Part shown: positions 1 through 64,000 of the stretch, piece after piece | Numbering within the stretch: position 1 is the stretch's first letter | Layout: each line of letters opens with the position of its first letter | Origin: a virus | Length of the DNA stretch: 64,000 bases | IMG/VR virus record: IMGVR_UViG_3300029850_000008 | Direction: 5' to 3' (one strand) | Program-made: the position numbers and the translations under genes | Notes under the pieces: generated by a model | Seen by the model: the letters and a program-made list of their open reading frames with translations, nothing else | Told to the model about the DNA's origin: nothing | The model's database searches: none

Positions 1-235
1 GAGCATCATCCGCAACCGGAAACTGTGGAGCATCATCCGCAACCGGAAACTGTGGAGCATCATCCGCAACCGGATACTATGGAGCATCATCCGCAACCGG
101 ATACAAGGGAGCATCATCCGCAACCGGAAACTGTGGAGCATCATCCGCAACCGGAGACTATGGAGCATCATCCGCAACCGGAAACTGTGGAGCATCATCC
201 GCAACCGGATACAAGGGAGCATCATCCGCAGGAGA
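1..235 (+). repeat. 27-bp tandem repeat, 8 full copies plus a partial one (GAGCATCATCCGCAACCGGAnACnnnG)
   Basis: Direct reading: units start at 1,28,55,82,109,136,163,190,217; only the last ~6 nt of each unit vary. Confidence 0.95.
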
Positions 236-470
236 CAAAGAGAGTATTGCAGTAGCGTGGGGTTATAAATCAAAGGCAAAAGGAGTATTAGGATCGCACT
301 TAGTATTTGCTGATTGGGAGGGAGATGAAAACCGCTACTGGGATCAGAAATTGTGGAGTTTAAAAGGTGCAAAAATGGTGCAGGTAGATGGGGAGACGAT
401 CAAGGAAGATACATGGTACACGATGGAAAACGGAGAAATTGTTGAAGTGAAAGAAAGTGAGGATGAATAA
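3..470 (+). CDS. Repeat-containing phage protein, C-terminal part (5' end outside window), read in frame 3 as (GASSATGxx)n + globular tail
   Basis: Frame 3 is open from nt 3 through the repeat to TAA 468-470 and ends ...AVAWGYKSKAKGVLGSHLVFADWEGDENRYWDQKLW...VKESEDE; stop abuts the recT start. Confidence 0.5.
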   Translation, partial: ASSATGNCGASSATGNCGASSATGYYGASSATGYKGASSATGNCGASSATGDYGASSATGNCGASSATGYKGASSAGDKESIAVAWGYKSKAKGVLGSHLVFADWEGDENRYWDQKLWSLKGAKMVQVDGETIKEDTWYTMENGEIVEVKESEDE

Positions 471-472
471 AT

Positions 473-1378
473 ATGGCAACACGGCAGGAAATTATGGAAG
501 CAAAAGGGGATAGCGATGCTGCTATCGTGATTAATGATTCTTTTATTAATGGCTTAGCGAAACAGTTAAAACAGAAGTGCGAGTATGGAATGTCTTTTCC
601 GGCAGATTATAACGTGAACAATGCTCTTATGGGCGCATATTTGACGTTGAAAGAAACCAAGGACAAGAAAACCAATAAATCATTATTAGAATCGTGTAGC
701 AAAGTTAGTCTCGCAAATAGTCTTATGGACATGGCAACCCTTGGATTGTCTGTGCAAAAAAAGCAGGGGTATTTCATTGCTTACAGTGGACAGTGTCAGT
801 TTCAAGCATCGTATTTTGGTAACATTACGATTGCAAGAAGATATGGTTTAAAAGTGATCAATGCAGAAATTATTTATGAAGGAGATACATTTAAGTACCA
901 CATCGAAGATGGAAATAAAGTTCTTGATATCCATACGCAAGATTTCAAAAACATTGATAATGACAATATCATTGGAGCCTATGCTGTCATTATTATGAAT
1001 GATGGAAGTAAGCATATGGAAGTTATGAATATTTCCCAAATCAAAAAGTCGTGGGCGCAGGGGTATGGATACAAGGAAAATTCTACCGATACAACTCATG
1101 CGAAATTCACTGACCAGATGGCAAAAAAAACTGTTATGAATCGAGCGCTTAAATACATTATTCAGACTCATGGAGATGCATTTGTCCAGGAAGTATCAGA
1201 GAAAGAAGAAAACATTCCGTCCACTAGTGAAAGAGTAGTTGCTGATGTAGAATATGATATCTCCGAGAATGCCAACAAAGAAGAATTTGAGGATTCCTGT
1301 GTTGAAAATACTGAGGTTGTTGAAAAAACAGGAAAATCAGAAGAAGTGCGACAGGATGTTCCAGAGTGGATTGAGTAG
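473..1378 (+). CDS. recT: RecT-family single-strand annealing recombinase
   Basis: Translation resembles RecT core (..GYFIAYSGQCQFQASYFG.., ..AKKTVMNRALKYII..), acidic C-terminus. Confidence 0.8.
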   Translation: MATRQEIMEAKGDSDAAIVINDSFINGLAKQLKQKCEYGMSFPADYNVNNALMGAYLTLKETKDKKTNKSLLESCSKVSLANSLMDMATLGLSVQKKQGYFIAYSGQCQFQASYFGNITIARRYGLKVINAEIIYEGDTFKYHIEDGNKVLDIHTQDFKNIDNDNIIGAYAVIIMNDGSKHMEVMNISQIKKSWAQGYGYKENSTDTTHAKFTDQMAKKTVMNRALKYIIQTHGDAFVQEVSEKEENIPSTSERVVADVEYDISENANKEEFEDSCVENTEVVEKTGKSEEVRQDVPEWIE

Positions 1379-1440
1379 GAAGAATGTTGGCTTGGGAGTG
1401 ATAAATAATCATTCCCAGGTCAAAGAGAAAGGTGGTTGCC

Positions 1441-1617
1441 ATGAAAGAATACAAATGCCCAAAATGCAGCAGTACCGATATGTTTATTAGAAAATCATCA
1501 TCTGGGAACAACACTGGTCTTTATTGTGGGGACTGTGGAGTATGGATTAAATGGGTTTCTAAAAAAGAACTTCCGCTTGTGGAAAGATTTATCAGAGAAA
1601 AAGGAGAAAAGAAGTGA
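1441..1617 (+). CDS. Small zinc-ribbon protein
   Basis: CPKC...CGDC pairs; RBS-like AGAAAGGTGG upstream of ATG 1441. Confidence 0.5.
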   Translation: MKEYKCPKCSSTDMFIRKSSSGNNTGLYCGDCGVWIKWVSKKELPLVERFIREKGEKK

Positions 1618-1715
1618 TGAAGAAATTTGAATTAACATCAGAAAGTATCGTGAAGTTTGGAAGAACCCTGTACCGTATCCGGGCGTACCGCTTCCACTCA
1701 TGCACACGTGCATAA
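1617..1715 (+). pseudogene. Short ORF MKKFELTSESIVKFGRTLYRIRA.. possibly a truncated gene remnant
   Basis: 32-codon ORF; downstream 1657-1885 has protein-like pieces in two other frames without coherent start. Confidence 0.2.
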
Positions 1716-1899
1716 GAATGGATGGTCTCCTTATGAGTTAGCAGATTTTTGGAAGTACAGTAGGAACGAAAACATAGATGCCTTTAAGAGAGGTCTTAAA
1801 GGCATCATGGAGGAATTGAAACGTGCCGGGAAAATGTGATCGTTGCGGCGCATATCTGGAGGACGGCGGTGGTTGCATTTAACATGAATGGAGATTGAA

Positions 1900-2232
1900 A
1901 TGAAACTATATTTTTATTCGATTGACGATAATGAAAAGTTTGAAAAAGTACTTCATTGTCAAGAACTTGAAGCTGATGAGAGGTTAAAAACCTATAAGGT
2001 CCATGACGGATGCGATTTTTGGCCATACAAGAGTGTTATTAAGAAAGATGAATTAGACGAAGTGATTAAAGATGCTTTTGGTATCAAATTTGGCATTATA
2101 TTAGATTCAAAGAATGAAGAAAAAGCAAGAATTCTTTTAGACAACTATGTTGAAAAACAAATAAGTTTTTTTGAGAAAAATATTCGCTATTTTAAAAGAT
2201 GCTTAAAAGCGGCGAAATTTATCAGTGGGTAG
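1900..2232 (+). CDS. Hypothetical protein (paralog of 4397-4756)
   Basis: MKLYFYS.. N-terminus and ..EKARILLDNYVEKQISFFE.. resemble MKKLYIYS.. / ..EKAKRIFKRMIEQRISVLM.. of the second copy. Confidence 0.5.
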   Translation: MKLYFYSIDDNEKFEKVLHCQELEADERLKTYKVHDGCDFWPYKSVIKKDELDEVIKDAFGIKFGIILDSKNEEKARILLDNYVEKQISFFEKNIRYFKRCLKAAKFISG

Positions 2233-2234
2233 AA

Positions 2235-2408
2235 ATGAATATGTATGACTGGGATGATATTTGCTATGAATGCACAGGCTATGGCGATAACTACGAAGAA
2301 AGCGAAGATGGCGAGTTGATCTGCCGTTGCAGTACGTGTCCGAATAATGTAGACAGAGAGTGGGAGGAAGAGTCAACTACCCATCCCCTAAAGGTCATGG
2401 GCTTGTAA
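2235..2408 (+). CDS. Small Cys-rich protein
   Basis: CYEC...CRCSTC motifs; ATG overlaps previous stop region. Confidence 0.45.
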   Translation: MNMYDWDDICYECTGYGDNYEESEDGELICRCSTCPNNVDREWEEESTTHPLKVMGL

Positions 2409-2766
2409 CTGCCCAGTCGTACGAACGGCTTGCACCTCCGACCTTTAATCCCCGATAGATATTGCTATCTAAAGTGGCGTTACATCATAGGGTGGCTGAC
2501 AGCACCCTTTACAGACAAGACATGCTCATCTGTAACTGTATCAGGTACTAAACTTCCCATGCTATACAGTAAAAAATCTTTTACGGTTAAGATTTTACGC
2601 AATGCACGAATTTCGTATTGCAACCTCATATCTTGTCAATGTACAAAAGAGTGCCTTTAATGAGCAGCACATCTAACGGTTTTCTCTAAGAACTGCTACG
2701 GCTATTGTAGCATATTTGGTAACAGTTAACAAGGCTCCTTCCACCACCTAAAGGTAGTGGGTTTTC
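2409..2766 (+). ncRNA. Candidate structured non-coding RNA bounded by two near-identical hairpins
   Basis: No credible ORF/RBS; hairpins 2380-2401 and 2741-2760 share the CCTAAAGGT core; at least 6 internal stem-loops; second hairpin followed by GTTTTC. Confidence 0.3.
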
Positions 2767-2794
2767 GCCTATGGAAAACGAAAGGATTTTATTT

Positions 2795-4173
2795 ATGAAG
2801 TTCATTGATTTTTTCGCAGGAATCGGAGGATTTCGCAGGGGAATGGAATTAGCAGGTCATGAATGCGTTGGTTTCTGTGAATTTGATAAATTTGCGGTGG
2901 CAAGTTATACATCAATGCATTTGCTGACTGATGAGCAAAGAAAATATTTGTCTAAAGTTCCAGAAAAACAGAGATTTAAAGAAATTCTAAAGGAGGAATA
3001 TCGCAATGGAGAATGGTTTGCAAATGACATTAGACGAGTGTATGCCGGAGACATTCCAAAAGCCGACTGCTGGTGCTTCGGATTCCCCTGTCAGGACATA
3101 TCCGTTGCAGGAAAGCAACTTGGGTTTCAAGGAAACCGTTCAAGCTTGTTTTTCAGAGTTATGTACCTTATCGGACAACTCAAAGAAGAAGATAAACCCA
3201 CTTACCTTTTCATTGAGAACGTTAAGAATCTGCTTAGTGTTAATGGAGGATGGGATTTCGCCAGATTGCTCATTGAAATGGATAGGGGGGGTACGATGCA
3301 GAATGGCAGGTGCTCAACTCCAAAGATTTCGGAGTGCCACAAAACAGGGAAAGGTGTTTCATTATCGGACATCTTAGAGGGAGAAGTTCTGCAAAAGTAT
3401 TTCCTGTCGAAAGAACAGACGGAGAAAATAGTATTTCAATGATTGGTCATAGAGATGGATACAGAAGAAATATGCAAGTGTTTTCACCGGACGGGATTAC
3501 TGAAACTCTTGATACTGGACAAGGTGGTGGACGTGGGGCATACGTTTCAATAAACATCTTGAACAAAGACTATAATCATGCCCATGAAGCGGTCTATGAT
3601 ACAGACGGAATTATAGGAACTTTAATGGCTCGAGATTATAAAGATCCTAAGAGAGTGTGCATACCGGTTCTTACGCCAGACAGAGCAGAAAAGCATCAGA
3701 ATGGCAGACGATTTAAAGATGATGGAGAACCAATGTTCACACTAACAGGTCAAGACAGACATGGTGTTGCTGTTGAACCTATTGGAATTATTGATCCACA
3801 AGGAAGAAAAACGAAAGTTGTTGTTCCAAAAGACATGGTTCCTACATTGCGTAGTCAGTCACATGGAAACGAGCCAAATGTGTGTTTCAATGTAGGAGAA
3901 GATAAGGATTCAAATTCTAAGGATGGAATTTTTGTCAAACTGTCTGCTGAACTAACAGTATATGCAGTCTGGTATGAAAAATATCAGTGTTACATAGCGA
4001 TCAGAAAATTAACCCCAAAAGAATGTTTTAGACTTCAAGGGTGGTCCGATGATTATTTTGAGAAAGCTCAGTTTGTTAATTCTGACAGCCAGTTATACAA
4101 GCAAGCAGGAAACGGCGTAACAGTGACAGTTATAGAAGCTATAGCAAGGAAAATGAACGTAGATCTAAATTGA
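2795..4173 (+). pseudogene. DNA (cytosine-5)-methyltransferase, reading frame broken at a G7 tract (3285-3291)
   Basis: Motifs FAGIGGF (I), GFPCQDIS (IV), ENVKNL (VI) in frame 2; after the G run GYDAEWQVLNSKDFGVPQNRERCFIIG (VIII) and GNGVTV (X) in frame 1; G8 would give one ORF. Confidence 0.85.
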
Positions 4174-4214
4174 TAGCGTGTCAGCTGCTTACATGGGGGA
4201 AGTGATGATGGAAA

Positions 4215-4400
4215 ATGGATTATAAACACTGTAGATGTGTATGCGGTGGAATTATAGGGCAATACAGTAAAGTGAAAGGATTCACCTGTGAAAGATGCAA
4301 TAAAGAGTATCAATTATCAGAGCTAAAATATGATTGGCTCGCATTGAACGAAAAGACAGGATGGCTGTTTCCGATGCAAAAAAAGGTATATACACAATGA
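4215..4400 (+). CDS. Small zinc-ribbon protein
   Basis: CRCVCGG...CERC motifs. Confidence 0.45.
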   Translation: MDYKHCRCVCGGIIGQYSKVKGFTCERCNKEYQLSELKYDWLALNEKTGWLFPMQKKVYTQ

Positions 4401-4756
4401 AGAAACTATATATCTACTCATTAGAGTATGACTATAAAAAACAAAAGTATGTGGTTCAGATGGATTATTTATTTGCGACAGATCAAGGATCACATTATCA
4501 ACCGGTTGACGTACCAGAAAAGCGGGCTTTTACAAAAATAGCTATATATAAAAGATGTATTGGTTCACTAATTGATTCTTATAATGATTTCGTTGTTTTA
4601 GAAAAACCAGAATATGAAAAGGCTAAAAGAATATTTAAACGGATGATTGAACAAAGAATCAGCGTTTTGATGGGTGAAATGTACAGATATGAGGAAATGA
4701 AAATAGCAGTTGAAGATTTTAAACAGGAGGAGTGTGAAGATTATGAGACTGATTGA
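4397..4756 (+). CDS. Hypothetical protein (paralog of 1900-2232)
   Basis: ATGA start/stop overlap with previous ORF; similarity to 1900-2232 product. Confidence 0.5.
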   Translation: MKKLYIYSLEYDYKKQKYVVQMDYLFATDQGSHYQPVDVPEKRAFTKIAIYKRCIGSLIDSYNDFVVLEKPEYEKAKRIFKRMIEQRISVLMGEMYRYEEMKIAVEDFKQEECEDYETD

Positions 4757-5000
4757 TGCGGACTTATTAAAAGAAAATATCTCAAGATGGTTGAAACCAT
4801 CTGCGCCTGATGAAACAGAGATGATAGAAGTTGCAGATGCTCTTGTCAGTACGATGATAGAAATTGAAGAACAACCTACAGCTTTTGATGTGGACAAGGT
4901 TGTGGAGCAGTTAGATACATACATAACAAAGCTGGTCGGAAGAAATTCCGCACTATATCAGACAGTTATGCAGATCGTGAAAGGCGGCGGAACTGAATGA
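4743..5000 (+). CDS. Hypothetical protein
   Basis: AGGAGG RBS before ATG 4743. Confidence 0.5.
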   Translation: MRLIDADLLKENISRWLKPSAPDETEMIEVADALVSTMIEIEEQPTAFDVDKVVEQLDTYITKLVGRNSALYQTVMQIVKGGGTE

Positions 5001-5464
5001 GAGAAATTCTTTTCAAGGCAAAGCGGATTGATAATGGAGAATGGGCTGAGGGATATTATACGGAATGCAATGGCAAGACATTCATTGGCATTGATATATC
5101 CATTTACAGTGATATATTTGAGGTTTTTTGTACTCCTGTAATTAGGTGGTTTGAAGTTGATCCAAAAACCCTCTGCCAGTTCACCGGACTTTGCGACAAG
5201 AACGGCAAGAAAATCTGGGAGAGTGATATTATTTCGTACCAAAGAGACAATGATGATTGCCCGTTTCCGAATAAGGATACGAAGAAAAGATTTGGGAAAG
5301 TATTCTATCAAGGTTTTAGATCGACTTTTGCTATTGGCATGGGAAAAAATGGAAGTAGATCTATAAATGATGATTTGTGGAAATACGTTCAGAATGGAAA
5401 TCGAGTTGAGGTTATCGGAAACCAGTTTGACAACCCAGAATTATTACAGGAGGAATACAAATAA
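4997..5464 (+). CDS. YopX-family phage protein
   Basis: MREILFKAKRIDNGEWAEGYY.. and C-terminal VIGNQFDNPELL are typical of YopX. Confidence 0.7.
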   Translation: MREILFKAKRIDNGEWAEGYYTECNGKTFIGIDISIYSDIFEVFCTPVIRWFEVDPKTLCQFTGLCDKNGKKIWESDIISYQRDNDDCPFPNKDTKKRFGKVFYQGFRSTFAIGMGKNGSRSINDDLWKYVQNGNRVEVIGNQFDNPELLQEEYK

Positions 5465-5497
5465 GCAGTGCAAGTGTAAGATTTGGAACAAAAGCGT

Positions 5498-5703
5498 ATG
5501 TATGCGCAAGATATTTTCTTAGACCGGGCAAGTGTTTCAAATATATCGACCAGCGCGGCGAGGATGTTACAGAACACGTCTACGAGGTCATGGCGTTATA
5601 TCCGTACTGCGTCCTGTTAAGAGATACCAGAAACGGAGTCAGAACTTGTCTGGGATATAACACTTTAAGCCTGATGCTGAGAGGAAGTGAAGCCTATGAG
5701 TAA
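5498..5703 (+). pseudogene. Small phage protein with frame break at T4 run (5514-5517)
   Basis: Protein-like frame-1 ORF (..GKCFKYIDQRGEDVTEHVYEVMALYPYCVLLRDTRNG..) has no ATG/GTG/TTG start; ATG 5498 is in frame 2; one extra T joins them. Confidence 0.4.
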
Positions 5704-6001
5704 ATCAGTGTTAGTGATTGATACACCAGAGAATTGCTATGATTGCCCGTTCGGAACTTCATACTGCGGCGAACTTGAATATGTTGGCTATTGTGAATTA
5801 GCTGATTGTTTAGATTATGATGTAATTCTGATGACAGAAGAACATTATGATTGCGAAAGCAAATCAAGGCCTGAATGGTGTCCGTTGAAGCCATTGCCGG
5901 AGAAAATGATAATTCCAAGAGGTGCGAGAAATACGGACGGATTAGAGTATGCATGTGGTTATAATACTTGTATCAATGAGATCACAAGAGAGGTGAAGTA
6001 G
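5696..6001 (+). CDS. Cys-rich hypothetical protein
   Basis: ORF with CYDCPF.. motifs. Confidence 0.5.
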   Translation: MSKSVLVIDTPENCYDCPFGTSYCGELEYVGYCELADCLDYDVILMTEEHYDCESKSRPEWCPLKPLPEKMIIPRGARNTDGLEYACGYNTCINEITREVK

Positions 6002-6433
6002 ATGGAGAGATTAACGCTTGAAGAAGTTATTAAATACATAAAAGAAGTGGTGCAGAAGAACAGAAAAAATAAAGAAAAGAATACTATTGTTATTCCTAAC
6101 AGCTTTATAAGTAGTGCTGATTGTGCTGAAAAATACGAACAAGTTGCAAAATGGCTGAAAGAACTGAAATCTTATAAAGAAGCAGAAGAACAGGGCTTGC
6201 TTGTGAGATTGCCGTGTAAAGTTGGAGATACAGTGTATGTTCCAACAAGAAATTTTATTTCGGAATTGAGAATCATAATGATATCAGTTGATATGCACGG
6301 CGCTTATTTCAGATGGATGCTGAACAGTGGAATCTATCCCAATTTGGACGGATTTTCAGGAAGCGAACTTAACAAAACAGTATTCCTAAACCGTGAAGAA
6401 GCTGAGAAGAAGTTGGAAGAGATGCGAAAATGA
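6002..6433 (+). CDS. Hypothetical protein (paralog of 8190-8615)
   Basis: Shared LLVRLPCKVGDTVY / ILVRLPRKVGGTVY and KTVFL(N/T)REEAEK.LE motifs. Confidence 0.55.
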   Translation: MERLTLEEVIKYIKEVVQKNRKNKEKNTIVIPNSFISSADCAEKYEQVAKWLKELKSYKEAEEQGLLVRLPCKVGDTVYVPTRNFISELRIIMISVDMHGAYFRWMLNSGIYPNLDGFSGSELNKTVFLNREEAEKKLEEMRK

Positions 6434-6474
6434 ACATTTTGGATTTTGCAAGGAAGATATGAAGGAGGTATTTA

Positions 6475-6819
6475 ATGCTGATCAGAAGCCAGAATAAAAA
6501 AAATTTAATTGACATGTCAAACTTAATTATTGGTTTGGACAAATCGGATACTAAAGTGATTTGCTTTCACACCGCAGCGATGGATGGCGAAGCAAGTGCG
6601 ATTTTAGGGGAGTATTCGACCACTGAAAAAGCGGTTAGGGCTATTAGCATGATTCAACAAGCTTATACATATGCAGAGGTGACTAAAATGACAATTCCGG
6701 AGATCGGAAAAACATTCAAAGAAGCGCCAAATACAAAAGAGAATGAATTACTGGAAGAAGCTATTAAAGTTATTATGAATAATTTAGTATTCCAGATGCC
6801 AAGGGATTCGGAGGTGTAA
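6475..6819 (+). CDS. Hypothetical protein
   Basis: ORF with GGAGG RBS. Confidence 0.5.
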   Translation: MLIRSQNKKNLIDMSNLIIGLDKSDTKVICFHTAAMDGEASAILGEYSTTEKAVRAISMIQQAYTYAEVTKMTIPEIGKTFKEAPNTKENELLEEAIKVIMNNLVFQMPRDSEV

Positions 6820-6821
6820 GT

Positions 6822-7205
6822 ATGAGTCATATTGAATACAGATTAAAGCAGTACAAAGATGAGTATTCAAAGTACGGTAAATACGATGGACTTTATGTTG
6901 CGGATGTTCTGGAAATGCTTGAGCAGCTTCAAGACAATCTGGAACAGGACGAGAAAGAAAACGGTTGGATTCCAGTCAGTGAGAGACTACCGGAGGAAGG
7001 CGGAAGGTATCTGGTGACGTTTAAGAACGGAATAAAAGTTTGTATAGTAGGATATGGCTCTTGCAAGAGAACTGTACTAGGATATCCAATTGGACATGGC
7101 TGGTATAGCTTGGAAGAAGCGCAATATTATGCAGAGGACAGTATTATCGCCTGGATGCCGATTCCATATCCGTACCATGAATCAAATAACGAGGTGGGAA
7201 AATGA
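6822..7205 (+). CDS. DUF551-like phage protein
   Basis: GWIPVSERLPEEGGRYLV motif typical of DUF551. Confidence 0.5.
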   Translation: MSHIEYRLKQYKDEYSKYGKYDGLYVADVLEMLEQLQDNLEQDEKENGWIPVSERLPEEGGRYLVTFKNGIKVCIVGYGSCKRTVLGYPIGHGWYSLEEAQYYAEDSIIAWMPIPYPYHESNNEVGK

Positions 7206-7384
7206 AAAACGGAATCATATGCAAAGAAGATGGCGATGCACTGCTTGAAATATATCGGGCAATCAATGTTTGGGACGGATCGCTGAACCGGAATCTGACG
7301 ATGGATGAAATGGTTTTTATATTTGCGCTTGGACACGCAATAAAAGAGAATTTTGAGGAAGGGAGTGAAGCAGATGGCAATTAA
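7202..7384 (+). CDS. Hypothetical protein
   Basis: ORF, overlapping start/stop with neighbours. Confidence 0.4.
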   Translation: MKNGIICKEDGDALLEIYRAINVWDGSLNRNLTMDEMVFIFALGHAIKENFEEGSEADGN

Positions 7385-7997
7385 ACCGATTTTATTCAAT
7401 ACCGATATGGTGAGAGCAATCCTGGACGGGAGAAAGACTTGCACACGGCGAGTGGTAAAGCCACAGTGGGAAGAATGCCCACATTGCAAGTATGTGCATA
7501 ATGAGTACATCTATGACAAATTGGCGGAAAATGTGTATTGCGCACGGTGTGGGTTTCCAATGATCCCAGAGAGGAGAGCACCATACCAGGTGGGAGATAT
7601 TTTGTATGTTAGAGAAACATGGAGTGAATGGACAGGTGGATATGTGTATAAGGCGTGGGTTGAGCCGTTCCCGCAAGCAGGTGCATTTAATGAAAAGTGG
7701 CGTCCAGCCATTCATATGCCGAAAGAAGCGTCCAGGATCTGGCTTAAAGCTACGGATGTGAGAGTAGAGCGGTTGCAGGATATCACCGATGATGGCGCAA
7801 AGGCAGAGGGTGCTAACTGGAAGAACGGAAAAAATGTTGGCGTTGAAGAAAAAATGAGACGAACGGCAGTGGAAAGATTTGCTGAGATCTGGAACTCCAC
7901 AATCAAGAAATCTGACATTGATGGCTACGGCTGGCAGGCTAATCCGTGGGTCTGGGCGATAAGCTTCGAGAGATGTGAGAAACCGGAGGTGGTATAA
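7374..7997 (+). CDS. ASCH-like domain protein
   Basis: MAIKPILFNTDMVRAILDGRKTCTRRVVKP N-terminus recalled from ASCH-type phage proteins. Confidence 0.4.
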   Translation: MAIKPILFNTDMVRAILDGRKTCTRRVVKPQWEECPHCKYVHNEYIYDKLAENVYCARCGFPMIPERRAPYQVGDILYVRETWSEWTGGYVYKAWVEPFPQAGAFNEKWRPAIHMPKEASRIWLKATDVRVERLQDITDDGAKAEGANWKNGKNVGVEEKMRRTAVERFAEIWNSTIKKSDIDGYGWQANPWVWAISFERCEKPEVV

Positions 7998-8189
7998 ATG
8001 GCATCAGTAAAAAAATGTGATAGATGTTTTGAAAATTACAAGCACTACGGGGACGATCCGTTGAGATCTAATGCAATAAGGCCAATGTATAGAGATCGTA
8101 AAAATATGTCTACCATTGGTTTTAAAATATATAATCTTTGCCCAAAATGTATAGACAGTTTTGAAGAGTGGTTTGATGGAGGAAAATAA
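7998..8189 (+). CDS. Small zinc-ribbon protein
   Basis: CDRC...CPKC. Confidence 0.45.
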   Translation: MASVKKCDRCFENYKHYGDDPLRSNAIRPMYRDRKNMSTIGFKIYNLCPKCIDSFEEWFDGGK

Positions 8190-8615
8190 ATGGAGCGATT
8201 AACTTACGTTACCGAGAATGGCGAGATACTATTCCACCCGGAAGATTTGCCAGAGGACGAGGGCATGACGATCAGGCAGCTGGCAATACATGGAAGATGG
8301 GAGGAGCTGAACCAGATTGCTGAGAGATTGACCAACATGGAGCAGATGGAAGAGCATGGGATACTGGTGAGACTTCCGCGTAAAGTTGGAGGCACAGTGT
8401 ATACGTTAAGTTATAGGTATGAATGTAAAAATGATTATGATTGTAAAGTCCCAAGACAGTGGAAATGTGAGGAAAATATTCCATGCGAGTATGAGAAGAA
8501 AATACATTACGTGAAAGAATCTCAGTTTTGCTTAAGAATGTTAGAATCTCTTGGGAAAACCGTATTTCTCACTCGTGAGGAAGCGGAGAAGGCATTGGAG
8601 AAAAAGGAAAAATGA
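8190..8615 (+). CDS. Hypothetical protein (paralog of 6002-6433)
   Basis: See 6002-6433. Confidence 0.55.
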   Translation: MERLTYVTENGEILFHPEDLPEDEGMTIRQLAIHGRWEELNQIAERLTNMEQMEEHGILVRLPRKVGGTVYTLSYRYECKNDYDCKVPRQWKCEENIPCEYEKKIHYVKESQFCLRMLESLGKTVFLTREEAEKALEKKEK

Positions 8616-8833
8616 AATTTAAAGATTTTGTGAATTGGTGCAATGGAAGAGCATGTGATGGATGCTGGGGAATGCTAACAGCTATGGTATGCATTGATTT
8701 GATACAACAGGTTAGAAAAATCCCTTTTTGGAAAAGAGAGAAGTTTTGGAAAGAAAATTACGAACAGCAGGTATTAGACGAGATTGTTAATCCGATAGAG
8801 AAGAAGCTGGATGAAATGGAAAAAGGAGATTGA
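8612..8833 (+). CDS. Hypothetical protein
   Basis: ORF. Confidence 0.4.
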   Translation: MKFKDFVNWCNGRACDGCWGMLTAMVCIDLIQQVRKIPFWKREKFWKENYEQQVLDEIVNPIEKKLDEMEKGD

Positions 8834-8837
8834 GAAT

Positions 8838-9290
8838 ATGGAACAGTTAATGCTTGAAGATATGATAAAAGCCCTAAAATGTATTGCCAGCCAAGATGCT
8901 GATGGGGATTGCTATATGGAACACGAGAATTTTAAACATATGGAAGATGAAAATTACAAGCCCATTGTCTGTGCGACTGGTGAGAATTTAAGAGATCCAA
9001 TTAGCGGAGAAGATGCTATTAGTTGCCCATATTATAATAAAGCATATGAGTGTTGCCTTGAAGATGGGGATCTGTCTTGGATGAAAGATGTTGCAGAACT
9101 TCTGGAAAAGCAAATTCCAAAAACCATAAAAATGAATGACGAAATAAAATATTTGGATGGAGAAGGCGTTGGCTGGGTATGCCCAGGGTGCAATACAGTG
9201 ATTTTTGATTTTGGCATTTATGATTACTGCCCTCATTGTGGTCAGAGATTGGAATGGAGAGATGATAATATTGAAGCTGAAAGTAATTAG
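8838..9290 (+). CDS. Cys-rich hypothetical protein
   Basis: GGAG RBS before ATG 8838; CPGC...CPHC zinc ribbon at C-terminus. Confidence 0.5.
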   Translation: MEQLMLEDMIKALKCIASQDADGDCYMEHENFKHMEDENYKPIVCATGENLRDPISGEDAISCPYYNKAYECCLEDGDLSWMKDVAELLEKQIPKTIKMNDEIKYLDGEGVGWVCPGCNTVIFDFGIYDYCPHCGQRLEWRDDNIEAESN

Positions 9291-10002
9291 CAGTGGAAGC
9301 CAGTACGGTAATTGCTATGCAATTATAGCCGGAAGCGAGATATTGCTGCTAGATTGTGGATGCAGATACAGTGATATTTTAAAAGGAATCGGATATAAAA
9401 TCACAAATGTGGTCGGTTGCTTGTTGACACATGAACATGGAGACCATTCCAAATCATATAAAGAGATTTTAAAGGCTGGAATTCCAATCTATACAAATGA
9501 TGAAGCGGCAGATTCTCTTGAAATTATCACGGGTGAGAAAATGATTGGGAAACAGGAAAAACGCCCATTTATGGCTGGAAATTTTGTGATTACGCCATTT
9601 TATGTGCCACATGATGGCACGCCAAACTATGCGTATCTGGTCAGATTGCCGGATGGTGGAGTTTTCCTATATGCTACGGACTTTTTGTATTTGCCATATA
9701 AGTTTCAAAAAATGAGGATCAATCATTTTCTCATAGAGTGCAATCATATGGACGAATCACCAGATGAAAGCTCTATGAAGTACAACCATAGCATTTGTGG
9801 GCATTCAAGGCTTTCTGAAGTGAAGAAAATCATAGATATAAATAAAAGTTCTTCGCTCAGAAATGTGATTCTATGTCACTTGTCAGAAACGTGGGGGAAC
9901 CCAGAAATAATGCAAAACGAAGTTCAATCTATTATTCCAGATGTTAATGTTCAGATTGCAGATCCTGGGCTTGAAGTTGATTTGAAATTAGAGCCATTTT
10001 AG
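9262..10002 (+). CDS. Metallo-beta-lactamase-fold hydrolase (possible recombination nuclease)
   Basis: LLTHEHGDH (HxHxDH) motif; start could also be TTG 9271. Confidence 0.7.
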   Translation: MIILKLKVISSGSQYGNCYAIIAGSEILLLDCGCRYSDILKGIGYKITNVVGCLLTHEHGDHSKSYKEILKAGIPIYTNDEAADSLEIITGEKMIGKQEKRPFMAGNFVITPFYVPHDGTPNYAYLVRLPDGGVFLYATDFLYLPYKFQKMRINHFLIECNHMDESPDESSMKYNHSICGHSRLSEVKKIIDINKSSSLRNVILCHLSETWGNPEIMQNEVQSIIPDVNVQIADPGLEVDLKLEPF

Positions 10003-10038
10003 AAAATGAGTGTTTGTTAGAAAGGGTTTAAAGTTACA

Positions 10039-10182
10039 ATGATTACTGCAACAGATTATGTGAAAAAGAAAAAATCAAGCGATATTAAATGGTTGGAAAT
10101 GCTGGAAAGCCTTGGATTTAAAAATGTAGGGTTAGAAGAATCTATTCGGCTTTTTGAAGCAATCAGATATTTCCATAAATAA
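10039..10182 (+). CDS. Small hypothetical protein (47 aa)
   Basis: ATG 10039 to TAA 10180-10182, below the ORF-track cutoff. Confidence 0.3.
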   Translation: MITATDYVKKKKSSDIKWLEMLESLGFKNVGLEESIRLFEAIRYFHK

Positions 10183-10202
10183 CAGAAAGGAAGGTATTGA
10201 AA

Positions 10203-10649
10203 ATGAACAAAGTTATTCTGATTGGTCGGTTAACCCGTGATCCAGAAGTGAGATATTCTCAAGGTGAGGAGTCGATGGCGATTGCACGCTATACATTAGC
10301 TGTAGATCGTAGAGGTAAAAAAGATACGAATGAGCAGGCAGCGGATTTTATTAACTGCATTGCTTTTAGAAAAAACGGAGAATTTGCCGAAAAATATCTT
10401 ACCAAAGGGATGAAGATTGCAGTTGTTGGAAGAATCCAGACCGGATCATACACGAATAAAGACGGTCAAAAAGTTTACACCACAGATGTTGTTGTCGAAG
10501 AGCATGAATTCGCTGAGAGTAAATCTTCTGGAAATTCAAACTATTCCGATTCTAGCGGTTCTACAAAGTCAAAACCAGAAAATGCATCGAATGATGGATT
10601 TGTAAACATCCCGGATGGAGTTGAAGACGAAGGGCTTCCATTTAATTAA
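10203..10649 (+). CDS. ssb: Single-stranded DNA-binding protein
   Basis: MNKVILIGRLTRDPEVRYS.. OB-fold start and acidic tail ..EDEGLPFN. Confidence 0.9.
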   Translation: MNKVILIGRLTRDPEVRYSQGEESMAIARYTLAVDRRGKKDTNEQAADFINCIAFRKNGEFAEKYLTKGMKIAVVGRIQTGSYTNKDGQKVYTTDVVVEEHEFAESKSSGNSNYSDSSGSTKSKPENASNDGFVNIPDGVEDEGLPFN

Positions 10650-10734
10650 CCGTCTCAAGAATTCTACGGCCTCTTAGGTAGCGGGATGAATTGAGACAAA
10701 GAATAATATATGTGAAAGGAAGTGACAAAGAATA

Positions 10735-11112
10735 ATGACTTCAAGAAAACCATCAGAGATTATTAAGGATTTTTTGGATCTTATGGATAGTTCTCATGAC
10801 CAGTATTTGAATTCCAAGAAAACAGTGGAAAGTTATGATGAACAGACAATTTCATGGGTTCACAAAATCGAAAATGAGGATCTGGCAGAAGAGCGGAGTA
10901 AAATTTCTACTGCCTGGCATAAAGAGAGACTTGCTAGAAGAGCAGAGAAAAATAACATGCTTCTGTATGAAAAAATCCATGAGTTTTCTATTAATGAGAT
11001 GAACAAGTCAACTTTGAAGCGTTTAAGAAGTATGCTTGGAAACCAGATTAAGACAGAGGAATATCTGTCACAGGAAAATAAGGTTTTGAAAAGCAAACGG
11101 AGGATAGAGTAA
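10735..11112 (+). CDS. Hypothetical protein
   Basis: ORF. Confidence 0.5.
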   Translation: MTSRKPSEIIKDFLDLMDSSHDQYLNSKKTVESYDEQTISWVHKIENEDLAEERSKISTAWHKERLARRAEKNNMLLYEKIHEFSINEMNKSTLKRLRSMLGNQIKTEEYLSQENKVLKSKRRIE

Positions 11113-11690
11113 TGGTCATTGGAGTTGATAAGGCTCAACAGGACGGAAAACACATTTTGAAACACAAAATGTTGCAAGATATGGGAAATCAGCTGATTGA
11201 TCTTCCAATTCCTGTTGGGGACTATATCGAAATCACACCGGAAATCAAGGAAGTGATTGACCGGAGAGGAGATAAGCTAAAGAAAATGGATCTCATTGGT
11301 TTAATCAATGTATCTGTAGATACAAAGAGAGACTGTGAAGAGTTATATTCCTGCTTGATGCAGGGGCATAAGCGATTTTCGGATAGTTGTTTTTTGGCTC
11401 ATAATAACGGAATCCGGCTGGTTATTCTTGTTGAAAATCTGGATGGTGTCACGTCAGTAGACAATCTGGAAAAATGGAAGAATGAAAAACGGTGGAAAAG
11501 CTACTTCATTGCCAGAAAAAGAGCGGAAAGAGCTGGAACAAAGGCTCCGAAACCTCCATGCAAACCATCTCAGCTGAAACAGATCATGTGGACGATGCAT
11601 GGAAAATATGGAACAGAATTTGTTTTTTGTAGACCAGAAGAAACGGCACAGAAAATAGTAGAATATCTTACATCAGATAATAGTAAGTAA
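11112..11690 (+). CDS. Possible ERCC4/Hjc-like nuclease
   Basis: PVGDY...VDTKRDCEEL resembles GDxn-ERKxxxD nuclease motif; weak. Confidence 0.3.
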   Translation: MVIGVDKAQQDGKHILKHKMLQDMGNQLIDLPIPVGDYIEITPEIKEVIDRRGDKLKKMDLIGLINVSVDTKRDCEELYSCLMQGHKRFSDSCFLAHNNGIRLVILVENLDGVTSVDNLEKWKNEKRWKSYFIARKRAERAGTKAPKPPCKPSQLKQIMWTMHGKYGTEFVFCRPEETAQKIVEYLTSDNSK

Positions 11691-11805
11691 ATCTAAAGAT
11701 CATAAACATCAGATAACCCAGGTGAATCATCCTGGAATACCAATAAAAAGAAGAAAGGAACCGAACCTCCGGCCGGGGCAATGCTATAGCAGGTTCCTAT
11801 AAAAA

Positions 11806-14322
11806 ATGACATACAAAGAATTTTTAGAGACAAAGATTGAGCTTGCGACCGAAAGCGGATTTGTTGTAAGTCAAGAGGAAGTCAACAGTGCATTAAAACC
11901 ACACCAGAAAGATGCGGTGATGTGGGCGCTAAGAGGTGGCAGAAGGGCGTTATTTGAGAGCTTTGGACTTGGAAAGACGGCACAGGAAATTGAATTCTGC
12001 CACTTGGCAGCGAAACATAGTGGTGGAAGGGCATTAATTGTGTTGCCGCTTGGAGTAAAACAAGAGTTTACCAGAGATGCTGTGGAAATTCTTGGCTATG
12101 AAAAACCAGAATACTGTCGGACGATGGAAGAGGTGGAAAAAAGTACAAGTCAGATTGTATTAACTAACTATGAACGAGTCAGAGATGGAGACATTAGACC
12201 GGATTATTTTGTGGCAACTTCTCTTGATGAAGCGAGTGTATTGAGGAGTTTTGGAAGCAAGACCTATCAAACATTTTTGGACAAGTTCAAGAATGTACCA
12301 TATAAACTAGTAGCGACTGCTACACCGTCACCAAACAAATACAAGGAACTAATTCACTATGCTGGTTACCTGGAAGTGATGGATACTGGGCAGGCGTTGA
12401 CAAGATTCTTTCAGAGAGATAGCACAAAGGCAAATAATTTGACATTGTACCCAAACATGGAAGATGAGTTCTGGATGTGGGTAAGTAGTTGGGCATTATT
12501 CATCACTAGACCCTCAGATCTGAATCCTAATTATTCAGACGATGGATATGATCTGCCGCCGCTGGAAGTAAGATGGCATGAACTTCCAGTACACTACGGA
12601 GATACCTCTGGTAAGGATGGCCAGATGCAACTATTTCAAGAAGCAGCAGAAGGGTTGAAAGAAGCTGCATCAGTAAAGCGTGACAGCATAGATCAGCGAG
12701 TGGCCGAAATGAAGAGAATCGTAGAAGAATCACCAAATGATCATTTCTTATTGTGGCATGATCTGGAAAATGAGCGTCATGCCATTAAAAAAGCATTACC
12801 GGATACTGTAGATATTTATGGAGCTATGGACTATGACCTGAGAGAACAACTGGTGATTGACTTTTCAAATGGAGCGACCAAATTATTTGCCACAAAGAAA
12901 TCATTGTCGGGATCCGGATGTAATTTCCAGAGATATTGTCACAGGGAGATTTTTCTGGGAATTGATTATGAGTTTAATGATTTCATTCAGGCCGTGCACC
13001 GATGTTACAGATTTTTACAGAAAGAACCAGTTGTGATCGATATTATTTACATTGAGAATGAGAGACAGATAAAAGAAGCATTGATGGAAAAATGGAAGAA
13101 TCATAATCATATGGTTTTCAAAATGATAGAAATCGTAAAAAAATATGGACTGACGTCTGCAAATAAAGAGGAGCGGCTGGAAAGGAAAATGGGAGTGGAA
13201 GGAAGTAGAGAAGAAAGAACAGTAAGAGGAAAACACTATGAAGCGGTATATGGTGACTGCGTGGAAGAAACTAGAACAATGGAAAGCAACAGTGTAGATC
13301 TGATCCACACATCAATCCCATTTGGTAATCACTATGAGTATAGCGCCAATTATAACGATTTTGGACACAACCAGAATACAGAACGATTCTTTGAACAGAT
13401 GGATTTTCTTACACCAGAGCTGCTGCGGGTATTGCGTCCTGGAAGAGTGGCAGCAATTCATGTAAAGGATCGTGTGCTGTTCGGAAATGCTACAGGTACG
13501 GGAATGCCAACTGTCGAACCTTTTCATGCACTGTGTATCAGTCATTATATGAAGCATGGTTTTCAGTATTTTGGCATGATTACAGTTGTTACAGATGTGG
13601 TTCGAGAAAATAACCAAACATATCGTTTAGGGTGGACGGAACAGTGCAAAGACGGTTCAAAGATGGGGGTAGGATGCCCAGAATATATTTTACTATTCCG
13701 AAAACTCCCGACAGACAGATCTACTGCATATGCTGATGTACCAGTTAAGAAGTCAAAAGAGGACTATACCAGGGCGCAGTGGCAGATTGATGCACATGGC
13801 TACTGGAGATCATCAGGTGATCGGTTGGTCGGCAAGGAAGAGCTGGAAAACATATCTGTAGATAACTTGCAGGCGGTATACCGGAAATACAGCCGGGAAA
13901 GTGTATACAACTATGAAGACCATGTGAATCTGGCAAAGAAACTGGATGAAAACGGAAAGTTACCGGCTACGTTCATGGTGGTTGCACCGGGATCATGGAA
14001 TCAGTTGGAGGTATGGGATGATATTAACCGGATGCGGACACTGAACACCACACAGAGCCGTAGACGTGCTCAAATGCACGTGTGCCCGTTACAGCTGGAT
14101 ATCGTTGAGAGAATCATCAATAGATACAGTAATGAGGGTGATACTGTCTATGATCCGTTTGGCGGTCTTATGACAGTACCTATGATAGCTGTGAAAATGC
14201 ATAGATTTGGAAAAGGATGCGAGCTGAATGCTGACTATTTCCGGGATGGAATTGGTTATTTGCAAGCAGTTGAAAACGAGATCGACTCTCCTACGTTGTT
14301 CGATTTTATGCAAGAAGTATAG
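11806..14322 (+). CDS. Superfamily-2 helicase fused to N6/N4 DNA methyltransferase
   Basis: GLGKT (I), DEAS (II), TATPSPN (III), QAVHRCYR (VI), then SIPF (DPPY-like motif IV) followed by DPFGGLMT (AdoMet motif I): beta-class order. Confidence 0.75.
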   Translation: MTYKEFLETKIELATESGFVVSQEEVNSALKPHQKDAVMWALRGGRRALFESFGLGKTAQEIEFCHLAAKHSGGRALIVLPLGVKQEFTRDAVEILGYEKPEYCRTMEEVEKSTSQIVLTNYERVRDGDIRPDYFVATSLDEASVLRSFGSKTYQTFLDKFKNVPYKLVATATPSPNKYKELIHYAGYLEVMDTGQALTRFFQRDSTKANNLTLYPNMEDEFWMWVSSWALFITRPSDLNPNYSDDGYDLPPLEVRWHELPVHYGDTSGKDGQMQLFQEAAEGLKEAASVKRDSIDQRVAEMKRIVEESPNDHFLLWHDLENERHAIKKALPDTVDIYGAMDYDLREQLVIDFSNGATKLFATKKSLSGSGCNFQRYCHREIFLGIDYEFNDFIQAVHRCYRFLQKEPVVIDIIYIENERQIKEALMEKWKNHNHMVFKMIEIVKKYGLTSANKEERLERKMGVEGSREERTVRGKHYEAVYGDCVEETRTMESNSVDLIHTSIPFGNHYEYSANYNDFGHNQNTERFFEQMDFLTPELLRVLRPGRVAAIHVKDRVLFGNATGTGMPTVEPFHALCISHYMKHGFQYFGMITVVTDVVRENNQTYRLGWTEQCKDGSKMGVGCPEYILLFRKLPTDRSTAYADVPVKKSKEDYTRAQWQIDAHGYWRSSGDRLVGKEELENISVDNLQAVYRKYSRESVYNYEDHVNLAKKLDENGKLPATFMVVAPGSWNQLEVWDDINRMRTLNTTQSRRRAQMHVCPLQLDIVERIINRYSNEGDTVYDPFGGLMTVPMIAVKMHRFGKGCELNADYFRDGIGYLQAVENEIDSPTLFDFMQEV

Positions 14323-14342
14323 ATATTCCAGGAGTAATTAAA

Positions 14343-14999
14343 ATGCCAACATCAATCTACCAAAAAAGAATGTATCAAAAAAGAAGATCGCTAGGTCTTT
14401 GCGTTGATTGCGGTAATCCTGCTGAAAATGGTGCGTGCAGATGCCTAAACTGTAGCACGAATAAAAATAATGAGAAAGCATTGAATTACCGATTGTATCA
14501 ATCCTATGGAGTATGCCCTATATGCAAAGTTAATTCAATTATGGGTGATGAAAAAACTTGTCCAGAGTGCAGAGCCACTTCTGTAGAATATTCAAATGAT
14601 TGGCATAGGAAAAATCGTGACCAATATAACCAGACTCATCGTACATGGGCAAAGATGGAATACTCCAATAGAAAAGAACTTGGAATATGTACCAGGTGTG
14701 GAAAAAGAAAATCAATAAACGGAAGAGTTATGTGCGGTATATGTGCAGATAAGGCAAGGAAGCAGAAAGAAAAGAAGAGAGTTTCGGCCATGACAAAATC
14801 CGAGAGAATTGAAAATGGAATCTGCTATTTTTGTGACAATCCAGCAAAGAAAGGTTATAAGGTGTGTGAAGAACATTATCAGAAAAACCTTGAGAATCTG
14901 AAACATCCAAAATGTGTGGAAGCAACCAATAAAGAGAAGAAAAAAATTCATCGTATTATTCAAGGGAGGAAAGCAAGAAATGAACGAATTTGCAATTAA
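14343..14999 (+). CDS. Protein with four CxxC...CxxC zinc-ribbon repeats
   Basis: Repeated G(L/I)CxxCG...C..C units. Confidence 0.5.
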   Translation: MPTSIYQKRMYQKRRSLGLCVDCGNPAENGACRCLNCSTNKNNEKALNYRLYQSYGVCPICKVNSIMGDEKTCPECRATSVEYSNDWHRKNRDQYNQTHRTWAKMEYSNRKELGICTRCGKRKSINGRVMCGICADKARKQKEKKRVSAMTKSERIENGICYFCDNPAKKGYKVCEEHYQKNLENLKHPKCVEATNKEKKKIHRIIQGRKARNERICN

Positions 15000-15264
15000 C
15001 TGGATTAAGGGTGGAACATATGCAGAAATTACCGTGCCGAGTGGTACTGCTTTAAAATCAAAATTACTGAAACTGGCAAAAAGAAAGCCAAATGAAGTAA
15101 ACCATGTAATTATCAATAAAGATGGTTCCATGGTTTGCCACGTACCGATTAATTATATCAAAGTTAGTCCTCCAAGAAAGATTTCCGATGAACAGGCAGC
15201 AGCGGCAAGCGATCGTTTTAAGCAGATGTGGGAAGAAAAGAAATCTGAAAGCAATTTGAATTAG
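14980..15264 (+). CDS. Hypothetical protein
   Basis: GGGAGG RBS before ATG 14980. Confidence 0.5.
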   Translation: MNEFAINWIKGGTYAEITVPSGTALKSKLLKLAKRKPNEVNHVIINKDGSMVCHVPINYIKVSPPRKISDEQAAAASDRFKQMWEEKKSESNLN

Positions 15265-15337
15265 AAACAATTAACAATCCGCCCAGATCCATATGATTTG
15301 GGCGGAAATCAACTAATCAGAGAGGCGGCATAGTGTT

Positions 15338-16087
15338 ATGGGAGAAAAAAGAGGCTATGCATTAACAGAAAGTAATCCATTTTCCGGAAGAATCATAGAA
15401 AAGTTAGGAAAACTGCCTGGTGGTGATAGATTATCGCTTGCTTATTTAAAAATGTATATTTTACAGAAGAATAATATGTTGGAAACATATCTTTTTGAAA
15501 AATCTGGATTTTATCCATTGGCACAGGCAATTAACGAAGACGAAGAAATAGTTCGTTTATTGTGTTCTTATCTTATTTCTACTAATGAGTTGAAGTTGAC
15601 AGATGATTATAAAGAAAAATCAAAGAAAGAAAACCAGAAGAGAGAAACATTAATTAATGATGATGATATAGAAGAGATTATAAAAGTATGGAATGCATCT
15701 GGTGCTGATCCCGTAATACGAATTTCTAAGACAACTGATCGTTACAAGATGCTTATTTGCAGGGTAAGGGAGTACGGAAAAGACGCAGTCATTCAAGCCA
15801 TTAAAAATGTTTCTTCCAGTGACTTCTTAAGGGGGAAAAATGATCATGGGTGGAAAATTACATTTCAGTGGTTCGTTAAGCCTAACAACTTTGTAAAAGT
15901 ATATGAAGGTCAGTACAATAAAAGTAATAACGGTCATCAAAATAATACAGATAAATTTTACATGGTTCCAAAGGAAATTCGAGAGGACATGGAGCGTAGG
16001 GGAGTGATCCGAGATGGAAGCATTAACTATGCGAAGCTATCTGATCGGGATTCGGATATACTTAGAAACGCCGGGGTGAAAATTTGA
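15338..16087 (+). CDS. Phage replisome organizer-like protein
   Basis: N-terminal ..GRIIEKLGKLPGGDRLSLAYLKMYIL.. and C-terminal ..WKITFQWFVKPNNFVKVYEGQY resemble replisome-organizer proteins. Confidence 0.55.
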   Translation: MGEKRGYALTESNPFSGRIIEKLGKLPGGDRLSLAYLKMYILQKNNMLETYLFEKSGFYPLAQAINEDEEIVRLLCSYLISTNELKLTDDYKEKSKKENQKRETLINDDDIEEIIKVWNASGADPVIRISKTTDRYKMLICRVREYGKDAVIQAIKNVSSSDFLRGKNDHGWKITFQWFVKPNNFVKVYEGQYNKSNNGHQNNTDKFYMVPKEIREDMERRGVIRDGSINYAKLSDRDSDILRNAGVKI

Positions 16088-17904
16088 TGCAATACGAATT
16101 CAATGTACAAGATGCTTGGGATTTTGCTAGAAGAATGAATGAGCAGCCAAAGCAAAAGGGGGATGAACTTCATTTTCGCCTTTGCCCATATTGCAGAGGG
16201 GGGCAAGGTGGAAAAGACAAAGAAACGTTTTCAATAAATCTTATTACTGGACAGTTCAAGTGCTTGCGTGCATCATGTGGAATCACTGGAAACATGGTGA
16301 CACTAGCAAAAGATTTCGATTTTCGGTTAAGTGGTGACTACCAAGAGTATTTGAAGCCATCGAAACAGTTTCGTGCTCTGAAAACACCGCCAAAGCCGAT
16401 TATCCCCAAAGATCCGGCCATAAAATATTTAGAGTCCAGAGGAATTTCCAAAGAAACAGCTGAATTATATGAAATTACTGTTCAGAATGGAAAAGACAAC
16501 ATTCTGGTATTCCCTTTCTATGACGAAAATGGAAAGTTGCAGTTTGTGAAATACCGAAAAACGGATTTTAATAAGGAAAAAGATAAAAATAAAGAGTGGT
16601 GTGAATCATCCTGCAAGCCTATTTTGTTTGGAATGAAACAGTGTAAGGATTTCACCAGACTTATTTTAACAGAGGGACAATTAGATTCGCTTTCTGTTGC
16701 TGAATCTGGAATTGATAATGCAGTTTCGGTTCCAACAGGTGCCAAGGGATTTACCTGGATTCCATATTGTTGGGACTGGGTTCGGAAGTTTGAAGAAATC
16801 ATTGTTTTTGGAGACTGTGAAAACGGGAAGGTCACGCTTCTTGATGAAATAAAATCGAGATTTCCGAATAAAATCCGTGTAGTTCGCATGGATGATTACC
16901 AAGGATGCAAAGATGCAAATGAGATTTTGCAGAAACATGGCAAGGGCGCAGTGAAAAAAGCAGTAGAACAGGCTGAAATGCTTCCGGTTAAGCGTATCAA
17001 GCAATTTGCAGACATCAAAAGGGTTGATATTTATAAGCTACCAAAGTTAAAAACAGGCTTTAAGGAACTGGACAAAATCTTAGGTGGTGGTCTCTTTTTT
17101 GGACAGGTTGATTTAATTTGCGGCAAAAGAGGAGATGGAAAAAGTACTGTTGCGCAGCAAATTATTGGTGGATCAGTAGCCCAAGGATACCCAACATTAA
17201 TATATTCTGGTGAGTTGACGGATTATCTTTGTAAAAGCTGGCTTGATTTTCAAATGGCAGGTCCATCAAATGTCATTGAGAATTACAATATTGATGGAAC
17301 CATTCACAGATTTATCACAAATTCAACAGAAGAACTATTAAACAACTGGTATCGAGATAAATTATTTATTTACGATAATTCTATTATTGACGATGATGAA
17401 CCAGAAGATCTAATAAAGACCATAACGGAATCTATTATGCAATACGGAATAAAGGTTATATTGATTGATAACCTCATGACAGCCATTGACCTAGATGCTT
17501 CTCCGGAATCCGACAAATACGAGAGACAGTCAAAATTTGTGAAAAATTTGGCTAAAATTGCCACGAAGTATGATGTTTTGATTATTCTGGTAGCACACAA
17601 GAGAAAGAACGGTTATACCACAGATGCAAATGATGAGGTTTCCGGATCTGCAGATATCACAAATGCTGCCGGCGTAGTCATGAGTTATGACCGAGACACT
17701 GAGTTACCACAAGATCAGCGGAAATTGATTCTATCAAAAAGCCGTATTATGGGAAAATTGAATTATGATGGCTATATCCTTCAATACGATGAAAAATCAA
17801 AAAGAATCTTTTCCAATGCAGAAGAATTGAATCGTAGATACGGATGGGAAAAAGAAAATAACGGATTCTATGAAAGCGCAGAAGGAGATGTGGTGTTTGC
17901 ATGA
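16087..17904 (+). CDS. Bifunctional primase-helicase (T7 gp4/Twinkle-like)
   Basis: CPYC...C..SCG zinc finger, TOPRIM (LTEGQLDSLS, FGDCEN), Walker A GKRGDGKST, DnaB-like C-terminus. Confidence 0.8.
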   Translation: MQYEFNVQDAWDFARRMNEQPKQKGDELHFRLCPYCRGGQGGKDKETFSINLITGQFKCLRASCGITGNMVTLAKDFDFRLSGDYQEYLKPSKQFRALKTPPKPIIPKDPAIKYLESRGISKETAELYEITVQNGKDNILVFPFYDENGKLQFVKYRKTDFNKEKDKNKEWCESSCKPILFGMKQCKDFTRLILTEGQLDSLSVAESGIDNAVSVPTGAKGFTWIPYCWDWVRKFEEIIVFGDCENGKVTLLDEIKSRFPNKIRVVRMDDYQGCKDANEILQKHGKGAVKKAVEQAEMLPVKRIKQFADIKRVDIYKLPKLKTGFKELDKILGGGLFFGQVDLICGKRGDGKSTVAQQIIGGSVAQGYPTLIYSGELTDYLCKSWLDFQMAGPSNVIENYNIDGTIHRFITNSTEELLNNWYRDKLFIYDNSIIDDDEPEDLIKTITESIMQYGIKVILIDNLMTAIDLDASPESDKYERQSKFVKNLAKIATKYDVLIILVAHKRKNGYTTDANDEVSGSADITNAAGVVMSYDRDTELPQDQRKLILSKSRIMGKLNYDGYILQYDEKSKRIFSNAEELNRRYGWEKENNGFYESAEGDVVFA

Positions 17905-18155
17905 AAGAAATGAAAAATACAGATGTTATGGCATTGATGAATGATATTCATAACGTATTTTTTAAAAAATACCGTGACATGGAATTAAGCCCAGATTCAA
18001 CAGCATGGGATGACATTGTTGCAGATGCCGGGAAACTGATGGATAAGTACAAGGAATTTACACATATGGAGTGTGGGACAGAGGTCAGAAGTGCTGATGC
18101 CCCAATACTCTGGATGCTTGGAATACTGGAAAGAAGGTCGAAAAAGAATGAATAG
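17901..18155 (+). CDS. Hypothetical protein
   Basis: ORF overlapping stop of primase-helicase. Confidence 0.45.
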   Translation: MKEMKNTDVMALMNDIHNVFFKKYRDMELSPDSTAWDDIVADAGKLMDKYKEFTHMECGTEVRSADAPILWMLGILERRSKKNE

Positions 18156-18477
18156 ACAGCAAAGAAGATTATCTGAAAAAATGCAAGGGAAGAAACGATC
18201 CTATACAGACGAAGAAATGCATGAAATTTGTGAAAAATACGCCAAAAAGCGTATTGAAATGGATCGAAAGAAAAGCAATGAAGTGGAAATTGAATTGTAT
18301 TTCACTGCTTTGGGATTAGCATTGGAAGAGATTCATGGTTTTAAAATGGAGCGGATCTTGAATGTGTGGAAGAAAACGGATGAATACATTTCAAAGATTC
18401 CGGCTGGTGAATGCACATTTGAAGATTTGAAAAATATGCTTTATGAACGTGCGAATATCATTTGCAGCTTTGAATAG
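18148..18477 (+). CDS. Hypothetical protein
   Basis: ATG 18148 (MNRQQRRL..). Confidence 0.45.
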   Translation: MNRQQRRLSEKMQGKKRSYTDEEMHEICEKYAKKRIEMDRKKSNEVEIELYFTALGLALEEIHGFKMERILNVWKKTDEYISKIPAGECTFEDLKNMLYERANIICSFE

Positions 18478-18491
18478 GTTGGTGAGGACAA

Positions 18492-18632
18492 ATGGGGATT
18501 GATAAAACCATATTACTTATGATAAATGAGCGGTTATACAAAAATGGAAAGATAGATAAATACACGAAAGAAAAAATAGAAAAGGAGATTAATAAAAATG
18601 ATTGTAAAACAGGAATGGATAGACTAAAATAA
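18492..18632 (+). CDS. Small protein (46 aa) upstream of recombinase
   Basis: ATG 18492 to TAA 18630-18632; GGTGAGG RBS. Confidence 0.35.
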   Translation: MGIDKTILLMINERLYKNGKIDKYTKEKIEKEINKNDCKTGMDRLK

Positions 18633-18666
18633 TGGTAGGTTCTGTCCTTCCATATGGAGGATTAGC

Positions 18667-20421
18667 ATGAGTAATATATACCAGTTAAGAGAACTACTTA
18701 GAACACAGACAATTTATGATTTGCCGTTACGAGTTGCATACTATGCAAGAGTCAGCACAGATCATGATGAACAGAAAACATCAATCAAGAACCAGGATGA
18801 TTATTTTAAGGAATTGATAAAATCAAAGCCGAACTGGAAATTTATGGGAGGCTATATTGATGAGGGGATTTCTGGAATTGCCGTAAAAAATCGTGAAGAT
18901 TTTTTGAGGATGATTGATGATGCTAAGAATGGAAAGATTGATTTGATACTGACAAAAGAAATTTCCAGATTCGCTAGGAATACACTAGATAGCATCAAAT
19001 ACACCCGTGAACTTTTGGCATGTGGTGTATGTGTATGGTTTATGAATGATGGAATCAATACGATTGATGAAGACAGTGAGTTAAGATTGACTATTATGGC
19101 AGCTATGGCACAGGACGAAATCAGAAAGATGTCTTCCAGGATTAAATTCGGTCAGGCTCAGTCAATAAAAAATGGCGTAGTAATGGGAAATTCAAGATTG
19201 TATGGTTATGACAAAAAAGATGGAAAACTGACAATCAATGAAGCTGAAGCCGAAATGGTTCGATTCATTTTTGAAAGTTATGCATCTGGCAAATGGACAA
19301 CACCACAGATTGAACGATACCTATATGAAAAAGGGTACAGAAACTATAATGGAGGTAAAATCAACCGTGGAGTTATCAAAAATATCATAAAGAATCCAAA
19401 GTACAAAGGTTATTATGCTGGTGGAAAAGTAAAAGTTATTGATATGTTTACAAAAAAACAGATGTTTCTTCCAAAAGACCAATGGGTTTATTACAAGGAT
19501 GATGGATCAACGGTTCCGCAAATCATAGATGAAAAGACTTGGGAAGATGCAAATTATTATATGAAGAGCCGTGGTGACAATATAAGAAGTCACAGAACGG
19601 TGTTTAAGTATGGTAATGTGTTTACTGGAAAGGTAATTTGTGGGATAGATGGTGCTTCGTATTGGCTACGTGAACACAAGATACGTGGAAAAGAAAGTGA
19701 TCCAAGATGGGTCTGTAGTCATAAAATCAAAAATGGAGCAAATTCTTGTCTATCGGTTCCTGTCAGAGAAAGCGACTTGAAACAAATGGTTGCATCAGCA
19801 ATCAGTCAAGCAGCTGGAAACTCTAAAGATGTTATTGATTCATATATGAATTATTACTTAAAAGCCATTGATGATTCAAAAGAAAAAGAGGGAGAAATAG
19901 CAGTTTTAAGAAAAAATATTGAATCCACAAAATTGAAGATGGAGAAAATCCTGGATTACAATTTGAACGGATCAATATCTGATGATGAATTCTTAAAAAG
20001 AAACGCTGCGTATAAAAAAGAGATTGAAAACGCAGAAGAGAAAATTCTAAAATTGTCTAAAAAACCGGAAGAGCCGGATTCTATTGCAAGGAAAATCGAA
20101 CAGATAAGGGAATACTTGGCGAACACAGAAATTGTTTCTGCTGATGACATAACTAAACAAATTGTCGAAAAATTAATTGAAAAGATAATTATATTACCAG
20201 AAGAGGAAAATGGTATAAAAGTCATCAAGTCAGAAATATACCTTATAAATAAGGAACTGTATAAGTTTTGTAAGGATATGGGGACAAAAAATAGTTGTTC
20301 AGATAACGTAACTTTGATCATGTTCCCTAAACAACGCATGGAAATTACTAATGAAAATGCGCATTGTGTGAACCAGTATAAAAGATTTTCAATAGAATTT
20401 TCTCTCTTTGTAAGATTTTAA
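18667..20421 (+). CDS. Large serine recombinase (integrase)
   Basis: YARVSTDHDEQKTSIKNQ catalytic Ser region, resolvase + recombinase + zinc-ribbon + coiled-coil length (584 aa). Confidence 0.9.
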   Translation: MSNIYQLRELLRTQTIYDLPLRVAYYARVSTDHDEQKTSIKNQDDYFKELIKSKPNWKFMGGYIDEGISGIAVKNREDFLRMIDDAKNGKIDLILTKEISRFARNTLDSIKYTRELLACGVCVWFMNDGINTIDEDSELRLTIMAAMAQDEIRKMSSRIKFGQAQSIKNGVVMGNSRLYGYDKKDGKLTINEAEAEMVRFIFESYASGKWTTPQIERYLYEKGYRNYNGGKINRGVIKNIIKNPKYKGYYAGGKVKVIDMFTKKQMFLPKDQWVYYKDDGSTVPQIIDEKTWEDANYYMKSRGDNIRSHRTVFKYGNVFTGKVICGIDGASYWLREHKIRGKESDPRWVCSHKIKNGANSCLSVPVRESDLKQMVASAISQAAGNSKDVIDSYMNYYLKAIDDSKEKEGEIAVLRKNIESTKLKMEKILDYNLNGSISDDEFLKRNAAYKKEIENAEEKILKLSKKPEEPDSIARKIEQIREYLANTEIVSADDITKQIVEKLIEKIIILPEEENGIKVIKSEIYLINKELYKFCKDMGTKNSCSDNVTLIMFPKQRMEITNENAHCVNQYKRFSIEFSLFVRF

Positions 20422-20574
20422 ACTAACAAAAGATGAAAAAAGGGCAGAACCTACCAAATAAAATTGCCACGGTGAAGAACAAGTTCATCGTGGCTTTGAT
20501 TATAAGCTATTCTAATGTTTAAGTCAATATTGCAAGAAATAATTGTCTGAATTTTTCAGAATTGTTTTTTTCGG

Positions 20575-20800
20575 AATACTAATTGGAAATTTTTTGATAC
20601 CCCCCCTGGGTCTGGTTTTCTACTGGAAATTCCATTTTCAATCTTCTCTAAATTCTCTTCTGAAATTCTAAGAATTTTTTTCAAAAATTTTTTCTCGCCA
20701 GACCATTCGGAATTTTTTTGATACCCCCCCTACCCTCTATTTTGGAGCCGAAATTTCGATTTTCAATTTCTCGAAAAACGCTTCAAAAATCCCAGGCAGA
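20575..20800. repeat. Two degenerate ~124-bp direct repeats each containing TTTTTTGATACCCCCCCT
   Basis: C7 tracts at 20600-20606 and 20724-20730; following ~60 nt align (GAAATT.C.ATTTTCAAT.T.CTC). Confidence 0.7.
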
Positions 20801-20959
20801 TTTTGTTCAGATCCAATGGCAGACCTCACCAGAGCGATTTTGACGGCTTTTGTGGCTGGAGTATATGAAAGTCCTGCTGAAAACCTGGAAACGCCTAAAT
20901 GGGGCTATAAACGTGCCTATTAATTAGATTACATCGTACCACAAATAAACTCAATATAC

Positions 20960-21000
20960 AAGTGTAAACACAAATAGAGGGGCGTTATTATCCCCTCTAT
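20960..21000 (-). terminator. Intrinsic terminator of the minus-strand operon
   Basis: Minus RNA AUAGAGGGG-loop-CCCCUCUAU followed by UUUGUGUUU. Confidence 0.7.
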
Positions 21001-21200
21001 TATTCATAAAAGCCCCATGCTTTGTATTGCTTTTTCAATACTTCCAAAGCAGAATTTTTACTGAGAAACTCAGCTCTAGCCGTTTCTCTTGTATATTTCT
21101 TGGCACTATACCAGGCGAAACCATTGATCACATACCAGGAATCCCCGTGATCATCGGTTTCCAGCTCAATACTATAAACCATCTTTTTCTTACGTGGCAT
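21000..21200 (-). CDS. Hypothetical protein (66 aa)
   Basis: AAGGAGG RBS upstream of ATG 21200. Confidence 0.6.
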   Translation of the reverse strand: MPRKKKMVYSIELETDDHGDSWYVINGFAWYSAKKYTRETARAEFLSKNSALEVLKKQYKAWGFYE

Positions 21201-21234
21201 GGCTTGACCTCCTTATTCTTTTTTTCTGGATATG

Positions 21235-21432
21235 CTAAAAAATCCCGGATATACCGCCGGGGCGGTGCCCTGTTATGGCCTTGGACATCGGCTACAGTGC
21301 TGGCTTTTTCGGCTCCCAGTCAACGCCGCTTTTGCCTCCCTTCGCGATCCGGGCATTAAAAGCGGATAAAGCCCGGAGAGAAACCCAGCGGCGGACTGAA
21401 CCGCCCACGGCTTAACCGTCACAGGGTAGGTT
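21235..21432 (-). ncRNA. GC-rich structured leader/ncRNA ending in an intrinsic terminator
   Basis: Strong GC excess relative to surroundings; multiple stems (CCCUGU/ACAGGG, GGCGG/CCGCC, CCGGGC/GCCCGG, CCGCUUUU/AAAAGCGG, GCUGG/CCAGC); 3' CCCGG-loop-CCGGG + AUUUUUU. Confidence 0.45.
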
Positions 21433-21495
21433 TTATAAGAGGCTCAAGCTATAACCTCCGATAAATGACAAAACGGCAATAAGAACGTAATACAT
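21433..21495 (-). CDS. 20-codon hydrophobic mini-ORF MYYVLIAVLSFIGGYSLSLL
   Basis: AAAGGAGGG RBS 6 nt before the ATG (21495-21493); stop (TAA) at 21435-21433. Confidence 0.35.
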   Translation of the reverse strand: MYYVLIAVLSFIGGYSLSLL

Positions 21496-21510
21496 ATGTT
21501 TCCCTCCTTT

Positions 21511-21771
21511 CTATGCTTGGCAGAAATCGCCCTGCCAGCCTGTTACTAGGATCATTTTCCCGTCATCCCGGCGGTAAACAACGCCGCAGCCGTCCGCCCA
21601 TGTGCTCCATACAAGCCAACCTGGACGGCCTACAGTTTCCTTTTTTCTGGAATCGTACCAGATAAAGGACGGCTTAATACCTTCTTTTTCTTGATCCAGA
21701 GCGTTCTGGATCGCTTGATCTTCCGTGATAATCTGGTTATGATCCTTAAAATGCAAGATATATTTTCTCAT
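21511..21771 (-). CDS. Hypothetical protein (86 aa)
   Basis: ORF with GGAGG RBS. Confidence 0.6.
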   Translation of the reverse strand: MRKYILHFKDHNQIITEDQAIQNALDQEKEGIKPSFIWYDSRKKETVGRPGWLVWSTWADGCGVVYRRDDGKMILVTGWQGDFCQA

Positions 21772-21801
21772 GTGTTTTCCTCCATTTTTTTTGATTTTTA
21801 T

Positions 21802-21846
21802 AAAAACGCCGCCCGTGGGAATCGAACCAACGAAACTCCAAACGGC
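21802..21846 (-). terminator. Long hairpin + U-run with tRNA T-arm-like core (GGUUCGAUUCC)
   Basis: Minus RNA GCCGUUUG...CGGGCGGC then GUUUUU, directly after the stop of 21847-21996. Confidence 0.5.
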
Positions 21847-21996
21847 TTAATATTCGATGAATACAAACTCTTCATCGGTTTCCAGTTCTGCAACCCGGTT
21901 TCCAAGTGTGATAAGCATAAAACCGGCCTTTCTGTAATCCTTGATAAGGCTTTCAAAATGCTCCTTACTTGCTGCGGTGATTTTATATTTTCTCAT
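21847..21996 (-). CDS. Hypothetical protein (49 aa)
   Basis: Internal ATG 21996 preceded by GAGAAAGGAAC; longer ORF-track version would overlap the ribozyme and previous gene. Confidence 0.55.
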   Translation of the reverse strand: MRKYKITAASKEHFESLIKDYRKAGFMLITLGNRVAELETDEEFVFIEY

Positions 21997-22014
21997 ATTG
22001 TTCCTTTCTCGCCT

Positions 22015-22070
22015 GTCATCATCAGCGCAACGGGGCGGATCGTTGCGGACGCCCTGGAGGGCGTTTCGAC
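22015..22070 (-). ncRNA. Type II hammerhead ribozyme motif (HH-A)
   Basis: GUC-GAA-[ACGCCC UCCA GGGCGU]-C/[CGCAACG AUCCGCCC CGUUGCG]-CUGAUGA-U-GAC; all core nucleotides present. Confidence 0.75.
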
Positions 22071-22330
22071 TATTTAAGCAGCTTTTCAAATGCTTTTCTC
22101 TTTTTGTAATTTTCAACTTGACTTATACTGGAGTCATCAAAAAGGATCTGGAAACCATCAGAAGCAAGTGCTGCGGCCATTGTGTACGGGTCAATCTTTG
22201 GGAACCTGCAAAGGTATTCGACCACGTTCATTCTTATGTTTTTATCATTTTTCGTTCCGATCTTTTCAAGGTCTCTTTTGTAAACATTAAAAATTCTTTC
22301 CTGTTTCTCTTTCACGGTTTCTTTTATCAT
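22070..22330 (-). CDS. Hypothetical protein (86 aa)
   Basis: ORF flanked by the two hammerhead motifs; stop UAG overlaps HH-A 5' end. Confidence 0.6.
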   Translation of the reverse strand: MIKETVKEKQERIFNVYKRDLEKIGTKNDKNIRMNVVEYLCRFPKIDPYTMAAALASDGFQILFDDSSISQVENYKKRKAFEKLLK

Positions 22331-22357
22331 ATATTTTACGTCCTTTCTTTTTGCCCT

Positions 22358-22412
22358 GTCTCATCGGTGCAGGTGGGGCAGTTCCTACAGACCGCCGGGC
22401 GGCGGTTTCGAC
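22358..22412 (-). ncRNA. Type II hammerhead-like motif (HH-B), core variant CCGAUGA
   Basis: GUC-GAA-[ACCGCC GCCC GGCGGU]-C/[UGUAGG AACUGCCCCA CCUGCA]-CCGAUGA-GAC; same architecture as HH-A with compensatory stem changes. Confidence 0.55.
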
Positions 22413-22415
22413 TAA

Positions 22416-22643
22416 TTAGCATTCTCGGTGTATGCAACCAGTGTAAACAGTGTTTGTGGTTCCCTCGCAGCCGTTCAACCACTTTTTGCAGTGGTAGCAG
22501 ATGCTATTGTAACGGTTGTATTCTGTAGCTTTTCCATATTCCTCGCACTCTTTGCGATATGGACAAGTGGTGCAGTCCTTTTTGTATTTATGGCAATTTC
22601 TTTTTAGCAGTTTTTCCAGCTCTAAAAATCTTTCTTTTGTCAT
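22416..22643 (-). CDS. Cys-rich hypothetical protein (75 aa)
   Basis: ORF with GGAG RBS, many CxxC pairs. Confidence 0.6.
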   Translation of the reverse strand: MTKERFLELEKLLKRNCHKYKKDCTTCPYRKECEEYGKATEYNRYNSICYHCKKWLNGCEGTTNTVYTGCIHREC

Positions 22644-22675
22644 GTTTTCTATCTCCTTTTAGGTTTTCATCTCTT

Positions 22676-22800
22676 TGTTATGTACACAATTATATAATGT
22701 TACGTACACAATATCAATGTGCATTTTACACAAAGTTACGCACACATTTTTATATATTTTTGATGTGTACACAACATTGAAACTATGTTATAATTTCCGC
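22676..22800. promoter_or_regulatory. Divergent promoter region with five GTACACAA-like operator repeats
   Basis: TGTACACAA, CGTACACAA, TTTACACAA, GCACACAT, TGTACACAA; TGTTATAAT extended -10 for the + gene; TTGATA-17-TATAAT on the minus strand. Confidence 0.55.
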
Positions 22801-22823
22801 ATAATGGAAGGGGGGGCCTTTTT

Positions 22824-23006
22824 ATGGCGATGTCAGAAGAACGAAAAAATTATCTGTATTCTTACAAAAAACAAAGGCTAAAGCGTGTCCCGCTGGATAT
22901 GCAAATAGCGGACTATGAAGCGCTAAAAGCAGCAGCAGATCAAGCCGGGCAAACTGTCAACGGCTTTATTAAACAAGCCATAGCCGAAAAACTGGAGCGG
23001 ATGTAG
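22824..23006 (+). CDS. Ribbon-helix-helix (CopG/Arc-like) regulator
   Basis: ..KRVPLDMQIADYEALKAAADQAGQTVNGFIKQAIAEKLE RHH-type pattern. Confidence 0.55.
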   Translation: MAMSEERKNYLYSYKKQRLKRVPLDMQIADYEALKAAADQAGQTVNGFIKQAIAEKLERM

Positions 23007-23012
23007 TAGGAG

Positions 23013-23037
23013 AGAGGGGAATAACCCCCTCTTTTTC
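23013..23037. terminator. Bidirectional terminator hairpin
   Basis: AGAGGGG-AATAA-CCCCCTCT + TTTTC between convergent genes. Confidence 0.65.
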
Positions 23038-23050
23038 TATTTCCCGGCAT

Positions 23051-23254
23051 TTAACACATACTTCCGCAGATCCCGTCTTTTGGCGCTGGTTCGTCTAACC
23101 AGTGATTAAACGCTTCCGGGTTCCGGCGTTCGATCTCGTCCATGATCCAGCCCCTAACCGTTGAAAGATTCGGGTTCCGCTCTGCGGTGCTGGTCGCCTC
23201 CCAGATGTCCAGGAGCTGACAGAGTGACATAGTTTTCAAGTCTTTTTTCTTCAT
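23051..23254 (-). CDS. Hypothetical protein (67 aa)
   Basis: ATG 23254 preceded by AAGGAAAGGAAG; avoids overlap with upstream gene. Confidence 0.5.
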   Translation of the reverse strand: MKKKDLKTMSLCQLLDIWEATSTAERNPNLSTVRGWIMDEIERRNPEAFNHWLDEPAPKDGICGSMC

Positions 23255-23273
23255 GTTTATGTTCTTCCTTTCC

Positions 23274-23510
23274 TTAGAATTCGATTTTCCCATTTGATAA
23301 GCATTTGCAGGCGTATGAAAAACCTGCAATGAATGCTTTTTCCTGGATATCCCATACATTTTTATTGATGGAGCATTCTATTTCCTCTGCTAATTCCTCT
23401 TTGAGAATTTCATGGATTTTTGCAACTGCTTTGTCATAATCTCCCCAACTAAGGTTCCCGGCTTCTTCCTCGAACCACTTTTTGTAAATCATTTTTGCGA
23501 ATTCTTCCAT
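23274..23510 (-). CDS. Hypothetical protein (78 aa)
   Basis: ATG 23510 preceded by AAAGGAG. Confidence 0.5.
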   Translation of the reverse strand: MEEFAKMIYKKWFEEEAGNLSWGDYDKAVAKIHEILKEELAEEIECSINKNVWDIQEKAFIAGFSYACKCLSNGKIEF

Positions 23511-23657
23511 GTTTAACTCCTTTCTTAAAACAAATGTTTTACTATGGTTTAATAATACACTATAGTAAAACAAATGTCAACATTATAACAAAACATTTTA
23601 AACTATATTGAATAATTATATTTGTTATGGTATTATATAGAATATAGGAGGGGAAAA

Positions 23658-23870
23658 ATGGAGAATATAAGAAATGAAATTAAATCATATATAGCAAAAA
23701 GCGGTATGACATTAACGGAAATAATAGCTAAATACAACGAGACGCATGACACACCAACAACAACACAAAACATTTCTAATAAGTTGACCAGAGGAACTAT
23801 AAAATATAGTGAATGTTTAGAACTAGCTAAAATCATGGGGTATGTTATTAAATGGGAAAAAGAAAATTGA
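23658..23870 (+). CDS. Small HTH DNA-binding protein (repressor/Cro-like candidate)
   Basis: SGMTLTEIIAKYNE...NISNKL HTH-like segment; divergent from minus-strand genes. Confidence 0.45.
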   Translation: MENIRNEIKSYIAKSGMTLTEIIAKYNETHDTPTTTQNISNKLTRGTIKYSECLELAKIMGYVIKWEKEN

Positions 23871-23982
23871 TTTCATATTCTGCTAAATAAGTCATGTAAT
23901 TTTGCTATTTAATCGCCCCTTTTAGTATGAATTTTCCCACATTTGTGATATAATAAAATCAAAAATGATGGGAGGATTTTTT

Positions 23983-24936
23983 ATGGTTGCGTTTATTGGT
24001 TTTTTGATGCTTTTAACACTAATTGGAATGCTGATTGGTGGATCATGGCTAATAATGGCGTTATTGCTAAGAGGGAAAAAGAAAAAAGCGTTGAAAATTT
24101 TTTGTGCTTCTTTTCTTGGCCTTATACTGCTGCTTTTAATATATGAAAAGGCGGTTCCAGAAAGCGCAAAAGCTGAGGCAAAGGCTAGTATTGAGGCAGA
24201 AAATACAGTTGAAGAAACCACCGTAGAATATACAGAAGAGGGAACCACAACAGAAGCACCGACAGAGTCAGAACCAGAAACAACTACGGAGGAAGCCACA
24301 GAAACGCAAACGGAGACGGAGCCACCAACAGAACCAAGCACAGAAGAGGCTACAACAAGTGCATATTCTGAAGATCAGTTGATGGAAACCTTGAAAACAA
24401 ATCTTCCAGAAGATGTTGCAGAAAAAGCGTATGATATTATTGTAAATCAGATTGGATTTACTGGAATTGAATATAAAGGTAAAAATTCAATGGGAACCGA
24501 TAACTATGATTTTTCGGCAGATCATTATAATTTTACTTTGACCGCAAGCGATGATGTTTATAGAATCTTCCAGCCTGGTGGAGCAAATTTTTATGTTGAT
24601 GGAGAAGTAAAAATAAAATTAACTGATATCATAGATCAATATGATGCAGTGCCATATATGCAGATTGCAGAAGAAATAGTTAATCAAAATTTAAAGAACC
24701 CAAGATCCGCAAAATTTCCGTCTATTGTCACCCATTCAAGCGATATTACAATGATGAAAAAAGACGATATTGTAGCAGTACAGAGCTATGTAGATGCCAC
24801 AAATTCATATGGGGCAAAAGTCAGAACGCAATGGACTGTAGAATTTAAAGTACTAGATTTAGCGAATTATAAATATCAAACAATTTATATAAAAATTGGG
24901 GATAGTTCAACAGGAATTTTTATTGATCTAAATTAA
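23983..24936 (+). CDS. Membrane-anchored protein with Thr/Glu-rich linker
   Basis: N-terminal TM helices, TE-rich low-complexity spacer, globular C-terminus. Confidence 0.55.
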   Translation: MVAFIGFLMLLTLIGMLIGGSWLIMALLLRGKKKKALKIFCASFLGLILLLLIYEKAVPESAKAEAKASIEAENTVEETTVEYTEEGTTTEAPTESEPETTTEEATETQTETEPPTEPSTEEATTSAYSEDQLMETLKTNLPEDVAEKAYDIIVNQIGFTGIEYKGKNSMGTDNYDFSADHYNFTLTASDDVYRIFQPGGANFYVDGEVKIKLTDIIDQYDAVPYMQIAEEIVNQNLKNPRSAKFPSIVTHSSDITMMKKDDIVAVQSYVDATNSYGAKVRTQWTVEFKVLDLANYKYQTIYIKIGDSSTGIFIDLN

Positions 24937-24954
24937 ATAGAATTTATTTTTTAT

Positions 24955-25019
24955 GCACTGAAGATAAGAAATGCCAATAAATGATTGTATGGCGCTTATT
25001 TTCAGTGCTTTTTATTTTT
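24955..25019 (+). terminator. Intrinsic terminator
   Basis: GCACTGAAGATAAG...CTTATTTTCAGTGC then TTTTTATTTTT. Confidence 0.75.
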
Positions 25020-25116
25020 GGGGGAGGTGAGGCCGAAAAACAATTTTTTACTTCCGACAACCTACGCAAGATAAGAAGTTAATAGAAAAATACTATAAGA
25101 CTATGGAGGTTGTACC

Positions 25117-25914
25117 ATGAACGATTTAATGATTTTTGAAGGTCACAATGTAGAGGTTTTTGAACTGAACGGACAAGTGTTATTTAACCCGTACCACGTG
25201 GGAGAATGTTTGGAATTGAATAGTGATGCAGTGAGAAAGGCAATGTCCAGAATGAATGACAAGCAGGCTATCAAGATCAAAAATTCGGATGTGACTAATA
25301 GTCACATCCGAAAACTGAACAATGCTGGAGAGAATTTTCTCACTGAAAGCGGCGTGTATAAGCTGGTATTTAAAAGCCGTAAACCAGAGGCAGAGAGATT
25401 TTCCGATTGGGTGACAGACGAGGTGCTGCCAACGATTCGCAAAACTGGTGGGTATGTAAATAACGATGATCTTTTTATTTCCACCTATTTACCATACGCA
25501 GACGATACTACTAAAATGTTATTTGCTCAGACGTTGAAAACAGTCAGAGAACAGAATGAAACCATTGTGCGGCAGAAAACCGAAATCATTCACAAAGAAA
25601 ACGTTATTATCGGACTAGTTGAAAATATCGACCTAGCAACCAAGCGCCAGCGTATAACCCAGATTGTGCGCTATGGAGCAGGCGGGAACTATAAGGAAAG
25701 ATATAATTTATTATACGGAGAATTTGAAAGAAAATACCACTGCAACTTGAAAATGAGAATGGAAAATTCCACGATCAAGCCAAAGGTGAAAAATAAAATG
25801 GATTATATAGATAGGGAACTTGGAATGATTCCACAGTTATATGAAATTGCTTGTAAACTTTTTGAAAATGATGTAGAAAAGTTAAAGGCTGAATGGGAGA
25901 GTATTGTGGCATAA
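25117..25914 (+). CDS. Bro-N domain antirepressor-like protein
   Basis: MNDLMIFEGHNVEVFELNGQVLFNPYHV.. Bro-N-type N-terminus. Confidence 0.6.
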   Translation: MNDLMIFEGHNVEVFELNGQVLFNPYHVGECLELNSDAVRKAMSRMNDKQAIKIKNSDVTNSHIRKLNNAGENFLTESGVYKLVFKSRKPEAERFSDWVTDEVLPTIRKTGGYVNNDDLFISTYLPYADDTTKMLFAQTLKTVREQNETIVRQKTEIIHKENVIIGLVENIDLATKRQRITQIVRYGAGGNYKERYNLLYGEFERKYHCNLKMRMENSTIKPKVKNKMDYIDRELGMIPQLYEIACKLFENDVEKLKAEWESIVA

Positions 25915-25916
25915 AG

Positions 25917-25944
25917 AGGGAGGGCTTTAAGCCCTCCTGTTTTA
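25917..25944. terminator. Bidirectional terminator
   Basis: GGAGGGC-TTTAA-GCCCTCC + TGTTTTATT between convergent genes. Confidence 0.65.
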
Positions 25945-26946
25945 TTATGCGGTCTTGAGAATTTCGGACGGATCAACCCGGAATAAGAAACCATGTAAGA
26001 ATTTGCTATAATATGCGCCCCGCTCTTTCATGGCCTTATTTTCCGCAATGTATGCGTCACGGTCTAATTTTTCAACTATCCGAACGATCCAGAGCGTGGA
26101 GCCGTCACGGGTATCTTCTCCACGGGTGATTTTGTAGGTGTAGCCGGTTTTCTGGGTGATCGCTTCCAGATCTTCTTTACTTTTGGCGCTTTCTGTTTTC
26201 ACTTCGGATTTTTTGTTCTTGATTCGTGGCGTTTTCGGTACGATGTTAACAGATATACCGTTATTCTGGCAGCAACCGAAATAATAAAAATTGACGTCAA
26301 AATAGTCTATCATTCCGTCACAGTCGCTATAATTGTAGGAATGTACAAAAGCGTCCACATCTTCTACAACGGCCTTAGTCACTTCGTTCATGACCTTGTA
26401 AAAGTCTCCATGTTCGGAAACAATCCGGTTGTATTCTGCCTTAAATTCCGTATCATTCCAGCAGCTAAGAGACCAGTAACCGTTGTGTTGTGCCTTCCGG
26501 AAGAATTCGCTTTTATCCTCATTGGTGAACTCATCAATGGTTTTATAGATCTCTATTGGGCTATCTTTCATTGTCACGTGTAACTCCTGGCACATGGAAG
26601 CGTATGAGGTTCTAACGCTGAATTTGTAAAGAGGGTATTTCTCTTTGATATATGCCCGGACTATCTGAGAAATCTCTTTCAGTGTCAAGCTACCATCATA
26701 TCGGGATCCCTCCCAGCCGAACATAGTGTAGAACTGGCGGCGGGTGCTTTCTGCGGTTTCCTCTACTTTTTCGCCTGTCTCTTTTTCCTGGTGGTCTTTC
26801 CAGATGCGAAAAAGAGCGTCATACTCCACATTAATTTCTTTCATGGTTTCCAGATCTCCGCCGTTGTCTGGATGGTTCGCTTTTAACAGGCCCCGGTACT
26901 GATTTTTCAGATCATCATAAGATTTGATGTTTTTAAAATGTTTCAT
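25945..26946 (-). CDS. J-domain (DnaJ-like) protein
   Basis: YDDLKNQYRGLLKANHPDNGGD with HPD tripeptide. Confidence 0.7.
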   Translation of the reverse strand: MKHFKNIKSYDDLKNQYRGLLKANHPDNGGDLETMKEINVEYDALFRIWKDHQEKETGEKVEETAESTRRQFYTMFGWEGSRYDGSLTLKEISQIVRAYIKEKYPLYKFSVRTSYASMCQELHVTMKDSPIEIYKTIDEFTNEDKSEFFRKAQHNGYWSLSCWNDTEFKAEYNRIVSEHGDFYKVMNEVTKAVVEDVDAFVHSYNYSDCDGMIDYFDVNFYYFGCCQNNGISVNIVPKTPRIKNKKSEVKTESAKSKEDLEAITQKTGYTYKITRGEDTRDGSTLWIVRIVEKLDRDAYIAENKAMKERGAYYSKFLHGFLFRVDPSEILKTA

Positions 26947-27001
26947 ATGTTTGTCCCCTTTCTGGTGATGTGGTTTTCTTTATTTGATGGTTTTATTATA
27001 T

Positions 27002-27141
27002 ATTGAGTAATATATAAAGTCAATATAAATTGAGCAATATTATTCGAAATAGCAATTTGCACAAATGCCCACAATCATATTGAACAATATAAACAAAAAA
27101 ATAATTCTTATATTGATAAATTGAATTGAGTATACTATAAT
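27002..27141. promoter_or_regulatory. ATTGAGyAAT operator-like repeats and promoter of 27165 gene
   Basis: Copies at 27002, 27029, 27079, 27125; TTGATA (27113-27118)-17 nt-TATAAT (27136-27141). Confidence 0.5.
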
Positions 27142-27164
27142 TAAGAAAAAAGGAGGTTGAACAA

Positions 27165-27374
27165 ATGGAATTATTAGAAGCAAAAAGAAAGTTAGAACAA
27201 CGTTATAACAAACAAAATGAATATAATAAGAAGAATTACGACAGGGTTTCGGTGATGTTTCCGGCTGGATATCGTGACAAAGTGAGAGAGATTGCAAGTG
27301 GAGAAGGGAAAAGCCTAAACGCTTATATACTTGAGGCTGTGCAAGAAAAGATGGAAAAATTGAGTAATTTATAA
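27165..27374 (+). CDS. Ribbon-helix-helix regulator
   Basis: ..YDRVSVMFPAGYRDKVREIASGEGKSLNAYILEAVQEKM resembles RHH fold pattern and the 22824 product. Confidence 0.5.
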   Translation: MELLEAKRKLEQRYNKQNEYNKKNYDRVSVMFPAGYRDKVREIASGEGKSLNAYILEAVQEKMEKLSNL

Positions 27375-27381
27375 AAAACTA

Positions 27382-27410
27382 TTGACAAAATATATTGAGT
27401 AATATATAAT
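27382..27410 (+). promoter_or_regulatory. Sigma-A type promoter TTGACA-17-TATAAT overlapping an ATTGAGTAAT repeat
   Basis: TTGACA 27382-27387, TATAAT 27405-27410. Confidence 0.6.
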
Positions 27411-27456
27411 AATATTGTCGAAAGGCAATAGGGCGAAAGCCCAGAAAGGGGGACGC

Positions 27457-27609
27457 ATGGAAGATATGCGTGAATTCGTTTCATATTGCCGGAAACTTCT
27501 TAGGGTTCTTGAGAAGATCGAAAAACTTCTTGAATCCGGGAAGATCGGCGAGGCTCTGGAGCTGGTTAGAGAGCTGAAAGAGGATACACAAAAGGACATT
27601 GAAGCCTAG
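27457..27609 (+). CDS. Small hypothetical protein
   Basis: ATG 27457 after AAAGGGGGA. Confidence 0.4.
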   Translation: MEDMREFVSYCRKLLRVLEKIEKLLESGKIGEALELVRELKEDTQKDIEA

Positions 27610-27667
27610 TGTTCCAGACCAGAGGGCGGCGAATAACCGCCCTGTAAAAAAACAGGAGGAGAAGAAA

Positions 27668-27919
27668 ATGAAGACTTGGGCACTTTATGACGGTGAGTTT
27701 ATCGAAAATGTTGGTACTGTGGACGCCGAGAGTAAGGAAGACGCATTGTTAAGCATGTGCGAGATGCTCAATAATGACAGCGAGGTTTATAATTATGTTA
27801 TTACTGGTGAAGAGATTTACCAGTATGAAGGTGAGGTTCATGATGGTGATGAGCCTGTTAGAGTATATGATGTAGAAGAAGAGGAAGTTATTGATCGGAA
27901 ATATGCGGAGGTAGAATAA
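27668..27919 (+). CDS. Acidic hypothetical protein
   Basis: CAGGAGGAG RBS before ATG 27668. Confidence 0.5.
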   Translation: MKTWALYDGEFIENVGTVDAESKEDALLSMCEMLNNDSEVYNYVITGEEIYQYEGEVHDGDEPVRVYDVEEEEVIDRKYAEVE

Positions 27920-28122
27920 TGAAAAGAAAAATTTACGGAGTATCAAGCAAATACGATTTTGGAGCATGGAGTCATAAAGTATATGTTTTCAGTGACAGAG
28001 ATTCTGCTGAAAAATGGCTAAACACGGAAGAACGTGACTTCCGTGAAAGAGAGCTTATGTCCAAAATAGCAGCAATTAAGCTTGCTGGAAGAAAAGCTAT
28101 TGAAAATGCAGAAAAAATTTAA
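27919..28122 (+). CDS. Hypothetical protein
   Basis: ORF, ATGA-type overlap. Confidence 0.5.
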   Translation: MKRKIYGVSSKYDFGAWSHKVYVFSDRDSAEKWLNTEERDFRERELMSKIAAIKLAGRKAIENAEKI

Positions 28123-28177
28123 GGCCAACATGGGTGGGCGGGCAACCGCCCAACATGAAACCAGGAGGAAGCAAAAC

Positions 28178-28300
28178 ATGAGCAAAATTGATAACATGAG
28201 AGCCGCAATGGTTCTTTTTTTGTTAGATATAATGCTATTATTTAAACCCGTGTCTGACTGGTTTGCTGGCAGCTCCATATATACAGCATCATGTATATAG
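28178..28300 (+). CDS. Small membrane peptide (40 aa)
   Basis: CAGGAGGAAG RBS before ATG 28178; hydrophobic core. Confidence 0.35.
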   Translation: MSKIDNMRAAMVLFLLDIMLLFKPVSDWFAGSSIYTASCI

Positions 28301-28399
28301 ACAAAATTATGATAAACCATGTTTTCGGGTATTACAATATGATTTTGTTTTTTATTTTGGCGCTTTATGTTATGCATGATATTTTTACCATTTAAACGA

Positions 28400-29210
28400 T
28401 TTTAAAGGCAAATTGGCACGATTTTTATTTTGTGTGCAAATGATTAAAGATAATAGCAAGGCCCGGAATCGTGATCTATGGATTCCAGAAAAGAAAGGTT
28501 ACCCGGTGTTTTGCGATCTCGCAAAATATACAAGCGTTTTAAACGTCGATTTTTGATTTTTGGTGTATACATGAGGATTTTACCGCGAGAGTTATTTTGA
28601 CAGGAATTTGACACGATTTTTATTTATCTGCTATAGGATTCCAGAAAAAGAAGTTGTTGTTATGTGCGTTTGCTTTCACCGGATCGGAACACGGCCACAA
28701 AAGAGCCGGAATGATTCCAGAAGAAAAAAACTGATCCACTTACTGCTGATCTGGAAGAAGCGGAGCAGATGCCCCGAAAATCACCCCTTCTTCTTTCCCT
28801 AACTTCTCTTCCTTTCTTCTTTTCCCCTCATACTCCCCTTATTATCTATCTATTACTTTATACCCTTATAACAACCCCATAATATATAATATATATAATA
28901 ACACTATATATATAAATAACGTATATTTTTATATATACCGTGGATATACCACAAAAAAGAAAGAAAAAAAGGACCACCTACTCGTAACTTTTTATGAGCG
29001 TAGCGAATAAAAAGGCTAACGGTTTTAGGTAAATATAAAAAATACAGTATACTCGTAAGCCAAGAAAGAGTATTATATATAATGGTTTTAGGTATATGAT
29101 TATAATTATGCTATTCGTTAGCCAAAGAGTAAATATATAAACAAATACAATAGTTTATGGAATACATATATACTATTCCATTAATAATTAGAATATTCTG
29201 AAAATTAATA
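28400..29210. repeat. Non-coding repeat-rich region (candidate pac/ori)
   Basis: TGrCACGATTTTTATTT x2; GGATTCCAGAAAAGAA-like x3 with GGAATC/GATTCC inverted halves; 60-nt polypyrimidine tract; TATATA-rich block; GGTTTTAGGTA x2. Confidence 0.5.
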
Positions 29211-29215
29211 CCATG

Positions 29216-29244
29216 TTGACAAATTAAAAAAATTAGAGTAATAT
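29216..29244 (+). promoter_or_regulatory. Sigma-A type promoter TTGACA-17-TAATAT
   Basis: TTGACA 29216-29221, TAATAT 29239-29244. Confidence 0.6.
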
Positions 29245-29280
29245 ATCCATACAACGTGTATAAAGAAATGCTTTTCACTG

Positions 29281-29361
29281 GAAGATGATAAATAAGAGAG
29301 ATAAAGGGCTTTTGTGTGCCCATGTAACACTCTTTATTTTCATCTTCTTTTTTTATTTTTT
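29281..29361 (+). terminator. Large hairpin + U-run between promoter and terS
   Basis: GAAGATGATAAATAAGAGAG...CTCTTTATTTTCATCTTC then TTTTTTTATTTTTT. Confidence 0.65.
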
Positions 29362-29405
29362 AGATTCCTGGATCGGATGATCCGGAGAGAGGAGAACCCA
29401 AAACG

Positions 29406-30083
29406 ATGATTGACAAGAGCGAGTTGAAAGAAACCACGGAAACCGGGATAGAAGTATATTTATCCGAAGTACACGCATGCCTAGCACAGTACATGGAGGA
29501 CCGGGGAATTGAGGACATGGAAAAAGAAAGCCAAAATAAATGGTCGGCTGCCATGAGATATGTTGGGCAGCACGTTTTTAAGGGGACGCAGAAGTTAAAA
29601 GAAAAGCCTACGATTGTTCGAGAAGGGTTTTCGGGCGTGACCAATGACAACGCTTACGATTTGGATAAGGTAAACGCTCTGGTTGATTATTATGTTAGCC
29701 TTTGTTATGAGTATGACAAAGAGGTTTCTATGAATGGGTTTTCTTTTATCTCTGGGATTCCACCAGAAATCTTGACAGTTTGGAGTGGGGTGTATACAGA
29801 TGGATATGGAAATATTCGGAAAACTGGAGAAGCGGGATTAAGAATTATCAGAAAACTTAAGTCAAACAATGAGGAAAGTTTGTCTGGAATGCTAATAAGT
29901 GGAGGGAAGCGGTCGCCTGTCGGAATCCTTGGAGCATTGAACCGTAAACACGGCTGGAACATGGGCCAGCCGATCGAGATTCAGAGAAACGGACTCCCGA
30001 ACAGGACAGCGGCAGATATAGCGGAAGAACATAGAATAGCATCTACAGAGGTTCCGGAGCTGCCAGATTTAGATGAGAATTAA
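29406..30083 (+). CDS. terS: Terminase small subunit
   Basis: ..EVSMNGFSFISGIPPEILTVW.. and ..GILGALNRKHGWN resemble Terminase_2-type small subunits. Confidence 0.65.
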   Translation: MIDKSELKETTETGIEVYLSEVHACLAQYMEDRGIEDMEKESQNKWSAAMRYVGQHVFKGTQKLKEKPTIVREGFSGVTNDNAYDLDKVNALVDYYVSLCYEYDKEVSMNGFSFISGIPPEILTVWSGVYTDGYGNIRKTGEAGLRIIRKLKSNNEESLSGMLISGGKRSPVGILGALNRKHGWNMGQPIEIQRNGLPNRTAADIAEEHRIASTEVPELPDLDEN

Positions 30084-30477
30084 CAGATAATTAATACACA
30101 CATAGAAACAAAACAAACAATTTAATCATTCATATACATCTTGCACAATAAATACATATCTTTCTTATGTACTATGAACAAAGAACTATTCGTGAAACAA
30201 TTCTTTATCGAATAGTTTAGAAGTAAGAGGATCACAAGGAGCCATCTGGAATCCTAAACGGTTTCAGCCATTGGAAGCACTGCGGAGTCTGGAAAACTCA
30301 CGGTTTGGCGCATGGGGGGTAGGGGTCTAAACGGCCCGCCCGATACCGCCTAGTGACCTCTCCAAATTTCCAAAAAATAAAAAAGCCCGATAGTGATTGC
30401 AATATGACAAGCCGTGAGCCTTGACGGTTTCTCTGCCATAACAATCAAGGCAAATATCAGAAAGACAGGTATAAAAA

Positions 30478-31239
30478 ATGAACGAGATGATGATTTTCAA
30501 TAATCCAGAATTTGGTAAAATACGAATGGTGCTTGTTTCTGGGAAAGAATATTTTTACGGAAGTGATGTTGCAACGGCTTTAAAGTATGAGCGACCAAGC
30601 AAAGCAGTTAGCGATCATTGCAAAGGTGTCCTAACTTTGGACAGCATAAAGAACGATGGCGGTTATCCGGAAAAGCTGATTCCAGAAGGAGATATGTACC
30701 GTTTAATAGTAAAGGCATCTACGCAGGGTACAAGTGAACAGGTGAAGAAAGCAGCGGATAGATTTGAGAGATGGATATTCGATGAGGTTCTTCCAGAAAT
30801 CCGTAAGACCGGAAAATACGAAATCAATCAGAAACAAGATTCCTACCAGATCGAAGATCCAATAGAACGTGCTAAGCGTTGGATTGAGGAGCAGGAAGAA
30901 AAGAAACTTCTGGAAGAGAAAGTGAAAGAGCAGGAGCCAAAGGCCAGATATTTTGATAATCTTGTGGATAGTAAGCTTCTGACAACGTTTAGAGATACGG
31001 CCAAGGAATTTCATATTTCTCCAAGAGAATTGACCAAGTGGTTAACGGATAATGGCTATATTTACAGAGATAGACATAAAATCATCAAGCCATATGAACA
31101 ACATAGAAAATCTGGGTTGTTCCAAATGAAAGACTTCTCAACACCATATGGATATTCAAACGTCCAGACTTACATCACGGTCAAAGGGAAAGAGACATTC
31201 CGATTGTTGATGGAAAGTCAGGGCATCATAAGACAATAA
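30478..31239 (+). CDS. Bro-N / KilAC-type antirepressor
   Basis: Bro-N-like N-terminus (MIFNNPEFGKIRMV..GSDVATAL) and KilAC-like C-terminus (FRDTAKEFHISPRELTKWL). Confidence 0.65.
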   Translation: MNEMMIFNNPEFGKIRMVLVSGKEYFYGSDVATALKYERPSKAVSDHCKGVLTLDSIKNDGGYPEKLIPEGDMYRLIVKASTQGTSEQVKKAADRFERWIFDEVLPEIRKTGKYEINQKQDSYQIEDPIERAKRWIEEQEEKKLLEEKVKEQEPKARYFDNLVDSKLLTTFRDTAKEFHISPRELTKWLTDNGYIYRDRHKIIKPYEQHRKSGLFQMKDFSTPYGYSNVQTYITVKGKETFRLLMESQGIIRQ

Positions 31240-31346
31240 AAATCATTTTCACATCAGATAATCAGTATTTCAAAATTTTCCAAAAACAAAAAAATTAATC
31301 CATAGGGAGGCACTCATGCAATATTGTATGTAGGAGTGTAATTGAT

Positions 31347-31523
31347 ATGAATAAGGTAATGTGCTTTTTAACTGGTGGGCATAAATTCAAAAGTTCTGAT
31401 ACAGAATCAAAATGTAATGACAAAGAAAAGACTTGTACCATTACGGAAACTTGCTGTAAATGTGGAAAACAGTTCTCATTTACAGGTACATACAAACAGT
31501 TTGGCATTCCAGATGTGAGGTAA
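31347..31523 (+). CDS. Small Cys-rich protein (58 aa)
   Basis: TAGGAG RBS; below ORF-track cutoff. Confidence 0.4.
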   Translation: MNKVMCFLTGGHKFKSSDTESKCNDKEKTCTITETCCKCGKQFSFTGTYKQFGIPDVR

Positions 31524-31528
31524 AAATA

Positions 31529-31843
31529 ATGAAAAAGTTATTTATTTCTCAGCCCATGAGGGGCAAGACAGACGAAGAAATTCTTGCAACAAGAGAGAAA
31601 GCTATTGCAAAAGCGAAAGAGTTAGTTGGAGAACCTGTAGAGGCGCTTGAGACGTTTTTCCAGAGTGCTCCGGCAAATGCAAAACCACTGTGGTATCTTG
31701 GCGAATCCATCAAGTATCTGGGCGATGCCGATGTTGCCTTTTTCGCCAAAGGCTGGGAAGATGCGCGCGGATGCCGCATTGAGCACGAGTGTGCGAAAGA
31801 ATATAATGTTGATCGCATCGAAGAGACAGAGGAGGAAATATGA
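31529..31843 (+). CDS. DUF4406 / nucleoside 2-deoxyribosyltransferase-like protein
   Basis: MKKLFISQPMRGKTDEEI.. pattern. Confidence 0.45.
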   Translation: MKKLFISQPMRGKTDEEILATREKAIAKAKELVGEPVEALETFFQSAPANAKPLWYLGESIKYLGDADVAFFAKGWEDARGCRIEHECAKEYNVDRIEETEEEI

Positions 31844-32175
31844 CAGGATCAGAATATCAAAAATTAGCAATGCGGACATGCAGTATTCCGTATGATAGAA
31901 AAGAGGATATGGCCAGACACGCTATTTTCGGGCTGACATCTGAAGCGGGAGAAGTGGCTGGAATCATGCAGAAACAGTACCAGGGTCATGAGATTTGTGT
32001 GGATCACATGAGAAAAGAAGTTGGTGACTGTCTTTGGATGTTAGCTGAGATTTGCCAGGCATTCGGATTTTCCATGGACGATGCTATGGAAACCAATATT
32101 GAGAAATTAAAGGCCCGGTATCCAGATGGCTTTTCAGCAGAAAAATCTTTGCACCGGAAAGCAGGTGACATTTGA
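31840..32175 (+). CDS. mazG: MazG-like nucleotide pyrophosphohydrolase
   Basis: ..YQKLAMRT..GLTSEAGEVAGI..EVGDCLWMLAEI..NIEKLKARYP. Confidence 0.75.
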   Translation: MTGSEYQKLAMRTCSIPYDRKEDMARHAIFGLTSEAGEVAGIMQKQYQGHEICVDHMRKEVGDCLWMLAEICQAFGFSMDDAMETNIEKLKARYPDGFSAEKSLHRKAGDI

Positions 32176-32423
32176 TGGAGAAGTTGCTCAAGGATTTGAA
32201 ACTGGAATCGGAGATGATTAATCATCCAAACCATTATACAAACCACCAGCATGAGTGTATTGACGAAATGATAGCAGCATTTGGGAAACGTGCTGTTATT
32301 AATTTCTGCATCTGTAACGCATGGAAATATCGTTATCGGGCTGATAGTAAAGGGCAACATGATATGGACATGGAAAAGGCTGATTGGTACATCAATAAGG
32401 CAATGGAACTTCAAGAATCTTAG
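32172..32423 (+). CDS. DUF3310-family protein
   Basis: NHPNHY...ECID...NAWKYRYRA..K....D..KA.WY pattern. Confidence 0.65.
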   Translation: MMEKLLKDLKLESEMINHPNHYTNHQHECIDEMIAAFGKRAVINFCICNAWKYRYRADSKGQHDMDMEKADWYINKAMELQES

Positions 32424-32440
32424 GCGGGGAGGTAAAAAGA

Positions 32441-32572
32441 ATGATTCCTAATCTTATTATTTTATACATGCTTTGCCAGATGCAATCACCGGAGTGGTGC
32501 AAGATAGTAATTATTGCCTGCACAGTTCTTGATGTGGCTATCAGTGTATATAAACTTTGTACATCTAAATAG
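32441..32572 (+). CDS. Small membrane peptide (43 aa)
   Basis: GGGGAGG RBS; hydrophobic. Confidence 0.3.
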   Translation: MIPNLIILYMLCQMQSPEWCKIVIIACTVLDVAISVYKLCTSK

Positions 32573-32582
32573 AGGTGAGAAC

Positions 32583-33473
32583 ATGATAAAAATTGAAAAT
32601 ATTACGCCGCCTTCTACTGATCAGTGGGGAATGGCGATTTTAGGTGCAAGAAACCCCATGAATAGTTGGAATAAAAGCGATAGCCAAGTTGTACAATGGC
32701 ACATGCTGGAAATCGGGGAGAATGATTTAGGACTTATGAAGAGACTTGTTGCAGCCGGAACAGATCATTCAAAATTTCTTAGATTCTTGCCAGTTGTTAT
32801 GGACATTACAGCACCGTTGTATTGGTGGTCTGAGTATGATACTTATAAGGTTGGAACAGTTGCTAACTCTTGTTCAAAAATGCATAAGATCCATACCAAA
32901 GAATTTTCCATGAACGATTTTTCAACAGAACATTTGATTTCTTATGAATCATCTAAACCTTATAGCGAAATAGACGGAAGCCTTGATGATGAGTATACAT
33001 ATTATTTGCCAAAGGATTTCTTGGATTGTTGGATTATTCCGATATTGAATAAATATAGAAAAAAATATCTTGAAACCAAGGACAAAACGTATTGGTGGCA
33101 GATGATTCAGCTTCTTCCGTCTAGCTACAACCAGAAGCGAACAGTTATGCTAAACTATGCGGTACTTCGGAATATGTACCACGCAAGAAAAAATCATAAG
33201 CTGGATGAATGGAGAGATTTCTGCGAGTGGATTAAAGTGCTTCCATATAGCGAATTGATCACTATGGAATCTGGCAATCAGAATAGCAAACCTATTTCTG
33301 TAGAAGATGCCATGAAAACCATTAGAAACGAATTGGTAAAGCATGGAAATTTATACGATGGATTCCAGACAAGTGTAATATCTGCAATCTTTGAGAATTC
33401 AGACATTACCGATTCAGAAAATGCAGTTTTGCTTGCTAAAACAATTCTTGACCGAGTGATAGGAGATGATTAA
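32583..33473 (+). CDS. ThyX-like (divergent flavin-dependent thymidylate synthase-like) protein
   Basis: N-terminal half loosely resembles ThyX fold proteins; canonical RHRxxS motif not seen. Confidence 0.3.
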   Translation: MIKIENITPPSTDQWGMAILGARNPMNSWNKSDSQVVQWHMLEIGENDLGLMKRLVAAGTDHSKFLRFLPVVMDITAPLYWWSEYDTYKVGTVANSCSKMHKIHTKEFSMNDFSTEHLISYESSKPYSEIDGSLDDEYTYYLPKDFLDCWIIPILNKYRKKYLETKDKTYWWQMIQLLPSSYNQKRTVMLNYAVLRNMYHARKNHKLDEWRDFCEWIKVLPYSELITMESGNQNSKPISVEDAMKTIRNELVKHGNLYDGFQTSVISAIFENSDITDSENAVLLAKTILDRVIGDD

Positions 33474-33638
33474 ATGTTTAGATTATTTGCAATGTGTGTA
33501 TCAGCATTTGATATAATGCTTGCCATAGCGATTTTCCTAACGTGGAGAAACATTGAAAAAGATAAATCAAGTAATTTAGCTGTAGCATCTCTCGAATTAT
33601 CATTTTTAGCATCTGCAATCCTCTTGATTTTTTCATAG
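33474..33638 (+). CDS. Small membrane protein (54 aa)
   Basis: TAAATG junction with previous gene; two hydrophobic segments. Confidence 0.35.
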   Translation: MFRLFAMCVSAFDIMLAIAIFLTWRNIEKDKSSNLAVASLELSFLASAILLIFS

Positions 33639-33646
33639 ATGCTTTA

Positions 33647-33718
33647 TGGGCTATCGCCAAGCGGTAAGGCACATGACTTTGACTCATGTATGCGTTGGTT
33701 CGAATCCAACTAGCCCAG
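33647..33718 (+). tRNA. tRNA-Gln (anticodon UUG)
   Basis: Manual cloverleaf: acceptor UGGGCUA/UAGCCCA (U1-A72), D GCC/GGC, anticodon stem CAUGA/UCAUG loop CUUUGAC, T GUUGG-UUCGAAU-CCAAC; no encoded CCA. Confidence 0.85.
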
Positions 33719-33980
33719 CTTGGTAAGATTTATTTACCTTACCAAAATAGCATATCATTTATGCTATTCCTCCTCATTCATATTACCACCTAGCGGAAAG
33801 CTGATAAAAGAACCGTCACAAGGTTCGGGTGGTTTTCTGGTTTGGAAGCCAGGACATGTGCAAAGTTCCGAACTGTTTACCACATCATAGGGATGTTTGC
33901 ATGGCCTTTGTTATGGCTGGTGGATAAGAACCATAACAGTGAAGGGGATTTCTTGCAGAATTCAAATCCCCTTTATCTCA

Positions 33981-34053
33981 GGAGCTTTATTTCAGTTGGT
34001 AGAAAGACCGCCTCATAAGCGGTAAGTCATCGGTTCGAGTCCGGTAGGCTCCA
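33981..34053 (+). tRNA. tRNA with CAU anticodon (Met, or Ile2 if lysidine-modified)
   Basis: Manual cloverleaf: acceptor GGAGCUU/AGGCUCC, D UUUC/GAAA, anticodon stem ACCGC/GCGGU loop CUCAUAA, T AUCGG-UUCGAGU-CCGGU. Confidence 0.8.
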
Positions 34054-34078
34054 TTATTTCAATGGAGGTGTGAAGAAT

Positions 34079-34270
34079 ATGGCAGGAAGAAAATTAAAAC
34101 GATTGGACAAAAAAAAATTTGAAGATGCTTTGAATGGGTATTTGAATGGAAAATATATCCAGTTAGAAGCAGCAAAGATTGCAGGATGCAATAGGGATAC
34201 TTTTTTGAAATATGCAAACATGATTTTACTTGGAGAACCGATTCCGAATGGGGTGTTTTGGGATGATTAA
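34079..34270 (+). CDS. Small HTH protein
   Basis: GGAGG RBS; ..IQLEAAKIAGCNRDTFLKY.. HTH-like. Confidence 0.45.
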   Translation: MAGRKLKRLDKKKFEDALNGYLNGKYIQLEAAKIAGCNRDTFLKYANMILLGEPIPNGVFWDD

Positions 34271-34430
34271 TGCTGATACAAAGATATTTCCAGATGGAGC
34301 AAAATGGGTGGTCTGCCCATATTGTCGAAAAAAGGCGGTTAAGGTATTGGAAGATACCAGAATTTATCATATGCCGTTCCGGTGCCATGGAAGTAACTGC
34401 AAAAAGGATTTTATTGTGAATGTGGGGTAA
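34263..34430 (+). CDS. Cysteine-rich KTR-like zinc-ribbon protein
   Basis: CPYC...CHGSNC pattern. Confidence 0.4.
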   Translation: MINADTKIFPDGAKWVVCPYCRKKAVKVLEDTRIYHMPFRCHGSNCKKDFIVNVG

Positions 34431-34801
34431 TGAATATGTCTTGTTATTATGAACCGGGAACAGATAGATACTACGCATGTAGCATGTGTGATAGTCGAAG
34501 GATACTTGGCTGTATATTCAATAATCCGCAAGAAAAAGAGGTGGAATCAATGGAAAATACTAAAATTTTATATGCTCATGAGGCAAATAGGATAGCCAAA
34601 GAAAAGAACAAAGACATCCAGGAAAATTTAAAAGAGATTGAAGAAAAAATTAGATGTGCTGCGGATAACGGTTATTTTTCTGTTATGTTAAACGGATCAT
34701 TAAGAAAGATAGTTAATGACGAGCTGGTGAAACTTGGATACGATGTGCAAACATATTTGAATCATAATGAAAATGTGTATGTAATCAGTTGGGACAAATA
34801 A
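34430..34801 (+). CDS. Hypothetical protein (alternative start ATG 34550 has the better RBS)
   Basis: GAGGTGGAATCA precedes ATG 34550. Confidence 0.45.
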   Translation: MNMSCYYEPGTDRYYACSMCDSRRILGCIFNNPQEKEVESMENTKILYAHEANRIAKEKNKDIQENLKEIEEKIRCAADNGYFSVMLNGSLRKIVNDELVKLGYDVQTYLNHNENVYVISWDK

Positions 34802-34865
34802 ATAGAACTAGTCAAGAGAGCCAAAGAGAGCCATGACTTCATAGAAAGGAGGTCTGGCTCTTTTT

Positions 34866-37064
34866 ATGCAAGAAGGATCATTTGAATGGTATAAGGCTAT
34901 TTTTAATAGTCTTTTAAAATCTGACATGAAAAACTTTCAAAATCAAAAGGATTGTTATGATTTGCTGCTAAACATGAAAATTGATTTGAAGTTTGATGAT
35001 AAGCAGATAAAAAACTATGCTTTAAAAATCAGTCAGTATACACACAAAATGGCAGATTATATGGCCGGAATGACTGGAAGTGGACAATTTGATGAATTGT
35101 ATTGGAATTTACTTCTGTTCGAAGCCCCGGATCTTCTGGATTCCTATTGTCTGTATGTTGAGAAAGATAGAAAACCTCAAGAACGCTTTTACCAGCCAAG
35201 AAGAAAAACCTTGATAAAGGTTGTGAACTTGTTACAGCGGTTGGAAGATGACGAACTGGACGAAGGATTTGTACACATGCCAGCACGTGTCGGAAAACTG
35301 ATTTCCAATGATACTCCTGTTTTCACAAAAGATGGATGGAAAAAGCATGGAGAATTAAAACTGGGAGATAAGGTTATTGGAAGTGATGGAAATTTTACTA
35401 CGGTTATTTGTGTTCATCCAAAATATCATACAACTCATACCGTAGAATTTTCTGATGGAACAAAAATTGAATGCCACTTTAGGCATGAATGGACTGTATA
35501 CGATTCACTTGGGAAACGATGGATTACAACAGAAACAAAAAATCTTATAAAGAGCCAAACCTATGGATTTTTTAAAGAACGATATTTTCTTCCAATAGTT
35601 TCAACAAATTTGGACTTAAAAGTACCATTAGTTCAAGAAAAAAGATCAATCAAATCTATTAGGAAGAGCAATCCAAAACAAGGTAACTGTATTACGGTTT
35701 CAAATAGCGATGGTTTGTATCTGGTTGGAAAAACAATGATTCCAACGCATAACACGCAGATCATTACACTTGGTATGAGCTGGCATTGTTGCCGAAATAC
35801 AGAGAAAAGCAATCTTTATTGTTCCTACAAAGAAGATGCTGGAGGAGCATTTCTTGATGGTGTAAAAGAAATCTGGACAGATCCTATATATCGTCATGTA
35901 GATGTGTTCCCTAAAGCACAGATTGTTGATACGGATGCAAAAGCAAACACGATTGATCTGGAACGCAAGAAAAAATACAAGTCTCTGTCTGGAAAAGGCC
36001 TTACTTCTGGATTGAATGGATTGTATGATGCAAATGGTTGGTTGGTTGCTGATGATATTTTATCTGGAATTGAGGACGTGTTAAGTCCAGATGTTTTAGC
36101 AAGAAAACAGATGCTGTTCGATAACAACCTTATGAAAAGAAAAAAAGAACAGTGCAAGGTTCTTTATAACGGAACAATTTGGAGTCTCCATGATATTTAT
36201 ATGGATCGTGTAAACTTCCTGGAAACAGATCCAGAAGCAAAAGATGTAAGATGGGAAGTTCTGAAGATCCCTGCTCTTGACCCAGAAACCGATGAAAGTA
36301 ACTTCGACTATGATTATGGAGTAGGATTCAGCACAAAATACTACAGAATGGAACGTGCAAAATTTGAAGCAAATGACGATATGGCTTCATGGTTTGCACA
36401 GTGTCAACAAGAACCGATAGAACGTGATGGAGCGGTATTTAATCCGGAGCATATGAATTTTTATAATGGTGTTCTTCCAGACGAAATTCCATTGAAAATA
36501 GTCGCTGCATGTGATGTGGCTCTTGGTGGAACGGACTTTCTTTCCATGCCAGTTGCCTATGTATATGAAGATGGATCTGTTTATATTCATGATGTGGTAT
36601 TTGACAGTAGTGAGAAGTCAGTAACTCAGCCTAAAGTAGTAGATTGTTTGATCAGGAACAATGTTACAAATTCCTTTTTCGAAGCAAACAATGGTGGAGA
36701 GGGATACAAAGATGATATTGATAGGTTGTTAAAAGAGAGAGGACACAAGATTAATCTGGTATCAAAATTTGCACAACAGATGATTGTCAACGCTGGAAAG
36801 GGTGGATCAAAAACTGCGCAGCGGAAAGAACAAAGAATCTGGGACAATGCACAGACAATCAGAAGCTTTTATTTCCGGGACTCCGGACATCAAAGCCTGG
36901 AATACCGAAAATTTATGAATCAGCTTTATTCTTTTACTGTAAACGGTAAAAATAAGCATGATGATAGCCCAGATAGTTTGGCAGCATTAGCAGTATTTTT
37001 AAATAAGGGTAGTGGAACTCAAACAACTCAAGTAGTGTCAAGTCCTTTTGGACGTAGGAGGTAA
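34866..37064 (+). CDS. terL: Terminase large subunit, intein-containing
   Basis: Position before portal; P-loop PARVGK/T split by insert; size 732 aa = 580-aa extein + 152-aa insert. Confidence 0.8.
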   Translation: MQEGSFEWYKAIFNSLLKSDMKNFQNQKDCYDLLLNMKIDLKFDDKQIKNYALKISQYTHKMADYMAGMTGSGQFDELYWNLLLFEAPDLLDSYCLYVEKDRKPQERFYQPRRKTLIKVVNLLQRLEDDELDEGFVHMPARVGKLISNDTPVFTKDGWKKHGELKLGDKVIGSDGNFTTVICVHPKYHTTHTVEFSDGTKIECHFRHEWTVYDSLGKRWITTETKNLIKSQTYGFFKERYFLPIVSTNLDLKVPLVQEKRSIKSIRKSNPKQGNCITVSNSDGLYLVGKTMIPTHNTQIITLGMSWHCCRNTEKSNLYCSYKEDAGGAFLDGVKEIWTDPIYRHVDVFPKAQIVDTDAKANTIDLERKKKYKSLSGKGLTSGLNGLYDANGWLVADDILSGIEDVLSPDVLARKQMLFDNNLMKRKKEQCKVLYNGTIWSLHDIYMDRVNFLETDPEAKDVRWEVLKIPALDPETDESNFDYDYGVGFSTKYYRMERAKFEANDDMASWFAQCQQEPIERDGAVFNPEHMNFYNGVLPDEIPLKIVAACDVALGGTDFLSMPVAYVYEDGSVYIHDVVFDSSEKSVTQPKVVDCLIRNNVTNSFFEANNGGEGYKDDIDRLLKERGHKINLVSKFAQQMIVNAGKGGSKTAQRKEQRIWDNAQTIRSFYFRDSGHQSLEYRKFMNQLYSFTVNGKNKHDDSPDSLAALAVFLNKGSGTQTTQVVSSPFGRRR
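35298..35753 (+). mobile_element. Mini-intein (152 aa, class-3-like) in the TerL Walker A motif
   Basis: LISNDTPVF (block A), GTKIECHFRHEW (block B, H and W), GNCITVSNSDGLYLVG (block F, C), MIPTHN/T (block G); excision gives PARVGKT. Confidence 0.75.
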
Positions 37065-37069
37065 TAATC

Positions 37070-37480
37070 ATGAACAAACGCAAAGCCAGATATAAAGATT
37101 ACGATATTACGCCAAAGAGAAAGAAAGAATTAGAGGGATTTTGCGAACAATATCCAGAATGGAAAGATGAGTTAATCATTAACCGTATTTCTCCAAAGGG
37201 GCAGAAAATTACTGGAATGCCATATTCCAGGACAAATGAAACCAGTGATGAAACCGCCATGTTGGCAATCAGAAGAGCTGAAATTCAAGAAAAGATTGAT
37301 TTGATTGAAAACATTGCCAAGGAAGTAGATCCAGATATTTGGACATACATTATTAAGTCGGTATGCTATTTGAAACCATATCCATATTTGAGAAATGTTA
37401 TGGGAATTCCGTGTTCTCCGGCGGCACTCGCAGACCGGAGAAGATATTTCTTTTGTCTGTTGAATTTAAGAAAAAAGTGA
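37070..37480 (+). CDS. Possible ArpU/RinA-like late regulator (weak)
   Basis: Size and ..ITGMPYSRTNETSDETAMLAIRRAEIQEKIDLIE.. resemble ArpU-type proteins. Confidence 0.3.
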   Translation: MNKRKARYKDYDITPKRKKELEGFCEQYPEWKDELIINRISPKGQKITGMPYSRTNETSDETAMLAIRRAEIQEKIDLIENIAKEVDPDIWTYIIKSVCYLKPYPYLRNVMGIPCSPAALADRRRYFFCLLNLRKK

Positions 37481-37563
37481 GTTTTTAAACGGTATTAAAC
37501 TGTATTATAATACTATTGTGAAAAAATAAAATTGCGTTTGGAGAATATCCAGACGCTTTTTTC
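37477..37563 (+). promoter_or_regulatory. Late-box 1: GTGAGTTTTTAAAC-N15-TATAAT followed by intrinsic terminator
   Basis: Box 37477-37490, TATAAT 37506-37511, hairpin 37534-37556 + TTTTTTC. Confidence 0.55.
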
Positions 37564-37600
37564 TTTGCAAAAACTATGAGAAGGGAGAAATATCTGACAC

Positions 37601-39148
37601 ATGAGAGCAACAATAGAAGACATAAAAATTCGGGAAAAACTTCGTGGCAGAAGGAAGATTTTCACTAGCTATAAAGTTATCACGAAGGACAATTTGCTTG
37701 ATGTATTGACGAAAGCAAAATCTACACATATGCTGAATGTTGCAGAAATGAACTTTCTCATAGATTACGAAAGAGGGAACCAACCACTTCTGAGAGATAA
37801 GATTATAAGACCAGAAATTGATATTGAGGTTAATAGTAATCTTGCGAACTATATCAAGGAATTCAAGATAGGTTATGTTTGGAGCAGCCCTGCGATGCTG
37901 GTGCAACGAGGAAACCAGGAGATGCATGAGACATCTTCGGATAGTGATGACTCTGGTATTAATGCCTTGAATGAATCTCTGATCAATGGATCTAATATGG
38001 GAAGATTGGAACAGTCTATGGCTGAATTCGTGGAAATCTGCGGAATTGGTCACAGAATGGTTGATGTGAAATCATCCGACTGGGAAGATGGTCAACTCGC
38101 AGAGATCTACACGTTAGATTCCAGATATGCTTTTAATGTGTATTGGAATGGTCCGGGACAGAAAAAGGTCTTAAGCGTGTCATACTATGAAGATGATGTT
38201 GATGATAAAACATATTTTACTTGTATAACGGACGATATGCGATATGAGGTTGTCAACGATGAGATTGTTGATATGATGCCTAATCCGCTTGGAAAGTGTT
38301 CTATTGTGGAATACGAAAGAACCTTTGACCGTACTGGATGCTTTGAAAGGGAAATTCCAAGAATGGATTCCTTGAATATCCTGCTTTCTGATTTTACCAA
38401 TGATGTAGCACAAAGAACGCAGGAAGTTTGGTGGGGAGACAATATTGATTTTAAGCAGGATGAAAAAGGGAATCGTATTGAACCGCAAAGCGGAGATTGG
38501 GTTCTAACTTATAGTGGAGAAGGGAAAACAGCAAAAATCCAGCCGCTTTCAAGTTCATTTGATGGAAGTAGTACTTTAAATGCTATTTCAAGTGCCAGAA
38601 ATGAGATTTTGCAGGATTGCAAAGTACCAATTCAGTATGATAGTGCTGGTGGTGGATCTACGGGAACTGCTATGGATATGGGAAGCGGATGGAGCGCAAC
38701 AGAACTGGATGCTATGAAAGAGCAGCAGATGATTGAAGCTGGAAAACGTGAAGAACTAGACCTAATAATTAGGGCAATTCAAAAAGTTCCAGAAAGAATT
38801 CTTCCGCTTGATGATCCGATAAGATCTGTGCATTTAACGGACGTGAACTTCCATTTTACAAGAAGAAAGAGCCTTGATATGAGCATTAAAGCTAATACGT
38901 TTTCAACGTACTTTAACGCTGGAGTTCATCCGAGACATATTTTACAAGCTGTTGACGCTTTCCCGGATAATGAGCAGGTATATCTTGATTCCAAAGATAT
39001 GTTTGATGCTTTACAGAAAAAAATGGTATCAGATACATCAATGGAAAATACAGATGATGCTGCGAATACATCAAGTGATCCAATAAATCAGATTGGACAG
39101 TCTCCACTTCTTGATGGAATGAACACAGACCGATCAACGGTTGTATAG
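37601..39148 (+). CDS. Portal protein (SPP1 gp6-like)
   Basis: Size, position after TerL, acidic C-terminus. Confidence 0.75.
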   Translation: MRATIEDIKIREKLRGRRKIFTSYKVITKDNLLDVLTKAKSTHMLNVAEMNFLIDYERGNQPLLRDKIIRPEIDIEVNSNLANYIKEFKIGYVWSSPAMLVQRGNQEMHETSSDSDDSGINALNESLINGSNMGRLEQSMAEFVEICGIGHRMVDVKSSDWEDGQLAEIYTLDSRYAFNVYWNGPGQKKVLSVSYYEDDVDDKTYFTCITDDMRYEVVNDEIVDMMPNPLGKCSIVEYERTFDRTGCFEREIPRMDSLNILLSDFTNDVAQRTQEVWWGDNIDFKQDEKGNRIEPQSGDWVLTYSGEGKTAKIQPLSSSFDGSSTLNAISSARNEILQDCKVPIQYDSAGGGSTGTAMDMGSGWSATELDAMKEQQMIEAGKREELDLIIRAIQKVPERILPLDDPIRSVHLTDVNFHFTRRKSLDMSIKANTFSTYFNAGVHPRHILQAVDAFPDNEQVYLDSKDMFDALQKKMVSDTSMENTDDAANTSSDPINQIGQSPLLDGMNTDRSTVV

Positions 39149-39158
39149 GTGATGGCTT

Positions 39159-39794
39159 ATGATTGGTGCTAGAAGCTTCGATGAAGTGAATGATCTGGTT
39201 ACAAATAAGCGTGGAATAGATTTTGAAGAATATTTTTCCACGATGGATATTTCAAACGGAGAAAAGGAAAAGCGTGTTGAATTGGCAAAAAGATTAAATG
39301 ATCAGTTTCTTGTAATTGTTTCTTTGCTTTTTATGGCTCAGAAATATAGTACAAACGATTATGAATTGATTAGAAATAAATTTGTTGATATGTACAAGAA
39401 TGCGATATTGGGTGTGATTGCTATAGATTCCTATATGAGCGATTATATAGAACAGATATCGCACGATGTCATAGATTCAACATTGAATAATCCAGATGAT
39501 CCATACTATGTTTCACCGGACAGAGCAGTGTTCATGGCAGAAAATGAATCAAATACTTGCTGGAATCATCAAGAGTTTGAAGATGCCATCGAAAACGGAG
39601 CAACAAAAAAACAATGGATTGATATAAGGGATAAAAGAGAAAGAAAAACGCACATAGAAGTTGGCGGAAAAATAAAACCAATACAAGAACCATTTGCAGT
39701 TGGAGATTCACTTTTAGATTATCCGAAAGATACAAAATATGGTGCCGATGCAAAAGAAATTGTAAATTGCAGATGCTCCATTCGATATTTTTAA
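39159..39794 (+). CDS. Minor head protein (SPP1 gp7 / Mu F-like)
   Basis: Position after portal; C-terminal ..IVNCRCSI.. Confidence 0.6.
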   Translation: MIGARSFDEVNDLVTNKRGIDFEEYFSTMDISNGEKEKRVELAKRLNDQFLVIVSLLFMAQKYSTNDYELIRNKFVDMYKNAILGVIAIDSYMSDYIEQISHDVIDSTLNNPDDPYYVSPDRAVFMAENESNTCWNHQEFEDAIENGATKKQWIDIRDKRERKTHIEVGGKIKPIQEPFAVGDSLLDYPKDTKYGADAKEIVNCRCSIRYF

Positions 39795-39895
39795 AATTAC
39801 AGGCATTGCCTGTTTTTATATTGTCCGAGAGAACGGACATTAATATCACACAAAACGCAGAGAAGCGTATAAACACAGAAAGGTAGGATTTTGAT

Positions 39896-40555
39896 ATGAA
39901 ATACATGAATAATCATTTTGGTCAGAGTAGAATTTTTGGAAAGGCTAGATTTATGGCTGAACCAGCCGGAGATATTGGTGGCGATGATCCTGGATCAAGT
40001 GGTGGAGGATCTGGAAACGGAGGATCTGATGATGACAAACCATCGGTTGAGGAACTGATGGCAAGACTCGCAAAAGCAGAATCTGATAACCAGAAGAATA
40101 AACTGGCACTTGATAAAGCACTAAAAGAAAAAGGAGAAATCACTAAACAGTATCGGCAAACAATGACCGCTCAAGAACAGGCGGAAATTGCGAAGAAAGA
40201 AGCAGATGAAGCCAAAGATGCGAGAATCAAAGAGCTGGAAACCAAGATGCTTATTGGTGAGTATACAGAAAAAGGAATGGATGCTGCTATTGGCATGGAC
40301 AAAAACACAGCCAAAGAATTCGCCACATCTCTTACATCTGGAGATGTAGAAAAAGCATTTGAGTCCCTTGGAAATCATATCAAATCTTTAAAGGCTAAAT
40401 GGGAAGAGGATTTTTATGCAAGCCGACCAGATATTAAGGCTGGAAACGGTGATGGAAAAGATCAGGAAACACTGGCAATGAAAAAAGCCAAAGAGTACGC
40501 AGAAGCACATAAAAATTCCAAAGCCAATCAGGATGTATTGAAACATTATCTTTAA
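39896..40555 (+). CDS. Scaffolding protein
   Basis: Gly-rich N-terminus then long charged coiled-coil; position before capsid gene. Confidence 0.55.
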   Translation: MKYMNNHFGQSRIFGKARFMAEPAGDIGGDDPGSSGGGSGNGGSDDDKPSVEELMARLAKAESDNQKNKLALDKALKEKGEITKQYRQTMTAQEQAEIAKKEADEAKDARIKELETKMLIGEYTEKGMDAAIGMDKNTAKEFATSLTSGDVEKAFESLGNHIKSLKAKWEEDFYASRPDIKAGNGDGKDQETLAMKKAKEYAEAHKNSKANQDVLKHYL

Positions 40556-40574
40556 TTTTTAAGGAGGTTTAACC

Positions 40575-40985
40575 ATGGCAAGAGGTGACATGAAGATGAC
40601 TAAGATTTCTGTTAATTTAGAAACAGAAATCTTGAATCGCAAAGAATTTGAAGCAACTCCAATGACCATTGATTTTGCTGACGTTACTGATACGGCAGAC
40701 AATGGAGAAAAGATTGTAAAAGCTGGAATGCCGATTGATAAGGACGGAAAACCAGTTAAGACAACACCGTGGACTGGTGCGGTTGGAATTTTGCTGCACG
40801 ATGCATACGAGAGCAGACCACAACAGCAGATTTTAAAGAAAGCATATATTAATGTAACCAGAGCAAAGGCAAATTGTGGATTAACATACGATGCGGCTCT
40901 TGTTGCTGCTATGGTAAACGCTGGTTGCAGAATCGTATTTGAGGAAGGAACTTTAGTGGGAACAGTTCCAGCAGCAGGATCATAA
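40575..40985 (+). CDS. Head-associated protein (decoration?)
   Basis: Strong RBS TAAGGAGG; between scaffold and capsid genes. Confidence 0.4.
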   Translation: MARGDMKMTKISVNLETEILNRKEFEATPMTIDFADVTDTADNGEKIVKAGMPIDKDGKPVKTTPWTGAVGILLHDAYESRPQQQILKKAYINVTRAKANCGLTYDAALVAAMVNAGCRIVFEEGTLVGTVPAAGS

Positions 40986-41058
40986 TAAAATTACCGATCG
41001 CTTGAAACATAAGAGGTTGCTGACCCCTAACAGTTATGGGGTGGAAAGGAGTTAAGAA

Positions 41059-42126
41059 ATGAGATTTACAGATGTATTTTCTGCACAGTCTATCGCATTT
41101 AGATGGACCGTTGATGCAAGCAATGCGGTTCCGTTTTTAGGAACCATATGGTTTCCAAACAAAAGAAAAAATGGTATTACTTTGAAATGGATTAAGGGGC
41201 ATAAGGGAGTAGGAGTTGCATTAAAGCCGTCTTCTTTTGATGCATTAGCTACTATCAGACCAAGAGCTGGAGTTACAACTCTGGAACAGGAAATGCCTTT
41301 ATTTAGAGAGTCTATGACTGTCAAAGAACATGACCTTATGGAGTTAGAGAGAATCAAAGACTCTAATGATTCATATCTGGACGATGTGATTGAGCATGTA
41401 TACAATGATACTGGTGAGCTGATTGATGGTGCGGAAATCTCTGCTGAAAGAATGAGAATGCAGTTACTGGCTCCGGCAGTTGGAGAGATGCAGATTTCTG
41501 TAGGACTGGCCGACAACACTGCATATATCTATGATTATGACAGTGATGATTCCTGGAAAGGAACTCATTATGCATCTTTATCCGGAAACGCAACATGGGA
41601 TAATGCAGCAACAGCAAAACCATTAAAAGATATCAGAACTGGTGTTGAGGCATTGACTGATATCGGAGTTGTTGCCACATACGCATTAATGAACAGTAAG
41701 ACATTTGATTATCTTCTGGAAAATGCTCAAATGAAAAATGCATTAATTACTACTTCTGGTGTTAATGTAGATTTTATGACAAAAGATAAATTAAAAGAGC
41801 TGTTCAGAAGCATGACTGGTCTGATCCCGGTACTGTACGATAAGAAATATAAGGATTATGATGGAACAACCAAAAAGTTTTATCCAGATGATTATGTTAC
41901 AATCATTGGAGATGGAGAACTTGGTAACACTTGGTTTGGTGTTACTCCAGAAGAGAGAACTTTAAGGGAAGATTCCAACGTAGACGTAAGCGTGATGGAT
42001 AATGGAATTGCAGTTGCTGTGCAGACCGTATATGGTCCGCCTGTTCAGTACAATACAACAGCTTCCATGATTGCTCTTCCATCTTTTGAAGGCATGGATG
42101 AAATCTATGTTATCAAAGTGAAATAG
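41059..42126 (+). CDS. Major capsid protein
   Basis: Size (355 aa), position, strong RBS. Confidence 0.65.
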   Translation: MRFTDVFSAQSIAFRWTVDASNAVPFLGTIWFPNKRKNGITLKWIKGHKGVGVALKPSSFDALATIRPRAGVTTLEQEMPLFRESMTVKEHDLMELERIKDSNDSYLDDVIEHVYNDTGELIDGAEISAERMRMQLLAPAVGEMQISVGLADNTAYIYDYDSDDSWKGTHYASLSGNATWDNAATAKPLKDIRTGVEALTDIGVVATYALMNSKTFDYLLENAQMKNALITTSGVNVDFMTKDKLKELFRSMTGLIPVLYDKKYKDYDGTTKKFYPDDYVTIIGDGELGNTWFGVTPEERTLREDSNVDVSVMDNGIAVAVQTVYGPPVQYNTTASMIALPSFEGMDEIYVIKVK

Positions 42127-42138
42127 GAGGCCCAGCAA

Positions 42139-42318
42139 ATGAAGTATGACCACATTGTAAATTACAATGGAGTCTATTATAAAGCTGGCGAGGATGTACC
42201 AGATGAGTTAACGGGAGATGGGAACGAAAGTTCTTGTCTCCCTAATTCCTTTAATGTAGATGATGAAGTTACGGAGTCAACTACGCCAAAAAGAGGAAGG
42301 CCTAAGAAACATCAATAG
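42139..42318 (+). CDS. Small protein with AT-hook-like KRGRPKK tail (59 aa)
   Basis: ATG 42139 to TAG 42316-42318, just below ORF-track cutoff. Confidence 0.4.
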   Translation: MKYDHIVNYNGVYYKAGEDVPDELTGDGNESSCLPNSFNVDDEVTESTTPKRGRPKKHQ

Positions 42319-42329
42319 AGGTGACGAAC

Positions 42330-42674
42330 ATGGAAAATCAACTACTCAAAGAACTTATTCTGTATATCGGACCAGATTATACTCCAGATCAAGATTCATT
42401 TTTGCTTCTTCTAGTCAATGATGCAATAGAAGAGGTTTGCAACGAAATGTTTCCATATGGATTTTCTTCTGATGAAGAAAAAGAAAAAGGGAAGAATCTT
42501 GCAATCAAACGATATGGAAGTGTTATTCGGAAGATTGCACAGTACCATTACGATAAACAAGGAAAAGAAGGGTTAGTTGGTTTTTCAGAAAGTGGAACTT
42601 CTGTTTCTTATGAGAGTGCTGGTACGCCAACCAGTTATTTAAGAAGCGTTATTCCGGTGTCCTTGATTATTTAA
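42330..42674 (+). CDS. Head-tail connector (gp6-like)
   Basis: ..LLKELILYIGPDYTPDQDSFLLLLVNDAIEEV.. typical connector N-terminus. Confidence 0.5.
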   Translation: MENQLLKELILYIGPDYTPDQDSFLLLLVNDAIEEVCNEMFPYGFSSDEEKEKGKNLAIKRYGSVIRKIAQYHYDKQGKEGLVGFSESGTSVSYESAGTPTSYLRSVIPVSLII

Positions 42675-42780
42675 AAAGATGGTACGTGGTACGGTGCCCT
42701 CCCATCCGTATTGCTGGGATGTTTCGTGAGGTGGTGGGGAGAAACATATCTTTTGACTAACCTGGGAGAGCGAGGTAAAA

Positions 42781-43095
42781 ATGATGGGATGTGAAAGTGA
42801 TTGCCCAAATCTTCACCGTTTGCAGAGCCTAGAAGAAGATTACCATGCGTTCAAAGAAAAAAATTCTGCTGATCACAAAGAATTTTATAATAGAATTGAA
42901 ATGCTGGAAAAAGAAAGTGCTTTGCATAAGAATGATTTAGAACATATCAAGGAAACGGTGGATGAAGTAAATACAAATGTGAAAAGTCTCATGGCAATGC
43001 CAGGGAAACGATATGAAACTTTGATTGTGTCAGTTATAACCGCTCTTGCAGGTGCATTTGTCGGTTTTTTGTTAAGCGGTAATATCCCTGTTTAA
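42781..43095 (+). CDS. XhlA-like membrane protein
   Basis: N-terminal CP..H motif, coiled coil, single C-terminal TM helix as in PBSX XhlA. Confidence 0.5.
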   Translation: MMGCESDCPNLHRLQSLEEDYHAFKEKNSADHKEFYNRIEMLEKESALHKNDLEHIKETVDEVNTNVKSLMAMPGKRYETLIVSVITALAGAFVGFLLSGNIPV

Positions 43096-43127
43096 AACAG
43101 GAAATTCCACTTCGGGAGGGACGTGGA

Positions 43128-43370
43128 ATGGAAGACTACAGAGATTTTACAGAAGATGAGAGAAGTTTTTATTTGCATGAAGCTGGATTTGATTCCAGAG
43201 AATCAATGCTTTTCCGATTGCGAGTCTATGATGAAAAAACATTATGGGAGGCAGCGGAGATTATGGGATATAGTTCTAGGACTATTGACCGAATAAATAG
43301 AAAAATGAAAAAGAAGATTATTCGATGCGCCCCGATGTATTATCGGGGCGTTTCTTTGCAATGGAAATAA
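43128..43370 (+). CDS. Small sigma-70 region-4-like HTH protein
   Basis: ..TLWEAAEIMGYSSRTIDRINRKM.. Confidence 0.45.
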   Translation: MEDYRDFTEDERSFYLHEAGFDSRESMLFRLRVYDEKTLWEAAEIMGYSSRTIDRINRKMKKKIIRCAPMYYRGVSLQWK

Positions 43371-43408
43371 AATAAATGGCGTATAGATGACGTGCTTTTG
43401 TCGATATA

Positions 43409-43443
43409 GTGGCGTTTAAACTTCTTTATATAAGGCTTATAAT
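43409..43443 (+). promoter_or_regulatory. Late-box 4: GTGGCGTTTAAAC-N16-TATAAT
   Basis: Same 29-nt offset between GTG and the -10 as boxes 1-3. Confidence 0.45.
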
Positions 43444-43473
43444 AGTCTTATCAAGATAGGGGAGGGACAGAAC

Positions 43474-43968
43474 ATGATGCAACCATATATGTATCCACAA
43501 TATCAACAGACGATGCCTCCATATGATAGATTGACTCAGTTACAGTCAAATTACCAGGCAGCAATGGCACCATACGCACAGATGCAGCAACAAGCACAAG
43601 TGCCGATTCAGCCAATTATGCAACCAAACCAATTTCTTTCTGGACAAATGGTTGACAGTATTGAATCAGTAAAGGCGAAAGATGTGGATATGTCTGGAAA
43701 CCCTGTTTACTATCCAAAAACAGATGGATCAGAGATTTACAGAAAACAGTTGCAAGCAGATGGAAGAAGCCGAATTTTTGTTTATCGACTAATAAATCCA
43801 GATCAGCAACAGGTTCAAGATGAACCAAAGCAGGTCGATATCGTTGCATTGTTTGACCAACTTAGAAATGATGTTCACTCTGAAATTTCTGGACTTAGAG
43901 AATTAGTTGGATCGCAAATGGTACCATTAAATAATACCTCCAAAGAAAAAGGAGGTGTATCAAAATGA
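43474..43968 (+). CDS. Gln/Pro/Met/Tyr-rich protein
   Basis: MMQPYMYPQYQQTMPPY..QMQQQAQVPIQPIMQPNQ low-complexity N-terminus. Confidence 0.55.
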   Translation: MMQPYMYPQYQQTMPPYDRLTQLQSNYQAAMAPYAQMQQQAQVPIQPIMQPNQFLSGQMVDSIESVKAKDVDMSGNPVYYPKTDGSEIYRKQLQADGRSRIFVYRLINPDQQQVQDEPKQVDIVALFDQLRNDVHSEISGLRELVGSQMVPLNNTSKEKGGVSK

Positions 43969-44204
43969 TGAATCCAATGCAGATGATTCAGATGATTAGA
44001 GGTTCCGGAAATCCTCAACAGATGATGATGAACATGATAAAACAAAATTCCAGTTCTAACCCAATGTTGAGTAATGCCATGAAAATGATGGAAAATGGAA
44101 ACACTTCTGGAGTTGAGGACATGGTGAAAAATATATGTAAAGATAAAGGAATTGATCCAAACGATGTTATGAAAGCAACTAAAAATATGTTTGGAATGAA
44201 ATAA
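43965..44204 (+). CDS. Met/Asn-rich small protein
   Basis: MMNPMQMIQMIRGSGNPQQMMMNMIKQ.. Confidence 0.5.
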   Translation: MMNPMQMIQMIRGSGNPQQMMMNMIKQNSSSNPMLSNAMKMMENGNTSGVEDMVKNICKDKGIDPNDVMKATKNMFGMK

Positions 44205-44281
44205 TCGCCTACAAGATTAAAAGAGCCGCGGACTTTTGATTTTTGTATATATTTATGAAAAATCAATAGGAGGTAAACACT

Positions 44282-45076
44282 ATGATGACTAGTGGATTAT
44301 CAGCGAGTGATGTCGCTTTGTTAAGCGGCTCTAATAACCGTGCCAACGATGGATTCGGCTGGGGCGGTGACGGCGCTTGGTGGATCATCATCCTTTTCTT
44401 ATTCGTTTTCTGCGGATGGGGAAATGGTGGCTGGGGTGGTTTTGGCGGCAATAATGGCGGTGGCTATGTTGCTACAGCAGCTACTCAGGCAGATATCCAG
44501 AGAGGATTTGATAACCAGGCAGTGATTAGTAAACTGGATGGAATTAATAACGGTCTGTGTGATGGTTTTTATGCCATGAATAATGGTATGCTTACTGGTT
44601 TTAACGGTATCAATACCAATATTATGCAAACTGGATTCGGAATTCAGCAGGCAATCAATGCTGACACGGTAGCCAATATGCAGAACACAAATGCAATTCA
44701 GTCTCAGCTTGCAAATTGTTGCTGCGAAACAAGAGAAGCTATCCAGGGAATTAATTACAACATGGCTACCAACACTTGCGCATTGCAGAATACGATGAAT
44801 AACAATACTCGTGATCTTCTGGAAAACCAGAACGCAAACGCAAGAGCAATCCTGGACTTTTTAACCAACGATAAGCTTGCTACTTTACAAGCAGAGAACT
44901 CCGATCTGAAGAGAGCAGCTTCTCAAGATCGCCAGAGCGCACTTCTGACTACTGCAATGCAGGCTCAGACACAGCAGTTAATCAATGCGATTAACCCGGC
45001 TCCGATTCCTGCTTTCCAGGTTCCGGCTCCATATGCTTATGCAGGTTGTAATGGATATGGAAATGGATGCTGCTAG
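44282..45076 (+). CDS. Gly/Trp-rich membrane-anchored Asn/Gln-rich protein ending in GCC
   Basis: ..GFGWGGDGAWWIIILFLFVFCGWGNGGWGGFGGNNGGG.. then N/Q-rich region, CCC and C-terminal GCNGYGNGCC. Confidence 0.55.
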   Translation: MMTSGLSASDVALLSGSNNRANDGFGWGGDGAWWIIILFLFVFCGWGNGGWGGFGGNNGGGYVATAATQADIQRGFDNQAVISKLDGINNGLCDGFYAMNNGMLTGFNGINTNIMQTGFGIQQAINADTVANMQNTNAIQSQLANCCCETREAIQGINYNMATNTCALQNTMNNNTRDLLENQNANARAILDFLTNDKLATLQAENSDLKRAASQDRQSALLTTAMQAQTQQLINAINPAPIPAFQVPAPYAYAGCNGYGNGCC

Positions 45077-45107
45077 GTAACTCGCCCTTAGAGGCTGATT
45101 GATTCTA

Positions 45108-45137
45108 AGAGGTGAGTTCCGGCTCACCTCTTATTTT
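45108..45137 (+). terminator. Intrinsic terminator
   Basis: AGAGGTGAG-TTCCGG-CTCACCTCT + TATTTTG. Confidence 0.65.
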
Positions 45138-45154
45138 GATTGAGAGGTAAGAAT

Positions 45155-45568
45155 ATGAGTTGTAGAAATATTTGCAAATTATGCAATCGACTTGTCATCA
45201 GTACGGCAGTGACCTTTACTGGAGGCAATCTCGTAGTAACAATTCCTGCTGGAAGCTATAATAATGGAGAAAAGTATTGCATTGTTGTTGCACAGTCTAT
45301 TCCAGATACAACTACAATTAATGCTCCAGTAGTTATCCAAATTGGAACTGGTGCTACTCTTTATCCAGTATCAAAGAAGAATTGCGCACAACTTACAGCA
45401 AGTGGATTAAGAACCAGGACAAAATATGCCATGAGAGTGCATACATCTGTTGATACCGCAACTTTTCGGTTACTTGGAGATGTTTGCTGTGTTCCAACCA
45501 ATAATCTTAGAGCGGTAAATGGTGATGGAACGCAGGTTACAACGCAGACCGTGAAAGGGGGAAAATAG
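45155..45568 (+). CDS. Hypothetical Cys-containing protein
   Basis: GAGAGG RBS before ATG 45155. Confidence 0.5.
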   Translation: MSCRNICKLCNRLVISTAVTFTGGNLVVTIPAGSYNNGEKYCIVVAQSIPDTTTINAPVVIQIGTGATLYPVSKKNCAQLTASGLRTRTKYAMRVHTSVDTATFRLLGDVCCVPTNNLRAVNGDGTQVTTQTVKGGK

Positions 45569-45571
45569 TTT

Positions 45572-46132
45572 ATGCATAGATTCGCTAAAGAAATCGCTGA
45601 ATGTGTAAAAAAAAATATTGAATCAAAAGGAATCGACAATATCACTCCAGAAGAAGTTTGTGTTTACGGACAGTGGGTTGACATTGCAAAGGATCTGGCA
45701 GACTTTGATAAAAATATGCGTGTCATCGAAGAGATGGACAGAGAAAATGAAAACGATTTTATGGATCGTCTAGGATATGACCGATACCGCTATGCAAATG
45801 GAAGATTCGCTCCAAAAGGCAGAGGAACAAGAATGGGATATCAGCCATATACATACATGCAGGATGATGACTGGATGAAGGAATATCTTGGCCAGAAGAA
45901 ATACGATGGAGAGAAATCGAGATATGGTGAGTCCTATGATCGATATGATGAAAGCAGAAGGCATTACCATGATACAAAAGATGCTGATTCTAAGCGTAGA
46001 ATGGATGATAGCATGAAGACCTATACCGATGATGTGATTCATAGCATCAAAGAAATGTGGTCAGACGCAGATTCCACATTACGCCAGACAATGAAAGCAG
46101 ATTTGACAAAAATGATTCAACAGTTACAGTAA
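45572..46132 (+). CDS. Charged Asp/Arg/Tyr-rich hypothetical protein
   Basis: ORF with AAGGGGG RBS. Confidence 0.5.
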   Translation: MHRFAKEIAECVKKNIESKGIDNITPEEVCVYGQWVDIAKDLADFDKNMRVIEEMDRENENDFMDRLGYDRYRYANGRFAPKGRGTRMGYQPYTYMQDDDWMKEYLGQKKYDGEKSRYGESYDRYDESRRHYHDTKDADSKRRMDDSMKTYTDDVIHSIKEMWSDADSTLRQTMKADLTKMIQQLQ

Positions 46133-46198
46133 ATGGAAGGAACCTGTGCCGCATATATTTGCGGTATGGGTTCTTTTTATCAGTGATAGGTGACAAAT

Positions 46199-46582
46199 AT
46201 GAGAAGTGTAAGAATCAATGATCATATATGGAATATTTACTATGTATCAGAAGATAATCCGGTTTTGATTGATCGCACAGGAACATGGACGTTGGCCGTT
46301 ACCATACCAAAAAGGAAATCTATATATTTGTCAGACAATTTATTCAGAAATCAGTTAATTACTGTGCTGTTGCATGAAATGACTCATGCAACCTTATGGG
46401 AGTTTGGAATCATAAATGACATAAGGAAATATTGCTATCCAGAGAATGCAATAGACATGGAAGAACTGGTTTGCAATATTGTGGCAGACTATGCACAGTA
46501 TATTTTTATGGAAGCATATAGGGTTTTAGGTGGTCAAGCTATATTTTATATGCCTATGGTATTGGAAAGGCTGGTGGCGTAA
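46199..46582 (+). CDS. HExxH zinc-metallopeptidase-like (SprT-like) protein
   Basis: VLLHEMTHATLWEFG. Confidence 0.5.
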   Translation: MRSVRINDHIWNIYYVSEDNPVLIDRTGTWTLAVTIPKRKSIYLSDNLFRNQLITVLLHEMTHATLWEFGIINDIRKYCYPENAIDMEELVCNIVADYAQYIFMEAYRVLGGQAIFYMPMVLERLVA

Positions 46583-46583
46583 A

Positions 46584-47000
46584 ATGAGAAGCAATATGAG
46601 ACAAAGACAAGAAGTGTATTTCTGTAAAATATCAGAAAAAATAGAAGGAATTGATACTGTGAGAGAGTATCAAAAGCCAGAATGCCTATGGGTTACTGTA
46701 TCTTCAACCTCTGGAACACCAGAAGAACAGGCTGCCGGAATCGTACTTGATTATGACCGATACATCACACACTGGAAATCCAGATGGGATAACTTTGAAC
46801 CAGAAGAAGGTATGCTTTTGTGGATTGATGAAGTCCCAGATATTGACGATGATGGAAACCTTATACTTGATGATGATGGAGAACCAACGATCCTACCGGA
46901 TTATCGTCTGTTAAGAATCATTGATACTCAAAAAGGGACTGTAGCACGATATGGAATTGTAAAAACTGGTGGTGATTTTTATGGTGAAAAGAGTAATTAG
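46584..47000 (+). CDS. Head closure / head-tail adaptor candidate
   Basis: Position and size. Confidence 0.4.
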   Translation: MRSNMRQRQEVYFCKISEKIEGIDTVREYQKPECLWVTVSSTSGTPEEQAAGIVLDYDRYITHWKSRWDNFEPEEGMLLWIDEVPDIDDDGNLILDDDGEPTILPDYRLLRIIDTQKGTVARYGIVKTGGDFYGEKSN

Positions 47001-47499
47001 TGGGGTCTTATCGGCAACCAGCATTGAACAAATGAAAGATGAACTTTTGAGATATCAGAAAAGCCTTAAGAATAAAAACGAACTATTTGTCCGTAGACTG
47101 GCAGAAATTGGAATTCCGGTTATTGATCGAAACATTGCTTCTGCGAAAGGGGATTCAAAGAAGAGCCACAACACGTATATAAAGATAAATTCGTTTGGAG
47201 AATATTCACAAGCAGTGCTGGTTTGTGAGGGAAAAGATTTGCTATTTATAGAATTTGGTGCTGGTATCCATTACAATGGAAACCCGGGAGGGAGCAATCA
47301 TCCAAAAGGGGAAGAGATGGGCTATACAATAGGTTCTTATGGTAAAGGTCTTGGAAAGAATGACTACTGGGTATATTATACAGACGATGGAAGATTTTTA
47401 ACATCTCATGGTACAGAAGCAACCATGCCTGTTTATAAAGCCGGACAAGAAATCATCAAAAGGATAAGAGAAATCGCAAAAGAGGTATTTGGAGGTTGA
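46981..47499 (+). CDS. HK97 gp10-like tail-joining protein candidate
   Basis: Position and size. Confidence 0.4.
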   Translation: MVKRVISGVLSATSIEQMKDELLRYQKSLKNKNELFVRRLAEIGIPVIDRNIASAKGDSKKSHNTYIKINSFGEYSQAVLVCEGKDLLFIEFGAGIHYNGNPGGSNHPKGEEMGYTIGSYGKGLGKNDYWVYYTDDGRFLTSHGTEATMPVYKAGQEIIKRIREIAKEVFGG

Positions 47500-47503
47500 A
47501 TGT

Positions 47504-47899
47504 ATGATTACAGTTAGAAACCCAACGCTAGATGTGTTTGAAATATGGTCTGAGAAAATAAAGGCAATTAAAAACGTTTCTTATTCTATGGAAATGAGCA
47601 AAATTCCAAGCTCTTTTCCATATGCAAGGCTTTTCCCTATTGGAAATCCGACTTATCGATCTGATTTGACAGGAAACGAATGCGCCATAACACCATCTTA
47701 TCAGATAGATCTATTTGCAAAAGGGAAATATGCGTTAAAAAATGTTTATGAGTTGGACGAAGTAAGCCATAATGCAATGGTCGAAATGGGATTCCATCGA
47801 ACGTATGGACCGGAGCCAATAGAAAACACAGATAATACGATTAAAAGGCTTGTAAGTCGCTATAGTAGGACATACTGCGGAGAAGATCTACGAATGTGA
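47504..47899 (+). CDS. Tail completion protein candidate
   Basis: GGAGG RBS before ATG 47504; position. Confidence 0.4.
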   Translation: MITVRNPTLDVFEIWSEKIKAIKNVSYSMEMSKIPSSFPYARLFPIGNPTYRSDLTGNECAITPSYQIDLFAKGKYALKNVYELDEVSHNAMVEMGFHRTYGPEPIENTDNTIKRLVSRYSRTYCGEDLRM

Positions 47900-47973
47900 G
47901 TTTTTAAAACAATAGTAACTGGTTTATAATAGTATAAGAGAAATGAGACATCTGGATTCCAGGTGTCTTTTTT
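47896..47973 (+). promoter_or_regulatory. Late-box 2: GTGAGTTTTTAAAAC-N14-TATAAT followed by intrinsic terminator
   Basis: Box 47896-47910, TATAAT 47925-47930, hairpin 47947-47967 + TTTTTT. Confidence 0.55.
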
Positions 47974-47997
47974 AATTTGTGGAAAGGAGAAAATGAT

Positions 47998-48258
47998 ATG
48001 GATTTTGGAATTGCGAGTGTGGCTGCGATTGTTGCAATCTGTTATTTTATCGGTCTTGGTGTGAAAGCATCTGGCATTAATGATAAATGGATTACAGTGA
48101 TTGTTGCAGTAACTGGTGGACTTCTTGGAATTGCCGGAATGTATGTCATGCCAGATTACCCGGCAAATGATGTGATCAATGCCGTTGCGATTGGCATGGT
48201 ATCTGGTGCATCCTCCACATGGATTGACCAAACCAAGAAACAGTTATCAAAAAAGTAA
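47998..48258 (+). CDS. Holin
   Basis: Three hydrophobic segments, charged C-terminus ..QTKKQLSKK; resembles phi-LC3/Hol44-type holins. Confidence 0.6.
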   Translation: MDFGIASVAAIVAICYFIGLGVKASGINDKWITVIVAVTGGLLGIAGMYVMPDYPANDVINAVAIGMVSGASSTWIDQTKKQLSKK

Positions 48259-48335
48259 CAGAACAATAAAAAATTTTCCGGTCATTGAAATGATGATCGC
48301 TGACCACAAATAATTACGTGGTAGAAAGGAGAAAT

Positions 48336-48821
48336 ATGGCAATAGCTAATATTCCAGGCATTTCCACGTTAAAGATGAGATTAGGATATGCCGTTGAAAC
48401 TACTCCTGGAGAAGCTCCTACTGCCTATACATGGCTTCAAAGAGCAAACTCCATTGGAGAAATTAGCCTGAGTACAGAAACGATTGATGCATCTGCGGTC
48501 GAAGACGAACAAACCAGATCCATTGCTGGTAGACAGGATACTGGCGGCGAATGGACGTTGTCATTTAACCTTACGAATGAGACAGAGCCAGTATATAGCA
48601 AAATGTTGGAAGATGCTGCAACGGGTTTGGCGGCGAATAAGAGAACATGGTTCACTGTATGGTCTCCATACATGACAAAAGCATTTTTCATTGTCGCACA
48701 GCCTGGTGGTAAGATTCCAATGCCATCCATTGATCAGAATGCTCTTCTGGTAGCAGAACTTTCTCTGGCTATTGATGAGTATAAGGGACTGATGACTGCG
48801 ATTGAGCCAACAGCCGACTGA
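48336..48821 (+). CDS. Major tail protein
   Basis: Position upstream of chaperone pair and tape measure. Confidence 0.55.
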   Translation: MAIANIPGISTLKMRLGYAVETTPGEAPTAYTWLQRANSIGEISLSTETIDASAVEDEQTRSIAGRQDTGGEWTLSFNLTNETEPVYSKMLEDAATGLAANKRTWFTVWSPYMTKAFFIVAQPGGKIPMPSIDQNALLVAELSLAIDEYKGLMTAIEPTAD

Positions 48822-48860
48822 TGATTTAATAGAACGGTTATTAATGGGAGGGGATAACTG

Positions 48861-49400
48861 ATGTATAAAGTTTTAAAAATTGGAGACAAAGATTATAAAC
48901 TGGAGTATACAATCGAGGCATCTTTGTATGACGAGGGCATTGATACAACATTAAAGTTTATTAGTGCTGCCGGAATGCCAAAAGAAGAGGATCTGGAAAA
49001 GTATACTCCAGAACAACAGATCGAGATCCGAAAACAAGTGGTTGATAATATCATGAAATCCATGACAAATCTTCCGAAAACAGCTATGGACTTATTTTAC
49101 ATGGGGCTTTTGGAACATCATGGATCTGGAAAATATGCAGACCATACCATTAAAAGTAAGGACGATGTAAAAGATCTTATCAGAGATTATTTTGAAGACC
49201 ATACAGATGATGGGACTGGAACTTTTTATGATATTTTATCCATGTGTTTGGATCAAATGGCAGAAGACGGTTTTTTCAAACGGACGGGGCTGGAGAAGAT
49301 GATGAGCAACGCACAGAAAAAGGACGAATCGAGCGAACCAGTTCCGGTAAACAGAGAACAGAGACGGGCGAAGCAGAAGCAGAAACCCTCAAAGAACTAG
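48861..49400 (+). CDS. Tail assembly chaperone (G-like)
   Basis: Immediately upstream of tape measure, overlapping -1 frame ORF. Confidence 0.6.
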   Translation: MYKVLKIGDKDYKLEYTIEASLYDEGIDTTLKFISAAGMPKEEDLEKYTPEQQIEIRKQVVDNIMKSMTNLPKTAMDLFYMGLLEHHGSGKYADHTIKSKDDVKDLIRDYFEDHTDDGTGTFYDILSMCLDQMAEDGFFKRTGLEKMMSNAQKKDESSEPVPVNREQRRAKQKQKPSKN

Positions 49401-49744
49401 CATTAAAGAAATTACTTCCAAAAGCGATTGATTGTGGAATACGGACAGAAGATTTTTACCATATGACATTAAAATCGGTTCGTATGGAGATCGAAGGATT
49501 TTGGAACAGAAGAAAAAATGAATGGGAACTTGCTGAATATCAAGCGTGGGTTTCTGGTGCTTATAACTTAAGAGCCATTGCTTCGGCATTTTCCAGAAAT
49601 GCAAAATATCCAGGTAATCCGATGCAGGAAGAATCCATTAATGTGGAAGAACTGACGGATGATGAACTTGCTGGAATCCAGGAACAATATCTTTTGAGCC
49701 TGGATCGCATGGCGAAAAGAGCCACTGGGCAGGCAGATGATTAA
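48861..49744 (+). CDS. Tail assembly chaperone frameshift product (GT-like)
   Basis: Slippery T_TTT_TTC at 49271-49277 in frame 0; -1 frame open to 49744. Confidence 0.5.
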
Positions 49745-49827
49745 ACGTCTGCTTGCCCTATTTTTTATTATATACGGTTATTTAAGCACGAAAATAACTG
49801 TTGACCTTTAAAAGATTGGAGGAAGAC

Positions 49828-52800
49828 ATGGCTGATAATACAATAGATTCTTTGGCGATAAAAATATCGAGTAATATGGGCAGTGCCGATAAATCTATAG
49901 GGCGATTGGCGGATTCCTTATCTAGGGTAGCAGAGTCGCTTGGCAAAATAAACCCATCTACGTTTTCCAACTTAGCTAGTGGAATCGGTGATTTGAAAGT
50001 TGCAATGGATGGAATGAATGCTACGGTAAAAACTGTTGATTATACTAGGGTTGCAAAAGGATTAAACTCTATCGCCACAGTAAATGTACAGGGAGTAACT
50101 GATGCGTCAAGGGCAATAAGGGATCTGGTTACAAATCTTAATCAGGTTGGTACAATTGCGTTTGATTCACAGGGCATTTTGAATATTGCGAACTCTGTTG
50201 CGCAATTAGGAAGAGGCACAGTAACGCAAGCAGCAGACAATATTCCAAAATTGACTACGGAATTAAAAAATCTTATCGCTGGGCTTAATGGACTGAATTT
50301 TAATGGATTTGATCTTACTGGTCTCACGAATTTAACCACGGCAATATCGAAAATGGGAGGTGCGGCAGCCGGAAGAGCGGCAAGCGGAAATATAGAGAAT
50401 CTTGGAAAAGCATTGAAAAATATGCTGACTACGCTTTCCACGGCACCAACGGTAAGCAATAACATCATTCAGATGACAAATGCGCTTGCTGGATTGGCGG
50501 CGGCAGGTGGAAAGGCGGGTGTTGCGGCAAACAGCCTGGTTTCTGGATTCCGTTCACTCCCTGCGACTACTTCAAAAGCAAAGAATAGTTTTGGCGGACT
50601 TGCATCAGCAATAAGCAAGTTCTATGCAACATATTGGATGATCATTCGTTCTATTGGTCTATTCAAAAAGGCTATTGATATTTCCAGTGACTTAACCGAG
50701 GTTCAAAACGTTGTCGATGTCACATTTGGTGACTTGGCAAACAAAGTTGATGAACTGGCAAGCCACTCCATCCAGGACTACGGAATGTCTGAACTGACTG
50801 TAAAGCAGGTATCCAGCCGTTTTCAAGCAATGGGAACTTCAATGGGATTTGCGCAGGATAAAATGGCTGATATGTCCATTGAATTGACCAAATTAACAGC
50901 AGACATGGCGTCATTTTACAATGAAAGCCAGGGAGATGTGGCTAAGAGATTACAGTCGATCTACACTGGTGAAACCGAACCACTCCGCCGTTACGGAATT
51001 GACCTTACAAATGCCACTTTGCAGGAATGGGCAAACAAAAAAGGAATTGATGCAAAAGTAAATTCCATGACGCAGGCACAGAAGACCATGCTTCGGTATG
51101 CGTATGTCATGGAAAATACATCAGCAGCACAAGGGGATTTCGCCCGTACAAGCGGAAGTTGGGCGAATCAACTTAGAATGCTTGTTCAGCAGTTTGAACA
51201 ATTAGGATCAGTAGTTGGCGGTACTTTGGTTAATGCATTTAAGCCTTTAATCACTGTATTGAACAACGTAATGCAAAAGGTTATCTCCTTTGCAAAAACG
51301 GTAGCAAATGCACTTGGTGCTATTTTTGGATGGACAATTCAAATTGATTCTGGTGGCATGGCTAACGATTTCGAAGCGGCAGGAACAGCGGCAGAAGACA
51401 TGGCTGATGGAACCGGAGATGCTGCTAAAAATGCAAAGAAGCTGAGTAACTATATTGCTGCATGGCATGAAGTCAATAATATGACTACAGATGATAGCAA
51501 GAAAAAAGGCTCTGGTTCTGGTGGTGGTGCTGGAGACTTAGGGGATTTATCTGGATACCAGGAAAATCTTGTAAAGACCGATGGTTTGCTTCAAAAGTAT
51601 GAGAGCGAGATTGATACTCTCAGAAAACTTGGAAAATATATTGGTGATACTCTTTCTGATGCCATGGAAAGTATAAACTGGGATGCGGTTTATGAAAAAG
51701 CCAGAAATTTCGGAACGGGATTAGCAGATTTTCTTAATGGATTATTTGTTGACACCAGTCTGTTTTCGAGTCTTGGAAAAACCATCGCCGGATCTTTAAA
51801 TACGGCATTACATGCACTGAATTCATTTGGAACCACATTTGACTGGACTGGATTTGGAAAATCTGTTGCTGATGGTATTAATAAATTCTTTTCCACGTTT
51901 GATTTTGGATTATTGGCTAATACACTAAACGCATGGGTTCATGGAATTTTCGATATGGTTAAATCAGCAGTGCTAAATATAGATTGGTCTAATATTTTAT
52001 CTGGAATCGCTGATTTTTTTAATGAAATTGACATTGATACCTTGTTGGTAATAATAGGCGGAATTGCACTTAAAAAAGGAACTGTAAAAAAACTTTTTGC
52101 ATCTTCAATAATTAAATCAATAGGAACTGGAATTTCATTAAAAAATCTCCCTGTGAGTATTAGTTCGATTTCATGGGGAACAATTTATCTTGGTGGAGCT
52201 GCTTTCGATGTAATTGGAACAGAAATCATAAACGGAGTAAACAGTTTTATAACAACATACTTTGGAGAAAGTGTTGCTAACGCAATGGGAGAAGCACTTC
52301 TTATATCCGTTACTACTGGAGCTGGATTGGTATTAGGTGGACCGATAGGATCGGCTATTGGTGCAGCCATAGGCATTGCACTCGATACTTTTGTGGTAAA
52401 AGGCGAGTGGATAACGAAGTTCTGGAAAAAAATAGGAGATGACTTATTTAATTTTGATGTGACAAAAAGTCTTCTGGACTACTCTAAACAATGCTTTTCT
52501 ACTGCATTTAGCACGGATTCGTTTGCTGAATTTGGTATTAATATAGTAGAAGGAATTGCTAATGGATTGGCATCTGCTCTTACTTTTTTAGTAGAACCAA
52601 TATTCGATATGTTTGATATAGTCGTAAAAGGAATTTGTGATGTGTTTGGTATACATTCTCCATCAAAGGAAATGGAACCATATGGAGAATACATCTTACT
52701 CGGAATAGTACAAGGATTTTCTAATTCTATAGGAACATGGGTTCAAAAAATAGTCGATTGGAAAAATCAAACCACAGAAAAATTCAAATCAATTATTAAT

Positions 52801-53541
52801 GATACTGTTATACCAAATGTCATGACATGGTTCTCTGCTATGCCAGGGAAAATATATGATTCCATTATTAAAGTTAAAGATAAACTTGATGTATGGAAAA
52901 CCAATATCAATTCATTCTTCGCAACAAATATTCCTCAGATTGTAAAGCGTGTGGTTGATTTGTTTGGTGATCTTCCAAAACAGATGGTCACTGTTGGAGA
53001 AAATATCATCAAGGGACTTTGGAATGGTATTAATAATATGGTCGGATGGATTGGAGACAAAATCAAGGGTTTCACATCTGGAATCGTAAACGGATTCAAG
53101 GAAGGATTTGACGAACATTCTCCATCAAAGATTGCTTTTCAGATTGGCGATTACTGGACGATTGGACTTGGTAATGGTATGTCTGATAAGTTTTCAGATA
53201 TTTACAAGCAAGTCAACAATTTCACAGATAATATTGCAAAAACTCAGATTTCAATTCCAAAATTGGATTTATCTGTGCCGGATACTGATTTCACACCTAA
53301 AATGAATTTTGATTCTGGAAAACTTTCCACCACAATGCATGATGAAATTGATGTAAAGATGGCTGAATATTCCTATCAGATGCGTCAGCTTCAACAGTCC
53401 ATTGAAACCCAGAATCAGATTCTGGAAGAAATGAATGCAAAAGGCTTGGTATTTGATGATAATGCTATGGTCAAAAAATATCAAACGGCAGCAACAAAGT
53501 TCCGTAGACAAACCGGAAGACAGTTAGGAATTGCATATTAA
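49828..53541 (+). CDS. Tape measure protein
   Basis: 1237 aa, Gly/Ala-rich helical segments, position. Confidence 0.85.
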   Translation: MADNTIDSLAIKISSNMGSADKSIGRLADSLSRVAESLGKINPSTFSNLASGIGDLKVAMDGMNATVKTVDYTRVAKGLNSIATVNVQGVTDASRAIRDLVTNLNQVGTIAFDSQGILNIANSVAQLGRGTVTQAADNIPKLTTELKNLIAGLNGLNFNGFDLTGLTNLTTAISKMGGAAAGRAASGNIENLGKALKNMLTTLSTAPTVSNNIIQMTNALAGLAAAGGKAGVAANSLVSGFRSLPATTSKAKNSFGGLASAISKFYATYWMIIRSIGLFKKAIDISSDLTEVQNVVDVTFGDLANKVDELASHSIQDYGMSELTVKQVSSRFQAMGTSMGFAQDKMADMSIELTKLTADMASFYNESQGDVAKRLQSIYTGETEPLRRYGIDLTNATLQEWANKKGIDAKVNSMTQAQKTMLRYAYVMENTSAAQGDFARTSGSWANQLRMLVQQFEQLGSVVGGTLVNAFKPLITVLNNVMQKVISFAKTVANALGAIFGWTIQIDSGGMANDFEAAGTAAEDMADGTGDAAKNAKKLSNYIAAWHEVNNMTTDDSKKKGSGSGGGAGDLGDLSGYQENLVKTDGLLQKYESEIDTLRKLGKYIGDTLSDAMESINWDAVYEKARNFGTGLADFLNGLFVDTSLFSSLGKTIAGSLNTALHALNSFGTTFDWTGFGKSVADGINKFFSTFDFGLLANTLNAWVHGIFDMVKSAVLNIDWSNILSGIADFFNEIDIDTLLVIIGGIALKKGTVKKLFASSIIKSIGTGISLKNLPVSISSISWGTIYLGGAAFDVIGTEIINGVNSFITTYFGESVANAMGEALLISVTTGAGLVLGGPIGSAIGAAIGIALDTFVVKGEWITKFWKKIGDDLFNFDVTKSLLDYSKQCFSTAFSTDSFAEFGINIVEGIANGLASALTFLVEPIFDMFDIVVKGICDVFGIHSPSKEMEPYGEYILLGIVQGFSNSIGTWVQKIVDWKNQTTEKFKSIINDTVIPNVMTWFSAMPGKIYDSIIKVKDKLDVWKTNINSFFATNIPQIVKRVVDLFGDLPKQMVTVGENIIKGLWNGINNMVGWIGDKIKGFTSGIVNGFKEGFDEHSPSKIAFQIGDYWTIGLGNGMSDKFSDIYKQVNNFTDNIAKTQISIPKLDLSVPDTDFTPKMNFDSGKLSTTMHDEIDVKMAEYSYQMRQLQQSIETQNQILEEMNAKGLVFDDNAMVKKYQTAATKFRRQTGRQLGIAY

Positions 53542-53557
53542 AAGTTTTGCAGAAAGA

Positions 53558-53613
53558 AAGGCAACAAAACTGTTCTTAATAAGAGAGCGGCAATGTTGCC
53601 TTTTTCTTTTTTT
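53558..53613 (+). terminator. Intrinsic terminator after tape measure gene
   Basis: AAGGCAAC...GTTGCCTT then TTTCTTTTTTT. Confidence 0.7.
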
Positions 53614-53633
53614 GGTGAAAACAGATAGTGCCA

Positions 53634-53679
53634 TTGACTTTTGTCATAACAAAACGTATAATTATGTCATGACAAAACG
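53634..53679 (+). promoter_or_regulatory. Consensus promoter TTGACT-17-TATAAT with two TGTCATrACAAAACG direct repeats
   Basis: TTGACT 53634-53639, TATAAT 53657-53662, repeats 53642-53656 and 53665-53679. Confidence 0.65.
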
Positions 53680-53694
53680 AAAGGAATTAATACA

Positions 53695-53859
53695 ATGGCT
53701 AGACCAACAAAAAACCCAAAAGGGAACAGGGAGAGTTTTCGCCTGTCAGACCAAGATGTTGAAAAACTGAAATTATGTGTAGAAAAAACAGGAATGAGCA
53801 AGACCGATGTGATTCGAATGGGAATTGACAAGATATATACGGAATTAAAAGAAAAGTGA
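53695..53859 (+). CDS. RHH (CopG/MobC-like) small regulator (54 aa)
   Basis: MARPTKNPKGNRESFRLSDQDVEKLKLCVEKTGMSKTDVIRMGI.. classic RHH pattern; below ORF-track cutoff. Confidence 0.55.
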   Translation: MARPTKNPKGNRESFRLSDQDVEKLKLCVEKTGMSKTDVIRMGIDKIYTELKEK

Positions 53860-53997
53860 TGGGAGTTTATTCCCACCACTAAATCTTTGTTGAAAGTGTT
53901 TCCACCGTTCAACTAGTTTATAATTCTTTCTCGACAATTGAATTATAACACGGTGGTTACTCTTTCGCAAGTGAAAAGGCAGAAAGAGGGTAGAAAT

Positions 53998-54996
53998 GTG
54001 AGCAAGTTATTAATAGATGAATCACCATTATTAGTATTGCCGTCATTGGCGGCAACTATTGGACTCAATGAATCAATCGTGCTGCAACAAGTTCATTATT
54101 GGCTCCAAGTAAAAAAATCAGCAGGAAAAGATTATATTGATGGGCATTATTGGGTGTACAACAGTTTTTCTGACTGGAACAAGCAATTTCCGTTTTGGTC
54201 TATCAATACGATAAAAAGAACTTTTTACAGCCTGGAAGAAAAAGGTTTATTGATCTCCGGAAACTACAATCAGAGAAATTTTGATAAAACTAAGTGGTAT
54301 TCCATCGACTATTCTGTGTTGACTCATTTTGATGCACTCGTCGACCCATTTTGGGTCGATCGAGAATCCCATTTTGGGTCGACCAATACCATAGACTACA
54401 TTACAGATAATAACAACAATAATGTCACAAACCCTCTGGAGGAAAAGAATCCAGAGGATAGTGATAAGGATAATGCTTTTTCCAAAAAGAAGGAAAAAGA
54501 TATTCATGCTTCTTCTTGTAATTATATAAACAATGTAAATATATCTAATAGCATTCAAAAACAGAGAGAACTGATTAAATCAAGGAAGAAGGAACAGTTA
54601 TCTTTAACTCTTCCAGAAACGATTCTTTTATCGGAACAATCAATCCATGCTGCTATGGCTCAATCAGTGATTGGAGAAGATGCATGCTTTGAATCGTGGG
54701 TAAAAGAAGTGGTTAGGTACTTCTTGGAATCATATGGCAGAAACCGTGGCGAGATGCACCCGTCTATTACGGTATCTCAAGCAGTGAAAATTATTGATAA
54801 GTATGTTCTGGTTCCAAAATCATTGGAAAATGAGGATATTGGTGTTAGAGAATACAAGTTAATGATAGATCAATACTTTAAGACTAAATTTGGGCTGAGG
54901 AGCGGGCAAAACGTGGATTATCGTATCATGCATTTCATGAGCGATAAAATTAGGGAACGTATGTACTGGAAAATTAATAACTCTGATATGCAGTAG
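53998..54996 (+). CDS. Plasmid/phage Rep-like winged-helix protein
   Basis: ..LLIDESPLLVLPSLAATIGLNESIVLQQVHYWL..WSINTIKRTFYSLEEKGLLIS.. resembles HTH_36/replication-initiator N-termini; GTG 53998 has the best RBS. Confidence 0.4.
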   Translation: MSKLLIDESPLLVLPSLAATIGLNESIVLQQVHYWLQVKKSAGKDYIDGHYWVYNSFSDWNKQFPFWSINTIKRTFYSLEEKGLLISGNYNQRNFDKTKWYSIDYSVLTHFDALVDPFWVDRESHFGSTNTIDYITDNNNNNVTNPLEEKNPEDSDKDNAFSKKKEKDIHASSCNYINNVNISNSIQKQRELIKSRKKEQLSLTLPETILLSEQSIHAAMAQSVIGEDACFESWVKEVVRYFLESYGRNRGEMHPSITVSQAVKIIDKYVLVPKSLENEDIGVREYKLMIDQYFKTKFGLRSGQNVDYRIMHFMSDKIRERMYWKINNSDMQ

Positions 54997-55016
54997 CTTT
55001 TTGGTGGAGGGATGAC

Positions 55017-55318
55017 ATGAATCATAGGAAAGAAGAAAAAAAGAGTGGATTATTGATTATGCAATAAATAATCAAGATGTTTTTATTGATATAACATCTG
55101 AAGAGTTTGTAGAAGCATATGTTGAAAAATTCGATCCACCAGGCGTATTGTGGCAATGGTATGGTGCACCGACTGTTCCGGAGCTGAAAAAGCTATTAGC
55201 GGATCTTTACAAAGAGGGGAAAATGTCAAGGTATAGACACTACTGCGATATATGGAAAGATGGATTTCCTAGATGGTTTTATATTTATAAATATACTGGA
55301 ACAGATCGCAGATTTTAG
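55017..55318 (+). pseudogene. Hypothetical gene broken at an A7 run (55036-55042)
   Basis: ATG 55017 frame stops after 16 codons; frame 2 continues ..EWIIDYAINNQDVFIDITSEEFVEAYVEKFDPPG.. to TAG 55316-55318; A8 restores one ORF. Confidence 0.4.
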
Positions 55319-55832
55319 ATTCATAATTCCGCTAAATAGCAATTTGAGTAACTTCCAATCTGAAAATGCCAAATTGGTAATCGGTAAAGTTGACAATGGT
55401 CCATATATGTACTTAATAAACAAAATTACTAACAGTTTGTTAATGCTACGGATGAATGAAGAAGATAAGTCCATAGCTGTGAATGCACAGACCAATGGTG
55501 CATGGGGATCCGAAAAACTGCTTGCCACAAAGGATTATTTAGGCGTGACCCAATACAATGGCGTAGACTACATTTCTCTGAGCGGGAAATTATCCAATAT
55601 TGGTGAATGGGTAAAAAATAATGGTACGCCAGGTAAATGTACATTTGTTCGTGTAGAACCATCAGATTCTGACGGATATTTTGGTACATCCGGATTTAGC
55701 ATCTTATGGATGCGCACTTCAGTTAACTATGGCTGGTGTATCTTAATATCTGATGATCCAAGAATGGTAGTTTTTGGTCGGAATTCCACTGGATGGCATT
55801 GGTATGCGCCGTCGTTGACCGAAGTATCATAG
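55260..55832 (+). CDS. Hypothetical protein (start uncertain)
   Basis: ORF; overlaps previous ORF end. Confidence 0.4.
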   Translation: MDFLDGFIFINILEQIADFRFIIPLNSNLSNFQSENAKLVIGKVDNGPYMYLINKITNSLLMLRMNEEDKSIAVNAQTNGAWGSEKLLATKDYLGVTQYNGVDYISLSGKLSNIGEWVKNNGTPGKCTFVRVEPSDSDGYFGTSGFSILWMRTSVNYGWCILISDDPRMVVFGRNSTGWHWYAPSLTEVS

Positions 55833-56066
55833 TTTTACATCACTAAAAGTACCACCATTGCTATTTATTTGAGTAATTTTAAAATGTATATTTAATCAAA
55901 ATTATCACATAAATTACTGTGATGATAAATGGTAAATAAGAGCTATTCGGCTGTACAATCCTTACGGATTATGGGTACTGTGAATAGCTCTTATTAAGAT
56001 ATCTTATGTGTATTTTACAATAATATGCTTAAGATTGCAAGTTAATTACCATTTAGCAATTTCAAA

Positions 56067-56148
56067 GTGAGTTTTTAAAACTGCCCAATATGGGTTAAAA
56101 TAATATAAGAGATTTTAGGAGAACGTCATTTTGTGGCGTTCTTTTTTC
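56067..56148 (+). promoter_or_regulatory. Late-box 3: GTGAGTTTTTAAAAC-N14-TAAAAT followed by intrinsic terminator
   Basis: Box 56067-56081, TAAAAT 56096-56101, hairpin 56121-56141 + TTTTTTC. Confidence 0.55.
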
Positions 56149-56173
56149 TTTGTGAGAAAGGAGGTCGATTTTC

Positions 56174-56587
56174 GTGAATGGATTTGAAGGTTGGCTCATA
56201 AAAATAAATGGAAAGATATTTCCAAACAAATATATTCATGCTGGAACATATAAGTGTACTCCAGACCAGGAAACCGACCTTGATGATGAAACTGACGCTG
56301 ATGGAATATTTCACAGAAATGTATTGCCAGCTAAAGCAACTAAGATTGAATTCGATATCAAGCCAGTAAGATTGAATGATTTAGTTCAAATAAAAGAAAT
56401 CATTCCAGATAATGCAACGGAAATTGATGTAGAATACTGGAATGACAGAAAAATGCAATATCAAACCGGAAAAGCATATATTCCTGTTGCAACTTTTGAA
56501 CCATATATGGTTTACAAAGATATTAATGACATATTATACAATCCAACAAGAATAGCAATCATTGAATACGGGGAGGTGAGAGATTGA
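56174..56587 (+). CDS. Distal tail protein candidate
   Basis: AAAGGAGG RBS + GTG; first gene after tape-measure block. Confidence 0.4.
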   Translation: MNGFEGWLIKINGKIFPNKYIHAGTYKCTPDQETDLDDETDADGIFHRNVLPAKATKIEFDIKPVRLNDLVQIKEIIPDNATEIDVEYWNDRKMQYQTGKAYIPVATFEPYMVYKDINDILYNPTRIAIIEYGEVRD

Positions 56588-58584
56588 TGCTCAACTTTCC
56601 AGAAGAACTAAAAGAACTATTCAAAAAAGATAATACATCAGCTGAAACTAGAAAAAGTTTGCGGCTGATTTTTTTTGATGATAAATCTGATTCTTTGTAT
56701 CCTGCTGAAAACTTATATCCGGAAGAATCGTTGTTTCCGGCTGAACATGGAGTACCGTGGCTTGTGATAGAGAATGACCGTATTGAAAGCGAGTCATTGA
56801 GCATTACAGAAACGCTTTCCTCATCTGATGACATTGAATTTGGATCGTGTGAGGCTTCCAAACTGGAAATCACAGTATTTGATGTAGTTGAAAATCTCTC
56901 TGGGAAAGAATTCATGTTAGTCTTAAAAATTGGTGAGCATGAGTTAGAAATGGGGCATTACACCGTAGAGTCCTATGTCAGACAATCCAATCGAAGAAAG
57001 AGAAAGATTACGGCATATGACCGAATGCGAAAATTCAATATAGATGTTTCAACTTGGTATAATGATTTGACATTCCCGATGACCTTAAAAACGTTTAGAA
57101 ATTCGTTGTGTGAATACATTGGAGTTGTTCAATCATTTGCCAGCCTAATCCTGGATGATATGGAAATTTCAAAAACGGTAGAACCATCAAAGTTATCTGG
57201 ATTAGATGTGATGAAAGCTATATGTCAAATAAATGGTTGTTTTGGACATTTTGATAAGACTGGAAGTTTTAAATACATTCAGCTGCAACAGACTGGATTG
57301 TATCCATCAGAAGAACTTTTTCCAGCGGAAAGTTTGTATCCATCAGAATTTGGATCTGATGGAATGGATGTTGAAGTTATATCAAAATACAGTCAGCCAA
57401 TGACATATGAAGATTATTTGGTCAATGGAATTAGTGGATTACAAATCCGACAGCAAGAAGGAGATGTTGGAGCAAGTGTTGGCGATGGTGATAATGCGTA
57501 TATCATTGAGGGAAATTTCTTAGTTTACGGAAAAGATGCTAATACACTTTTGAATATTGCACAGTCAATACTTCCACAAATTTCCGGAAGATCATATAGA
57601 CCTGCTTCTTTAAAAACCAATTTTTTACCATGGGTTGAAGTTGGTGATGCACTGAGAGTAATAACTAGAGATGATATCGTGGAAACCTTTTGCATGAAAA
57701 GGGAAATAAAAGGAATCCAAGCGATGTCAGATACGTTTACATCAACAGGATCTGAAACCAGAGAAGAATCATTCGGAATAGAAAGCCAAATTGTTCAGTT
57801 GGAAGGGAAAACGGCAGTCATTATTAAAAGTGTAGATGAAGTTTCTGCAACGGTTACAGACTTGAAAAACTACACAGAAGCACAGTTTAAGATAACTGCC
57901 GACAGTATCACAGCCGAAGTCACAAGAGCAAAAGGGGCAGAAGGAGAATTATCCAGTAAGATAACGCAGACAGCTACAGAAATTAGATCAGAAGTTACTG
58001 ATAAGACGAATGGCCTGCAAAGCCAAATCACACAGCAAGCCGGACAAATTGCATTGAAAGTAAGTCAAGGAGATGTAACAAATCAGCTGAATTCCGAATT
58101 GAAGATCACCGGGAATTCAATTGCTCTGACTACCGGACACTTTACTATTGATTCCAAAAATATGAAACTGGACGCTTCTGGAAATGCGACATTCTCTGGA
58201 ACAGTTTCTGGTGCTGCAATTAGTGGTGGTACTATTTCTGGATCTAGTATCACTGGTGTAAGTATTAATATTGATGATTTTTTTGTGTGTGATAGTCAAG
58301 AAGTACAGATTGGTGGTTTTGAGACATCCTACGCATACGGAAGAGATATTTTCCAGTCACAAGATGGTCAGTGCGGTATTTCTGCGAGTGCTTCAAAGGC
58401 AGGAAAACTATGGATATGGGCAGGATATAATAGTGCTTCCGATTACGATTTTATGGTAAATAATGCTGGTAGCGTATATTGCCGAAATGGTGTTCACGCA
58501 GATGATTTCTATCCGACTAGTTATAAGAATTCGGTAGTCTATTGGATTGATTGGCTTTATGATGCAGTTCAATCACTTTCATAA
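56584..58584 (+). CDS. Tail tip / tail-associated (Tal-like) protein
   Basis: 666 aa, position, C-terminal coiled-coil and Gly/Ser-rich repeats. Confidence 0.6.
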   Translation: MMLNFPEELKELFKKDNTSAETRKSLRLIFFDDKSDSLYPAENLYPEESLFPAEHGVPWLVIENDRIESESLSITETLSSSDDIEFGSCEASKLEITVFDVVENLSGKEFMLVLKIGEHELEMGHYTVESYVRQSNRRKRKITAYDRMRKFNIDVSTWYNDLTFPMTLKTFRNSLCEYIGVVQSFASLILDDMEISKTVEPSKLSGLDVMKAICQINGCFGHFDKTGSFKYIQLQQTGLYPSEELFPAESLYPSEFGSDGMDVEVISKYSQPMTYEDYLVNGISGLQIRQQEGDVGASVGDGDNAYIIEGNFLVYGKDANTLLNIAQSILPQISGRSYRPASLKTNFLPWVEVGDALRVITRDDIVETFCMKREIKGIQAMSDTFTSTGSETREESFGIESQIVQLEGKTAVIIKSVDEVSATVTDLKNYTEAQFKITADSITAEVTRAKGAEGELSSKITQTATEIRSEVTDKTNGLQSQITQQAGQIALKVSQGDVTNQLNSELKITGNSIALTTGHFTIDSKNMKLDASGNATFSGTVSGAAISGGTISGSSITGVSINIDDFFVCDSQEVQIGGFETSYAYGRDIFQSQDGQCGISASASKAGKLWIWAGYNSASDYDFMVNNAGSVYCRNGVHADDFYPTSYKNSVVYWIDWLYDAVQSLS

Positions 58585-58598
58585 TTGGAGGATATGTG

Positions 58599-58907
58599 AT
58601 GTATAAAATAAAAAAAGTACCATCACCTACTGGATATACAATTTTAGAGTCAGAAATCGAAGTTAATAGCGTAAATGGGATTCAGACCGTATACGAGAGC
58701 GATGGAGAATTAAGAGGGAAAATTAGTATTGTATCGATAGAATCAGAACTTGAGATTTCTTACGAGAGAAAGTATAAAAATGGGAAAATAAGAACTTTTG
58801 TTGTTCGCAAGAAAATGGATGTTGGAGAAAATGATTTTAGCCTATCAGAAGCACCAATGTTTGATAAAGAGTTAGAGTCGGTCTCCATTGTTGCGAAACT
58901 TATATAA
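58599..58907 (+). CDS. Hypothetical tail-region protein
   Basis: ORF. Confidence 0.45.
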   Translation: MYKIKKVPSPTGYTILESEIEVNSVNGIQTVYESDGELRGKISIVSIESELEISYERKYKNGKIRTFVVRKKMDVGENDFSLSEAPMFDKELESVSIVAKLI

Positions 58908-58919
58908 GAGGAGAAACAC

Positions 58920-59135
58920 ATGAAAAAGACGTTGACATATGATTATGATTTGATGGTAAGGGCTGGACAGTTACTCAATTCCCTTACCTTTACTGGAATT
59001 CAGCAAGCAAGAGTTGTATCAGAACTTGCTAATATTTTAGATTCTGGAAAAACAGGAGAAATATTTGAAAGAAAGGATGATGAAAAGAATGGCGTACACG
59101 GCGAAAAAATACAGTCGGATAAACTGGAAAAATAG
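58920..59135 (+). CDS. Hypothetical tail-region protein
   Basis: ORF. Confidence 0.4.
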   Translation: MKKTLTYDYDLMVRAGQLLNSLTFTGIQQARVVSELANILDSGKTGEIFERKDDEKNGVHGEKIQSDKLEK

Positions 59136-60387
59136 ACCATCTACTTCTACGGCATTAGGTGCCACCAACATGAACCACATGGATGTTTTTCTCAATGATG
59201 TTGATAATGCACTTGTTGAGATGGAAGCCGCAAAGCTTAATATTGCAACGGCAAATTCCATGTTGAAAAGTGTGGCATATAATAAATCCACTGGTGTTTG
59301 GAATTTTCAACAGTTAGATGGTACATCATTTTCATTTGACCAAAACATTGAAAAAATTCCAGTATCGTTTTCACTTTCAGAAAGTGGTGTACTGACCATG
59401 ACAACGGAAGATGGCACGCAATGGGAATGCAATGTTGCAGAACTTATAAAAGATTATGTGTTTGACGATTCAGAAACGATTGGTTTTAGCAAAGAATTCA
59501 AGAGCAATGAATACCATGTATCCGCAATTGTGAAGGACGGAAGCATTGGGGCTAAGCATTTGAACCCAGATTATAGGTCTGATATACAGTCTTATATGAA
59601 TACGGCTCAAACCGCTGCGAATGATTCACTGACTTACTCCAAGGATTCTAAGCGATGGGCGGTTGGTGATGCGTCATATTCTGGAAGTGAAACGGACAAT
59701 AGCCGATATTACAAAGAGCAAGCAGAATCGGCAAAAGTAGCGGCAGAAAAAGCAAGAGATGAAGCTCAAGCTGCTACTGGTGCAAAAATTATGACTTCCA
59801 CCGAAATGGGCGTTGGCAGACCAGACGGAACAACGATTGGAGTAGAAAATGGGATTTTCGGTCTTGTTGCAAAAGCAATTAATCTTCCAGCAGTTGATAC
59901 TTCTGGAATTGTTGGAACTGCTGGAGAAGAATCGACCGCTCAAGCGTTGCTGGACGAATTAGCAAGTAGAGTTGTGAGCAAACTGGTCACAAACGATGCT
60001 TTAACCGCAAAACTGGCTGACTATATGACAAAATCCATGATGTCTGGAACGCAGGTAAATGATGCAAATCATGTACCAACATCAGCATTAGCGTACTCCA
60101 TGAATCAAGCCATTGAGACACTAAATAGCAAGACTCCGAAGATAATCACTAAAAGTTATTCAAATGTTGCCATAGATTCTTCAAGTACACCAGCATATAA
60201 AATATTGGATTCATTTTCTGATCTTGGAGTCCCAGCTGGTGGAAAAGTAATAGGTTTAAATGTTAAAGGTTGGAACTCTGGAACTGGGACATTTAATTTA
60301 GCCAAAGATAGTGCTGGAAATAATCTTATTCTGATCGCTCCGAATGGTACTTTTGGAGGCATCACTGTCGAAGTAACTTATGTTTAA
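59089..60387 (+). CDS. Tail fibre / receptor-binding protein
   Basis: MAYTAKKYSRINWKNRPSTSTALGATNMNHMD.. N-terminus typical of Firmicutes phage fibre proteins; position. Confidence 0.5.
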   Translation: MAYTAKKYSRINWKNRPSTSTALGATNMNHMDVFLNDVDNALVEMEAAKLNIATANSMLKSVAYNKSTGVWNFQQLDGTSFSFDQNIEKIPVSFSLSESGVLTMTTEDGTQWECNVAELIKDYVFDDSETIGFSKEFKSNEYHVSAIVKDGSIGAKHLNPDYRSDIQSYMNTAQTAANDSLTYSKDSKRWAVGDASYSGSETDNSRYYKEQAESAKVAAEKARDEAQAATGAKIMTSTEMGVGRPDGTTIGVENGIFGLVAKAINLPAVDTSGIVGTAGEESTAQALLDELASRVVSKLVTNDALTAKLADYMTKSMMSGTQVNDANHVPTSALAYSMNQAIETLNSKTPKIITKSYSNVAIDSSSTPAYKILDSFSDLGVPAGGKVIGLNVKGWNSGTGTFNLAKDSAGNNLILIAPNGTFGGITVEVTYV

Positions 60388-60502
60388 AGGCTACAATATC
60401 AATAAATATACATTAGGTTCGGCCATGCCAGAGGGTGCTATTGTATCATTTATTCCAGTTGTATGATTTAAGCGATACAATACGAACAGGATACATATGT
60501 TG

Positions 60503-60835
60503 CTATTTAAACGGAACAAATAAATACCAAATCACCCGGTGCTGGGCATTTGTCGAGTTGGTAAGAGTACTGAGTATATCTCCTTTATGTACAATTACCG
60601 ATCCATTGGAAGCACCTAATTTATTAGGATTTCGAAGCGCAAATACCTGCACACCGGAAGCTAATACACTCTTTCCAATTAGATTTATGACAAAATAAAA
60701 ATCGGAACCATCATATGCAATTTGAGAATCTGCCGAAATGTAAACTATTCCATTTGCTGGAACAGAAAACCTAGAACCATTTGTTCTGTGTGAAGTTTTT
60801 AAATCGACAGAATTATCATAATCCAATTCATACAT
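60503..60835 (-). CDS. Hypothetical beta-rich protein in an inverted cassette
   Basis: Only minus-strand ORF in the late region; bounded by ATACAT.TTGCTATTTA direct repeats. Confidence 0.45.
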   Translation of the reverse strand: MYELDYDNSVDLKTSHRTNGSRFSVPANGIVYISADSQIAYDGSDFYFVINLIGKSVLASGVQVFALRNPNKLGASNGSVIVHKGDILSTLTNSTNAQHRVIWYLFVPFK

Positions 60836-61033
60836 CTTGCTATTTAGCAACGTTGATGTAGAAAAGAAAATAGGCGGGCCGTGGTATACACCCGGTGCCG
60901 CCTTTTGTGAAATTATTTTATGGAATGCATAATAATCATGAGATTTACTTCCCTACAAATAAATAGACGAATGAATTTATAAAATGCAACAAAAAATATT
61001 GATTTTCTGATTTTAAAGTATAAAATAAAAAAA

Positions 61034-61113
61034 GAGTGGGCATTCTACCCTCGCAAAGTATGTATGCCCACTCAATCTCTAAAGGAGATCGTGTCTATTA
61101 TACCACGATCTCT
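61034..61113. promoter_or_regulatory. Two palindromes upstream of the tyrosine recombinase gene
   Basis: GAGTGGGCAT-N20-ATGCCCACTC (61034-61073) and GAGATCGTG-N10-CACGATCTC (61085-61112). Confidence 0.5.
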
Positions 61114-61152
61114 GTTTGAGTACAATAAAAATATGAAAAGGGGACTAGTGGT

Positions 61153-62148
61153 ATGTCTAACGAAATCAGAAATCAAGTAATTATGGAACTCCAGGGAGAC
61201 TTTACAACGGAACAATTAAAGATCATTGATTTGGCAGTGGCTAAGGCAATGAGGGGATATAGGATTGAGCGAGAAGAGACGCTTCCGGCGACAACAGTAT
61301 GTGAAATGCCTTTAGATATAAGGGAATTCCTTGCAAGGAAGAAAATGAAAGGTTGTTCTGATGGAACAATCGAACAGTACAAAGATTTGTTGTCGGATTT
61401 TGCATTGTGGGCCAGAAAAGATCTTCGGCAGGTAAAAGACCTTGATATTTTAGCGTATTTGGATTATAGGGCGAAGCTTGGAGCATCGAACAGAACATTG
61501 GATAGTAAGCGTCTCATATTATCATCATTTTATACTACGATGCATGAAACTGGGAAAATGCAGTATAATCCGTCTAAGACAGTTGATCCAGTGAAATACA
61601 AGGCAAAAGTTCGGGAACCGCTGAACGATATGGAATTGGAAAAAGTTCGGTCTGCTTGTCGGACTCTAAGAGAAAAAGCGTTGTTTGAAGTCTTATATGC
61701 AACTGGCGGACGTGTGAGTGAGATAGTTGGAATTAATTATACGGAAATAGACAAGCAAACCAGAAGCGTAGTAATAACTGGAAAAGGTGACCAGGAAAGA
61801 TATGTATTTCTAAATGCGAAAGCCATGTTAGCTATCGAAAATTATATAAAAAGCAGGGGAGATGAAAGCCCAGCATTATTTGTTGGTGCAAGAAAACCAC
61901 ATAATCGTTTGGGGAAAGAAGCCATTGAAAGAGAGCTGAAAGCAATAGGGGAAAGGTCTGGGATTGACAGACCAGTTTTCCCACATTTATTAAGACATAC
62001 GTTTGCGACTGATATGCTTGAACATGGAGCATCTCTTAATGAGGTATCGGAGATGTTGGGGCACAAGAAATTGGATACAACAAAGATTTATGCTAAAATC
62101 AGTACGAATACATTGGCAATTTCTTATAAAAAACATCATGCCGCATAA
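61153..62148 (+). CDS. Tyrosine recombinase (XerC/D-like)
   Basis: ..ATGGRVSEI.., ..HLLRHTFAT.., ..GHKKLDTTKIY.. catalytic motifs. Confidence 0.85.
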   Translation: MSNEIRNQVIMELQGDFTTEQLKIIDLAVAKAMRGYRIEREETLPATTVCEMPLDIREFLARKKMKGCSDGTIEQYKDLLSDFALWARKDLRQVKDLDILAYLDYRAKLGASNRTLDSKRLILSSFYTTMHETGKMQYNPSKTVDPVKYKAKVREPLNDMELEKVRSACRTLREKALFEVLYATGGRVSEIVGINYTEIDKQTRSVVITGKGDQERYVFLNAKAMLAIENYIKSRGDESPALFVGARKPHNRLGKEAIERELKAIGERSGIDRPVFPHLLRHTFATDMLEHGASLNEVSEMLGHKKLDTTKIYAKISTNTLAISYKKHHAA

Positions 62149-62359
62149 AATAGGACAATCAAATCTACTGCATGGAATAGGCTGCCACGGGTGGCCTTTT
62201 TGGTGTGGAGATGAAGAAATGTATAAATAGTATTTTTTAGGAATATGTGTTTTGGGATGAATAGCAATATTCCTGAGAAAATGATTTTAAAGCAAATGCT
62301 TCCAAGTATTTGCGCCAAGAGAGAATAATTATACATATCAAACCAATAAAGGAGCCAAC

Positions 62360-62737
62360 ATGATAAAAGAACAAGAGATTCCCACCTACCGTAAATCAAC
62401 CAACAGCAATGTATCTAAGAGCCGCAGGAAAACAGATCATAAGCACAACTATGAAGAATGCTTAATCAAATACAGATCACCGTATTTTGATAAGGAATAT
62501 ATTTTTACGCACCTGGCAAGTTATTGTACTATTTGCGGCAAACTTGGTCCAAAATTCAAAGATGAAAAATCCATAGTAACCGATTATAAAAAAATCATTA
62601 ATTCGCCAATTGGCAAAGTCATCCAGGTACTCAGCGGCGAAGAACTCTATAAAAGATACAAGGATACACTGCCGATTTTCTTTCTAAAATACAGATCTGA
62701 TAAATATGTCCACTTATGGCAAAACAACGAAAAATGA
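62360..62737 (+). CDS. Hypothetical protein
   Basis: AAAGGAG RBS. Confidence 0.5.
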   Translation: MIKEQEIPTYRKSTNSNVSKSRRKTDHKHNYEECLIKYRSPYFDKEYIFTHLASYCTICGKLGPKFKDEKSIVTDYKKIINSPIGKVIQVLSGEELYKRYKDTLPIFFLKYRSDKYVHLWQNNEK

Positions 62738-62783
62738 TACAAAAATCTACTATCGCAATAATAAAAACTAGGAGGAATAAACC

Positions 62784-62906
62784 ATGGGTAAACATAATGA
62801 ATTAGAAGCTGTCTATACTGGCCGCCAATTAGAAGAAAAATACAATATTGTAAAGGACTATTTAATATTGAAAACCCACACCACAAAGGTGTTTAAATAT
62901 AAATAA
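62784..62906 (+). CDS. Small hypothetical protein (40 aa)
   Basis: TAGGAGGA RBS. Confidence 0.35.
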   Translation: MGKHNELEAVYTGRQLEEKYNIVKDYLILKTHTTKVFKYK

Positions 62907-62943
62907 AACTGAAATTTAATAAATTCTGAAAGGAGAAATCAAT

Positions 62944-63726
62944 ATGACACCAAACCAAAAACGAAAATCAGTAATTGATAAGTACGATGAAATTATTGGA
63001 AGAAACATATATAACCAGACGCTTCGGGACTGGTGCTACAAGCCATATAAAGATGGAAAATACTACAGTGATTGTTCTTCTTCCATCTGCTATGCCTACA
63101 AAGAAGCAGGACTCGGATTTGGAATTTTGAATACCGCAGGAATGTATAATTCCAAGAAATTGACCACAGTCAATGTGGAGATCAAGGACGGCATTCCAAA
63201 TGAGAAAGATTTGAGAATGGGAGATATGCTTCTGTTTGCCGGAAATGATTCTAGTAGACCTCTTCGTATTGGCCACGTAGAAATGTATGTTGGAGGCGGT
63301 AAAATTTGTGGGCATGGAAGCGGAAGACCATCTTACAAGGACTTGAAAACATACTGCAAAAACCGCTACAATTCATTTGCTCCTGGTGGATGGAGAAAAG
63401 GCGTTGTGTGTGTAAAAAGATATATCCAAGATGAAACTGAACCAGAAGGATGGGTAAAAGATTCTCATGGTTGGTGGTGGAGTAATGGAGACGGAACATT
63501 TGCTAAAAGCGAATGGAAACTGATTAATCATCATTGGTATCTCTTTGGCGCAAACGGATATATCAGAAAAGGCTGGCACCGTTGGAATCCAGACACAAAA
63601 CAGGTAGATCCATTTGACGGATCTGGAGATTGGTATTTCTTGGACGATACAGAAAATGGAGATTTTGAAGGTGCTTGCTGGCATAGCCGGGACAACGGGG
63701 CACAAGAAATCTGGTATGTTGAGTAA
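62944..63726 (+). CDS. Endolysin: NlpC/P60-like peptidase + cell-wall-binding repeats
   Basis: ..SDCSSSICYAY.. (Cys), ..IGHVEMYVG.. (His); C-terminal GW..G.W..WYLFG..GY...GW repeats. Confidence 0.75.
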   Translation: MTPNQKRKSVIDKYDEIIGRNIYNQTLRDWCYKPYKDGKYYSDCSSSICYAYKEAGLGFGILNTAGMYNSKKLTTVNVEIKDGIPNEKDLRMGDMLLFAGNDSSRPLRIGHVEMYVGGGKICGHGSGRPSYKDLKTYCKNRYNSFAPGGWRKGVVCVKRYIQDETEPEGWVKDSHGWWWSNGDGTFAKSEWKLINHHWYLFGANGYIRKGWHRWNPDTKQVDPFDGSGDWYFLDDTENGDFEGACWHSRDNGAQEIWYVE

Positions 63727-63756
63727 CTATTAATTTTTCATAGATGGAGGTTTATT

Positions 63757-64000
63757 ATGTCGGAGCAGTTAAAATTATCAAATGGGCAAGTATATGACCT
63801 TGTTACCGATGGTGTGCAACAGAGTGGAGATAACCTGGTTTTAAAGTTCCAACCATCGTTTAAAACATTTGCAGGGATTGAAAATGATTTTGATGATGAG
63901 TCAAAAACAGAGAAAATCTATGTTTTGGATTCTGCCGGAGAAACCATGATGTCTCTTGTTGGATACACCCAGTATAAGGGCATGGAAAAGATTATGAATT
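63757..64000 (+). CDS. Hypothetical protein, 3' end outside window
   Basis: GGAGG RBS before ATG 63757, open to window end. Confidence 0.45.
   Translation, partial: MSEQLKLSNGQVYDLVTDGVQQSGDNLVLKFQPSFKTFAGIENDFDDESKTEKIYVLDSAGETMMSLVGYTQYKGMEKIMN

Follow-up and report, generated by a model that had tools for sequence, protein, structure and literature searches.

Hammerhead ribozymes and tRNA-like minihelices in the spacers of a small-gene operon of human-gut phages

In 2011, hammerhead ribozymes were described in clusters, on either side of single genes in prophages (Perreault et al., PMC3088659), which bears out the statement in an earlier note on this DNA that hammerheads clustered in Firmicutes prophage regions have been reported. 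In vitro cleavage of such clusters and a processing hypothesis have been published (PMC3088659, PMC6765202), but the role of phage and prophage hammerheads has been open since 2011 and was still called undefined in a 2019 review (PMC6765202). In plant mitochondria, mRNA ends are formed at t-elements, tRNA-like signals for RNase Z and RNase P (Forner et al. 2007, PMC1920247).

The operon analyzed here lies in the window, a 64-kb stretch of viral DNA, and its setting is best explained as a human-gut phage of roughly 55–70 kb. Its hammerheads share with the 2011 clusters (RF02276) the type II topology, a pseudoknot between loop I and the 3' tail, a short stem II of 3 bp, a position in the spacers between short phage genes that vary in identity, and a proposed cutting of polycistronic RNA into single-gene mRNAs. 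Unlike the 2011 clusters, one copy (HH-B) carries the U4C form, which is the majority in its lineage, and the other (HH-A) a 1-nt insertion after A9; hammerheads here alternate with, and are replaced by, tRNA-like minihelices; cassettes are exchanged at the ribozymes; and one relative links such arrays to an anti-CRISPR gene. The minihelices resemble plant t-elements and mitochondrial tRNA punctuation in being tRNA-like but non-cloverleaf structures with a well-conserved T (pseudouridine) arm and, as t-elements do, lie at mRNA borders inside polycistronic transcripts. They differ from t-elements in that they belong to bacteriophages and are known from sequence, comprise only an acceptor/T-arm minihelix with a linker of 8–18 nt, and stand immediately after stop codons, side by side with self-cleaving ribozymes. 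The combination of elements had been taken as uncharacterised, which holds in part: the hammerhead arrangement is of a kind known since 2011, whereas no description of the hammerhead/minihelix pairing or of the cassette behaviour was found in Rfam 15 or in the literature searched. What appears to be new is a recurrent minihelix family that is used in hammerhead slots.

Operon layout, regulator and encoded proteins

The operon occupies the minus strand and consists of six small ORFs: g1, g2, g3, g4, a mini-ORF encoding a 20-aa hydrophobic peptide, and g5. The earlier note had proposed a five-gene operon; ORFs g1–g5 were found in the sequence at the coordinates it claimed, each preceded by a Shine-Dalgarno, and the mini-ORF that it had seen between g4 and g5 proved to be a sixth ORF, belonging to a recurrent hydrophobic-peptide family. 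The operator-rich promoter expected near 22.7 kb was found (22676..22779, minus strand). It contains a sigma-70-like promoter, TTGATA-17-TATAAT (22717-22689, minus strand; 11/12 consensus positions), and four copies of the operator TGTGTAC(R)TAAC, detected as repeats and inverted repeats, at 22688-22676, 22710-22696 and 22747-22731 and, inverted, at 22764-22778. A divergent gene on the plus strand (22824..23006) encodes a 60-aa ribbon-helix-helix (RHH; Arc/CopG-like) protein that matched PHROG 13890 with E = 5.5e-11 and, weakly, an Arc-like repressor PHROG and Pfam RHH families. The promoter-like site of this gene (22766-22794) overlaps one operator copy, and its product is a candidate repressor of the operon. 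At the other end, the predicted terminator after g5 was found (20964..21001, minus strand); it consists of a hairpin of 10 bp that overlaps the stop codon of g5 and runs into a U-rich tail, and folds at −15.7 kcal/mol (z = −4.04), with 0 of 200 shuffles folding equally well.

Gene g1 (22416..22643, minus strand as for all genes of the operon) encodes a Cys-rich protein of 75 aa that represents a real protein family, with homologues of 34–69% identity in 14 related loci (tblastn), in six of which a hammerhead was called within about 60 nt past the aligned g1 part; no match was found in Pfam, PHROG or PDB. Gene g2 (22070..22330; 86 aa) lies between the two hammerheads, and its UAG stop forms part of stem II of HH-A. 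Its homologues fall into eleven clusters (59–100% identity), and its AlphaFold model (pLDDT 91.5) gave no fold match in PDB (best E = 3.2). For g3 (21847..21996; 49 aa) a single homologue was found (62% identity, locus L196), with a hammerhead after it. Gene g4 (21511..21771; 86 aa) encodes a widespread unannotated protein of phages and mobile elements, with homologues in 102 clusters (48–93% identity) and, relative to close relatives, 21 nucleotide changes versus 6 amino-acid changes. The fold search with its AlphaFold model (pLDDT 96) returned nothing informative, the best PDB match being an SH3/Sm-like barrel at E = 0.078, and the viral structure library returned only uncharacterised siphovirus proteins for the g4 and g2 models. 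A promoter scan of the window found no promoter belonging to g4, whose expression needs read-through.

The mini-ORF MYYVLIAVLSFIGGYSLSLL (21433..21495) is preceded by a strong Shine-Dalgarno, AAAGGAGGG. In relatives, both of its two substitutions are synonymous, at third codon positions, and the arrays of L250, L060 and L022 encode peptides like it, which share a (V/I)G(G)YG(L) core. Gene g5 (21000..21200; 66 aa; Shine-Dalgarno AAGGAGG) matched only its own cluster in a word-indexed search, and an exhaustive HMMER search detected 7 small relatives (34–42% identity, E = 1e-5 to 5e-4). g5 also matched P0115, a repeat protein of 2680 aa in which Pfam shows Ig-like, BNR and other repeats; this match seems to reflect composition. 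Profile and fold searches thus bear out the statement that none of the five proteins is recognisable, and the structure predictions that had been suggested as a check yielded confident models of g2 and g4 with no informative fold match. Searching a collection of phage records with the operon gave no match, and searching it with the array of a relative gave only two unannotated hammerhead-sized matches; scans of species-genome contigs, one for g2 and one for P0065, a homologue of g4, detected no relatives.

Two hammerheads and a tRNA-like minihelix

Two type II hammerheads were located in successive spacers, at the places indicated before. HH-A (22007..22071, minus strand) scored 40.2 bits with RF02276, against a gathering score of 37; a gathering run on the whole window missed it because of speed filters. 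Its core is canonical (CUGAUGA, GAAA and the GUC cleavage triplet are all present), with a 1-nt insertion, U, between A9 and stem II at a position that varies between U and G in relatives. The pseudoknot pairs CGCC with GGCG, and cleavage is predicted after C22048 (between 22048 and 22047). Compared with 96%-identical relatives, six changes fall within the ribozyme, all in loops or the bulge, and one just 3' of it. HH-B (22350..22413, minus strand) reached 31.0 bits, short of the gathering score (37), and has the core CCGAUGA (U4C) instead of the canonical CUGAUGA; its pseudoknot pairs UGCCC with GGGCA, and cleavage is predicted after C22390 (between 22390 and 22389). U4C is a known natural hammerhead variant, reported to be strongly reduced in activity in vitro (PMC3088659). 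Among 43 unique variants of the HH-B lineage, 27 have C4 and 16 have U4. Orthologues of HH-B with the canonical core reached only 36.0–36.1 bits, also below 37, so that U4C alone is not the cause of the shortfall.

A search pattern for both hammerheads matched exactly 2 sites in the 64 kb, versus 0.11 expected. Covariation was assessed in 20 type II hammerheads of the same geometry, both window copies included: 97.6% of cells were paired and 16 of the 19 pairs changed on both sides. Stems III and I were 100% paired, with 3 and 6 covarying pairs, respectively, a stem pairing that is partly built in because the scanner demanded stems. By contrast, the loop-I/3'-tail pseudoknot, not demanded by the scanner, was 92% paired and all five of its pairs covaried. 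In both window copies stem I and stem III are closed and stem II is open.

The element after g3 had been read as a long hairpin terminator with a T-arm core. The hairpin and its likeness to a T arm stand, but the element is better read as a tRNA-like minihelix (21807..21846, minus strand), which starts immediately after the g3 stop codon. Elements of this kind are defined by a T loop UUCRANN closed by a G-C pair and by a T stem stacked on an acceptor-like stem over ~12 bp. The window element has an acceptor-like stem GCCGUU/GGCGGC, the 8-nt linker UGGAGUUU, a T arm CGUUGG-UUCGAUU-CCCACG and a discriminator G followed by U5, giving 6 + 6 bp with one T-stem mismatch, at 21829, where L246, L247 and L249 have a G-C pair. 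It was the only match of a minihelix descriptor in the window (21846-21807), versus 0.23 expected. The 8-nt linker takes the place of the D and anticodon arms, so that the element is no tRNA cloverleaf (RF00005); ARAGORN and Rfam, run on the window, called only two tRNAs, at 33.6–34.1 kb, and did not call the minihelix a tRNA. With a covariance model, R1, trained mainly on one class of minihelices (class 1, see below), it was the top match in the window but at only 14.8 bits (E = 0.14), its linker motif UGG.GUUU aligning with the model. Folding energy is not exceptional for the minihelix (z = −1.54) and singles out neither hammerhead (z = −0.3 and −1.0); the case for all three, made from sequence, is comparative and not energetic.

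Recurrence and interchange in gut phages

Comparison with other phages places the window minihelix in a family of tRNA-like acceptor/T-arm elements that recurs and lies on the sense strand. In 1.2 Mb of hammerhead-selected loci the descriptor gave 31 matches, versus 0–4 in shuffles, and most matches were not tRNAs. Class 1 minihelices are carried by >120 gut-phage contigs, nearly identical in sequence while the flanking genes differ. The recurrent classes have a stacked helix of 12–13 bp and the loop UUCGAUU, their linkers are enriched for GG, and the T-loop consensus, the 12-bp stacked length and the GG-containing linker recur across unrelated stem sequences. Minihelices are co-oriented with genes in 118 cases against 9, and of 183 minihelices 81 begin no more than 5 nt from a stop codon, the next start being a median of 46 nt away; in these data many loci were fetched for containing class 1 and the phages are closely related, counts from L131 onward being biased for that reason. 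A MAFFT alignment put the acceptor 5' strands in different columns and was unusable for building a model. Model R1, built from 10 equal-length elements of which 9 were class 1, proved too class-specific, missing class 2 elements and scoring the window element weakly, and the descriptor with shuffle controls was therefore relied on. An Rfam 15 scan of the scanned minihelices and of the GC-rich spacer upstream of g5 returned only weak local matches to the tmRNA T arm (7–15 bits).

In a large clade of gut phages, hammerheads and minihelices both start at stop codons and fill the same slots. Downstream of g2, the window has HH-A, but L021, L024 and eight more loci have a minihelix. Downstream of g3, the minihelix of the window is replaced by a hammerhead in L196. 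Upstream of g4, where the window has the minihelix, HH-A is found directly in L254, in which g3 and the minihelix are both absent. In L246 and L247, an unrelated ORF of 143 aa takes the place of g2 exactly between HH-B and HH-A. Among close relatives, gene cassettes are exchanged or deleted as wholes at hammerheads and minihelices.

In L250–L253, a g4 homologue lies directly upstream of an AcrIC5 gene (39.4 bits), in an array that contains a minihelix and a hammerhead as well, a hint that such arrays serve anti-defence. Anti-CRISPR (acr-aca) operons likewise have a strong promoter with operator repeats, a small DNA-binding regulator next to it, and a row of tiny genes that evolve fast and lack annotation. 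Unlike them, the operon of the window has no gene matching a known Acr, and its regulator is an RHH protein that is divergently transcribed. Proteins g1–g5 matched no known anti-defence protein and no Pfam family, and g5, considered as a relative of AcrIC5, has no similarity to the AcrIC5 homologue. In the literature search, no acr operon came up for which RNA punctuation elements had been reported.

Proposed transcript punctuation and alternative explanations

We consider it probable that a repressor controls this accessory operon, which may serve anti-defence, and that its transcript is punctuated by hammerheads and by a minihelix acting as an RNase P/Z-type signal; that cleavage takes place, by which enzymes, that there is one transcript, and any role in anti-defence are what we infer. 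One promoter at about 22.69 kb, overlapped by the four operators, would transcribe all six small ORFs on the minus strand. HH-B would self-cleave after C22390 and HH-A after C22048. The g1 mRNA thus released would measure about 290 nt, and the g2 message would, as the earlier note had foreseen, become a discrete RNA of about 342 nt. Upstream products would end in the hairpin of stem III and carry a 2',3'-cyclic phosphate, which for g1, as anticipated, follows from the type II topology; downstream products would start with a 5'-OH and the hairpin of stem I, some 45 nt before the next Shine-Dalgarno. Stability and translation of each cistron would thereby be decoupled. Since hammerheads share a slot with a tRNA-like element, and the latter is an established endonucleolytic signal in organelles, the job common to both would be the making of mRNA ends. 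After g3 the minihelix most likely does what the hammerheads do elsewhere, as a substrate of host tRNA-end enzymes, RNase Z on the 3' side, RNase P on the 5' side, or both; the genes between elements are swapped or lost as cassettes. Against this, a cut by RNase P on the 5' side of the minihelix would strip the g3 mRNA of a protective 3' hairpin. The U4C core and low Rfam score of HH-B also count against it, as do the weak R1 score, the T-stem mismatch, the ordinary folding energy and the U5 of the window minihelix and, for anti-defence, the outcome that g1–g5 matched no known anti-defence protein. The wider proposition, that a gut-phage clade punctuates accessory and possibly anti-defence arrays with interchangeable hammerheads and RNase P/Z-handled minihelices that double as joints for cassette exchange, is put forward tentatively.

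A plain intrinsic terminator or attenuator, resembling a tRNA arm by coincidence or as a remnant of a tRNA gene, is an unlikely account of the hairpin after g3. The window helix does run directly into G-UUUUU, is listed by a simple terminator scan and could also terminate transcription because of this U5; UUUU comes after the element in many copies of class 1, and the folding energy is unremarkable for a special structure. However, termination is not a conserved property, since many members of the family lack a U-run, among them several homologous copies in relatives, such as those at the homologous position in L019 and L026 (CUUGCC-AUUACUC); classes 2 and 5 also lack it and lie just downstream of a separate terminator hairpin. 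The hairpin after g5, by contrast, is a classic intrinsic terminator. Moreover, g4 depends on read-through, and the tRNA-specific features that the family keeps are not needed for termination. It is improbable, too, that hammerheads and minihelices are mainly DNA-level linkers for homologous recombination and cassette shuffling, with RNA activity secondary. This would account for exchange and deletion junctions at elements or gene starts (L246, L247, L254) and for the near identity of class 1 among differing genes, but not for compensatory changes that keep RNA pairing, including a pseudoknot meaningless in DNA, for the strong strand bias relative to genes or for the conserved catalytic core; published prophage hammerhead clusters cleave in vitro (PMC3088659), and the DNA and RNA roles are not mutually exclusive.

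It is very improbable that an excised minihelix acts in trans as a small stable tRNA mimic, a decoy or inhibitor of a host tRNA-directed enzyme or defence by analogy with RNA anti-CRISPRs, even though its arrays can carry an anti-CRISPR gene, its T loop and GG-containing linker recall the tRNA elbow, and phages do have small RNA anti-defence genes (PMC10651486). The minihelix lacks an anticodon arm, the usual target of tRNA-directed defence nucleases. Its position tied to stop codons and its interchange with hammerheads fit a cis role better. The remaining alternative concerns the GC-rich spacer of ~196 nt (21237..21432, minus strand; GC 56–61%), which the earlier note had called a structured RNA and which would be a leader, attenuator or sRNA controlling g5, with the mini-ORF as leader peptide. 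The order of mini-ORF, GC-rich stretch, hairpin with U6 and g5 Shine-Dalgarno would suit such an element, as would the only 3 changes in 196 nt among relatives, but this low divergence equals that of neighbouring g5 (1.5%). The spacer folds no better than shuffles (minimum free energy, z = −0.83), has no Rfam match at E ≤ 10 and no homologue beyond near-identical relatives; where a terminator had been placed, at its end, there is a terminator-like hairpin with U6 (21261-21238, minus strand), which is weak (z = +0.66); and the mini-ORF type of peptide lies elsewhere directly before a terminator without a downstream gene. A regulatory RNA is thus hardly to be expected here, and for lack of such support the description of a different RNA element in each spacer was overstated. 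A second T-arm-like hairpin in this spacer (GGCGG-UUCAGU-CCGCC) was rejected, as its loop has 6 nt and it fails the relaxed descriptor.

Returning to the proposed punctuation by hammerheads and minihelices, concrete cleavage sites are now available for testing. The minihelices constitute an RNA motif family common in human-gut phages and, in the scanned loci, without a match to any Rfam 15 model; the U4C hammerhead core is naturally prevalent. Small-gene arrays with cassette turnover may supply new anti-defence proteins. If the proposed reading is true, phages would have, in the minihelices, their own counterpart of the tRNA punctuation of mitochondria, and their interchange with ribozymes would provide the first comparative argument for the purpose of phage hammerheads.

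Operon layout and surroundings

The five ORFs that the earlier note had placed on the minus strand of 20960–22830 hold at their exact coordinates (g1, 22643–22416; g2, 22330–22070; g3, 21996–21847; g4, 21771–21511; g5, 21200–21000), each with a Shine-Dalgarno sequence 5–13 nt from the start codon. The operator-rich promoter noticed near 22.7 kb is also present: four operator copies of the type TGTGTAC(R)TAAC (22688–22676, 22710–22696, 22747–22731 and, inverted, 22764–22778) embed a promoter-like site on the minus strand, TTGATA-17-TATAAT (22717–22689; 11 of 12 positions matched). A divergently oriented gene for a 60-aa ribbon-helix-helix protein (22824–23006) has a promoter-like site with which the inverted copy overlaps. 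A strong hairpin followed by a U-rich tail closes the operon and overlaps the g5 stop codon (z = -4.0), which bears out the final terminator. After g4, the mini-ORF was found as a sixth ORF (21495–21433, minus strand), with the Shine-Dalgarno sequence AAAGGAGGG and a 20-aa hydrophobic product. It differs from its relatives at two positions, both synonymous third positions, and other arrays (L250, 3596–3673; L060; L022) code for hydrophobic peptides of this sort, 20–30 aa long and sharing a (V/I)G(G)YG(L) core; judging by these features it is probably a real gene. In these arrays the gene for such a peptide is often the last one ahead of a terminator.

The window, a contig of viral type, comes from human gut metagenomes, and at least 24 contigs, the longest of 71 kb, carry the same operon at 99.9–100% identity. 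A serine integrase gene (18667–20421) converges on the operon, and genes encoding Bro-N, KilAC (phage antirepressor) and DnaB-like helicase proteins lie nearby. Within the gap of ~540 bp between integrase and operon, a direct repeat, GGAA(A/T)TTTTTTGATACCCCCCCT, occurs at 20585–20607 and 20709–20731, and a 62-nt stretch (~20580–20640) is common to the window and other phage loci; both may be attP or recombinase-binding sites. The window also carries tRNA genes Gln-UUG (33647–33719) and Met-CAU (33981–34053).

Hammerheads in successive spacers

Two hammerheads in successive spacers, as proposed from the sequence, were recognized by the Rfam type II model on the minus strand: HH-A, between g2 and g3 (22071–22007), exceeded the gathering score of 37 with 40.2 bits, and HH-B, between g1 and g2 (22413–22350), stayed below it with 31.0 bits. 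A pattern describing their shared layout matched only these two sites; 0.11 matches were expected in 64 kb. When all 64 kb were run against Rfam at gathering thresholds, the speed filters caused HH-A to be missed, and it was recovered with laxer ones; hammerheads may likewise be hidden in any other windows scanned with the stricter setting. In both ribozymes stem II is a 3-bp GAC/GUC helix, its 5' strand lying next to the stop codon of the preceding gene or taking it in (stem II of HH-A contains the UAG of g2), stem III is a 6-bp hairpin with GUC at its end, and stem I is a hairpin of 6–7 bp. Loop I forms a pseudoknot with the tail after stem II (CGCC/GGCG in HH-A, UGCCC/GGGCA in HH-B); such a pseudoknot is the characteristic mark of the type II consensus that Perreault et al. 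described in 2011 (PMC3088659). Cleavage is predicted after C22390 in HH-B and after C22048 in HH-A.

Base pairing was assessed in 20 hammerheads of identical geometry from viral contigs, both window copies included. Overall, 97.6% of cells were paired and both sides changed in 16 of 19 pairs; the scanner demanded the three stems, so that stem pairing is partly built in, whereas the pseudoknot, which was not demanded, was 92% paired with covariation in all five of its pairs. Over the 72-nt feature, HH-A differs from its 96%-identical relatives at seven positions (eight alignment columns). Six of the changes fall in loop I, the loop of stem III or a bulged nucleotide; the seventh, an insertion of 1 nt, lies immediately outside the ribozyme on its 3' side. 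Both are genuine hammerheads of a type already known: prophage hammerheads on either side of single genes or of short blocks of genes, in clusters that cleave in vitro, were reported in 2011 (PMC3088659). The earlier note's remark on hammerheads clustered in prophage regions agrees with that report; as a kind, the hammerhead arrangement is not uncharacterized. The purpose of such hammerheads was still listed as unresolved in a 2019 review (PMC6765202). More than 120 IMG/VR contigs match a narrow hammerhead pattern, some with 3–6 hammerheads in tandem.

The core of HH-B is CCGAUGA (U4C; 22361–22367). Its lineage has C4 in 27 of 43 unique variants and U4 in the other 16, in several stem III backgrounds, and orthologues with the canonical core reach just 36 bits in the Rfam model. 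Because U4C considerably lowers activity in vitro and still supports viroid infectivity (discussion in PMC3088659), HH-B may be a slow or conditional cleaver; given that most of the lineage carries C4 despite the reported loss, these phages seem to tolerate or prefer this core. The U4C core also occurs in related loci L012, L016, L024, L060 and others. One hammerhead lineage has an additional nucleotide (U, G or C) inserted between A9 and stem II, at 22018 in the window, with further examples at L019, L021, L024, L026, L037, L051 and L060. It takes in HH-A and a third lineage (Rfam, 50–67 bits), the latter found 5' of g1 homologues in relatives, at the place that the promoter occupies in the window.

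A family of tRNA-like minihelices

Directly after the g3 stop codon lies a minihelix, a hairpin resembling the acceptor stem and T arm of tRNA (21846–21807, minus strand). It consists of an acceptor-like stem GCCGUU/GGCGGC, an 8-nt linker (UGGAGUUU) and a T arm CGUUGG-UUCGAUU-CCCACG, followed by a discriminator G and U5. Related loci have hairpins of this design at comparable places, with other stem sequences. A descriptor (T loop UUCRANN closed by G-C, T stem, directly stacked acceptor stem and linker of 3–21 nt) found 31 matches in 1.2 Mb of hammerhead-selected loci, against 0–4 in shuffles, and a relaxed version matched only this element in the window, with 0.23 matches expected. When loci selected by sequence class 1 were added (232 sequences, about 2.2 Mb), 216 matches were obtained, of which 198 (119 unique sequences) remained after subtraction of 18 within ARAGORN tRNA genes. 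They form several sequence classes, and in the recurrent ones T stem plus acceptor stem amount to 12–13 bp, with a few longer parses; in a real tRNA the sum is 12 bp (7 + 5). Class 1, AGCAAG-linker-CCGGGG UUCGAUU CCCCGG-CUUGCU, occurs exactly in more than 120 IMG/VR contigs of about 50–60 kb.

Several properties not asked for by the descriptor characterize these elements. They are co-oriented with flanking genes by 118 to 9, they start at most 5 nt from a same-strand stop codon in 81 of 183 cases, with the next start codon a median of 46 nt downstream, and their linkers contain GG in 34 of 47 classes versus 26.2 ± 2.5 in shuffles, UGG being enriched too. The GG linkers are, to us, reminiscent of the docking of D-loop G18-G19 on the T loop. 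Compensatory changes were found within classes (ACAGGG/CCCUGU to ACAAGG/CCUUGU and ACAUGG/CCAUGU; CCGGGG/CCCCGG to UCCCGG/CCGGGA and ACCGGG/CCCGGU), and the sole T-stem mismatch of the window minihelix, U·C at 21829, is G-C in L246, L247 and L249. Orientation, stop-codon placement, GG linkers and compensatory changes support an RNA-level role based on tRNA mimicry. No Rfam 15 family matched the minihelices scanned beyond local matches of 7–15 bits to the tmRNA T arm, and no description of them was found in the literature searched.

One class, AGCGGU...ACAGGG UUCGAUU CCCUGU GCCGCU, adjoins phage tRNA gene arrays instead of small-gene arrays (L019, 9957–10004; L051, 1962–2009; L067, 2978–3025; others) and is not called a tRNA by ARAGORN. 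Some class 1-like elements that keep the stems and have lost the T-loop consensus (GCAAUUU, GUCAAUU), or that have lost the acceptor 3' strand (L035, 1176–1225; L105, 4074–4123; L067, 9799–9842), look like decaying copies.

Interchange of elements and proposed transcript processing

Homologues of g1, g2, g3 and g4 were present in 14, 10, 1 and 25 fetched loci, respectively, at 34–69% identity. The element 3' of g2 is HH-A in the window and a minihelix in L021 and L024 (the latter by covariance model), which are both of the hammerhead-selected loci that carry g2; a minihelix also follows g2 in eight class 1-selected loci, an association partly built in by the fetching. Likewise, the window has a minihelix after g3 where L196 has a hammerhead, and it has a minihelix ahead of g4, as do L019, L026 and L060. 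L254 lacks g3 and the minihelix, with HH-A leading straight into g4; the junction is a 13-nt sequence, ATGAGAAAATATA, common to the starts of g3 and g4 (window 21984–21996 and 21759–21771; L254 2839–2851), which suggests that this cassette was lost or gained via short-homology recombination. L246 and L247 retain g1 and HH-B at 94% identity, and all that follows from HH-A on at 96%, with an unrelated 143-aa ORF in place of g2; the breakpoints of homology coincide exactly with the start codon of g2 and the opening nucleotides of HH-A. As judged by these comparisons, hammerheads and minihelices are interchangeable and the genes between them act as cassettes.

None of the five proteins had been recognizable, and this holds. 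No matches of g1–g5 were found in Pfam or PHROGs, nor of g1 among PDB sequences, where g4 matched just a designer PPR protein, partially and over 24 residues, with no stretch passing alone; confident structure models of g4 (pLDDT 96) and g2 (pLDDT 91.5) retrieved no informative neighbour in fold searches, and g5 has only weak small relatives. The g4 family is widespread (102 clusters) and always unannotated, and 21 nucleotide versus 6 amino-acid changes in relatives show purifying selection. In L250–L253, a g4 homologue (71%; 3001–3264) lies directly upstream of a homologue of the anti-CRISPR AcrIC5 (3374–3580; PF22147, 39.4 bits, cutoff 27), in an array that also holds a hammerhead (1804–1854) and a class 1 minihelix (about 2498–2545). 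Another g4 homologue, P0065 (L242–L245, around 6001–6261), sits on contigs reaching 2 Mb, amid genes for RadC, Uma2, DUF6551, DUF5688 and the reverse transcriptase of a group II intron; these surroundings resemble part of an integrated conjugative element more than they do a phage. These contexts, and the resemblance of the promoter-operator-small-regulator layout to that of acr-aca operons, point to anti-defence islands, by guilt by association only.

Other roles can be envisaged for the spacer elements. The minihelix is unlikely to be a plain terminator: several copies have no U-run (e.g. CUUGCC-AUUACUC upstream of g4 homologues in L019 and L026) and those of classes 2 and 5 are placed just after a separate terminator hairpin, so that termination is not a conserved property. 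Of the earlier description as a terminator with a T-arm core, the core stands, as a member of the minihelix family, and conserved termination does not. That the minihelix acts in trans as a tRNA mimic appears very improbable. We give little credence to the elements being DNA-level recombination joints, a role that would be compatible with processing of the transcript, and about as little to the GC-rich spacer being a regulatory leader. The structured RNA proposed there was not borne out, since the ~196 nt after the mini-ORF fold no better than shuffles (z = -0.83), match nothing in Rfam and yielded no homologues when these were looked for; the stretch is as conserved as neighbouring g5 and its terminator-like end is weak.

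The best-supported reading, and in our judgement a reasonably probable one, is that a single repressible transcript would be cut into single-gene mRNAs. The hammerheads would cut the operon transcript twice, which would yield a g1 mRNA of ~290 nt and a g2 mRNA of ~342 nt and, because of their type II topology, leave a hairpin at both new ends. A third cut would be made at the minihelix by host tRNA-end enzymes, as at the t-elements of plant mitochondria, where cleavage by such enzymes has a precedent (PMC1920247). We favour an RNase Z-type cleavage on the 3' side, because g3 would then keep a protective structured end, as with the hammerheads. It is the minihelix partner, and its interchange with hammerheads, that raises the interest of this operon beyond that of a known hammerhead cluster.

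Follow-up and report, generated by a model that had tools for sequence, protein, structure and literature searches.

The locus described here lies on the minus strand of a 64,000-nucleotide stretch of viral DNA (IMG/VR record IMGVR_UViG_3300029850_000008), which is referred to as the window. It is a three-part module composed of a 20-codon mini-gene that appears to be translated, a structured RNA of about 182 nt with a U-tract, and the gene g5. The module occupies the 3′ end of an early small-gene cassette of the anti-defence type, beside the serine integrase of a human-gut temperate phage. The module and the gene preceding it are organised as follows.

21511–21771, minus strand: gene g4, ending in the stop codon TAG
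21502–21510, minus strand: Shine-Dalgarno sequence AAAGGAGGG of the mini-ORF, left boundary of the mobile module
21433–21495, minus strand: mini-ORF MYYVLIAVLSFIGGYSLSLL, 20 codons, hydrophobic (ATG at 21495, TAA at 21433)
21435–21449, minus strand: invariant 3′ end of the mini-ORF, GCUUGAGCCUCUUAU, complementary to the g5 ribosome-binding region
21244–21425, minus strand: GC-rich structured RNA domain of about 182 nt (also given as about 185 nt)
21237–21242, minus strand: U-tract (U6 after an A), 3′ of the closing helix and terminator hairpin
21202–21216, minus strand: ribosome-binding region AUAAGGAGGUCAAGC of g5, with the Shine-Dalgarno sequence AAGGAGG at 21208–21214
21000–21200, minus strand: g5, 66 amino acids, last gene of the module

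The ribosome-binding site and ORF of the mini-gene directly follow the g4 stop codon on the minus strand, as a preliminary description of this DNA had stated. The same description noted a GC content far above the surroundings; it reaches 0.56–0.61 over approximately 21250–21450, compared with 0.33–0.45 in most of the neighbourhood, although the 3′ end of g4 also attains 0.58. The boundaries of the module are defined by its relatives. In L011, L012, L025 and L018, whose upstream genes bear no relation to g4, homology begins at the mini-ORF ribosome-binding site, which in L018 is provided by the 3′ tail of a type II hammerhead. The Shine-Dalgarno sequence itself differs among variants. The element is intact in every contig.

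The cassette upstream of the module contains additional RNA elements.

22007–22071, minus strand: type II hammerhead between two small cassette genes (RF02276, 40.2 bits against a gathering score of 37, E = 1.1e-6)
22350–22413, minus strand: second type II hammerhead with the variant core CCGAUGA (RF02276, 31 bits, E = 2.9e-4, below the gathering score)
21802–21846, minus strand: tRNA-like acceptor/T-arm minihelix (GGUUCGAUUCC loop) with a U-run, immediately upstream of g4

The preliminary description had linked the segment to nearby hammerheads, and these lie in the same cassette; hammerheads are also present in all related cassettes examined. Related pieces of the minihelix, with stems that differ and yet are complementary, lie behind g4 in L002–L008 and L046–L052, and a similar element in L040 gives a weak mascRNA-type match (E = 0.014). 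ArdA and AcrIC5 occupy equivalent slots of the relatives. Cassettes of small genes punctuated by hammerheads and twisters have been described near prophage integrases (Perreault et al. 2011, PMC3088659). The cassette studied here resembles them in that short unknown or anti-defence (ardA-type) genes are separated by RNA elements beside an integrase, but its structured domain matches no Rfam ribozyme, greatly exceeds these in size, and has a U-tract at its 3′ end.

The mini-ORF carries a coding signature. Its substitution pattern is that of a gene evolving as coding sequence, and it appears to be translated. The reading frame is intact in all 13 copies, which comprise seven peptide alleles, and indels are absent from its interior and present just outside. 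The pN/pS ratio is 0.18, with a pS of 0.36, and the variable sites at codon positions 1, 2 and 3 number 5, 2 and 10, a third-position bias. The encoded peptide is uncharged, with a mean Kyte-Doolittle hydropathy of 1.79. A Pfam search with three peptide alleles at E <= 10 gave no match, including none to Ibs, Fst or other toxin families, and PADLOC left the peptide unmatched. A related peptide gene with the GGY motif in the same register occurs in L040–L045 without the RNA and is followed by a plain terminator. The mini-gene is too short for gene callers.

The g5 product represents a small phage protein family, whose distant homologues are 34–42% identical; a word-indexed homologue search with g5 returned one cluster. 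It has no Pfam, PHROG or PADLOC match. Its AlphaFold2 model (pLDDT 76) has a β3α2 fold with no PDB match. A 2680-residue protein with g5-like repeats returned just repeat or low-information matches from Pfam. Distant genes of the g5 family lack a comparable leader: those in L034–L038 lie 2–16 nt after the preceding gene, and the one in L033 is preceded by a twister of the P1 type.

Comparison of the variants shows that the RNA domain is strongly constrained by purifying selection, more so than the genes around it. Relative to the most diverged copy, L031, the RNA body differs at 3 of 183 positions, g5 at 24 of 201 (Fisher p = 7e-5) and the mini-ORF at 8 of 63. The divergence is 1.6% for the RNA and 11.9% for g5, in which just two of the changes alter an amino acid. 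The nucleotide diversity of the RNA is 0.013, against the pS of 0.36 in the adjoining mini-ORF. Approximately 10 of 183 columns are variable, and the predicted loops and linkers are conserved together with the stems. It is this conservation, and not fold energy, that sets the element beyond chance, as its minimum free energy (MFE) of −80.1 kcal/mol corresponds to a z-score of −1.33 relative to dinucleotide shuffles. The small ORF and functional structured RNA proposed in the preliminary description are real.

The element is known from a single narrow lineage of human-gut phages, whose copies are at least 92% identical, and covariation analysis is therefore underpowered: its 8 distinct sequences have a mean column identity of 98%, and a shuffle control matches the observed value in about 60 of 500 trials. 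Blastn searches with the locus and with the surrounding 15 kb against 50,697 GenBank phages gave no match. Scans of IMG/VR based on two core patterns, on the aligned peptides, on a loop/junction pattern or on the integrase returned the same contig alone each time. A pseudoknot-anchored pattern, run once over genome contigs and once over metagenome contigs, identified two true homologues (L025 and L031), and the seven other matches were due to chance. Intermediate g4 clusters (71%, 65% and 64% identity) do not contain the element, and neither do 185k species-representative genomes. An origin from a mobile element or the host was rejected, given this absence from the representative genomes, the single copy in the window and the constant context.

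The segment shows no coding signal. Changes in 21244–21432 are mostly non-synonymous in every frame, with no codon-like substitution and no maintained ORF. The 49-, 27-, 45- and 46-residue ORFs inside the segment are interrupted or deprived of their start codon in variants, with substitutions that are non-synonymous. The 49-residue ORF with a GTG start (21273–21422) gains a TAG in L001, L015, L017, L018, L020 and L031, and the 45-residue ORF of the plus strand (21232–21369) loses its ATG in L011, L021, L025 and L031. The possibility raised earlier, that the segment is unconserved, devoid of covariation or a decayed coding sequence, is answered by its conservation, by one compensatory pair and by the absence of a coding signal.

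The same fold is obtained from MFE prediction and from RNAalifold, with the 5′ and 3′ ends of the domain paired around a three-way junction. The principal helices are the following.

21400–21425, minus strand: 5′ strand of the long-range closing helices (MFE and RNAalifold)
21244–21266, minus strand: 3′ strand of the closing helices, overlapping both arms of the terminator hairpin
21371–21376 and 21349–21354, minus strand: hairpin CCGGGC/GCCCGG with a 16-nt loop, the best-supported helix
21358–21365 and 21326–21333, minus strand: candidate H-type pseudoknot CCGCUUUU/AAAAGCGG, complementary at 8 of 8 positions

All complementary segments listed in the preliminary description are present, and natural variants discriminate among them. 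The closed long-range fold fits the variants better than the P1 and GCUGG/CCAGC helices proposed earlier: its cells are paired in 472 of 472 cases across 8 variants, and every stem substitution is compatible with it. The segment 21400–21425 also holds the 5′ strand of P1 (CCCUGU/ACAGGG, formerly thought to close the domain) and the ACGG/CCGU hairpin as an alternative fold. The substitution U21423C converts a U·G pair of the long-range fold to C-G, but breaks P1, and C21262U retains a G-U pair in the long-range helix. The GCUGG/CCAGC pairing is broken by C21299A. The CCGGGC/GCCCGG hairpin, in contrast, has gained support. Two of the three changes in L031, G21374U and C21351A, constitute a compensatory replacement of G-C by U-A in this hairpin, and C21352U in L012 gives a G-U pair. 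Four one-sided stem changes preserve pairing (G-U or C-G) in the minus-strand RNA, whereas the plus strand would acquire C·A mismatches. Judged by these substitutions, the RNA is a functional element of the sense (minus) strand. The pseudoknot proposed between CCGCUUUU and AAAAGCGG is compatible with its single change, C21328U (L021 and L025), which retains a G-U pair, but it is rivalled by a stronger 13-bp MFE helix (21387–21399/21316–21330) that competes for 21326–21330.

The 3′ end of the domain has the layout of an intrinsic terminator, a GC-rich hairpin followed by a U-tract. The terminator scan recovered the previously noted CCCGG (21257–21261)-N8-CCGGG (21244–21248) hairpin with A and U6, spanning 21237–21261. 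The distance of about 35 nt to the g5 ribosome-binding site had been misjudged, as the U-tract ends 22 nt before that site and 36 nt before the g5 ATG. The U-tract is kept in all copies, and in L014 it is one U shorter. The isolated 5-bp hairpin has a free energy of −8.8 kcal/mol. In context its equilibrium probability is approximately 0.002, because the 5′ end of the domain captures both of its arms; a fold with the terminator enforced reaches −76.7 kcal/mol, compared with −80.1 kcal/mol for the MFE fold, a gap of 3.4 kcal/mol. In prefix folding, the P1 state has the lowest free energy for lengths of up to about 175 nt, and at 180 nt and beyond the long-range state replaces it. Mutually exclusive terminator and antiterminator pairings are thus present in silico, and the terminator hairpin could form kinetically from the P1 state. 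A consensus scan found no promoter-like site between the U-tract and g5, and expression of g5 consequently depends on read-through.

The 3′ end of the mini-ORF and the g5 ribosome-binding region are candidates for a second long-range interaction. GCUUGAGCCUCUUAU is 80% complementary over 15 nt to 21202–21216, and it can alternatively pair with an internal GGAGGY in a local hairpin. The last five codons of the mini-ORF contain no variable site among 15, compared with 17 among the remaining 45 positions (p = 0.006). The predicted probability that the segment pairs with the g5 Shine-Dalgarno sequence is 0.95 in the window and 0.81–0.97 in five variants, and just 22% of synonymous recodings preserve the pairing. 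A pairing of the mini-ORF Shine-Dalgarno sequence with the anti-Shine-Dalgarno segment UUUCUCUCC was considered as well and rejected, since the former varies and the latter is invariant.

We tentatively hypothesize that the RNA is a cis-acting gate between the mini-gene and g5, in which termination is leaky or conditional and the g5 ribosome-binding site is masked by a long-range pairing. During transcription, the P1-closed fold would leave the 5-bp hairpin and U6 free to terminate. At equilibrium, the long-range helix that joins the terminator region to the domain's 5′ end would prevail. Displacement of the termination fold by the long-range helix would make read-through into the promoterless g5 partial or conditional. 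The closed domain may also bring the invariant last 15 nt of the mini-ORF beside the g5 ribosome-binding site, where pairing is possible, and translation of g5 would then depend on ribosomes finishing the mini-ORF. We infer the fold switch, termination at the U-tract and translational coupling from in silico folding. Part of the data speaks against the gate. In four of nine variants, uncompensated changes beside the g5 Shine-Dalgarno sequence abolish the predicted coupling helix, and the domain lies at a distance from the stop codon that varies by 0–3 nt. In leader-peptide attenuation, the position of the ribosome on the leader ORF selects one of several alternative structures downstream; here, a ribosome footprint masking 12–25 nt past the stop codon neither switched the MFE fold nor raised the terminator probability in equilibrium folding, and a footprint-driven switch at equilibrium was rejected because the mask had no effect on the fold. 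The plain terminator behind the mini-gene homologue of L040–L045 and the leaderless distant g5 genes likewise count against a gate. The near-total conservation of about 180 nt, loops included, exceeds what a simple gate needs and hints at a trans-acting factor or a more elaborate function.

The interaction of the MS2 coat and replicase genes known as the Min Jou interaction is an example of long-range translational coupling by RNA structure. The phage module is similar in that a segment of the upstream ORF is complementary to the downstream ribosome-binding site, so that translation of the first gene would unmask the second. It differs in that the two segments are separated by a structured domain of about 210 nt and a terminator-like U-tract, and in that the pairing is lost without compensation in the four variants mentioned above. 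Attenuators and riboswitch platforms share with the module a hairpin and U-tract whose 5′ arm has an alternative partner upstream, a promoterless downstream gene, and a GC-rich, conserved domain. Unlike them, the module has no known aptamer, it shows no stable link between the RNA and the downstream gene family, and its terminator is strongly disfavoured at equilibrium.

A possible alternative, to which we assign a somewhat lower likelihood than to the gate, is that the domain is a stable trans-acting or dual-function non-coding RNA with a regulatory, decoy or anti-defence role. It would be made as the 3′ part of the mini-gene transcript, and g5 would be expressed by leaky read-through. The pairing of the 5′ and 3′ ends, the terminator-type 3′ end provided by the U-tract, and the conservation of loops and linkers are consistent with such an RNA. 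So are its invariable association with the mini-ORF, without a tie to the g5 family, and the anti-defence setting of the cassette, with ArdA and AcrIC5 in the corresponding slots. Against it, no 5′ processing site or promoter was found for the domain, no significant complementarity was found elsewhere in the window, and the RNA bears no likeness to CRISPR repeats or tandem antitoxin repeats. RNAIII/hld and SgrS/SgrT are dual-function RNAs that carry a small ORF. The module likewise has a short peptide-coding ORF on the same transcript as a structured, conserved domain that is non-coding, but this transcript belongs to an operon and is not a stand-alone sRNA gene. Type III toxin–antitoxin systems consist of a tandem-repeat antitoxin RNA, a terminator and an endoribonuclease toxin. 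A ToxIN-like system of this type was rejected: no tandem repeats were found in the RNA, g5 has no defence or toxin model or fold match, and the order of RNA, terminator and gene is the sole shared feature.

The leader of g5 had also been suggested to be a riboswitch or attenuator. In such a ligand- or protein-responsive device, stabilisation of a P1-closed aptamer would lead to termination, and otherwise the long-range antiterminator would allow expression of g5. The three-element layout with mutually exclusive pairings 3.4 kcal/mol apart, the GC-rich island in AT-rich DNA, the strong conservation of unpaired positions and the missing promoter of g5 would suit this reading, which we nevertheless consider improbable. 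U21423C, found in L015 and L018, makes P1 weaker and the antiterminator stronger with no compensating change, and the ribosome mask does not flip the fold. No known aptamer matches the domain. A riboswitch aptamer is expected to covary across diverse lineages; here a single phage lineage provided one compensatory pair. Nor is the RNA consistently linked to a functionally coherent downstream gene: the g5-family genes of L034–L038 have no leader and that of L033 has a twister.

The domain could instead be a new self-cleaving or RNA-processing element in the spacer slot that hammerhead, twister and tRNA-like elements fill elsewhere. The core of the hammerhead is CUGANGA ... GAAA ... UH around three stems. 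No match to RF02276 or another hammerhead model was obtained in 21100–21600, and CUGANGA is absent from the segment; the same search mode found both hammerheads of the cassette. Twister is arranged as P1-UAA-P2-GCC ... P4 with the UCCCAAGC loop ... P2′-GAGGG-P1′, with T1 and T2 pseudoknots. Models of its P1, P3 and P5 types gave no match at E <= 10. A twister-like string recognised by eye, CCGCUUU-UAA ... GCCCGG ... GGGAGG ... AAAAGCGG, was rejected, as it lacks the 5′ strand of P2 and the CCC/AAGC of L4 and its order differs. A tRNA-like or T-loop reading of GGCGG-UUCAGU-CCGCC was rejected on account of its 6-nt loop and negative ARAGORN and Rfam results. More broadly, the element matched none of the 4227 models of Rfam 15, in agreement with the earlier failure to place it in a known family. 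The whole window contains two tRNAs alone at gathering thresholds, and 21100–21600 gave two chance-level matches at E <= 10, both outside the element.

The two type II hammerheads and the tRNA-like minihelix in neighbouring spacers, the hammerheads of all related cassettes examined, the twister-P1 ahead of the g5-family gene in L033, and the very high conservation with a candidate pseudoknot make a ribozyme conceivable. Clustering is a known property of self-cleaving ribozymes and has led to new classes (PMC3088659; PMC10085705, which summarises the strategy of gene association). We nonetheless regard a ribozyme as quite unlikely: in addition to the missing model matches at E <= 10 and the incomplete twister-like string, the length of about 182 nt is two to three times that of the small self-cleaving classes, ribozymes are not characterised by a U-tract terminator, and the majority of candidates identified through association fail to cleave (PMC10085705). 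Non-circular permutations of twister have not been found in nature (PMC10085705).

It is similarly doubtful that the module is a relative of type I toxin–antitoxin systems, with a 20-residue membrane toxin and a structured 3′ region that controls the mRNA or is targeted by an antisense RNA. The peptide is tiny, uncharged, hydrophobic and under purifying selection, it is encoded in the accessory region of a temperate phage beside the integrase, and several segments resembling Shine-Dalgarno and anti-Shine-Dalgarno sequences could sequester ribosome-binding sites. The type I toxin mRNAs of Ibs/Sib and Fst/RNAII encode very small hydrophobic peptides (18–35 residues). The module resembles them in joining a tiny hydrophobic peptide gene to a highly structured RNA in a prophage accessory region, but its mini-ORF has no promoter of its own and lies in an operon directly after g4 or a hammerhead. 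A consensus scan of 20400–21700, which is weak evidence, found no promoter-like site on the plus strand reading into the locus, and none in 21150–21700 from which an overlapping antisense RNA would arise. The variation of the Shine-Dalgarno sequence opposite an invariant putative anti-Shine-Dalgarno segment, the lack of a match to Ibs, Fst, another toxin family or PADLOC, and the plain terminator that alone follows the peptide homologue in L040–L045 also argue against a toxin.

That the segment is not an RNA element, but a decayed coding sequence or a site that functions as DNA, for example attP, an origin or an array bound by protein, is very improbable: repeated GC-rich GGCGG/CCGCC words, the nearby serine integrase and a compensatory change that would also preserve a DNA palindrome are outweighed by the gain of TAG in about half of the variants and the loss of ATG in four, by substitutions that are not codon-like, by four one-sided stem changes that are G-U-compatible in the minus-strand RNA alone, by the intactness of the element in every contig, and by the more usual place of attP right after int, where a 580-bp non-coding stretch (20422–20999) accommodates an IS605/TnpB insertion in L021.

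We hold each of the readings as a trans-acting RNA, a riboswitch, a new ribozyme or a type I toxin to be less probable than the gate, and none of them is supported. We consider it rather unlikely that the domain is the founder of a new class of RNA in ribozyme-punctuated anti-defence cassettes of phages, acting as a ribozyme, an effector-sensing element or an RNA-based anti-defence element. Its near-total conservation would in that case reflect a complex tertiary fold or a specific trans-acting partner.

The locus adds what appears to be a family of translated 20-residue membrane-type micro-proteins with a GGY motif, and an unclassified RNA domain under stronger constraint than the neighbouring genes. 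Because ArdA and an anti-CRISPR protein occupy the equivalent slots of relatives, an early or anti-defence function is a candidate role for both the peptide gene and the RNA. Should the RNA prove to be no more than an elaborate device for termination and coupling, it would be a modest addition to phage gene regulation. Pistol, hatchet and twister-sister are classes that were found by the logic of guilt by association, and if the domain proves to be catalytic, ligand-sensing or an RNA effector, it would add a new class obtained in this manner.

The module lies on the minus strand, where strand reading and the ORF listing confirmed the g4 stop, the RBS, the mini-ORF and the GC-rich segment of the preliminary description. 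The module and its neighbour g4 comprise:

21511-21771, minus strand: g4, a small gene with a TAG stop
21502-21510, minus strand: mini-ORF RBS, AAAGGAGGG
21495 (ATG) to 21433 (TAA), minus strand: mini-ORF of 20 codons, MYYVLIAVLSFIGGYSLSLL
21400-21425 with 21244-21266, minus strand: closing helix of the MFE fold
21387-21399 with 21316-21330, minus strand: central helix of 13 bp
21267-21304, minus strand: second branch of the MFE fold
21237-21261, minus strand: CCCGG-N8-CCGGG and A-U6, 3' end of the segment
21208-21214, minus strand: g5 RBS
21200, minus strand: g5 ATG

The segment 3' of the mini-ORF has a G+C content of 0.56-0.61. Its terminal hairpin and U-tract were also reported by a terminator scan; the g5 RBS begins 22 nt past the U-tract, not about 35 nt as proposed, and the g5 ATG follows at 36 nt. 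The promoter scan found no promoter-like site of g5's own, and expression of g5 must therefore come from read-through. A second hairpin, GGGCGG-UUCAGU-CCGCC followed by GGGUUUCUCU (21387-21405, minus strand), was flagged as terminator-like. Given its similarity to the plain terminator GGGCGG-CGAGCAA-CCGCCC-UUUU after the homologous peptide gene of the related locus L040, it is possibly left over from an ancestral terminator of the mini-gene.

In agreement with the claim of no known family, Rfam 15 had no model matching the segment, whether the whole window was scanned at gathering thresholds or 21100-21600 at E <= 10. ARAGORN found only two tRNAs, both distant from the element: tRNA-Gln(UUG) and tRNA-Met(CAU), at 33647-33719 and 33981-34053 on the plus strand, about 330 nt apart. 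The element contains no tandem repeats and occurs once in the window. The locus is absent among 50,697 GenBank phages, and the one IMG/VR contig that carries it is a 97% variant across the whole region. Exact-protein lookups with g5 led to 11 human-gut metagenome loci; of the further matches from one genome and one metagenome pattern scan, two (L025 and L031) are true homologues and seven arose by chance. The distinct RNA sequences number eight, with a mean column identity of 98%. This distribution indicates that the element is restricted to one narrow gut-phage lineage. In the related loci L011, L012, L025 and L018, the upstream gene is unrelated to g4 and homology starts exactly at the mini-ORF RBS, which in L018 coincides with the end of a type II hammerhead. 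These boundaries argue firmly that RBS, mini-ORF, RNA, U-tract and g5 move jointly as one module, and indicate that the mini-ORF fills an ordinary gene slot of the cassette.

Compared with L031, the most diverged copy, the RNA body differs at 3 of 183 positions, g5 at 24 of 201 (two amino-acid-changing; Fisher p = 7e-5 against the RNA body) and the mini-ORF at 8 of 63 (p = 0.001). Across all variants, the RNA has the lowest nucleotide diversity (0.013), below that of the non-coding DNA past g5 (0.032) and of the mini-ORF (0.108). Two of the three L031 changes, G21374U and C21351A, are partners of one CCGGGC/GCCCGG pair and convert G-C to U-A, which by a rough estimate has a chance of about 0.005. 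The remaining stem changes affect one side only and preserve pairing on the minus-strand RNA, as G-U for C21352U, C21328U and C21262U and as C-G, in place of U.G, for U21423C. Read on the plus strand, the same changes would be C.A mismatches, which assigns the structure to the sense RNA. Across variants, no frame stays open through the segment, as TAG arises in the GTG ORF 21273-21422 in half of them and the plus-strand ORF 21232-21369 loses its ATG in four. Conservation, the compensatory pair and the lack of a maintained frame thus speak against an unconserved segment or a decayed coding sequence, the outcomes that the preliminary description had set against its proposal. The comparisons argue firmly for a real, strongly constrained, sense-strand RNA of no known family.

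The MFE fold of the window's own copy of the segment (-80.1 kcal/mol) was calculated ahead of the variants and coincides fully with the RNAalifold consensus. Its stability is ordinary for the composition, with z-scores of -1.33 (minus strand) and -0.83 (plus strand). The variants leave 472 of 472 cells paired, and all variable stem columns are compatible with the fold. Every complementary segment of the preliminary description is present in the sequence; of its pairings, the CCGGGC/GCCCGG hairpin, which is part of the MFE fold, is upheld by the compensatory pair, whereas natural variants break two cells, 14:166 in the domain-closing P1 (CCCUGU/ACAGGG) and 48:138. In a shuffle control, about 60 of 500 trials score as high as the observed alignment; statistical power is thus low, and of the helices only the CCGGGC/GCCCGG hairpin is really supported. 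In the candidate pseudoknot, 21358-21365 and 21326-21333 are complementary at 8 of 8 positions and C21328U is tolerated, but five of its nucleotides are also needed by the central helix. A central twister-like motif string lacks the defining features of twister and is treated as a coincidence.

The mini-ORF keeps 20 codons in all copies. Its seven peptide alleles differ by conservative replacements (V/A, L/I/F, V/I/T, S/A, I/L, S/C), and indels occur just 5' of the ATG and just 3' of the stop, none within. Variable sites at codon positions 1/2/3 number 5/2/10, and pooled pN/pS is 0.18 with pS of 0.36. In the related loci L040-L045, whose g4 is 71% identical, the mini-ORF has a same-register counterpart of 25 codons, MLDFFKIMLVFVGGYGLGRWWEFLK, which has a strong SD and shares M1, L9, F11, G13, G14, Y15 and L17. 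As the final ORF in a cassette of the same type, this counterpart precedes a plain terminator. These patterns argue firmly that the mini-ORF is a real gene. The peptide thus belongs to a small family of hydrophobic "GGY" micro-proteins, and this family is independent of the big RNA. The peptide matched no Pfam or PADLOC model. The 25-codon gene is unannotated and sits after an Acr gene (L040 3095-3172).

In the closed fold, neither arm of the 5-bp terminator is free; a fold forced to contain the terminator is 3.4 kcal/mol less stable, and the terminator has an equilibrium probability of about 0.002. Masking 12-25 nt past the stop codon, as a stand-in for a ribosome terminating there, had no effect. 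In prefix folding, a P1-closed domain like that first described is the MFE up to about 175 nt, and a long-range helix displaces it once ACCGCCCCGGC is transcribed. In silico, these alternative folds would form an aptamer, antiterminator and terminator layout. According to a repeat finder, the 15 nt at the 3' end of the mini-ORF (21435-21449) and the g5 RBS region (21202-21216), which lie on either side of the closed domain, are 80% complementary. When the full unit is folded, pairing of the g5 SD with the end of the mini-ORF has P = 0.95 for the window sequence and 0.81-0.97 for five variants, but only 0.01-0.40 for four variants with uncompensated changes beside the SD. The last five codons vary at 0 of 15 sites, against 17 of 45 elsewhere in the ORF (p = 0.006), and only 22% of synonymous recodings retain the pairing; the invariant end could alternatively be due to a local hairpin, GGAGGYU/AGCCUCU. 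A translational link from the mini-ORF end to the g5 RBS is possible in these models.

The surrounding cassette contains further RNA elements:

22007-22071, minus strand: type II hammerhead, 40.2 bits against a gathering score of 37
22350-22413, minus strand: type II hammerhead with variant core CCGAUGA (C at position 4), 31 bits
21802-21846, minus strand: tRNA-like acceptor/T-arm minihelix with GGUUCGAUUCC loop and U-run, 5' of g4

The hammerheads, both between small cassette genes, bear out the ribozyme neighbourhood first described; that at 22007-22071 was missed by the default-filter whole-window Rfam scan despite its score. Hammerheads occur in every related cassette examined. In the related locus L033, a distant g5-family gene has a type-P1 twister (175-225; 43.6 bits, E = 7e-7) in its immediate upstream spacer of 134 nt; the score is below gathering because the optional P3 is absent. 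The layout is as in Perreault et al. 2011 (PMC3088659), and a large serine recombinase is convergent with the cassette. Relatives of g4 have ArdA upstream and an AcrIC5-like gene directly downstream (L040-L045, e.g. L040 2874-3080; L047-L051 1656-2150), which makes the cassette probably an early anti-defence island.

The minihelix recurs beside g4 homologues, its loop often preceded by UUGGAG (L002, L004-L008 at ~3250-3300; L046/L047/L052 at ~2790-2835; L040 1998-2045), with stems that vary in sequence and keep complementarity. The L040 copy has a weak mascRNA-type Rfam match (E = 0.014). Possible roles of the minihelix are a signal for RNase P/Z-type processing or a tRNA attachment-site remnant. 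The ~100-nt spacer between g4 and the AcrIC5-like gene in L040 (2765-2873) is GC-rich (0.64), has nested hairpins (CCGCCG...CCGGG-AGCGAUG-CCCGG-CGGCGG) and no Rfam match, and is a further unclassified cassette RNA candidate. One metagenome variant, L021, has an IS605-family TnpB (OrfB_IS605/Cas12f-like) gene between g5 and the serine integrase (1307-2557); the non-coding stretch 20422-20999 thus accepts insertions. A 60-aa RHH-like protein (22824-23006, plus strand; weak DUF6290 and PutA RHH matches), encoded between two minus-strand gene groups and facing promoter-like sites, may be a cassette regulator. The 66-aa g5 protein belongs to a sparse family (34-42% identity) and has no family or fold match; other g5-family genes start 2-16 nt past the preceding gene, without a leader. 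Seven stretches of P0002, a very large, repetitive protein of 2680 aa encoded outside the window, match this family; repeat units of a large, surface-type protein may also have the g5 fold.

We tentatively favor a cis gate on g5, combining leaky or conditional termination with RBS masking. Conservation reaches the predicted loops, beyond the need of a simple gate, and is the main reason why more novel readings are kept. A stable trans-acting or dual-function RNA is a weaker possibility. A riboswitch-like sensor, to which the in silico aptamer layout would conform, is unlikely. We regard as slightly more doubtful still both a new ribozyme or processing element, for all the hammerheads nearby, and a type I toxin locus, which would suit the hydrophobic peptide and its structured mRNA but not a GGY family independent of the big RNA. 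A DNA site or decayed gene is very improbable given the sense-strand pairing. The present evidence does not demonstrate a new ribozyme, riboswitch or toxin system. The locus is a genuine, unclassified, lineage-restricted structured RNA with a genuine micro-gene, in a known ribozyme-rich phage cassette type, and the RNA is worth considering as a candidate for cleavage assays and transcript mapping.

Follow-up and report, generated by a model that had tools for sequence, protein, structure and literature searches.

A probable type II hammerhead ribozyme and its U4C neighbor in the small-gene operon of a temperate phage

Type II hammerhead ribozymes with a pseudoknot between loop I and the 3' tail occur in the neighborhood of integrases and prophage genes, and their activity has been shown both in vitro and in E. 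coli (PMC3088659). They form clusters that flank individual prophage genes of varying identity, their stem II often has just two pairs, and the loop I/tail pseudoknot, which is present in most of them, is required for fast cleavage (Perreault et al. 2011, PMC3088659). In vivo cleavage has been demonstrated for three bacterial type II hammerheads (PMC8782182). The uncoupling of cistrons by cleavage is a published hypothesis and is unproven (PMC3088659, PMC6765202), as is the biological benefit of cleavage for every phage hammerhead (PMC6765202).

The window analyzed here, a 64-kb stretch of viral DNA, is a temperate phage genome that encodes RecT, a helicase, a primase-helicase, a serine integrase, the large terminase, portal, major head and tape-measure proteins, and two tRNAs. 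Positions 22071 to 22006 of its minus strand very probably encode a type II hammerhead ribozyme (HH-A) inside an operon of small genes, as judged from sequence and structural comparison. A preliminary description had read this motif on the minus strand from 22070 down to 22015, and a base-by-base check of those letters found no discrepancies. Including its 3' pseudoknot tail, HH-A comprises 66 bases and is matched both by the Rfam model RF02276 and by a model built here from viral relatives (R1).

The RNA starts with the 5' strand of stem II (GUC; G11.3, U11.2 and C11.1, 22070-22068) and continues with the catalytic-core residues G12, A13 and A14 (22067-22065), which are invariant in alignment A3 of viral homologs. 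Stem III (22064-22049) is a 6-bp hairpin, ACGCCC-UCCA-GGGCGU, that appears in the minimum-free-energy fold; its closing A15.1-U16.1 pair is A22064/U22049. C17 (22048) follows, and then stem I (22047-22026), a 7-bp hairpin (CGCAACG/CGUUGCG) read from sequence and fold that encloses the loop AUCCGCCC. The CUGAUGA core (C3, U4, G5, A6, U7, G8 and A9) occupies 22025-22019. A single extra U (22018), an insertion that recurs in relatives, lies between A9 and G10.1. The 3' strand of stem II (GAC; G10.1, A10.2 and C10.3, 22017-22015) pairs with 22070-22068 to give three base pairs, G22017-C22068, A-U and C-G. A22014 precedes the tail GGCG (22013-22010), which can pair with CGCC in loop I (22037-22034), as the preliminary description had expected. 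This pseudoknot consists of four G-C pairs and uses the same loop and tail position as in the family.

The sequence and the Rfam alignment both give the type II circular order that had been proposed, 11.x-GAA-III-H17-I-CUGAUGA-10.x, with stems I and III capped and stem II open. The invariant elements claimed for HH-A are likewise all there: CUGAUGA, GAA, A15.1-U16.1, the GUC triplet with a C rather than a G at position 17, and G10.1-C11.1. Hammerhead numbering agrees with the earlier placement of the predicted cut 3' of C22048, between 22048 and 22047 after the GUC triplet. A covariance-model search with Rfam Hammerhead_II (RF02276), suggested as a check in the preliminary description, scores HH-A at 40.2 bits with a gathering score of 37; the E-value is 3.2e-7 for the 201 nt searched and 1e-4 for the whole window. 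The default Rfam gathering scan of the whole 64-kb window returns two tRNAs as its sole entries and misses HH-A because of its speed filters; laxer filters recover the ribozyme.

HH-A shares with the RF02276 hammerheads of Perreault et al. (2011) the core, the topology, the pseudoknot, the short stem II and the stem III sequence ACGCCC/GGGCGU. The setting is also alike, near an integrase, between small phage genes and clustered around single genes. Nothing essential differs: the extra U is treated as an insertion by the Rfam model, and the pseudoknot is CGCC/GGCG where the consensus is GGC/GCC. The Desulfovibrio vulgaris hammerheads detected by cyPhyRNA-seq (PMC8782182) are of the same type and also lie beside hypothetical or phage-like genes. 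The D. vulgaris copies were shown to cleave in cells; HH-A has another host and other flanking genes. One extra nucleotide between A9 and G10.1, as in HH-A, is tolerated in the Chrysanthemum chlorotic mottle viroid (+) hammerhead (De la Pena and Flores 2001, as cited in PMC1636495). The viroid ribozyme belongs to type III and its extra base is an A, whereas HH-A is type II with an extra U.

Model R1 is a covariance model derived from alignment A3, which contains 62 unique viral hammerheads and leaves out the window itself. The source sequences were collected with the pattern CGAAACGCCC...GGGCGTC...CTGATGA, which has matches in at least 120 viral contigs of IMG/VR; these contigs share the stem III sequence of HH-A. 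The extra U after A9 was taken out of 25 rows of A3 and is therefore an insertion in R1. With filters off, R1 scores HH-A at 62.1 bits over the whole window (E = 6e-16), and the best unrelated score in the window is 13 bits.

The ribozyme architecture is under selection. Standard pairs fill 91.9% of the pair cells in A3 (62 homologs) compared to 35-40% when the partners are slid by 1-3 columns, and double (compensatory) changes occur at 6/6 pairs of stem I, 2/3 of stem II and 5/5 of the pseudoknot. Stem III covariation in A3 is uninformative because the search pattern fixed that stem. Pseudoknots of at least 4 bp can be drawn for 53% of 118 unique related copies; permuting loops and tails lowers the figure to 15% (at most 24% in 200 permutations). 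The same copies show how common the particular features of HH-A are: stem II has 3 bp in 70/118, GUC/GAC is the second commonest stem II (21/118), and a single U follows A9 in 36/118. The two caveats attached to the motif in the preliminary description, the 3-bp stem II and the extra U, are true of the sequence; both states are frequent among relatives and are therefore ordinary for the family. A U at the A9/G10.1 position is said to have raised the cleavage rate in the experiments of De la Pena and Flores.

The placement of HH-A relative to genes follows that of its relatives. HH-A sits within a minus-strand series of tiny genes that runs from 22643 to 21000. As described earlier, it lies between two of them, an 86-aa gene (22330-22070) and a 49-aa gene (21996-21847, ATG at 21996-21994), both minus-strand ORFs. 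It begins on the UAG stop of the upstream gene (22072-22070), so that G22070 is at once the last base of the stop codon and the first base of stem II. The gap of about 10 nt to the next ribosome-binding site is correct when measured from the end of stem II to the GGA; the full site, AAAGGA (22007-22002), begins only 2 nt beyond the pseudoknot tail, and the ATG of the 49-aa gene is 5 nt past it. Among relatives, the stop codon of a same-strand ORF (40 codons or longer) falls between -6 and +10 nt from the hammerhead 5' end in 89/105, and an ORF begins within 30 nt downstream in 74/105. The genes on either side are small, with median lengths of 96 aa upstream and 89 aa downstream, and they are highly diverse, with 183 upstream and 211 downstream clusters. 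A tie of the hammerheads to one downstream gene family was considered and rejected, as the best PHROG family matched at most 2 of 92 sampled downstream proteins. Hammerheads also cluster: a hand count found two or more co-oriented copies per locus in 43/77 further phage loci, and the corresponding operon contains 1-3 type II hammerheads in relatives with 58-94% protein identity.

A second type II hammerhead, HH-B, occupies 22413-22349 on the minus strand, about 340 bases upstream of HH-A, and was not flagged in the preliminary description. Its core is CCGAUGA, in which U4 is replaced by C (C4 at 22366). R1 scores HH-B at 53.9 bits (E = 1.6e-13) and RF02276 at 31.0 bits, under the gathering score of 37. 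Stem II starts 3 nt past the TAA stop (22418-22416) of a 75-aa Cys-rich gene (22643-22416, minus strand), the Rfam and R1 matches run from A22413, and the 3' end lies just ahead of the ribosome-binding site of the 86-aa gene, which is thus bracketed by HH-B and HH-A. The pseudoknot has 5 bp (UGCCC, 22380-22376, with GGGCA, 22356-22352), and scission is predicted between 22390 and 22389. The hammerhead features are otherwise complete; HH-B departs from the family in two respects, U4 and the Rfam threshold, and is therefore filed as a core variant and not as a canonical member.

The C4 core is not peculiar to this locus. A U4C hammerhead is kept in five related contigs (L121, L124, L125, L126 and L129) and persists in relatives in which the neighboring protein falls to about 60% identity, and stem III of HH-B covaries in relatives (ACCGCC/GGCGGU versus ACGGUGG/CCACCGU). 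Searching by sequence pattern turned up U4C hammerheads in at least 120 more viral contigs; these contain 75 unique well-formed copies, among which 47 distinct stem III inserts occur. When position 4 was left free, 294 unique related hammerheads had U (211) or C (83) and none had A or G; position 7 varies in the same set, as the consensus permits. U4C is a natural variant of a viroid hammerhead, and the summary in PMC3088659 of its reference 30 describes considerably lower in vitro activity, with infectivity nonetheless supported. The viroid copy and HH-B have the substitution in common; unlike the viroid copy, HH-B is a type II phage hammerhead, and U4C is widespread here, in at least 120 viral contigs. 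The literature searched yielded the viroid mention and no description of U4C in type II phage hammerheads. It is possible, and we put it forward tentatively as a reading that may well be wrong, that HH-B represents a selected, kinetically tuned class that gut-type phages pair systematically with canonical hammerheads such as HH-A, rather than a decayed copy. U4C copies score below the threshold, and standard Rfam annotation therefore largely misses the class.

The gene content places both ribozymes in a phage genome. The serine integrase gene (18667-20421) is 1.6 kb from HH-A. The best cultured relative of the terminase is from Clostridium phage Maintenon, a Clostridium innocuum phage (39% identity), and the remaining top terminase matches come from phage contigs of human faeces. 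Two scans of representative bacterial genomes found no relatives of the integrase or of the 86-aa protein encoded at 21511-21771, and a megablast of 20900-23700 against GenBank phages returned 0 matches. Pfam and PHROGs searches with eight small operon proteins gave nothing usable, and the 86-aa protein upstream of HH-A matched neither collection. Gln (UUG) and Met (CAU) tRNA genes lie on the plus strand upstream of the terminase gene (33647-33719 and 33981-34053), and k-mer self-comparison shows tandem direct repeats with a 27-nt period at the start of the window (1-110, plus strand).

A promoter-like site, TTGATA-17-TATAAT (22717-22689, minus strand), matches the consensus at 11/12 positions and is identified by this match only. 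There are no terminator-like sites ahead of the two hammerheads; the first is at 21827-21811, followed by a U run, within an element that ends the stretch containing the 49-aa gene (21846-21805, minus strand). The predicted transcript, drawn from the promoter-like site and this first terminator-like site, therefore comprises the 75-aa gene, HH-B, the 86-aa gene, HH-A and the 49-aa gene. A reading of HH-A itself as a terminator was rejected, as a U run is absent after its hairpins.

Several other features surround this operon. A 60-aa gene resembling Arc/ribbon-helix-helix proteins (22824-23006, plus strand) diverges from it, and the facing promoter-like sites within 22689-22805 suggest a small regulatory switch over the hammerhead operon. 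The element at 21846-21805 folds as a tRNA-like minihelix in which a GCCG/CGGC stem surrounds the T-arm-like sequence GGUUCGAUUCC ahead of the U run. A homolog with better pairing is found in another contig (L243:5262-5312). Neither ARAGORN nor Rfam calls the minihelix; it may be left over from a tRNA, or it may act as a processing signal or a terminator. A hydrophobic 20-codon mini-ORF, MYYVLIAVLSFIGGYSLSLL (21496-21434, minus strand), has a strong ribosome-binding site and is kept in L121. Between it and a 66-aa gene is a GC-rich intergenic stretch of about 210-221 nt (21445-21225, minus strand) that is 97.7% identical in L121 and ends in a terminator-like hairpin (21261-21244). Its fold is not unusually stable (z = -0.78), and the GC-rich intergenic stretches within 21180-21870 yielded no Rfam match with E as high as 10. 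At 20730-20580 (minus strand), in non-coding DNA that separates the integrase gene from the operon, a G-run plus GGTATCAAAAAA(A)TT occurs twice, the copies being about 120 nt apart; it could be an attachment-site or regulatory repeat.

The chemistry established for the family makes Mg2+-dependent self-cleavage 3' of C22048, splitting the operon transcript into single-gene mRNAs, the most likely role of HH-A. Stems III and I would fold as local hairpins upon transcription of the region, and the 3-bp stem II, formed by the stop-codon G and UC with the downstream GAC, would close the three-way junction. Pairing of the tail GGCG with CGCC of loop I would hold stems I and II parallel, allowing the core to catalyze attack of the C17 (22048) 2'-OH on the adjacent phosphate. 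The 3' end of the upstream RNA would then be the stem III hairpin just past the stop codon, with 22048 bearing a 2',3'-cyclic phosphate. The downstream RNA would carry a 5'-OH on 22047 and begin with the stem I hairpin, followed by the ribosome-binding site and ATG. Cuts at both HH-A and HH-B would free the 86-aa cistron as a 342-nt RNA (22389-22048). Neighboring cistrons may thereby be uncoupled in stability and translation, as hypothesized by Perreault et al. 2011 and Weinberg et al. 2019. The HH-A cleavage rate could be modest, given a pseudoknot of only 4 bp and a stem II of just 3 bp that carries a bulged U. Since the 5' end of the ribozyme lies within the stop codon, a terminating ribosome would cover stems II and III, and cleavage could respond to translation of the upstream gene; this sensitivity is speculation.

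The same bulged U, short stem II and 4-bp pseudoknot could reduce activity far enough to make HH-A a dead or very slow relic, its hairpins kept to protect mRNA ends or to space cistrons without cleavage. The U4C substitution of the neighboring HH-B, which Perreault et al. say lowers in vitro activity considerably (PMC3088659), points in that direction too. However, a spacer needs no conserved CUGAUGA, GAA or H17, and HH-A keeps every invariant core base. The restriction of position 4 to U or C, with position 7 free, in the 294 related hammerheads fits the catalytic consensus, and the extra U is a frequent natural state. A relic is accordingly improbable.

A close relative at the locus, IMG/VR contig 3300045988_084454 (L121), has both hammerheads and encodes 86-aa proteins that are 93-94% identical, with 93% for the protein upstream of HH-A. 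HH-A has 0/66 mismatches to its counterpart there, versus 30/519 differing positions in the two flanking genes. The zero-mismatch block in L121 runs 75 nt into the upstream gene, and the identity of HH-A is therefore weak evidence of selection on the ribozyme itself. A 223-nt block (22003-21781) that contains the 49-aa gene and the trailing tRNA-like/terminator-like element is absent from L121, which is otherwise about 95% identical. In L121, HH-A therefore feeds straight into the ribosome-binding site of the next gene. The junctions of this cassette fall in purine-rich ribosome-binding sites right behind the HH-A tail. L096, another phage contig, contains a homolog of the 49-aa gene downstream of a type II hammerhead that differs from HH-A; upstream of that hammerhead come a different gene and a U4C hammerhead.

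This arrangement bears on whether the hammerheads do something beyond cutting. The 86-aa cistron, bracketed by two hammerheads, would be released with 5'-OH and cyclic-phosphate ends and might undergo RtcB-type ligation into a circular or spliced RNA; alternatively, units of a hammerhead plus a ribosome-binding site might serve as junctions for cassette exchange. Compared with L121, the 223-nt cassette is inserted precisely at the boundary of the HH-A tail and the next ribosome-binding site; this position, the occurrence of the 49-aa gene behind another hammerhead in L096, and the extreme diversity of hammerhead-adjacent genes are consistent with such roles. On the other hand, spliced or circular products were sought by Perreault et al. 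and none were found (PMC3088659), and both ends of the indel fall within purine-rich ribosome-binding sites, outside the ribozyme. The HH-A and L096 hammerhead sequences differ, and the ribozyme therefore did not travel with the 49-aa gene. Ligation or cassette exchange as the function of the locus is very improbable, and self-cleavage that divides the transcript is the preferred reading.

The background expected for the motif was determined in the window. A loose regular-expression descriptor finds two sites, HH-A and HH-B, compared to 0.02-0.04 per simulated 64-kb sequence, and no hammerheads beyond these two were found in the window by RF02276 with laxer filters or by R1. The CTGANGA motif taken alone is not enriched (24 observed versus 33 expected), and the nested minimum-free-energy fold of HH-A is not significantly more stable than shuffles (z = -1.3). 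A chance resemblance, with two GC-rich hairpins that are ordinary intergenic stem-loops or a terminator standing beside CUGAUGA and GAA, agrees with the last two results, but the Rfam and R1 E-values for the whole window, two adjacent co-oriented sites where the descriptor predicts a few hundredths of one, the absence of a U run after the hairpins, and a pseudoknot and stem II that fit the family covariation leave it almost no probability and effectively refute it.

HH-A adds one more case to a well-known family in its typical setting. More unusual are the widespread, conserved U4C partner under the Rfam threshold and the gene cassette directly behind HH-A. As a type II hammerhead, HH-A would mark an RNA-processing site and account for an odd GC-rich intergenic block, and its recovery with laxer filters illustrates that the default Rfam pipeline can overlook such sites. 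The locus is another well-resolved case of hammerheads around single tiny genes beside a phage integrase. If the U4C hammerheads are indeed a tuned class, the two cuts that free a cistron would differ in rate or in the condition they respond to (e.g. pH or Mg2+), and the small accessory genes of the operon would be released in a programmed manner. The locus is compact, with a canonical and a U4C hammerhead around one 86-aa gene and a natural relative without the downstream gene. It may therefore be used to study the effect of cleavage on mRNA stability and translation in phage operons, and the C4 core as a possible tuned variant.
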